Both the position numbers and the translations under genes were made by a program. Of a stretch of DNA of 8,624 nt, positions 1-8,624 are shown in pieces. The stretch's first letter is position 1; each line of letters starts with the position of its first letter. A model generated the notes under the pieces. That model was not told the origin of the DNA. It worked only from the letters and a program-made list of their open reading frames with translations, and made no database searches. Where the stretch lies: the NCBI GenBank assembly GCA_017609745.1, contig JAFCDK010000048.1, positions 1 through 8,624 on the forward strand, given 5' to 3'. Source of the DNA: Candidatus Pacearchaeota archaeon. GTDB lineage: Archaea > Nanobdellota > Nanobdellia > Pacearchaeales > GW2011-AR1.

Positions 1-940
1 CAAATCTTATTCTATTTCTTTCTTGGATTGCTTTTTTGATTTCTTGAACAGGAGTTTGAGAATTTGCACAACTTTTTGAGGTTGAAGGCTTATTTTCTGT
101 TGTTCCACAATTGTTTAACTCATTACATGTTCGAATTTGTTGTTCATTTGTACAAGGTCCCCACCCTGTACAGTTCCAATCTTCTATACAAACACTAACA
201 GTGCAACTTTGACTTTCAGAAGGCTTATTTTCTGTTGTTCCACAAGAATTTGAATCTGTGCAAGATCTTGTCTGTTGATTGTTTATACAAGTAGACCAAT
301 CAGTACACTGCCAGTTTTCAGTACAAGTAGTATCACTAGTTGGGATTAAGTTTATAGAACTTCGTGAATAAAGAGCTTTTAATGTTGAGATACCAGTGTT
401 TATTGTATCATATCCTTCTTTGATTATTTCCCAACTATAAGTTCCTGTATTCAATCTTTGAACAGCAAATCCCTCTTCATCGGAAAGAGTGCTGGCCACT
501 TCAACTCCTTCGGATAAGAATTTCACTATTGCACCTTCAATAATCTGACCGGTAGTGGAATCTTTAATTGTTATAACATAAGTTCCTTCATTTGCCTCTT
601 GTAAATTAAATGTTAAAGTCTGGTCTGCTTCACCAATGATTACTGTTTTTACTTCCTGTTCAAAGTCTTTTTTGCCTGCTAAAGCTGTGTAAGTTCCAGG
701 ATTGAGTGTAAAAGTAGCTTTTCCTAAAGAATCAACGACTTCTGTACTAATTGTAGTTGTATGGCCTTTATGAAATTCTAATGGGCTATCAACTTGTCCA
801 GAGAGTATTATAATTGCAAGGGACGTAATAGGATTCTCATTCATATCATTAACCGTAACTTCAAGAGTAGATGCAGAAATTAAATTGGTAATTGAAATAA
901 GTATGACCATTACTAACATTAAAACAACTAATTTTTTCAT
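1..940 (-). CDS. Secreted cell-surface protein, 3' end truncated by the window edge: signal peptide, two carboxypeptidase-regulatory-like/PEGA-like beta-sandwich segments, two 45-aa Cys-rich modules
   Basis: Absent from the supplied ORF track because no stop lies in the window. My own translation from the ATG (complement of 938-940) stays open to base 2 (313 codons). It begins MKKLVVLMLVMVILISITNLISAS (Lys-Lys plus hydrophobic core, a Sec-type signal). Then come segments such as GTYVITIKDSTTGQIIEGAIVKFLSEGVEVASTLSDEEGFAVQRLNTGTYSWEIIKEGY, typical of CarboxypepD_reg/PEGA folds. Then come TCTENWQCTDWSTCINNQQTRSCTDSNSCGTTENKPSESQSC and VCIEDWNCTGWGPCTNEQQIRTCNELNNCGTTENKPSTSKSC. Confidence 0.8.
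   Translation of the reverse strand, partial: MKKLVVLMLVMVILISITNLISASTLEVTVNDMNENPITSLAIIILSGQVDSPLEFHKGHTTTISTEVVDSLGKATFTLNPGTYTALAGKKDFEQEVKTVIIGEADQTLTFNLQEANEGTYVITIKDSTTGQIIEGAIVKFLSEGVEVASTLSDEEGFAVQRLNTGTYSWEIIKEGYDTINTGISTLKALYSRSSINLIPTSDTTCTENWQCTDWSTCINNQQTRSCTDSNSCGTTENKPSESQSCTVSVCIEDWNCTGWGPCTNEQQIRTCNELNNCGTTENKPSTSKSCANSQTPVQEIKKAIQERNRIRF
56..325 (-). repeat. In-frame tandem coding repeat, 2 x 135 nt (45 codons), encoding the Cys-rich module, with a 27-nt perfectly identical core
   Basis: GAAGGCTTATTTTCTGTTGTTCCACAA occurs at 84-110 and again at 219-245, an offset of 135 nt or 45 codons. The first Cys codons of the two modules (complements of 188-190 and 323-325) show the same offset. 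The outer boundaries are approximate. Confidence 0.8.
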
Positions 941-1347
941 AAAATAAATATAGAACATGTATTTATAAATCTTATCAAATTCCCAAGCCCACTAGCAAAC
1001 TCACAACAAGTGCGATTGCTATTCCCACTATGACTTCTAAAAGCTTCTAAAAGTGTATGATTAAATTCTCCTCGAATTTCTCTTATATGTATTAAGTCGC
1101 TTATTACAATTATTGCAAAAAATAAGGATACAAAAAACAAGTTGCTAAATTCTTCAAGTAAATAAATACTAAAAACTACTGCAGATACAATAGCTGTATG
1201 TGTGCTGGGCATGCCTCCATATTGTCTGCAGAGGATTTTGAGAATATATTTTTTTCTTTTAACAACAGCAATAAGGAATTTAATAAATTGGGAAATAAGA
1301 AAAGAAAATACTACACTTAATACTATTGGGTTTGTTATGAAAGACAT
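937..1347 (-). CDS. Divergent PAP2 family (YuiD/DUF212-like) integral membrane protein with a frameshifted C-terminus (possible pseudogene or assembly error)
   Basis: GGMPSTHTAIVSAV matches the family signature GGMPSSHSA, and DLIHIREIRGE...NHTLLE parallels B. subtilis YuiD DATGVRRHAGE...GHQPIEV (recalled from memory). After HTLLE the listed frame gives non-hydrophobic residues (AFRSHSGNSNRTCCEF...). The alternative frame gives the expected last helix, VIVGIAIALVVSLLVGLGI, followed by a stop at 975-977. The start lies 6 nt after the eif2g stop. Confidence 0.8.
   Translation of the reverse strand: MSFITNPIVLSVVFSFLISQFIKFLIAVVKRKKYILKILCRQYGGMPSTHTAIVSAVVFSIYLLEEFSNLFFVSLFFAIIVISDLIHIREIRGEFNHTLLEAFRSHSGNSNRTCCEFASGLGNLIRFINTCSIFIL
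962..969 (-). promoter_or_regulatory. TATA-like box TTTATAAA 22-29 nt upstream of the surface-protein ATG (940)
   Basis: The palindromic TTTATAAA at 962-969 lies in the 34-nt stretch between the inferred native PAP2 stop (975-977) and the ATG at 940. AT-rich background makes chance matches common. Confidence 0.35.
1034..1053. repeat. Perfect 10-bp tandem duplication CTTCTAAAAG x2 (plus strand) inside the PAP2-like gene
   Basis: Read directly: 1034-1043 and 1044-1053 are identical and the flanking bases differ. Ten is not a multiple of three, so the duplication shifts the reading frame. Confidence 0.95.
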
Positions 1348-1353
1348 TTCAAA

Positions 1354-2565
1354 TTATAAAACTTCCCCCCACCCAATCAACCTCCAGTGATTGTTAATGT
1401 TTCTGGCAATTCCAATACAATCTCCTTTAAATGAAACAACAGGGATTTTAAGACTGAGTTCAATTTCTTTATTATCTTTGCTTATTTTTTTTATTGTTCC
1501 TACAGTTGTTGTTGTGTTTACTGAGAGCATTAACATTTCAGACATTTTTAATTGGTCTACTTTTTTAGTATTGTCAAGTCCTAAAACTTGTTTAAATAAA
1601 TTTGTTTTTAATTTAATATTCTCTGTTGTGTTGGGAAGCTTATTTGCTAAACCCGCGACTTGTCCTGATAAAGAATCTGCTTTTGCTAATGACATATCTA
1701 ATTGAGTTTCAATTGCTAGACTGCCTCCTGGACCTGCTTGTTCAACACTATATTTTCCTCTATGCATTGAAACTATTTTTGTTTTCAAAGTTTCATTAAT
1801 TTCTTGGTTTTGTTTTATTATTGTAATTCCCGGCTTTATTTCAATCTCATCTCCAATTTTGAGTTCTCCTTTTTTTAATGCTCCTCCTAAAACAGCCCCC
1901 TTAAGTTTGCTTGCATCTGTTCCAGGTTTGTTAATATCAAAACTTCTTGCAATTATGAAAATAGGCTCTGATTTTTCATTTTTTCTTGGAATTTTAAGTT
2001 CACAGAGAATTTCTAAAATTTTATTTATATTAATTCCTTGTTGTGCAGAAACAGGAATTATCTCTGATTTTTCTGCAATTGTGCCTTTAACAAATTCTTT
2101 TATTTCAGCATAATTTTTTTCAGTTTGTTCTTTTGAAACTAAATCTATTTTATTCTGAATAATTATGATATTTTTAACATCTTTAGATTCTAAAGCCATT
2201 AAATGTTCTTTTGTTTGAGGTTTTATGCCTTCATTAGCAGCTATAACTAAAATAGCCGCATCTATAATTGCTACTCCAGAAAGCATTGTTGCCATTAACA
2301 TTTCGTGTCCAGGAGCGTCAACAAATGTAACATAACATTCAGGTTTTCCTTCGCCTTTAATATTATATTCTTTTCCTTTTTTGTATATAACTGCATCTGC
2401 GTAACCTAACTTAATTGTAATTCCTCTTTTAAGTTCTTCAGAATGAATATCTGTCCATTGTCCAGTTAATTGCTGGAGCAAAGTAGTCTTGCCATGATCT
2501 ATATGCCCTACTATGCCAATATTCATTATAGGCAGTTTTGATATGTCTATATTAGGTTTAGCCAT
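1354..2565 (-). CDS. eif2g: Translation initiation factor aIF-2 gamma subunit
   Basis: GTPase motifs GHIDHGKT (G1), DAPGHE (G3) and QNKIDL (G4). There is near-collinear similarity to Pyrococcus aIF2-gamma as I recall it (HSEELKRGITIKLGYADA, PQTKEHLMAL, RSFDINKPGT, GGVLGG-like GAVLGGAL, C-terminal RWRLIGWG). 403 aa. Confidence 0.95.
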   Translation of the reverse strand: MAKPNIDISKLPIMNIGIVGHIDHGKTTLLQQLTGQWTDIHSEELKRGITIKLGYADAVIYKKGKEYNIKGEGKPECYVTFVDAPGHEMLMATMLSGVAIIDAAILVIAANEGIKPQTKEHLMALESKDVKNIIIIQNKIDLVSKEQTEKNYAEIKEFVKGTIAEKSEIIPVSAQQGININKILEILCELKIPRKNEKSEPIFIIARSFDINKPGTDASKLKGAVLGGALKKGELKIGDEIEIKPGITIIKQNQEINETLKTKIVSMHRGKYSVEQAGPGGSLAIETQLDMSLAKADSLSGQVAGLANKLPNTTENIKLKTNLFKQVLGLDNTKKVDQLKMSEMLMLSVNTTTTVGTIKKISKDNKEIELSLKIPVVSFKGDCIGIARNINNHWRLIGWGEVL

Positions 2566-2587
2566 AAATCCATTAGAAATAATAAGG

Positions 2588-2595
2588 TTTTAAAG
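2588..2595 (-). promoter_or_regulatory. TATA-like box (minus strand CTTTAAAA) 23-30 nt upstream of the eif2g ATG (2565)
   Basis: Lies in the 31-nt gap between the 174-aa ORF stop (2597-2599) and eif2g. It could be an internal promoter or a chance match in AT-rich sequence. Confidence 0.3.
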
Positions 2596-2596
2596 T

Positions 2597-3121
2597 TTAT
2601 TGTATAACTGGTAATGCCTGAAGTTTTTTTCTACTTAAATCATCTATAAGCAGAGATTTGTTTATTTTTCTATAAAACTCTGCAGAATCTGAAATATTAC
2701 TTCTTGAATCAAGAGCTTGTCTTATTATTTTTTTATATTCTTCTCCTGTGGTTTCAGCATATTCTAAAAAAGGATTAATTTTTGAATTTATTCCACCATA
2801 TATTATAGCATCTCTACTAAATCTTTCCCATGTTTTTACAAATTCTCGTCTTTTTTGAATTGAATAAGGGTTTCTCTGCACTTCGTCTTTAGCTAATCCG
2901 AGAATTTGTGAATTAAAAATTAATCTTGTTTGAAGATTTTTACCTCTGTCAATTTCTTCTTGTTGTCCTTTTGTTATTAATCCTTCTTCGACAGAATAAG
3001 GAAATGTTAATGTTCTATCAGAAGGAGGATTATTAATTGCATCTTTAATTCTTTTATTGATTGCTTGTTCAGCAAAAAACTTTCTCATTTTCTCTCTATT
3101 ATTTATATTGGCTTTTTTCAT
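2597..3121 (-). CDS. Hypothetical protein, 174 aa, with no family I recognise
   Basis: A long ORF that exactly fills the space between rps6e and eif2g. Its ATG (3119-3121) directly abuts the rps6e stop (3122-3124). The protein is Lys/Arg/Glu-rich and contains no Cys and no His. The only competing ORF is an antisense shadow. Confidence 0.65.
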   Translation of the reverse strand: MKKANINNREKMRKFFAEQAINKRIKDAINNPPSDRTLTFPYSVEEGLITKGQQEEIDRGKNLQTRLIFNSQILGLAKDEVQRNPYSIQKRREFVKTWERFSRDAIIYGGINSKINPFLEYAETTGEEYKKIIRQALDSRSNISDSAEFYRKINKSLLIDDLSRKKLQALPVIQ

Positions 3122-3673
3122 TTACTCTTCACTTTTTTCTTCTGGTTTAGTTTCCTCTTTTATTTTTTGTTTTTCTTCTGGTTTTAATTCTTGTAGTTTT
3201 TCAGTTGTAGTTTCTGCGGGCTTTTTAACTGAGGTTTCAGAACCTTTTTCCTTTTTTCCTTTAACTTGGTCAGGAAAAACTTCAGCCAATGTTTTTTCAC
3301 CTGCTTTAAGAACATTAAAATTAATTTGAACTGTGTCTCCTGAAATTGTATTTCCTCTAACAGATTTTTTCATTCTAAGACCTTTTGGTTTGTTTCTTCC
3401 TTTTTTCTTTTTTCCTTCTTTTTTTGGTTTTTTCTTAAATCCTTTGCTGTATGTGAGTAGAACTTTTCTTAATTCAGTACCTTCTTGGTTTGCAAGTGAT
3501 GGAAAACCTGCTTTATCACTTGCTCCAGTTAATTTTAGTTCATAATTTTTTAAGTCAGGAAGCAGGGTTTCGCCTTTAATATTTTCACCAATTTTCATTC
3601 CAATAAGGTTTTCACTGTCTAATTCAAAATAATATGTTTTTCCTTTTTCTGAGATATTAATTTTAAATACCAC
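3122..3673 (-). CDS. rps6e: 30S ribosomal protein S6e with a Lys-rich internal insertion and a roughly 48-aa K/E/T-rich C-terminal tail
   Basis: FKINISEKGKTYYFELD...LIGMKIGENIKGE...YELKLTGASDKAGFP...VRGNTISGDTVQINFNV follows the archaeal S6e pattern. The start codon is GTG (complement of 3671-3673). At 183 aa it is longer than the roughly 125-135 aa archaeal S6e I recall. Confidence 0.9.
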   Translation of the reverse strand: MVFKINISEKGKTYYFELDSENLIGMKIGENIKGETLLPDLKNYELKLTGASDKAGFPSLANQEGTELRKVLLTYSKGFKKKPKKEGKKKKGRNKPKGLRMKKSVRGNTISGDTVQINFNVLKAGEKTLAEVFPDQVKGKKEKGSETSVKKPAETTTEKLQELKPEEKQKIKEETKPEEKSEE

Positions 3674-3694
3674 GTTTATAATTTGAAGTTTTGG

Positions 3695-3702
3695 TTTTTA
3701 AA
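3695..3702 (-). promoter_or_regulatory. TATA-like box (minus strand TTTAAAAA) 22-29 nt upstream of the rps6e GTG start (3673)
   Basis: Position fits an archaeal TATA at about -26 if the mRNA is leaderless. Lies in the divergent 255-bp intergenic region. Confidence 0.35.
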
Positions 3703-3921
3703 TGTTTAGATTAATGTTCTCTGCTGAAATCCTGTAAAAATTGTTTTTGATTTTTGGAAATTCCCACTATCATCCTCTTTTCATTTGGAACCTCACCCTT
3801 AATTTATATTGTCTTGCTAGATAAATTAATCCAAAACTCAAAAAATTAGATGGTTTCACCAAAGCCAGATTAATGTTCTTTAATAAACTCTTTTCAAAAT
3901 ATATTTTTTAGAATAATAACA

Positions 3922-3927
3922 TTTAAA
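3922..3927 (+). promoter_or_regulatory. TATA-like TTTAAA 26-31 nt upstream of the internal ATG at 3953 of the PagL-like gene
   Basis: If used, the mRNA would be leaderless from ATG 3953 (MKMRPLKK...), which gives a more canonical signal peptide than the ATG at 3929. A second A/T box at about 3897-3909 could instead serve ATG 3929. Confidence 0.3.
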
Positions 3928-3928
3928 T

Positions 3929-4633
3929 ATGGGTTTTATTCTAAACTTTCTTATGAAAATGAGACCATTAAAAAAAACACTGGCCGGATTTTTTGCCCCT
4001 TTAGTAATGACAGCAGGACTTTCACTTAGTGCAGTTAATTCTGCTATAGCAGATGATAATAAATTAGAAACTCAATTACAGAGAAATGAACCCAAAAAAT
4101 GCAGATTAGTTGAAAAAGGAGTTTTAGTTTCTTATGGATATGGAAATGTGAATAATCAAAAAACAGATGGTCCATATGAAGTTAGCTCTGTTATGGGGAG
4201 ACTTGGGTGGGATATTAAACCTTTTGTCGAGGATAAATTACATTTACATCCAAAGGGAAAATTAACTGGATTAGTAGAGCCTTTTACAAGTGCTGTGACA
4301 AGCCCAGATAATAATTTTGAAGTAGGTCTTAATTTACTTGCCAAATATAATTTTAGAAATGAGAATAAAAAACCTGTTAGTTGGTTGGACAAAATTGACC
4401 CATATATTGAGGGGGGATTTGGAGCTATTTATGCTTCACAAGATTTTAAATATCAATCAACAAAAGGCAATTTTCTCGTGCAAGTTGGAGCAGGTTTAGA
4501 TTATAATTTAAATGATGATTTCTTGGTTTTTGTAGGAGTAAGAAGAAGGCATTTTTCAAATGCTAAAATACAACAACCAAATCGTGGAGTTGATATAAAC
4601 CAACTAATTGTTGGAGGAAGTTGGAAATTTTGA
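3929..4633 (+). CDS. PagL-like acyloxyacyl hydrolase / lipid A 3-O-deacylase family outer-membrane beta-barrel homologue with an N-terminal signal peptide
   Basis: The signal is MKMRPLKK plus a hydrophobic core plus AIA/DD. Eight amphipathic strand-like segments are present: GVLVSYGYG, VMGRLGWDI, LTGLVEPFTSAV, FEVGLNLLAKYNF, PYIEGGFGAIYAS, FLVQVGAGLDYNL, FLVFVGVRRRHFS and QLIVGGSWKF. The protein ends in Phe. RRRHFSNAKIQQPNRGVD aligns with P. aeruginosa PagL RAIHYSNAGLKQPNDGIE (recalled), which holds the catalytic His-x-Ser (here His208 at 4550-4552 and Ser210 at 4556-4558). The true start may be 3953. Confidence 0.75.
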   Translation: MGFILNFLMKMRPLKKTLAGFFAPLVMTAGLSLSAVNSAIADDNKLETQLQRNEPKKCRLVEKGVLVSYGYGNVNNQKTDGPYEVSSVMGRLGWDIKPFVEDKLHLHPKGKLTGLVEPFTSAVTSPDNNFEVGLNLLAKYNFRNENKKPVSWLDKIDPYIEGGFGAIYASQDFKYQSTKGNFLVQVGAGLDYNLNDDFLVFVGVRRRHFSNAKIQQPNRGVDINQLIVGGSWKF

Positions 4634-4674
4634 TGTTTTGATATTTAATCTATTATAATTTATTCTAATAATTC

Positions 4675-4682
4675 TTTTATAT
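4675..4682 (+). promoter_or_regulatory. TATA-like TTTTATAT 22-29 nt upstream of the ATG at 4704
   Basis: Lies in the 70-nt T-rich spacer after the PagL-like stop. The oligo-T runs here could also act as an archaeal termination signal. Confidence 0.3.
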
Positions 4683-4703
4683 TCTTTTTCTTATATCTTA
4701 TTT

Positions 4704-5411
4704 ATGAGAGAAAAAGCAGTGAAAAGTTTGGAAAATATTCTTAATGTTGTTACAGGAACAGCATATTCTGATATAAAAGAAGTTTGTCGAGAATTTGAAA
4801 TTTTTTCAGATAAAAAAAAATGCATAAGAAATATTGCTAAGCTTGGTTTTTCTGTAGGTATATCTATTCCACCTTATGTTTTGGTTCATGAGTTTATGCA
4901 TGCTGGTGCTGCTAAATTATTAGGTGCAGATAAAATAAAAATAAGTTTAGATAATTCTGTTGGTGGTGGCTTGCTCGAAAAATTTATGCCGGTCCAAGGA
5001 GAAAATCTGCTTTTTGAAGAAAAATGTTTTGGTTATTGTGATTGGCGGGGGCTAAACAAAGTAGAAGAAACACTTACATTATATGCTCCTTATTTATTAA
5101 CGCCTATTGGAATCTCTATAATGTATGCAGGAATAAGGAAGAAGAATATTTATTTGACTGGTGTTGGAATGTTAGTTGGTATAAAACCACTTTTAGACTT
5201 GGGGTTTAGAGCATCTTTTGATTTGAGCCAATTTGGAATGAATATTTATTATGGTTTGTCAAACTATTTTTTCTTTCCTGAAAATCCTGGAGAAGTTACA
5301 AGAATTGCTTGTATGCTTGGGACTATGGCAGGAACTTATTATGTTAGCAAGAAAATTGTGAAAGGAGTTGGAAGAGGTTTTGAGAGATTAAGAATTAAAA
5401 ATAAACAGTAG
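4704..5411 (+). CDS. HExxH-motif membrane protein, putative zincin-like metallopeptidase (DUF3267-like)
   Basis: HEFMH (4887-4901) lies at the end of a hydrophobic segment: ISIPPYVLVHEFMHAGAAKLLGADKIKISL. Later hydrophobic segments include LYAPYLLTPIGISIMYAG and YLTGVGMLVGIKPLL. This layout resembles the HELxHxxxxxxxG-plus-LAP arrangement I recall for DUF3267. There is no signal peptide. Confidence 0.55.
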   Translation: MREKAVKSLENILNVVTGTAYSDIKEVCREFEIFSDKKKCIRNIAKLGFSVGISIPPYVLVHEFMHAGAAKLLGADKIKISLDNSVGGGLLEKFMPVQGENLLFEEKCFGYCDWRGLNKVEETLTLYAPYLLTPIGISIMYAGIRKKNIYLTGVGMLVGIKPLLDLGFRASFDLSQFGMNIYYGLSNYFFFPENPGEVTRIACMLGTMAGTYYVSKKIVKGVGRGFERLRIKNKQ

Positions 5412-5423
5412 AATCAAGATTAC

Positions 5424-6005
5424 TTAATTTTTGTATATCATCAGATATTTTTCCAACAAGTTTTTCAATTGACATTTTTCCAAAAAATCTTGGTTCTCCA
5501 AATCTAATAATTGCAAGTTTTTTGGAATTGGAAGAAACGACGCATGTTTTTTAAAATAATATAATCTTGAATATTCTAAACCTGCAGGAACTAAAGATAT
5601 TGGTGTTGAAAGTTTTTCCTGCATTTGCTCAAAATATTTAAATGGATTGATATTTAATTTGCTCATTTTTTTTGCATTAATTTTACCTTCTGGAAACATT
5701 ATAATAAGTTCATTATTTTGTAAATAATCTTCAATTTTTGCATATGATTCTCTATTTATTTGTTTTGCAATTTGTTTTGCTTTTTCTCTTCCTATCTTTT
5801 CACTTAATTTTTCAAAATCTTTACGAGTTACAAATTTAATTCCCCCAACACTTTCTAACCAGCTTGGTAAAGTAGATTTTGCAAAAAAACTGCAATATCT
5901 CTTAGTTTTTGTTTTAATATAATATGCAGAAAGTAATCCATCAACATATGACCGATGTTTTGGGAGAATAATAGCAGGACCATTTTTTATAAAAAACATG
6001 AGCAA
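5424..6005 (-). CDS. PlsC/LPLAT-family acyltransferase (1-acyl-sn-glycerol-3-phosphate acyltransferase-like), C-terminal main part
   Basis: All four acyltransferase blocks are present: H-RSYV-D (HxxxxD), GGIKFVTR (GxxFxxR), MFPEG (FPEG) and ISLVPAGL (hydrophobic-Pro block). The listed start is TTG, and HxxxxD sits only 17 residues from it. That is too close for a complete fold and implies a missing N-terminus (see 5941-6129). Confidence 0.75.
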   Translation of the reverse strand: MLMFFIKNGPAIILPKHRSYVDGLLSAYYIKTKTKRYCSFFAKSTLPSWLESVGGIKFVTRKDFEKLSEKIGREKAKQIAKQINRESYAKIEDYLQNNELIIMFPEGKINAKKMSKLNINPFKYFEQMQEKLSTPISLVPAGLEYSRLYYFKKHASFLPIPKNLQLLDLENQDFLEKCQLKNLLEKYLMIYKN

Positions 6006-6129
6006 GATTAAGTGCTGTGCTTATAGAATTATATAAAAAATAATTTCTATTGTCTTTAAAAAGTTTGTTAGATTCAATTTGAGAATTATTTTGTTTTTTT
6101 TGTAATAAATGTTTTTCAAGAGAGTTCAT
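5941..6129 (-). pseudogene. Probable N-terminal fragment of the same acyltransferase in another frame (gene split by a frameshift)
   Basis: The 62-aa ORF overlaps the start of the 193-aa ORF. Removing one base from either homopolymer at 5983-5996 (plus strand TTTTTTATAAAAAA) joins ...NSISTALNLAHVF to IKNGPAIILPKHRSYVDG. The result is a continuous 234-aa protein with HxxxxD near residue 58, which is typical spacing for PlsC. Confidence 0.5.
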
Positions 6130-6152
6130 TTTTAATAAAATAAAATAGTTTG

Positions 6153-6160
6153 AAATTATA
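6153..6160 (-). promoter_or_regulatory. TATA-like box (minus strand TATAATTT) 24-31 nt upstream of the ATG at 6129, overlapping the radical SAM stop codon
   Basis: The gap between the radical SAM stop and the acyltransferase-fragment ATG is only 26 nt. Co-transcription without this box is equally plausible. Confidence 0.25.
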
Positions 6161-7616
6161 ATCTTTCTTCTAATCCAAAATTAACTAAACATTCTTTATA
6201 ATTTCTTGCATTTTCACATACAGCCTCGTAGATTGGACCAGATACACACTGCTCTGCGCCTTTATATGAACCATGAACATTATGTTTTTCTACAATATTC
6301 TTTAATGTTTCAGGATTATCAACATAAGGGCAGGGGGCTAATAAGTTTTTATTAAAAGGCTGTTTTGTTCTTGCATCTTTTAACCAATCTGCGGTCATAC
6401 ATTCTGTCAATGTTTTATCATATAAATTATCTTTTGAAAAAGGAATAAAAGCACAAGGTTCAAGTTCTGCATTAGCATTTATATGAGCATATATTTTCCC
6501 CCATCCAATACATCCTCCTGTAATTCCCCCATCGTTCCAGAAATCATATAATGCCATTTGTTTTTTATCTTGTCTTATTTTTTTAAGTAAATCATATCTT
6601 TGTATTCTTTGTTCAGGAGTAGGAATTATTTCAGGATTAGGGTTTCTTCCAACAGCAGTATATTGGAAAAGCCAGCCAATACGAGCACCTCTTTCAATTA
6701 GCTCATCAAAATATTGTTCATTTACTACAGAATCATGATTTTGTTTAGTATGAACTGCTGAGATTCCGAAAAAAACTCCCCTATCTTTTAAACGAGCCAT
6801 AGCATCCATCACTTTATCATAGACTCCTTTGCCTCTAAAATACTCTGTTGCTTGTTTATCACCAGATAAACTAAAACATGGATAAAAATTTCCAAGTTCT
6901 GCTATTTTATCTGCCATTTGGTCGTTAATTAAAGTTCCATTTGTATAAGGCATAAATGCAATATCATTATGTTCTTCAAGCATATTATAAAGATAAGGAA
7001 GCATTGTTGGTTCTCCACCTGTTAAAACAATAAAATGTATTCCCATTTCTTTTTTAGCTTCATTTAAAATTTCATTTACTTTTTTTTCAGGTATTGTAAT
7101 ACCTTTTTGATGTTCTGCCCAGCAACCTTGACATTTTAAATTACAATTCATTGAAGGACTCATAAGAAGAAATTGCGGCGGAAGTTCTCCATGTTTTTTT
7201 TCATATTGTTCTGCAATTTCTGTTCTTTCGAGTGTCTGACGATAAAACAAATTTTCAATTAATTTTAATCTTGTTTGATTATTAAGTTCTGGAAGAGTTT
7301 GTTTTATAACATTTGAGAAAGAACTACAAGATTGTAATTTTCTTTCAACCTGCTCTGGACTCCAGCCATATTTTTTACCACTTTCCTGTATTTTTGAAAG
7401 ATATTTGTTTCTTGCTATATCAATAAGGCTACCTTGATATTTTACAGGAATCTTGGGAAAAAGAGGCAATGCTGCTTTTATTCCCCCTTTAACAATTGAT
7501 TTTCTTATTAAACTAAAAATTTTAGACCCATTCCTATTAGTGTTTTTTTTAATTAATTCTGGTTCTACAAATTCAACTTTTTTTTCAAGTTCTATTGCTA
7601 GCCCTTCTTTTGCCAT
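6156..7616 (-). CDS. Radical SAM enzyme, 486 aa, with a roughly 150-aa N-terminal extension and a Cys-containing C-terminal auxiliary region
   Basis: The motif C158-x3-C162-x2-C165 (MNCNLKCQGCWA, nt 7122-7145) is followed by the GGE SAM-binding motif (LTGGEPTM). The C-terminal region GGCIGWGKIYAHINANAELEPCAF...LLAPCPYVDNPE carries further Cys at residues 369, 388, 406, 429, 457, 467 and 476, consistent with an auxiliary Fe-S (SPASM/twitch-like) domain. Confidence 0.85.
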   Translation of the reverse strand: MAKEGLAIELEKKVEFVEPELIKKNTNRNGSKIFSLIRKSIVKGGIKAALPLFPKIPVKYQGSLIDIARNKYLSKIQESGKKYGWSPEQVERKLQSCSSFSNVIKQTLPELNNQTRLKLIENLFYRQTLERTEIAEQYEKKHGELPPQFLLMSPSMNCNLKCQGCWAEHQKGITIPEKKVNEILNEAKKEMGIHFIVLTGGEPTMLPYLYNMLEEHNDIAFMPYTNGTLINDQMADKIAELGNFYPCFSLSGDKQATEYFRGKGVYDKVMDAMARLKDRGVFFGISAVHTKQNHDSVVNEQYFDELIERGARIGWLFQYTAVGRNPNPEIIPTPEQRIQRYDLLKKIRQDKKQMALYDFWNDGGITGGCIGWGKIYAHINANAELEPCAFIPFSKDNLYDKTLTECMTADWLKDARTKQPFNKNLLAPCPYVDNPETLKNIVEKHNVHGSYKGAEQCVSGPIYEAVCENARNYKECLVNFGLEERL

Positions 7617-7637
7617 TATTAATTTTTGTTTAATTAC

Positions 7638-7645
7638 TTTAAAAG
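7638..7645 (-). promoter_or_regulatory. TATA-like box (minus strand CTTTTAAA) 22-29 nt upstream of the radical SAM ATG (7616)
   Basis: Lies in the 138-nt divergent spacer 7617-7754. Confidence 0.3.
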
Positions 7646-7728
7646 TATTTGTATTGTGTATTAATTATAAAATAGTATATTTTATGGTGCATTATATTTC
7701 AATAATATTTATATAATCATTTATTTAA

Positions 7729-7736
7729 TTTAAAAT
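7729..7736 (+). promoter_or_regulatory. TATA-like TTTAAAAT 19-26 nt upstream of the alpha/beta-hydrolase ATG (7755)
   Basis: Lies in the same divergent spacer as the radical SAM box. AT-rich background applies. Confidence 0.3.
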
Positions 7737-7754
7737 AAATTAAAAGATGAGAAA

Positions 7755-8624
7755 ATGGTTGAAGAAACTAAAGATTTAAAGGAGGGATATTTTAAGAGTT
7801 TTGATGATTCGCAGATTTATTATAATTTATATAATTCTAAATTTGATAAACCTTTTGTAACATTTGTTCATGGACATTCTGGAGGAAATTTTACGATGTT
7901 TAATCATCAAATTGAAGCTGTATCTAAAGATTATAATGTTCTTGCTTTTGATTTGCGCGGAGGTGGAAGATCTGAATTAAGTAATGGAAAAAAAGATTTT
8001 TACAGTTTAGAGAATTTTGCGAGAGATACTCTTGGTTTAATGGAGCATCTTGAAATAGAAAGAACACATCTATTAGGTTATAGTTTAGGCACAACAATTG
8101 CTCTTAAAGTCTTTGATATGCAACCAGAGGTTATCGATTCATTAATTTTACTGAATCCTACATATAATCTATTAGGAAATACTTGTTTAATAAATCAGAT
8201 GATTGTTCGTAGTGGTTTATGCTCTATTTTAGAACATTCTATTAATTATACTGCAGCTTTTATAAATAAATTAAAAGGTGTTGAACCAACACTCTTTGAT
8301 TATTTAAATGTTAGGGGAGAAAATTCATATATTAATTTCACTTTTTTAAAAACAAGAACTCCTGAAGAATTAATGTCAAGATTAAATCTTGTTAAAAATC
8401 GTATTAAATGGAATATAGAAGAAGTTATTGATAAAATTGATGTTCCTTTATTTTGTATTAGCGGAAGCAAGGATATATGGACTATGCCTTCTGCTGCTAA
8501 AGAAATTGTACAAAGAGCAAAAACAGACAGTGAAGCAGTAATTATTGAGGGAAATGGGCATGCAGCTCTTTATTTAAATCCAGAACCAATTACTAAAGAA
8601 GTTTTAGATTTTTTAAAAAGGCAA
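7755..8624 (+). CDS. Alpha/beta-fold hydrolase (esterase/lipase-type Ser-Asp-His enzyme), 3' end runs off the window
   Basis: Absent from the ORF track because no stop lies in the window. My translation from ATG 7755 is open for 290 codons: MVEETKDLKEGYF...FVTFVHGHSGG (HG oxyanion motif), LLGYSLGTTIAL (GxSxG nucleophile elbow), FCISGSKDIW (Asp) and EGNGHAALY (His). Confidence 0.85.
   Translation, partial: MVEETKDLKEGYFKSFDDSQIYYNLYNSKFDKPFVTFVHGHSGGNFTMFNHQIEAVSKDYNVLAFDLRGGGRSELSNGKKDFYSLENFARDTLGLMEHLEIERTHLLGYSLGTTIALKVFDMQPEVIDSLILLNPTYNLLGNTCLINQMIVRSGLCSILEHSINYTAAFINKLKGVEPTLFDYLNVRGENSYINFTFLKTRTPEELMSRLNLVKNRIKWNIEEVIDKIDVPLFCISGSKDIWTMPSAAKEIVQRAKTDSEAVIIEGNGHAALYLNPEPITKEVLDFLKRQ

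What the first reader, a model, noticed from the sequence alone, without database searches (positions are those of the whole stretch)
3929..4633. Bacterial outer-membrane PagL-like beta-barrel deacylase encoded 255 bp from archaeal rps6e
Seen in the sequence: a Sec-type signal peptide, eight alternating-hydrophobicity strand segments, a C-terminal Phe, and RRRHFSNAKIQQPNRG. The last motif matches the catalytic His-x-Ser-Asn block of P. aeruginosa PagL as I recall it. PFIEAGIGVA / PYIEGGFGAIYA and RIGAGLKF / QVGAGLDY also correspond. Established knowledge: PagL-family proteins are 8-stranded outer-membrane barrels of Gram-negative bacteria that remove an ester-linked acyl chain from lipid A, and a terminal aromatic residue is the signature read by the BAM insertion machinery. 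Archaea have neither lipid A nor BAM, yet this gene shares the contig, the AT-rich codon style and a divergent promoter region with S6e and aIF2-gamma. Inference: the gene was horizontally acquired and is now used as a secreted or surface esterase. It might act on the membrane lipids of a bacterial neighbour or host, or be delivered into a foreign outer membrane.
Basis: partly seen in the sequence, partly recalled or inferred. Interest (0 to 1): 0.8.

Follow-up and report, generated by a model that had tools for sequence, protein, structure and literature searches.

The report
PagL-type outer-membrane esterase gene in archaea
A small group of tiny Pacearchaeota-like (DPANN) archaea has taken up, kept and re-wired a bacterial gene for an outer-membrane barrel enzyme (PagL family) that normally strips a fatty acid from bacterial lipopolysaccharide, which is odd because archaea are not known to have either that membrane or that lipid.

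Summary
ORF 3929-4633(+) matches Pfam PagL at 63 bits (cut-off 23). Its AlphaFold model is an 8-stranded barrel behind a signal helix, and its best PDB match, by fold and by sequence, is P. aeruginosa PagL (2ERV). H208, S210 and N211 are invariant across the family, D222 sits at PagL's catalytic Glu, and the C-terminal GxxWxF is kept.

The contig is archaeal. It carries S6e and aIF2-gamma, whose named relatives are Pacearchaeota/Nanoarchaeota. A chimeric join is very unlikely:
- Three further genomes (58-73% identical PagL) carry the gene, two of them beside S6e.
- GC3 and tetranucleotide usage match the neighbours.
- A conserved TATA box replaces the Shine-Dalgarno of the nearest bacterial homologue.
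- Ka/Ks is 0.3-0.6.

The four archaeal sequences form one clade (100/100) nested among bacterial PagL proteins, and share an 8-residue insertion with one bacterial gene. So this is an old, domesticated bacterium-to-archaeon transfer.

Function is inferred. The most likely role is an exported esterase acting on ester-linked lipids, such as lipid A, of a bacterial partner. Localisation, substrate and the absence of BAM/LPS genes could not be tested. The true start is probably Met11 (3959). Interest is moderate to high: a new family member in an unexpected host.

The parts
3929..4633 (+).
   Evidence: ORF; Pfam PagL 63.1 bits, OMP_b-brl 29.1 bits
3959..4633 (+). Most likely real CDS, starting at Met11 (224 aa plus stop)
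   Evidence: All three relatives start at this Met. L004's start codon aligns with it. The first ATG lies inside the TATA box.
3896..3929 (+). Conserved archaeal-type promoter block ending in the TATA box TTTAAATA (3922-3929). There is no Shine-Dalgarno before the start.
   Evidence: The block is conserved in the window, L002, L003 (variant GTTTAAGTA) and L004. The bacterial sister gene in L012 has AAAGAGGAGGAAG before its ATG instead.
3959..4051 (+). Sec-type signal peptide (Met11-Ala41: MRPLKKTLAGFFAPLVMTAGLSLSAVNSAIA, then DD)
   Evidence: Read from the sequence. It is a helix at residues 2-27 of the model with low pLDDT and is conserved in relatives. No dedicated signal-peptide predictor was available.
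4103..4627 (+). Eight-stranded beta-barrel body (residues 59-233, Met1 numbering)
   Evidence: AF2 strands 49-63, 73-85, 101-115, 119-131, 146-159, 170-183, 188-200, 211-223 in Met11 numbering. Best fold match is PagL 2ERV. The hydrophobic-out / polar-in pattern is retained.
4358..4381 (+). 8-residue loop insertion (N144-S151) shared only with the bacterial proteins P0010/P0279
   Evidence: Column occupancy is 6-16 of 59 sequences. The only sequences filling the core of the insertion are the four archaeal ones plus P0010/P0279.
4550..4594 (+). Catalytic block H208-F-S210-N211 ... N218-R-G220-V-D222
   Evidence: Aligned to 2ERV H126/S128/N129/E140. H, S and N are invariant in 59/59 family members; position 222 is D/N/E. 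PagL uses a Ser-His-Glu triad with a conserved Asn in the oxyanion hole (PMC4402001).
4610..4630 (+). C-terminal strand ending G-G-S-W-K-F (Gxx-aromatic-x-Phe), a BAM-type beta-signal pattern
   Evidence: F234 is invariant in the clade. 96 of 137 full-length family hits end in F, Y or W. That BAM reads this pattern is established knowledge.
3122..3673 (-). Ribosomal protein S6e (archaeal/eukaryotic type), divergent neighbour
   Evidence: Pfam Ribosomal_S6e 90.1 bits. The same neighbour is found in L002 and L003.
1354..2565 (-). aIF2-gamma, used as lineage marker
   Evidence: NCBIfam PRK04000 495.8 bits, cut-off 315. Named relatives at 65-67% identity are Pacearchaeota/Nanoarchaeota.
4704..5411 (+). 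Downstream hydrophobic protein with an HExxH motif (VHEFMH); conserved partner in L002
   Evidence: 68% identical to L002:3032-3508. Only a weak Peptidase_M50B-like hit, E = 0.03. The structure model is unusable, pLDDT 33.
5424..6129 (-). PlsC-type acyltransferase, apparently split by a frameshift (ORFs 5424-6005 and 5941-6129)
   Evidence: Pfam Acyltransferase 39 bits. The two ORFs match residues 55-208 and 1-44 of the intact 263-aa L003 homologue.

Best explanation
The gene encodes a catalytically competent member of the PagL family, which comprises 8-stranded outer-membrane barrel serine esterases. An ancestor of a small Pacearchaeota-like (DPANN) clade acquired it from a bacterium. It is now a resident archaeal gene.

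Shown:
- It sits in a fixed place next to rps6e.
- It has the host's codon usage.
- It is preceded by a conserved archaeal TATA box instead of a bacterial ribosome-binding site.
- It is under purifying selection.

Strongly supported: the product keeps a Sec signal peptide, the amphipathic barrel, the His-Ser-Asn-acid active site and the C-terminal aromatic signature.

Inferred mechanism: the protein is exported through the archaeal Sec system. Like other small 8-stranded barrels, which can fold into lipid without BAM in vitro, it inserts into a lipid surface. It then hydrolyses ester-linked acyl chains, most plausibly the 3-O-acyl chain of lipid A or a related ester lipid in the outer membrane of a bacterial partner or prey. 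That would loosen or remodel the partner's envelope, or release fatty acids for a lipid-scavenging symbiont.
For: Family identity:
- Pfam PagL 63.1 bits against a cut-off of 23.
- 2ERV is the best hit by sequence (E = 2.1e-11) and by fold (E = 2.7e-8, TM 0.71 to the target).
- The model has 8 strands, with barrel pLDDT mostly 86-95.
- H208/S210/N211 are invariant in 59/59 aligned homologues, and D222 sits at the triad acid.
- The Ser-His-Glu triad plus Asn oxyanion hole are as described for PagL (PMC4402001).

Archaeal host:
- S6e and aIF2-gamma are on the contig.
- The aIF2-gamma relatives are named Pacearchaeota/Nanoarchaeota.

Not a chimera:
- S6e and PagL are divergent neighbours in the window, in L002 (GCA_964603565.1) and in L003, with DNA homology on both sides of the join.
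- GCA_964603565.1 also holds an aIF2-gamma 83% identical to the window's.
- The JGI contig L001 is a 99.6% identical variant with the same join.
- Tetranucleotide correlation of left versus right is 0.82.

Horizontal transfer and domestication:
- Of 639 family hits in 1.84 billion representatives, this clade is a single 50% cluster. The next hit is P0010, which lies on a bacterial contig with bacterial-type tyrS (382 bits) and a FadD-like ligase.
- The archaeal clade is monophyletic in 100/100 bootstraps and shares an 8-residue insertion only with P0010/P0279.
- GC3 is 0.16, against 0.11-0.19 in the neighbours and 0.35 in the bacterial sister gene.
- A TATA box is conserved across the four loci, whereas the bacterial sister has a Shine-Dalgarno.
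- A more distant relative (L010) has S6e and aIF2-gamma but no PagL.

Functional maintenance:
- Ka/Ks is 0.32-0.60 within the clade.
- Lipid-facing positions stay hydrophobic: KD +1.08 out and -0.66 in, against +1.38 and -0.50 in bacteria.

Plausibility of a bacterial target:
- Peptidoglycan hydrolases are prominent in Nanoarchaeota (PMC12352652).
- Murein transglycosylases and pore-forming toxins occur in Woesearchaeota, which co-occur with Omnitrophica (PMC9723730).
- The closest named PagL relatives are from Omnitrophota.
Against: - Nothing here shows where the protein goes or what it cleaves.
- There is no direct evidence of a bacterial partner. Cultivated DPANN archaea have archaeal hosts (abstract of PMC11291902).
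- PagL's active site normally reaches lipid A from within the same membrane. Acting on a foreign membrane would need transfer and insertion without BAM, which is undocumented for any archaeon.
- The retained C-terminal beta-signal could reflect only a folding requirement of the barrel.
- Many family members are annotated generically as 'acyloxyacyl hydrolase' with no tested substrate, so lipid A specificity is an extrapolation from a 23-24% identical enzyme.
- The clade is tiny: four sequences, all from short metagenomic contigs.
- The structural model rests on an 8-sequence alignment.
- The Ka/Ks estimate is crude in a genome with GC3 near 0.15.
Confidence: 0.5

Rival explanations
1. Self-directed lipid remodelling. 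The esterase sits on the archaeon's own surface and trims ester-linked lipids that the lipid-auxotrophic cell has scavenged. It would work together with the nearby PlsC-type acyltransferase, PAP2-like phosphatase and alpha/beta-hydrolase.
For: - The window holds a PlsC-type acyltransferase (39 bits), a DUF212 divergent PAP2 (67.6 bits) and an alpha/beta-hydrolase (70 bits).
- The order PagL, one gene, acyltransferase, radical SAM is kept in L003.
- The bacterial sister gene is flanked by a PAP2 protein and a fatty-acid-CoA ligase.
Against: - The genes are on different strands and are not an obvious operon.
- The window's acyltransferase looks frameshifted.
- The gene next to PagL differs among the window, L002 and L003.
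- Archaeal membranes are ether lipids by established knowledge. No ester-lipid content is known for these organisms.
Confidence: 0.2
2. These archaea have a second, outer membrane of their own that houses bacterial-type beta-barrels, and PagL is one of its resident proteins.
For: - The beta-signal-like C-terminus and the lipid-facing hydrophobic surface are retained.
- In L002 and L004 the next gene encodes another signal-peptide protein ending in GISFKF.
- A possible distant OMP relative has been noted in the double-membraned Altiarchaeales (PMC12228718).
Against: - No BamA, Lpt or Lpx gene was seen on any contig examined, though only a few kb per genome were available.
- The 386-aa neighbour has no Pfam or PDB match, and hhalign probability against PagL is only 5.7%.
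- No double membrane has been reported for Pacearchaeota (my knowledge).
- The known archaeal outer membranes (Ignicoccus, Altiarchaeum) are not known to use BAM-type barrels (my knowledge).
Confidence: 0.07
3. A neutral or decaying relic of horizontal transfer with no current function.
For: Horizontal transfer into DPANN genomes is frequent. The clade is small, and the neighbouring acyltransferase seems to be decaying.
Against: - The reading frame is intact in four lineages at 58-73% identity, with all catalytic residues invariant.
- Ka/Ks is below 1 in every pair.
- A promoter is conserved.
- Codon usage is fully ameliorated.
Confidence: 0.05
4. An assembly or binning artefact, in which a bacterial fragment was joined to an archaeal contig.
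For: The origin is metagenomic, and the gene family is otherwise bacterial.
Against: - The same join occurs in independently assembled, diverged sequences from NCBI, JGI and ENA.
- There is no break in GC3 or tetranucleotide usage.
- The promoter is archaeal-type.
- The right-hand genes (HExxH protein, acyltransferase, radical SAM) are syntenic with the same relatives.
Confidence: 0.02

Closest known systems
PagL, lipid A 3-O-deacylase of Pseudomonas aeruginosa (PDB 2ERV; Pfam PF09411)
   Same: - Signal peptide followed by an 8-stranded barrel.
- His-x-Ser-Asn block and the downstream acid align (H208/S210/N211/D222 with 2ERV positions 126/128/129/140).
- It is the best fold and sequence match in the PDB.
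- The Pfam score is well above the cut-off.
   Different: - Only 23-24% identity.
- Asp instead of Glu at the triad acid. D is the commonest residue there in this branch of the family.
- The mature protein is about 190 aa against 150 aa, with an extra polar linker of about 17 residues after the signal peptide and an 8-residue loop insertion.
- The host is an archaeon with no known lipid A, outer membrane or BAM.
Uncharacterised bacterial PagL-family 'acyloxyacyl hydrolases': P0010 on bacterial contig L012, and Omnitrophota proteins P0007 and P0015
   Same: - They belong to the same sub-branch of the family.
- P0010 is 47% identical and shares the diagnostic 8-residue insertion.
- The Omnitrophota proteins are about 30-37% identical.
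   Different: - The bacterial genes have a Shine-Dalgarno and higher GC3, and sit among bacterial genes.
- P0010 ends in Arg rather than Phe.
- None has a tested substrate.
Enzymes aimed at the bacterial envelope that DPANN and other archaea acquired from bacteria (peptidoglycan hydrolases, murein transglycosylases, pore-forming toxins)
   Same: They follow the same evolutionary logic. A secreted bacterial-type enzyme, whose only known substrate is a bacterial envelope polymer, is found in Nanoarchaeota/Woesearchaeota and read as a tool for antagonism or parasitism (PMC12352652; PMC9723730).
   Different: - Those are soluble modular hydrolases acting on peptidoglycan, or alpha-helical toxins.
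- This one is an integral-membrane beta-barrel acting on a lipid.
- No paper in the searched library links PagL with DPANN.
Other small 8-stranded outer-membrane barrels (OmpW, OprG, NspA, OmpX, OmpA N-domain)
   Same: Similar overall fold: Foldseek E = 3e-7 to 1e-4. The Pfam OMP_b-brl score is marginally above its cut-off, 29.1 against 28.7.
   Different: They have no catalytic His-Ser-Asn block, show lower TM-scores than PagL apart from NspA (TM 0.75 to the target, but at a weaker E-value), and are only 12-14% identical.

Membership tests
PagL family (Pfam PF09411, lipid A 3-O-deacylase) | Profile match above the curated gathering score | tested here: met
   63.1 bits against a cut-off of 23, E = 3.9e-17, covering profile positions 4-134 of 136
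PagL family (Pfam PF09411, lipid A 3-O-deacylase) | Eight-stranded antiparallel beta-barrel | tested here: met
   The AF2 model has 8 strands, mean pLDDT 78 with the barrel blocks mostly 86-95. The top Foldseek hit is 2ERV, TM 0.71 to the target. This is a prediction, not an experiment.
PagL family (Pfam PF09411, lipid A 3-O-deacylase) | Ser-His-acid catalytic triad with a conserved Asn in the oxyanion hole | tested here: met
   H208, S210 and N211 align to 2ERV 126/128/129, and D222 to Glu140. H, S and N are invariant in 59/59 homologues. The triad definition comes from PMC4402001.
PagL family (Pfam PF09411, lipid A 3-O-deacylase) | N-terminal Sec signal peptide | tested here: met
   A basic N-terminus, hydrophobic helix and AIA|DD site are seen in the sequence and conserved in relatives. 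No SignalP-type predictor was available.
PagL family (Pfam PF09411, lipid A 3-O-deacylase) | Residence in a Gram-negative outer membrane, with BAM-dependent insertion via a C-terminal aromatic beta-signal | not testable with these tools
   The motif GxxWxF-COOH is present and invariant in the clade. Localisation, and whether BamA is present or absent in the genome, could not be examined because only contigs of 1-9 kb were available.
PagL family (Pfam PF09411, lipid A 3-O-deacylase) | [quoted passage not shown] | not testable with these tools
   This needs biochemistry. The substrate is inferred from a 23-24% identical enzyme.
Generic outer-membrane beta-barrel (Pfam PF13505 OMP_b-brl) | Profile match above the gathering score | tested here: met
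   29.1 bits against a cut-off of 28.7, which is marginal
Resident archaeal (Pacearchaeota-like DPANN) gene, as opposed to a contaminant | Conserved synteny with archaeal marker genes in diverged genomes, host-like composition and archaeal expression signals | tested here: met
   Synteny; composition; the TATA box; lineage from aIF2-gamma

The most novel reading that the evidence does not exclude
A lineage of Pacearchaeota-like DPANN archaea uses a bacterial-type beta-barrel enzyme as an effector against the outer membrane of a bacterial host or prey. The Sec-exported barrel, possibly with the second barrel-like protein encoded next to it in L002 and L004, would insert into the partner's outer membrane, either spontaneously or through the partner's own BAM machinery, which would read the retained C-terminal signal. 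It would then deacylate lipid A. This would be the first archaeal protein known to target the Gram-negative outer membrane, the first functional OMP-type barrel made by an archaeon, and genomic evidence that some DPANN archaea live on bacteria.
Probability: 0.25. Interest if true: 0.85.

Novelty: new member of a known kind. Interest (0 to 1): 0.62.

Why it matters
Beta-barrel outer-membrane proteins are regarded as a hallmark of double-membraned bacteria and their organelle descendants. PagL's only known substrate, lipid A, is also bacterial. An intact, selected, promoter-equipped PagL gene fixed in an archaeal lineage raises two testable questions.
1. How does a BAM-type barrel fold and find a membrane in an archaeon?
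2. Do some Pacearchaeota interact physically with Gram-negative bacteria?

The hosts of most DPANN lineages are unknown. A lipid A-directed enzyme would be a concrete molecular pointer to bacterial partners, and would extend the recent picture of archaea carrying weapons against the bacterial envelope from peptidoglycan to the outer membrane. If the enzyme instead acts on the archaeon's own scavenged lipids, it bears on how lipid-auxotrophic symbionts manage foreign ester lipids.

Tried and rejected
- **GTDB species-representative genomes**, scanned with the clade alignment: only a weak Phycisphaerae hit, so no clade member is among the representatives.
- **Two metagenome-contig scans**: the first found nothing, the second three weak partial hits at 28-42% that are not this clade. 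The collection does not seem to hold the source samples.
- **Word-indexed homologue searches** reached only 4 and then 8 proteins. The exhaustive profile search was needed to see the family.
- **Cluster look-ups** gave no organism names for the window's proteins. My first minus-strand references were also off by the stop codon.
- **Radical SAM 6156-7616 as a tetraether-synthase-like lipid enzyme**: rejected. Only generic SPASM/twitch maturase hits and no tetraether-synthase structure among the PDB hits.
- **The 386-aa neighbour in L002 as a second barrel**: no Pfam or PDB hit, hhalign probability 5.7%, and a dyad-hydrophobicity signal only about 1.4 sd above shuffles. Left inconclusive.
- **Single-sequence AF2 of the HExxH neighbour**: unusable, pLDDT 33. 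No PDB sequence match.
- **Rfam and tRNA scans** of the window: nothing. The sigma-70 promoter scan was at chance level, as expected for an archaeon.
- **Rutten et al. 2006 (PMC1564273)** is not held. The triad definition is taken from a review. The residue numbers come from the alignment coordinates plus my memory.
- **First bootstrap script** timed out and was redone with numpy. Only residues 67-142 are verified. The bootstrap values refer to unrooted splits and do not depend on the root.
- **Context of P0030**, the next branch, gave no clear lineage marker.
Full report
**1. The observation**

The window holds a 234-codon ORF at 3929..4633 on the plus strand.

Family and structure matches:
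- It scores 63.1 bits (E = 3.9e-17) against Pfam PagL, whose gathering cut-off is 23. It just clears the generic OMP_b-brl model, 29.1 against 28.7.
- A profile of the protein and seven relatives finds one meaningful PDB sequence, 2ERV, the crystal structure of P. aeruginosa PagL (E = 2.1e-11).
- That alignment pairs PYIEGGFG with PFIEAGIG, QVGAGLDY with RIGAGLKF, and RRRHFSNAKIQQPNRGVD with RAIHYSNAGLKQPNDGIE.
- H208, S210, N211 and D222 fall on 2ERV positions 126, 128, 129 and 140. PagL is described as using a Ser-His-Glu triad with a conserved Asn in the oxyanion hole (PMC4402001).
- An AlphaFold2 model from an 8-sequence alignment has mean pLDDT 78 and pTM 0.70. It shows an N-terminal helix (the signal peptide), a disordered linker, and exactly eight long strands, mostly at pLDDT 86-95.
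- Foldseek against the PDB ranks 2ERV first (E = 2.7e-8, TM 0.71 normalised to the target), followed by OmpW, OprG, NspA, OmpA and OmpX.

In an alignment of 59 family members, H208, S210, N211, N218 and G220 are invariant. Position 222 is D in 29, N in 21 and E in 7. The terminal residue is Phe in all four clade members, and 96 of 137 full-length family hits end in F, Y or W.

One correction concerns the start. The three close relatives all begin at the window's Met11. The first ATG overlaps a conserved TTTAAATA at 3922-3929. The real CDS is therefore most likely 3959..4633.

**2. The host and the join**

On the minus strand to the left lie four genes:

| Gene | Coordinates | Evidence |
|---|---|---|
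| S6e | 3122-3673 | Pfam 90 bits |
| 174-aa protein, no family | 2597-3121 | none |
| aIF2-gamma | 1354-2565 | NCBIfam PRK04000, 496 bits (cut-off 315) |
| DUF212 (divergent PAP2) | 937-1347 | Pfam 67.6 bits |

Among the listed best homologues of the aIF2-gamma, every one that carries an organism name is Candidatus Pacearchaeota or Nanoarchaeota, at 65-67% identity. The organism is thus a Pacearchaeota-like DPANN archaeon.

Several results argue against it.
- The exact protein occurs on two records: the 8625-bp NCBI contig and a 5063-bp JGI contig. The JGI contig is 99.6% identical, with 10 mismatches and one indel, so it is a separately assembled variant with the same join.
- Three more proteins, 73%, 62% and 57% identical, exist in 15 billion sequences.
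- One of them (P0003) lies on contig CAZRVO010000033.1 of GCA_964603565.1, again divergent from S6e. That assembly also holds an aIF2-gamma 83% identical to the window's.
- P0004, from a JGI contig, is flanked on one side by the first 66 codons of S6e (78% identical). On the other side are a PlsC-type acyltransferase and the radical SAM gene, 52% and 72% identical to the window's.
- Nucleotide homology to the window runs on both sides of the spacer in L002 and L003.
- GC3 of the PagL gene is 0.16, inside the 0.11-0.19 range of the seven neighbours.
- Tetranucleotide profiles of the left and right halves correlate at 0.82. That is the same as either half against other Pacearchaeota-like contigs (0.79-0.85), and far from a high-GC bacterial contig at about 0.

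**3. Origin**

An exhaustive profile search of 1.84 billion cluster representatives finds 639 family members at E <= 1e-3, but only six at E <= 1e-30. The whole archaeal clade collapses into one 50% cluster.

The next best hit, P0010 (E = 2e-56, 47% identity), sits on a 5.5-kb contig of 39% GC. It lies between a PAP2 protein, a bacterial-type tyrosyl-tRNA synthetase (TIGR00234 at 382 bits, against 105 bits for the archaeal-type model) and a long-chain fatty-acid-CoA ligase. That host is a bacterium. The other close hits that carry names are 'acyloxyacyl hydrolase' of Candidatus Omnitrophota.

In a neighbour-joining tree of 59 sequences, the four archaeal proteins form a clade in 100 of 100 bootstraps. 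They group with P0010/P0279 in 50 of 100. Independent support for that pairing comes from an 8-residue loop insertion (N144-S151), found only in those six sequences.

A more distant Pacearchaeota-like relative, with aIF2-gamma at 69% on a 141-kb contig, has hemerythrin-S6e-M24 peptidase-aIF2-gamma and no PagL.

The simplest reading is a single transfer from a bacterium into the ancestor of this small archaeal clade.

**4. Domestication and selection**

- The bacterial sister gene is preceded by AAAGAGGAGGAAG-ATG, a textbook Shine-Dalgarno, and has GC3 0.35.
- The four archaeal genes have no such site. They share an upstream block, ATATATTTTTTAGAATAA..ATTTAAATA. Its end is a consensus archaeal TATA box lying 30-37 nt before the start codon in the window and L004, and 68 nt before it in L002. 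L003 has a variant, GTTTAAGTA. In L002 and L003 a hairpin-containing leader is inserted between the TATA box and the start.
- Nei-Gojobori Ka/Ks within the clade is 0.32-0.60. The method is crude at GC3 0.15 and probably underestimates dS, so constraint is, if anything, stronger.
- Using the model's strands, the alternating hydrophobic face is retained. Mean Kyte-Doolittle is +1.08 out and -0.66 in for the archaeal proteins, against +1.38 and -0.50 for the bacterial ones. The parity assignment ignores beta-bulges, so this is supportive only.

The gene is therefore expressed from archaeal signals and maintained as a membrane-type barrel with an intact active site.

**5. How it most likely works**

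Shown: it is a resident, selected archaeal gene of bacterial origin, encoding a PagL-family barrel with a signal peptide, catalytic residues and a C-terminal aromatic motif.

Inferred:
- It is exported by Sec.
- It inserts into a lipid surface without BAM. Small 8-stranded barrels can fold into lipid or detergent in vitro (established knowledge).
- It hydrolyses an ester-linked acyl chain.

Because ester-linked acyl lipids, and lipid A in particular, are bacterial, the most economical substrate is the envelope of a bacterial partner. Three published points fit this. Modular peptidoglycan hydrolases are especially prominent in Nanoarchaeota (PMC12352652). Woesearchaeota carry murein transglycosylases and pore-forming toxins and co-occur with Omnitrophica (PMC9723730). 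Pacearchaeota abundance correlates with bacterial communities (PMC6349945).

I put about 0.5 on this mechanism as a whole. The identity, transfer and maintenance parts are near certain. The target is the weak step.

Rivals:
- Remodelling of the archaeon's own scavenged ester lipids, together with the neighbouring acyltransferase, PAP2-like gene and alpha/beta-hydrolase (0.2). Against it, these genes are on different strands, the acyltransferase is split in the window, and the gene next to PagL varies between genomes.
- An outer membrane of the archaeon's own (0.07).
- A decaying relic (0.05).
- An assembly artefact (0.02).

**6. Comparison with what is known**

By every membership criterion that could be tested, this is a PagL-family member. 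It meets the profile score, the fold, the catalytic block and the signal peptide. Enzymatic specificity and outer-membrane residence could not be tested.

It differs from P. aeruginosa PagL in several ways:
- 23-24% identity.
- Asp instead of Glu at the triad acid.
- A polar linker after the signal peptide.
- A loop insertion.
- Above all, the host.

In the searched library no paper mentions PagL together with DPANN. The only paper mentioning acyloxyacyl hydrolase together with 'archaeon' is, by its title and abstract, about a planctomycete. The nearest published hint of an OMP-type protein in archaea is a possible distant PopA relative in Altiarchaeales (PMC12228718).

**7. Verdict**

By family this is a new member of a known kind, in a host where the family's normal cellular context should not exist. 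That makes it moderately to highly interesting, and it yields direct experiments (see next steps).

Limits:
- There are only four sequences, on contigs of 1-9 kb.
- No whole-genome check for BAM or LPS genes was possible.
- The structure is a prediction from a shallow alignment.
- The phylogeny is distance-based.

Noticed in passing
L002:1762-2922 (+) and L004:759-1082 (+): Directly after the PagL gene, two relatives encode another exported protein. It is 386 aa in L002, and the N-terminal part in L004 is 60% identical. It has a Sec signal peptide and a C-terminus ...GIGTGISFKF that looks like an outer-membrane beta-signal. It has no Pfam, NCBIfam or PDB match, and the gene is absent from the window. 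It may be a second barrel.
   Followed up: partly
window 5424-6129 (-): The PlsC-type acyltransferase appears split. ORF 5941-6129 matches residues 1-44 of the intact 263-aa L003 homologue, and ORF 5424-6005 matches residues 55-208. After about residue 159 of the window ORF the C-terminus no longer aligns. This is either a frameshifted pseudogene or an assembly error.
   Followed up: partly
window 4634-4703; L002:1737-3031; L003:1118-2140: The position just downstream of PagL is variable. The window has nothing there, L002 and L004 have the 386-aa barrel-like protein, and L003 has an unrelated 312-aa signal-peptide protein. The HExxH protein (window 4704-5411) follows in the window and in L002, but was not seen on the L003 contig.
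   Followed up: partly
L002:~1005-1052 and L003:~386-433 (upstream of PagL): In L002 and L003 an extra stretch of about 35 nt sits between the conserved TATA box and the start codon. It contains an inverted repeat (CTTGTAAA-TTTTT-TTACAAG). The stretch is absent from the window and L004. It may be a leader hairpin or a regulatory element.
   Followed up: no
window 3122-3673 (-); L002:274-864 (-): S6e in this clade is 183-196 aa, with a long Lys/Glu-rich C-terminal tail beyond the S6e domain of about 125 aa. The S6e of a more distant Pacearchaeota-like relative (L010) is only 134 aa.
   Followed up: no
window 2-940 (-): A gene running off the left end encodes a secreted protein. It has a signal peptide, CarboxypepD_reg domains (44 bits) and two Cys-rich repeats (C-x-E/D-x-W-x-C-T-x-W-x-x-C...CGTTENKPS). 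It looks like a surface or adhesin-type protein.
   Followed up: partly
window 7755-8624 (+): A gene running off the right end encodes an alpha/beta-hydrolase (Abhydrolase_1, 70 bits; GYSLG nucleophile elbow). It is another possible esterase or lipase in the neighbourhood.
   Followed up: partly
L010:665-8100 and L007:3248-4372: In more distant relatives, the region next to S6e or aIF2-gamma holds phage-type integrases and a Rep_1 replication protein. This suggests the neighbourhood is a hot spot for integrated mobile elements, which may bear on how PagL arrived.
   Followed up: no
L012:1162-2058 and 4454-5533: The bacterial sister PagL gene is flanked by a PAP2-family membrane phosphatase and a long-chain fatty-acid-CoA ligase, which is a lipid-metabolism setting. 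The window also carries a divergent PAP2 (DUF212, 937-1347), but 2.6 kb away on the other strand.
   Followed up: no
window 45-5117 vs L001: The JGI contig differs from the window by 10 mismatches and one indel of about 10 bp. The indel lies near the 3' end of the DUF212 gene. It changes the called length of that gene from 136 aa to 120 aa.
   Followed up: no

Follow-up and report, generated by a model that had tools for sequence, protein, structure and literature searches.

Several described systems can be compared with the locus studied here. Mss, a radical SAM enzyme of ~450–490 aa that couples acyl tails, was reportedly described by Sahonero-Canavesi et al. in 2022. Its bacterial gene stands alone. 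The representatives from T. ethanolicus (WP_129545148.1) and T. maritima (Tmari_0825/WP_004080829.1) are confirmed, and the family is spread through anaerobic Firmicutes, Atribacterota, Omnitrophota, Caldiserica and Armatimonadota (PMC13159169). Homologues in DPANN, Woesearchaeota among them, have already been reported, and published work also puts forward the idea that these archaea modify lipids from bacterial hosts (PMC13159169, PMC11868695). The archaeal tetraether synthase (Tes, or GDGT-MAS) also couples lipid tails, and the literature calls Mss only remotely related to it. The planctomycete ornithine-lipid operon olsH-olsG-olsI combines a GH3 acyl-amido synthetase, a small PmtA-related N-methyltransferase-like protein and an alpha/beta-fold hydrolase, and OlsH uses free (3-hydroxy) fatty acid and ATP (PMC12493201). 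The other two reference systems are PagL, the lipid A 3-O-deacylase of P. aeruginosa (PDB 2ERV), and the PlsC/OlsA-type LPLATs (PF01553; 5KYM).

The window, i.e., the whole analysed stretch of 8,624 nucleotides, belongs to an archaeal contig, as the neighbouring aIF2-gamma and rpS6e genes (Pfam) demonstrate. An ORF check of the window found the five genes of the first-pass annotation at or close to the positions assigned to them, and the domain calls proved correct by Pfam and motifs. The features are as follows:

3929–4633 (+): PagL-family 8-stranded beta-barrel esterase (Pfam, 2ERV alignment, AF2, Foldseek)
4704–5411 (+): HExxH protein, unclassifiable (H62-E-F-M-H66, nt 4887–4901)
5416–6129 (−): LPLAT-superfamily acyltransferase, disrupted (tblastn with intact L091 and L001 orthologues, alignments)
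6129–5986 (frame −3): acyltransferase N-terminal segment
5987–5529 (frame −1): acyltransferase catalytic core with HX4D, GGIKFVTR, FPEGK and LVPAG
5514–5416 (frame −3): acyltransferase C-terminal segment
6156–7616 (−): putative Mss-like radical SAM enzyme, 486 aa (Pfam, 69.9 bits; CNLKCQGC at nt 7122–7145)
7617–7754: divergent, AT-rich intergenic region between the radical SAM and hydrolase genes
7755–8624 (+): alpha/beta hydrolase, Ser110 in GYSLG (Pfam Abhydrolase_1, 70 bits); the window end cuts the gene
937–1347 (−): DUF212 'divergent PAP2' gene, disrupted (Pfam, 67.6 bits, only profile positions 2–96 of 126)

Our main reading, with a probability of roughly 0.5, is that a gene cluster of DPANN archaea tailors fatty-acyl lipids, with the LPLAT and DUF212 genes inactivated here and the PagL-like and HExxH genes as subclade additions. 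In this reading, 3929–8624 is a junction of two parts and not a single module. With its first part, 5416–8624, an accessory cluster begins on the left that DPANN (Woesearchaeota-like) archaea conserve; the second, 3929–5411, comprises PagL-like and HExxH genes added beside the cluster in a narrow subclade.

The radical SAM gene is co-oriented with the acyltransferase gene and lies directly upstream of it, as had been noted at first, at a distance of 26 nt. Two other DPANN lineages (L001/L002 and L091) show the same neighbourhood, with the LPLAT directly following. After CNLKCQGC, the protein carries GGE, W..PTPEQR, DFWNDG, Y.H.N, EPCAF and PCP. It matches hundreds of proteins of Firmicutes, Atribacterota, Omnitrophota and Actinomycetota (E ~1e-90, identity 36–40%), and its relatives occur in >587 GTDB species. 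The invariant residues of the family form the six blocks of the Mss description, CNxxCxGC, GGE, N/S/RGxG, W...P.QR, DF...Y.H.N...VEPC and P/PCP, and its taxonomic spread matches the published distribution of Mss, Woesearchaeota included (PMC13159169, PMC11868695). Compared with the confirmed Mss proteins by motif description and taxonomy, the enzyme is a putative member of an Mss-like family. A PDB sequence search, which would cover the solved GDGT-MAS structures, gave no match to tetraether synthase, with which the enzyme would share the putative coupling of lipid tails in archaea. The enzyme does not fall into a peptide-modifying family; the NCBIfam models of AhbD, NirJ and peptide maturases gave 55–63 bits, all far below the curated cut-offs. 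The initial proposal of a lipid-type radical SAM enzyme is supported.

In DPANN loci, the radical SAM gene is part of a recurrent cluster, in contrast to the solitary bacterial mss. The other recurrent genes encode the divergent alpha/beta hydrolase, a GH3 acyl-acid amido synthetase and a PmtA/UbiE-like methyltransferase of 207–211 aa. Another hydrolase, Hydrolase_4, recurs as well, and so does U310, a secreted protein that fits no known family. The hydrolase adjoins the radical SAM gene in L001, L004, L005 and L007, with the divergent arrangement around 7617–7754 kept in all four loci; the divergent pair recurs in four lineages at 45–53% identity. This region, with a GC-content of 0.23 across 7501–8000, presumably holds the promoters of both the radical SAM unit and the hydrolase unit. 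GH3 is found at ≤2 kb from the radical SAM gene in L001, L004, L006 and L007, which also possess U310, the methyltransferase and Hydrolase_4. L006 additionally contains BcrAD_BadFG and DUF2229/HGD-D genes; domains of these types are those found in the ether-lipid enzyme Ger/PlsA. Most cluster genes are missing from the DPANN loci L003 and L005, which counts against the main reading, and none of the partners (hydrolase, GH3, U310, methyltransferase, Hydrolase_4, LPLAT) was found beside the radical SAM gene in 80 bacterial loci. Since the gene content is kept across lineages with only ~50% protein identity, selection is implied. No description of this architecture was found in the literature searched. 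The early remark that no such archaeal system had been described is only partly true, given the published proposals on Mss homologues and host-lipid modification (PMC13159169, PMC11868695).

The contig L007, which overlaps window positions 6078–8624 with 99.8% nucleotide identity and no gaps, contains the full hydrolase (302 aa), whose gene opens an ABH-MR_MLE-GH3 unit running rightwards beyond the window. Besides MR_MLE and GH3, it encodes more hydrolases, the PmtA/UbiE-like methyltransferase, an unknown secreted protein, an isopropylmalate-synthase-like protein and ApbA. The sole NCBIfam match of GH3 is OlsH (85.6 bits, E 2.6e-24, cut-off 620); one cluster hydrolase matches OlsI weakly (31 bits, cut-off 385), and the methyltransferase matches PmtA over its full length (57 bits, cut-off 390). 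All these scores are far below the equivalog cut-offs, and thus only superfamily membership is established. By analogy, the combination of GH3, methyltransferase and hydrolase may echo the olsH-olsG-olsI operon, and the use of free fatty acid and ATP by OlsH would suit a fatty-acid scavenger. The operon differs, however, in having no counterpart of the archaeal radical SAM, LPLAT, U310, isopropylmalate-synthase-like and ApbA genes; the archaeal GH3 and methyltransferase genes are outside the window, and aminolipids are reported absent from archaea.

The window hydrolase was assigned correctly as an alpha/beta hydrolase with GYSLG. Its place in a five-gene lipid module is not supported, as its unit leaves the window. 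Among characterised proteins it comes closest to enol-lactonases and to esterases of small molecules rather than to lipases (best NCBIfam match PcaD, 98 bits, cut-off 256; best PDB match an enol-lactonase). This likeness counts against the lipid-tailoring reading, as do the cluster genes with no obvious lipid role (isopropylmalate-synthase-like, ApbA, nitroreductase and MR_MLE). The cluster could instead serve the synthesis or breakdown of a small molecule other than a lipid, for example a cofactor or a modified conjugate of an acid and an amino acid, with the radical SAM enzyme acting there and the lipid likeness being at the superfamily level only. Its neighbours are consistent with this, namely the isopropylmalate-synthase-like (392 bits) and ApbA/PanE (182 bits) genes, a BluB/nitroreductase-like gene, an MR_MLE gene resembling racemases/cycloisomerases and the lactonase-like hydrolases, as are the radical SAM matches to AhbD, NirJ and peptide maturases; plant GH3 enzymes, too, conjugate hormones and not lipids (PMC12493201). 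However, those radical SAM matches are all sub-threshold, while the family-wide invariant residues fit the Mss description, an LPLAT follows within ~30 nt in two lineages and the cluster SDR scores best against the lipid-related OleD and HpnA models. We consider such a non-lipid pathway unlikely.

The family assignments, the synteny and the gene disruptions are observed. For the tailoring of fatty-acyl lipids, which the archaeon cannot make in this scheme, we infer all substrates and the order of steps as follows. GH3 would activate free fatty acids with ATP and then join them to an amino acid, like OlsH. The hydrolase-fold and/or LPLAT enzymes would add or remove ester-linked acyl chains, like OlsI and OlsA, and the methyltransferase would modify the head group, like OlsG and PmtA. 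The radical SAM enzyme would couple two acyl tails by means of a 5'-deoxyadenosyl radical, like Mss. The exported PagL-like esterase could cleave ester-linked (3-hydroxy)acyl chains off the lipid A of a partner or off acyloxyacyl lipids.

The proposed re-acylation enzyme and the PAP2-like gene were confirmed as to family (PF01553 and DUF212), but both are disrupted. The acyltransferase ORF at 5424–6005 (−; 39.4 bits, HRSYVD and FPEGK) encodes 193 aa and is the out-of-frame middle of the 5416–6129 gene, which two frameshifts at T6/A6 runs divide between frames −3, −1 and −3. Judging from these frames, the LPLAT gene is inactivated in this genome. It shares HX4D, the arginine-containing motif II (GGIKFVTR), FPEG and motif IV with PlsC/OlsA-type LPLATs, and the intact archaeal orthologues (~230–260 aa) are alike in size. 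The kinship is distant, though (AGP_acyltrn 23 bits, cut-off 103; in the PDB, the profile finds T. maritima PlsC 5KYM alone, at E 0.004), and the window copy also lacks a strand of ~11 aa, 'RIEYNGAENIP', which precedes HX4D in the orthologues. The DUF212 gene, outside 3929–8624, is broken by a perfect 10-bp tandem duplication (two copies of CTTTTAGAAG, nt 1034–1053); removal of one copy restores ...HTLLEVIVGIAIALVVSLLVGLGI*. The sequence thus indicates that this phosphatase-like gene is inactivated as well.

Two broken bacterial-type lipid genes would be expected if unrelated, horizontally acquired bacterial genes had gathered in a variable region, some decaying, with no working pathway. L007, which was assembled independently, breaks off within the acyltransferase gene at window position 6078, and the PagL clade is tiny (4 close members among 5.8 billion clustered proteins) with a bacterial closest outgroup. 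Nevertheless, the ORFs of the radical SAM enzyme, the hydrolase, PagL and the HExxH protein are unbroken and their catalytic residues conserved, and together with the selection implied for the cluster content this makes such an assemblage improbable.

The PagL-like protein is, on alignment and predicted fold, a genuine member of its family, with the gene apparently acquired from a bacterial source; no archaeal PagL was found described in the literature searched. It matches Pfam PagL with 63.1 bits (E 3.9e-17), as well as OMP_b-brl, and has a Sec-type signal peptide; the true start is probably Met11 (nt 3959). The triad His208, Ser210 and Asp222 is intact: HFSN aligns to HYSNA of 2ERV and Asp222 to its catalytic Glu, so the acidic third residue is common to both and Asp replaces Glu. 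The H, S and N of HxSN are invariant in 13 relatives. The AF2 model has eight strands (barrel pLDDT ~85), and its best Foldseek match is 2ERV (E 1.8e-8, TMt 0.68–0.71). Both proteins begin with a signal peptide and end in an aromatic residue (...SWKF here), but the archaeal one has a ~45-residue linker between signal peptide and barrel, and its host is not known to have an outer membrane, LPS or BAM. To our knowledge, archaea have no outer membrane or BAM machinery; the folding of the barrel is therefore unexplained, which counts against the lipid-tailoring reading.

The PagL-like and HExxH genes are contiguous with the other three, and all but one of the five belong to families that act on acyl chains or esters, which had led to the view of a single module that strips, re-acylates and modifies foreign lipids. 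In L091, the order is PagL-U310-acyltransferase-rSAM, so that PagL adjoins a core gene, and in L090 it is PagL-(386-aa secreted protein)-HExxH. Against this, the two genes lie on the strand opposite to the frameshifted acyltransferase and the radical SAM gene, and they occur only in the close relatives L090 and L091, always between rpS6e and the cluster; as rpS6e is equally syntenic in these three contigs, their conservation there says nothing on function. Five DPANN loci at a greater distance (L001, L003, L004, L005 and L006) have the radical SAM gene but neither of these two. A single module is therefore quite doubtful; the pairs of radical SAM with acyltransferase and with hydrolase do recur, and the initial interpretation is partly supported overall. 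The HExxH protein, which has no link to lipids, gave no Pfam, NCBIfam or PDB match above threshold (Peptidase_M50B 14.5 bits, cut-off 26), and its single-sequence AF2 model is unusable (pLDDT 33). Its sole homologue among the fetched loci is in L090, with 68% identity, and there too it is located downstream of the PagL gene.

The window is AT-rich (GC about 0.23–0.35). The contig is archaeal, since it encodes aIF2-gamma and ribosomal protein S6e, which are archaeal/eukaryotic markers. The closest relatives of the window genes are located on contigs labelled Nanoarchaeota or Candidatus Woesearchaeota, and from these relatives we infer a placement among DPANN archaea. Scans for tRNA genes, Rfam families and promoters or terminators gave no signal over background. 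The genes are arranged as follows.

Genes of the window
2–937, minus strand: secreted CarboxypepD_reg-repeat protein, cut by the window end
937–1347, minus strand: DUF212 'divergent PAP2' protein
1354–2565, minus strand: aIF2-gamma
2597–3121, minus strand: 174-aa protein without a family match, between aIF2-gamma and rpS6e
3122–3673, minus strand: ribosomal protein S6e
3929–4633, plus strand: PagL-like protein, HFSN
4704–5411, plus strand: HExxH protein, HEFMH
5424–6005, minus strand: acyltransferase ORF, HRSYVD and FPEGK
6156–7616, minus strand: radical SAM protein of 486 aa, CNLKCQGC
7755–8624, plus strand: alpha/beta hydrolase, GYSLG, cut by the window end

The first-pass annotation had suggested that the last five genes could be a single module acting on foreign acyl lipids. 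All five are present with the motifs it named. Acyl-lipid chemistry in a DPANN archaeon was borne out in spirit for the radical SAM/acyltransferase pair, whereas the module was wrongly delimited and is not a single unit.

The radical SAM enzyme very probably belongs to the family of bacterial membrane-spanning lipid synthases (Mss) and works like them, the comparison having been made with a motif description of the family. The supplement of Sahonero-Canavesi et al. (PMC13159169) describes six blocks: CNxxCxGC; GGE; a Gly-rich block with N, S and R; W preceding P, Q and R; D-F, Y, H, N and VEPC; and three Pro with a Cys. In an alignment of 19 sequences, the invariant columns match these blocks one for one, Mss being represented by this verbal description rather than an alignment. 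They comprise C, N, C, G and C of C158-N-L-K-C162-Q-G-C165; G200-G201-E202; N243, S249, R261-G262 and G264; W315 and Q336-R337; D358-F359, Y376 and E386-P387-C388; and P420 and P428-C429. The published criterion of Mss homology is E ≤ 1e-50 with ≥ 30% identity to a confirmed Mss; against family members from Moorella, Ammonifex, Halanaerobiales and Atribacterota, used as a proxy, the window enzyme shows 36–41% identity with E values of 1e-89 to 1e-96. A further criterion of the family is that fatty acyl chains are joined tail to tail in anoxia.

Full-length relatives number in the hundreds (E about 1e-90, 36–45% identity), and more than 587 GTDB species carry one. They occur in anaerobic Firmicutes (Moorella, Ammonifex, Desulforudis, Halanaerobiales and Syntrophomonadaceae), in Atribacterota, Omnitrophota, Actinomycetota, Armatimonadota and Caldisericota, and in a few archaea; a closer group with 50–54% identity is located on DPANN-type contigs. 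The match list agrees with the phyla for which Mss homologues have been published, Woesearchaeota and Pacearchaeota included. Thermotoga and Thermoanaerobacter were absent among the best 80 of the more than 587 GTDB matches, T. ethanolicus was absent from the best 120 matches to the Moorella mulderi protein, and protein-cluster look-ups contained no M. thermoacetica entry. Exact look-up of the window's radical SAM protein returned no record; a member of its 90% cluster, P0121, led to a 99.8%-identical contig (L007). Tetraether synthase (Tes/GDGT-MAS) was considered as another identity and rejected, as the PDB sequence search detected no similarity to the solved tetraether synthases. The only PDB matches were SuiB, SkfB (both over the generic core) and a decarboxylase, with E values of 3e-8 to 3e-4, and all NCBIfam models scored far under their cut-offs.

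A conserved bacterial operon around the gene was rejected: it is solitary in Ammonifex as well as in one Firmicutes MAG, and in 80 bacterial loci orthologues of the window acyltransferase and hydrolase, of GH3 and of the other cluster genes were not found beside it. One bacterial locus (L080) contains a weak, distant LPLAT match about 2.4 kb away. All-against-all comparison of the DPANN loci gave the following arrangement.

Genes linked to the radical SAM gene in DPANN loci
Window hydrolase orthologue (45–53% identity), adjoining and divergent: L001/L002, L004 (= L010), L005, L007
LPLAT acyltransferase, following within about 30 nt or less: L001/L002, L091
GH3-family protein, within less than 2 kb: L001, L004, L006 (directly upstream), L007
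Methyltransferase of 207–211 aa and Hydrolase_4 protein: L001, L004, L006, L007
U310, a secreted protein family with no Pfam match: L001, L004, L006, L007, L091
Isopropylmalate-synthase-like (IPMS-like) gene and ApbA: L001, L004, L007 (copy at the L007 end cut)
Nitroreductase and SDR: L001, L004
MR_MLE: L006, L007

L007 overlaps window positions 6078–8624 without gaps (99.8% nucleotide identity) and thus shows the genes to the right of the window, in the order alpha/beta hydrolase, MR_MLE, GH3, a 340-aa hydrolase (ABH340), u114, U310, methyltransferase, Hydrolase_4, IPMS-like, u153 and ApbA. Taken with the DPANN synteny, this means that the right half of the interval 3929–8624 forms the left border of a gene cluster (about 12 genes), which is kept among DPANN lineages with only about 50% protein identity. 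The five DPANN loci that are more distant all lack the genes for PagL and the HExxH protein. Hence, the proposed five-gene module does not hold as one unit: the hydrolase and LPLAT genes recur beside the radical SAM gene in other lineages, whereas the PagL and HExxH genes are confined to close relatives.

Members of U310 (about 290–345 aa, 38–49% identity) feature an N-terminal hydrophobic segment and occur in every full DPANN cluster (L091 1193–2131; L001 4015–4956; L004 10386–11360; L006 5862–6896; L007 3450–4325). The gene usually adjoins the methyltransferase, and in L091 it lies between PagL and the acyltransferase. At 9056–10982, 4 kb from the radical SAM gene, L006 additionally encodes a BcrAD_BadFG ATPase, matched at 151 bits, along with a protein whose DUF2229 and HGD-D matches are borderline; domains of these types make up PlsA and Ger, bacterial ether-lipid enzymes, homologues of which have been reported in Woesearchaeota.

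The best-supported reading of the DPANN cluster is fatty-acyl lipid tailoring, a reading based on family-level similarity and gene linkage, with N-acyl-amino-acid lipids and/or tail-coupled lipids made from scavenged fatty acids as a possible output. The GH3 protein (Pfam GH3, GH3_M and GH3_C) has OlsH as its sole NCBIfam match (85.6 bits vs. an equivalog cut-off of 620), and the OlsI model is matched only by the 340-aa hydrolase, weakly (31 bits vs. 385). The methyltransferase matches the model of PmtA, a phospholipid N-methyltransferase, over its full length, UbiE matches being stronger but partial; for the SDR, OleD and HpnA are the best-scoring models. LPLAT is the family of OlsA. OlsH is a GH3-type lyso-ornithine-lipid synthetase that uses free fatty acid and ATP, and in Singulisphaera a single operon unites olsH with olsG, encoding a PmtA-related N-methyltransferase, and olsI, encoding an alpha/beta hydrolase that acts as an O-acyltransferase (PMC12493201). 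The DPANN cluster encodes the same three protein types and adds an LPLAT and the Mss-like radical SAM enzyme; its proteins do not reach equivalog-level similarity to OlsH and OlsI. Of the counterparts, only the first hydrolase, a generic Abhydrolase_1 enzyme, is located within the window. Lipid tailoring leaves the IPMS-like gene, ApbA, the nitroreductase and MR_MLE unexplained, and because of these four a non-lipid small-molecule pathway persists as a rival reading.

The annotation's remark that it knew of no described archaeal system with this gene set stands in part: DPANN homologues of Mss were already published, those of Woesearchaeota being termed 'enigmatic', whereas no description of the conserved cluster architecture, or of how it resembles the OlsH/G/I genes, was found in the literature searched. 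The Woesearchaeota homologues now have a defined conserved neighbourhood of hydrolase, GH3, methyltransferase, LPLAT and the secreted protein U310, which is directly clonable and testable and points to N-acyl amino-acid lipids, a class of product not considered before. The contrast of ether-isoprenoid lipids in archaea with ester-acyl lipids in bacteria, the 'lipid divide', has long been discussed, and the cluster bears on the question of how DPANN archaea without lipid synthesis acquire and adapt their membranes.

The acyltransferase had been called PlsC-like. Its core segment shows LPLAT motifs I–IV (HX4D, xxR, EG and hydrophobic-P) as HRSYVD, GGIKFVTR, FPEGK and SLVPAG, and Pfam PF01553 is matched at 39.4 bits (cut-off 23), but AGP_acyltrn (TIGR00530), with its cut-off of 102.95, is matched at 23 bits and a profile of three orthologues matched PlsC 5KYM at E 0.004 only. 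By these comparisons it is an LPLAT and not a demonstrable PlsC. Moreover, its frame is broken. Tblastn with the intact orthologues of L091 (263 aa) and L001 (230 aa) placed the gene at 5416–6129 in three pieces, with the N-terminus in frame −3, the catalytic core in −1 and the C-terminus in −3. The breaks coincide with T6/A6 runs near 5983–5996 and an A6 run at 5518–5523, and a strand of about 11 residues before HX4D is missing. The DUF212 gene (minus strand) contains a perfect 10-bp tandem duplication at 1034–1053, CTTTTAGAAG CTTTTAGAAG, which shifts the frame; with one copy deleted, the frame again runs into the canonical C-terminal helix, LLEVIVGIAIALVVSLLVGLGI*.

That the acyltransferase frameshifts stem from sequencing error at the homopolymer runs was considered and found less likely. 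The two frameshifts and the duplication look like real mutations, because the other genes are intact, the independent assembly L007 has no indels over 2,547 nt, and, given 59 coding homopolymer runs, the chance that random errors would place both shifts (2/2) in this gene is P ~0.02; in addition, a 10-bp duplication is no homopolymer artefact. With both genes disrupted, the re-acylation and phosphatase steps that had been proposed are probably non-functional in this genome. L007, which derives from another sample, ends at window position 6078, within the stretch that encodes the N-terminus of the disrupted acyltransferase, and this may reflect strain heterogeneity there; the window contig itself ends inside the hydrolase.

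A true member of the PagL family, the PagL-like protein comes from an unexpected host. It matches Pfam PagL (PF09411) at 63.1 bits (cut-off 23), and HFSNA aligns with HYSNA of P. aeruginosa PagL (2ERV), so that H208, S210 and D222 correspond to His126, Ser128 and Glu140; H, S and N are invariant among the relatives, and the acidic position is D, E or N. The AF2 model, predicted from a 4-sequence alignment, features an eight-stranded barrel (barrel pLDDT about 85) with 2ERV as the best Foldseek match (E 1.8e-8, TMt 0.68–0.71), and the remaining matches are all bacterial outer-membrane barrels. The N-terminus resembles a signal peptide and the C-terminus is ...SWKF. The lipid A 3-O-deacylase PagL is located in the LPS-containing outer membrane and acts on lipid A, whereas the window gene lies on an archaeal contig; such archaea are not known to have an outer membrane. 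The literature searched contained no description of an outer-membrane-type PagL enzyme in an archaeon.

Relatives of the protein are few. A word-index search found three (57–73% identity), a profile search, exhaustive over 1.84 billion representatives, gave 639 at E ≤ 1e-3 but only 6 at E ≤ 1e-30, and a metagenome scan with the PagL alignment returned only three matches, all weak and partial. The nearest outgroup, P0240 (46% identity), comes from a contig that also encodes a TyrRS of bacterial type with an S4 domain, a PAP2 protein and an AMP-binding protein, and another relative is annotated as Omnitrophota; this points to acquisition from bacteria. On L095 (1162–2888), whose TyrRS is of the bacterial type, the nearest non-archaeal relative is encoded directly downstream of a PAP2-family gene, an arrangement resembling lipid A deacylase and phosphatase sets. 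Two close relatives have a readable context. The order is unk174, S6e, PagL, a 386-aa secreted protein and HExxH in L090, and S6e, PagL, U310, acyltransferase and radical SAM in L091. With the window included, three related lineages thus keep PagL between rpS6e and the cluster, a position that says little on function because rpS6e is equally conserved there. The HExxH protein has no Pfam, NCBIfam or PDB match and an AF2 model of pLDDT 33, and no method classified it.

The 386-aa protein of L090 (1762–2922) has a signal-peptide-like N-terminus and ends in ...GISFKF, with a C-terminal aromatic residue as in the PagL-like proteins. It has no Pfam or PDB match, and hhalign against the PagL profile was non-significant (probability 3.5%). 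It may represent a second archaeal barrel of the outer-membrane type.

A far-reaching reading would place these Woesearchaeota-like archaea on Gram-negative bacteria, with the first archaeal acyloxyacyl amino lipid pathway. The secreted PagL-type barrel would free ester-bound 3-hydroxy fatty acids from partner lipid A or ornithine-type lipids; the GH3 enzyme would join them to an amino acid with ATP, like OlsH; the hydrolase-fold and LPLAT enzymes would add a second acyl chain; the PmtA-like methyltransferase would methylate the head group; and the Mss-like radical SAM enzyme would couple the tails to give membrane-spanning lipids. We consider it improbable. If true, the archaeal membrane would consist partly of remodelled bacterial acyl chains; action of PagL on LPS would imply a Gram-negative bacterial partner.

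At the left end of the window, the protein of 2–937 contains CarboxypepD_reg-like domains followed by Cys-rich repeat units (C..W.CT.W..C...Q.R.C...N.CGT.E) and is probably a surface protein without relation to the lipid genes. A partial homologue of the 174-aa protein (41% identity over 61 residues) occupies the equivalent position beside S6e in L090.

Follow-up and report, generated by a model that had tools for sequence, protein, structure and literature searches.

Two bacterial enzymes are proven membrane-spanning lipid synthases (Mss), namely Tmari_0825 of T. maritima and WP_129545148.1 of T. ethanolicus, for which diacid lipids have been shown (Sahonero-Canavesi et al. 2022, PMC13159169). 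Homologues, recognised by E≤1e-50 together with at least 30% identity to a proven Mss (PMC13159169, PMC13023045), have been published from anaerobic Firmicutes, Thermotogae, Actinobacteria, Spirochaetes, Armatimonadetes, Atribacterota and PVC and, among archaea, from DPANN (PMC13159169). Asgard homologues also appear, with those of DPANN, in published surveys. Among Black Sea archaea, Mss homologues were confined to Woesearchaeia (PMC11868695), and a match has been reported in Acetobacteraceae (PMC13023045). The archaeal tetraether synthase (Tes, or GDGT-MAS) and Gms (GMGT synthase) are likewise radical SAM enzymes with auxiliary clusters, the chemistry proposed for Tes being an sp3-sp3 coupling of two lipid tails (PMC13459092); Gms is a SPASM/twitch enzyme with a COG4001 domain (PMC11214058). 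HpnH (adenosyl-hopene transferase, TIGR03470) is a further lipid-modifying radical SAM enzyme.

The stretch of DNA analysed here (8,624 nt, hereafter the window) is unquestionably archaeal, as genes for aIF2-gamma and S6e lie 3–5 kb from the gene of interest. The latter, identified by its open reading frame, Pfam, family search and an AlphaFold model, encodes a radical SAM protein of 486 residues (6156–7616, minus strand). We put at roughly 60% the probability that it is a member of the bacterial Mss-type family, with a twitch-like domain, which a small DPANN lineage took over from bacteria along with, at a minimum, an alpha/beta hydrolase. The only Pfam matches to the protein are Radical_SAM (residues 153–297, E 3.8e-19) and Fer4_12. 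The core is canonical, as the first-pass annotation of this DNA had stated. The CX3CX2C motif for the radical SAM [4Fe-4S] cluster, translated as CNLKCQGC (C158, C162 and C165; residues 158–165, nucleotides 7122–7145, minus strand), is conserved in at least 98% of an alignment of 253 relatives, and the SAM-binding GGE motif (G200, G201 and E202; 7011–7019, minus strand) is invariant in both family alignments (A1 and A2). The AlphaFold model has a pLDDT of 92. Ahead of this core the same annotation had seen about 150 residues with no recognisable motif, and indeed no Pfam or NCBIfam family matches there. Residues 1–145 (7182–7616, minus strand) consist of helices only in both structure models, that of AlphaFold included, and this domain is common to the whole family. 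Searched alone, it returned no known fold (best Foldseek E 1.3, best VIA Z 7.0).

The family is discrete: clustering at 50% identity gives 391 clusters within E≤1e-30, and its members are proteins of ~460 residues, mostly from anaerobic bacteria. In Moorella genomes two members are found (E 1e-94 and 1e-75), with nothing more below 1e-7. The matches listed include hosts from Bacillota (Moorella, Desulforudis, Carboxydothermus), Actinomycetota, Spirochaetota, Armatimonadota, Atribacterota, Planctomycetota, Omnitrophota, Poribacteria and Woesearchaeota, as well as Acetobacteraceae (L078), a range that agrees with the published one for Mss, DPANN included. A Thermosipho sp. (Thermotogales) member, P0267, is 35% identical to the window protein over 343 residues (E 2e-83 pairwise, 1.6e-72 library-wide), which exceeds the published Mss cut-off, with P0267 as a proxy that is not itself a proven Mss. 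No named Thermoanaerobacter, Thermosediminibacter or Thermotoga protein is among the best 120 matches per query (the window protein and the Moorella and Koleobacter-type homologues), and no Thermotogota are among the best 80 of 562 relatives on genome contigs. A metagenome search returned no close relatives, and the ESM Atlas yielded generic radical SAM/SPASM clusters only.

Membership in Mss is supported by proxies, namely the range of phyla, the size, the architecture and the Thermosipho relative. At 486 residues the protein lies above the minimum of 400 residues given for Mss in the Gms paper, and both groups share the same unusual phyla, DPANN Woesearchaeia among them, and hosts restricted to anaerobes. 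It differs from Mss in that its host is an archaeon in which fatty-acid and phospholipid synthesis genes were not found, and in features of its clade, which carries an extra cysteine, C406, an N-terminus longer by ~35 residues and a hydrolase/GH3 context undescribed for Mss. In the tree, the window's 10-sequence clade is nested within a bacterial clade of Planctomycetota, Poribacteria and Abyssobacteria; together with its bacterial sisters it forms a group of 18 tips (SH-aLRT 99), and the Thermosipho pair is joined only weakly (SH-aLRT 81) to the window's clade. One tip (L086) and one tally derive from the unpublished genome G333, on which no claim rests. Since DPANN Mss homologues have already been reported in outline, we regard the gene as a well-supported candidate and not as a new kind of enzyme.

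A twitch-like auxiliary-cluster domain is assigned to the C-terminal region (6312–6539, minus strand) from sequence, conservation, the model and structural matches. Four cysteines are found here, C369 (GGC), C388 (EPCAF), C406 (TEC) and C429 (PCP), and a beta-hairpin at residues 376–386 is followed by a helix in the AlphaFold model. The first-pass annotation had suggested that this region could bind an extra Fe-S cluster. C369, C388 and C429 are conserved in at least 98% of 253 family members; the position of C406 is cysteine in only 20 of the 253, nine of these falling within the window's 10-sequence clade. Judged from sequence, the three family-invariant cysteines with C406 would be enough for one auxiliary cluster. 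The seven-cysteine, two-cluster pattern of SPASM (PF13186; CX9-15GX4C ... CX2CX5CX3C ... C) is not seen, there being no CX2CX5CX3C and only three to four cysteines. At E≤0.01 the window protein has no Pfam SPASM match, although this annotation is precomputed on most of its relatives. A twitch-like single-cluster domain fits better than a two-cluster SPASM domain.

The best structural match of the AlphaFold model is the twitch enzyme SkfB (PDB code: 6EFN; Z 25.7, rmsd 3.6 over 290 residues), followed by SuiB (Z 24.5), both of them RiPP maturases, and SuiB is also the best match by sequence among PDB chains (E 2.8e-8). The likeness to enzymes of the SkfB/BtrN type lies in a single auxiliary domain of beta-hairpin plus helix with few cysteines. 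With these matches, and with sub-threshold NCBIfam hits that are themselves peptide maturases, the protein might act on a ribosomal peptide or protein as a SPASM/twitch maturase, of the sactipeptide, ranthipeptide or streptide type. We consider this improbable. Identity to the SkfB/BtrN-type enzymes is only 17–20%, the auxiliary cysteines number only three to four, and the N-terminal domain, all-helical in the models and lacking a winged-helix beta-sheet as well as any fold match, is predicted not to be a peptide-binding RRE. The gaps flanking the gene, 26 nt and 138 nt long, are too short for a precursor gene, and none is present; nor is any small-peptide or protease/transporter neighbour recurrent across 121 loci of the family.

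Very improbable, in our estimation, is a role in cofactor or sulfatase maturation, as a heme enzyme like AhbD or NirJ, an anaerobic sulfatase maturase (anSME) or a MoaA-like protein. The highest NCBIfam matches are indeed to AhbD (63 bits) and NirJ (62 bits), the model aligns with anSME (Z 22.9) and MoaA (Z 17.9), and some of the ESM Atlas clusters bear the name 'anaerobic sulfatase-maturating enzyme'. The bit scores are, however, far under the curated cut-offs (265–650 bits), the 7-Cys SPASM pattern is absent, and heme, molybdopterin and sulfatase genes are not among the neighbours. The HpnH profile is matched nearly from end to end (residues 147–431 against positions 27–311 of 318), but its score, 44.6 bits, falls short of the cut-off of 225, and there are no hopanoid genes. 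Across the equivalogs for AhbD, NirJ, anSME and HpnH the scores span 40–63 bits against cut-offs of 225–650, none of which is reached. The peptide-maturase, AhbD, sulfatase and HpnH readings were accordingly rejected on cut-offs, cysteine pattern and gene context.

An archaeal host could also point to an enzyme of the tetraether type, Tes/GDGT-MAS or Gms, acting on isoprenoid ether lipids; Tes (MJ0619; PDB code: 7TOM) shares with the window protein a radical SAM core followed by a C-terminal Fe-S domain. The fold match to 7TOM (Z 17.5, rmsd 2.8, 232 residues aligned) is, however, weaker than those to SkfB, SuiB and anSME and ranks 11th, under generic twitch/SPASM enzymes, and a phmmer search against all PDB chains gave no GDGT-MAS match at E≤0.01, on which grounds Tes was rejected. 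Tes has sites for two auxiliary clusters and a mononuclear, rubredoxin-like Fe, for which the three to four auxiliary cysteines of the window protein are too few. The family is moreover overwhelmingly bacterial and includes Moorella and Desulforudis, which do not make GDGTs; its many members in Firmicutes are at odds with the range reported for Gms. Genes for GGGPS and UbiA, and for ketoacyl-synthase, were not found in the 71%-complete genome. We therefore hold a tetraether-type enzyme to be extremely improbable. Where the first-pass annotation could not place the protein in a Tes/Mss clade, the link to Tes is thus lost and that to Mss retained, by the proxies given above.

The same annotation had argued for a lipid substrate from an acyltransferase fragment 26 nt downstream on the same strand. 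The gap is as described, with the radical SAM stop at 6156–6158 and the ATG of a 62-residue ORF at 6129. This ORF and one of 193 residues (5424–6005) are two frames of one PlsC-like (PF01553) acyltransferase (5424–6129, minus strand; Pfam E 6.6e-10), separated from each other by an apparent frameshift where a T6/A6 run lies, close to 5983–5996. The longer piece keeps intact HX4D (KHRSYVD) and FPEG motifs, and the 71%-complete genome holds no second PF01553 match. Across the family, a lipid neighbour (acyltransferase or patatin) occurs at 17 of 121 loci, in several clades, while the remaining 104 have none within ~6 kb. In loci of the Desulforudis type the radical SAM gene is followed by a PF01553 acyltransferase and then a patatin; an LpxL-type acyltransferase adjoins it in Omnitrophota, and a patatin in two DPANN loci. 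Alpha/beta hydrolases also recur beside family members in several unrelated clades, and at most other DPANN loci the adjoining genes are housekeeping ones. A recurrent association with PlsC-like and related lipid genes is seen at a minority of loci, and the link to an acyltransferase is not conserved in the nearest archaeal relative (L001), whose kept partners are a divergent alpha/beta hydrolase and GH3. Among the nine closest relatives (P0002–P0010), the neighbourhood was read for L001 only.

A lipid substrate is nonetheless the best-supported reading of the radical SAM enzyme, given the Mss-like range of phyla, size and architecture and the acyl-lipid genes recurring beside family members; the exact reaction is inferred. 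Of the original argument, the family and the recurrent neighbours hold up, whereas the particular acyltransferase link is not conserved in L001, and the acyltransferase gene here appears frameshifted.

On its other side the radical SAM gene faces a divergent alpha/beta hydrolase with a GYSLG nucleophile elbow (7755–8624, plus strand; Abhydrolase_1 E 2.5e-19), cut by the contig end. The two are separated by an AT-rich spacer of 138 bp (7617–7754) with TATA-like boxes on both sides. A scan for promoters and terminators found 14 sites against 14.4 expected, the model being for sigma-70 and the host an archaeon. The orthologue in L001 is 44.6% identical and lies divergently beside the radical SAM gene, in the same arrangement. 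A PagL-like lipid A deacylase homologue is also found within the window. The operon of the bacterial sisters comprises an alpha/beta hydrolase, NTP-transferase, radical SAM, GH3, methyltransferase, DUF362/ferredoxin, a second hydrolase and an LpxL-type acyltransferase, and the window hydrolase is related to the second of its hydrolases (L004:6674–7642, E 7.5e-6).

The GH3, methyltransferase and DUF362 neighbours of the window's clade and its sisters are undescribed for Mss and might point to some other reaction. The subclade may, within the same family, perform another radical reaction on an acyl chain or free fatty acid, such as cross-linking, cyclisation or desaturation; GH3 would next adenylate the modified chain and an acyltransferase would transfer it, so that the product is a modified acyl or amino lipid that does not span the membrane. 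The well-supported 18-tip clade carries a conserved operon of its own, hydrolase and GH3 are retained in the nearest archaeal relative, and C406 and the PagL-like homologue are in line with such a departure. Against it, every family-invariant residue is retained, no GH3 turned up in the 71%-complete genome to which the window belongs, and a pathway of this kind is without biochemical precedent. We judge it unlikely, though by some way the most credible of the alternatives.

If the protein is an Mss-type enzyme, its reduced [4Fe-4S] cluster would split SAM to yield a 5'-deoxyadenosyl radical, which would abstract hydrogen close to the methyl terminus of a fatty-acyl chain bound in a lipid. The lipid radical could then couple with the tail of a second chain, assisted by the auxiliary cluster, to give a diacid (membrane-spanning) lipid. 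This mechanism is postulated by analogy with Tes, for which the same chemistry has been proposed. Because no lipid-synthesis genes turned up in the 71%-complete genome, scavenging would supply the substrate, probably a bacterial ester lipid. The neighbouring esterase might deacylate and the PlsC-like acyltransferase reacylate. Taken further, the locus could represent a horizontally acquired cassette for remodelling acyl lipids, built around the radical SAM gene and made up of an esterase, an Mss-type tail-coupling enzyme and an acyltransferase, with a PagL-like barrel beside it in this window and a GH3 adenylating enzyme in the nearest relative; we offer this extension tentatively and think it doubtful.

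The surveys that reported DPANN and Asgard homologues of Mss did not examine their gene context, and the window provides a concrete, small test case. It places the radical SAM gene in the company of enzymes for cleaving off and re-attaching fatty acids, in a genome where the archaeal and bacterial lipid-synthesis genes searched for were not found. The bacterial sister operon is a second, undescribed context that could reveal the actual product of this branch of the family. Should the enzyme couple acyl tails, its host would be a lipid-scavenging archaeon that remodels bacterial ester lipids, and this would matter for the 'lipid divide', for the hosts of DPANN archaea and for the origin of the branched tetraethers used as biomarkers in anoxic waters. 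If the reading as a remodelling cassette is true, the archaeon would have a monolayer membrane of bacterial type.

The radical SAM ORF of 486 residues (positions 6156–7616, minus strand) contains CNLKCQGC (CX3CX2C) at residues 158–165 and GGE at residues 200–202, and the Pfam Radical_SAM profile covers residues 153–297 with an E-value of 3.8e-19. The core recognised in the first-pass annotation is thereby confirmed, as are the roughly 150 motif-less residues before it: Pfam and NCBIfam returned no family match in the first ~145 residues. The AlphaFold model of the whole protein, with 77 homologues as input, has a pLDDT of 92 and a pTM of 0.90. The N-terminal domain modelled alone (77 sequences, pLDDT 82) is helical throughout and is unmatched among solved folds (lowest Foldseek E 1.3; highest VIA Z 7.0). 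A peptide-recognition (RRE) assignment for this domain was rejected on the purely helical model and the lack of a solved-fold match. The cysteine-bearing C-terminal region, also noted earlier, comprises C369 (GGC), C388 (EPCAF), C406 (TEC) and C429 (PCP). Only six cysteine columns are at least 98% conserved in the 253 family members, namely the CX3CX2C triad with C369, C388 and C429; C406 is a cysteine in 20 of the 253 sequences, nine of them within the clade of the window protein. The conserved set fits one auxiliary cluster carried by a twitch-like hairpin-helix element, and the seven-cysteine SPASM pattern is missing.

Sequence and fold searches favour SuiB, SkfB and anSME over GDGT-MAS, which makes the protein a radical SAM enzyme of the twitch/SPASM class rather than an orthologue of the archaeal tetraether synthase Tes. 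NCBIfam gave sub-threshold matches only (34–63 bits versus cut-offs of 170–650), to SPASM/twitch enzymes such as AhbD, NirJ, StsB, MftC and HpnH. Compared by sequence with every PDB chain, the protein matched SuiB (E 2.8e-8) and SkfB, with GDGT-MAS absent from the matches at E≤0.01. SuiB, SkfB and anSME took the top Foldseek ranks for the window model, and VIA-align, a structure search independent of Foldseek, returned Z-scores of 25.7 for SkfB, 24.5 for SuiB and 22.9 for anSME, with GDGT-MAS (PDB code: 7TOM) at rank 11 (Z 17.5).

A word-indexed search returned about ten close relatives at 49–55% identity, one named as a Nanoarchaeota MAG, followed by a very large set of 450–470 residue proteins from anaerobic bacteria at 37–46% identity. 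An exhaustive phmmer search of 1.84 billion representatives gave 391 clusters at E≤1e-30. Hosts among the matches listed include Moorella, Desulforudis, Desulfofundulus, Carboxydothermus, Pelotomaculum, Thermacetogenium, Koleobacter, Halanaerobiales and Dethiobacteria, together with Actinomycetota, Spirochaetota, Atribacterota, Armatimonadota, Planctomycetota, Omnitrophota, Poribacteria and Abyssobacteria. The family is discrete: two Moorella genomes contain a pair of members apiece (E 1e-94 and 1e-75), with the next radical SAM protein at only E 1e-7.

The T. maritima and T. ethanolicus versions of the bacterial synthase Mss join two fatty-acid tails under anoxic conditions (Sahonero-Canavesi et al., PMC13159169). 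That work takes E≤1e-50 together with ≥30% identity as the mark of a homologue, finds homologues in the same phyla as the present family, with 'unexpected' ones in Asgard and DPANN archaea, and lists Thermosipho among the diabolic-acid producers carrying mss. The best proxy for the proven references is P0267, a Thermotogales sequence annotated as 'radical SAM protein [Thermosipho sp.]', which shares 35% identity with the window protein across 343 residues (E 2e-83). In the Black Sea, Mss hits were reported for 7 of 13 Armatimonadota and 14 of 29 Poribacteria MAGs, with Woesearchaeia the only archaea (PMC11868695); an Acetobacteraceae hit is also on record (PMC13023045), and the family likewise includes an Acetobacteraceae MAG (L078). 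Judged by proxies, the window protein probably belongs to the Mss family in the operational sense used in those papers (a probability of about 85%). Of the Tes/Mss placement that the first-pass annotation left undecided, the Mss half is thus retained as probable and the Tes half falls.

FastTree (253 sequences) grouped the window protein with nine others, P0002–P0010, at support 100, including P0003 from a Nanoarchaeota MAG and P0006 from a Woesearchaeota MAG, whose gene at locus L001 is the nearest named relative. IQ-TREE (66 rows, LG+C20, quick search) recovered this clade, again at 100, nested at SH-aLRT 99 within an 18-tip group that it shares with Planctomycetota, Abyssobacteria, Poribacteria and unnamed metagenome sequences; a Thermosipho pair (support 99) joins that group at 81 only. 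The remaining DPANN homologues are scattered over at least three further positions in the tree. Family members were found in 5% of the DPANN genomes sampled (two sets of ~400 each), and across these the window's type was confined to its own genome and that of L001 (G401). The pattern is consistent with several bacteria-to-DPANN transfers, a direction that would follow from the family's bacterial bulk rather than from a rooted test. G+C is even across the region, so any transfer was not recent.

The radical SAM stop lies 26 nt upstream of the ATG of a 62-residue ORF on the same strand, as annotated; this fragment and a 193-residue ORF (5424–6005) form one PF01553 acyltransferase split at a T6/A6 run, with HX4D and FPEG motifs intact. 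The frameshift (region 5941–6020) falls at back-to-back T6/A6 runs, about ten codons ahead of HX4D. Misassembly, pseudogenisation or slippage could account for it. The same radical-SAM-then-PlsC order is seen in a distant clade, in Desulforudis sp. Tu-874 and a related MAG (L019/L021:5188–8896), where a 240-residue protein precedes the radical SAM gene, a PF01553 acyltransferase (stop/start overlap) and a patatin. The 240-residue protein has a weak TrmB-like HTH match and is a neighbour in 14 Firmicutes loci. Two Omnitrophota loci place an LpxL-type acyltransferase directly upstream of the radical SAM gene. At two DPANN loci a patatin lies directly downstream, and one has two PF01553 genes 4 kb off. 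Another DPANN clade (L141:5207–8686 and L170:2996–5890, genomes G148 and G655) has a small operon encoding a ~200-residue protein (weak winged-helix match), the Mss-like enzyme, either one or two patatin-like phospholipases, and a ~140-residue protein without a family assignment. A further DPANN locus (L155:5881–8679, G573) has tandem members of 460 and 457 residues adjoining pyruvate:ferredoxin oxidoreductase-type genes.

With HMMs built from acyltransferase, patatin and hydrolase proteins of family loci, such a gene was found within ~6 kb at 17 of 121 loci, acyltransferases occurring in five separate lineages; neighbours at the other 104 are housekeeping or unrelated, and 22 further DPANN loci showed no recurring lipid family. 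The link is therefore real and recurrent, yet a minority pattern. The lipid substrate earlier proposed from the acyltransferase gains from this recurrence; the acyltransferase itself is not present at L001, where a hydrolase is kept instead. That alpha/beta hydrolase is 44.6% identical to the one in the window (7755–8624, plus strand) and stands divergent beside the radical SAM gene exactly as there; the hydrolase is the conserved partner in the clade of the window protein.

L001 also encodes a GH3-family adenylating enzyme, 1.9 kb further along. At the bacterial sister loci (L003–L006) the radical SAM gene sits inside a conserved eight-gene operon (L003:2734–11976; L006:4028–13076; L004:33–7642; Poribacteria, Abyssobacteria and unnamed bacteria), for which we found no published description: alpha/beta hydrolase, MobA-like NTP-transferase, radical SAM, GH3, SAM methyltransferase, DUF362 with 4Fe-4S ferredoxin, Hydrolase_4 hydrolase and Lip_A_acyltrans (LpxL-type) acyltransferase. 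The second of its hydrolases is related to that of the window (E 7.5e-6). No GH3 gene turned up in the genome that carries the window, which is incomplete, and the window's contig stops inside the hydrolase gene. The GH3 and methyltransferase context of the sister operon leaves room for the main rival, in which this branch would carry out another reaction on acyl chains.

The contig is archaeal, with a G+C of ~30% and genes for aIF2-gamma (1354–2565, minus strand) and ribosomal protein S6e (3122–3673, minus strand). The genome (0.73 Mb, 61 contigs, 71% complete) has small DPANN genomes as phylum-level relatives. In this 71%-complete assembly PcrB/GGGPS, UbiA prenyltransferases and ketoacyl synthase gave no matches, and the acyltransferase is the sole PF01553 gene; the missing lipid-synthesis matches fit the lipid auxotrophy for which DPANN archaea are known (as cited in PMC11868695). 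Also on the contig, 255 bp from rps6e, is a beta-barrel homologue of the PagL (lipid A 3-O-deacylase) family (3929–4633, plus strand; Pfam E 3.9e-17). Between it and the acyltransferase is a hydrophobic 235-residue protein (4704–5411, plus strand) with one HEFMH motif, lacking Pfam or NCBIfam matches and homologues in any locus examined. A divergent PAP2-family (DUF212) gene (937–1347, minus strand) matches its Pfam profile up to residue 99, with an unmatched tail.

The lipid reading of the window protein is supported. Under tail coupling, the chemistry that an analogy with Tes suggests for Mss (PMC13459092), SAM would be cleaved reductively, hydrogen would be abstracted from a lipid-bound acyl chain close to its omega end, and coupling to a second tail would follow with the auxiliary cluster assisting; scavenged ester lipids may be handled by the neighbouring esterase and acyltransferase. 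DPANN homologues of Mss are already on record and the window gene is probably one more, in a cassette context so far undescribed.
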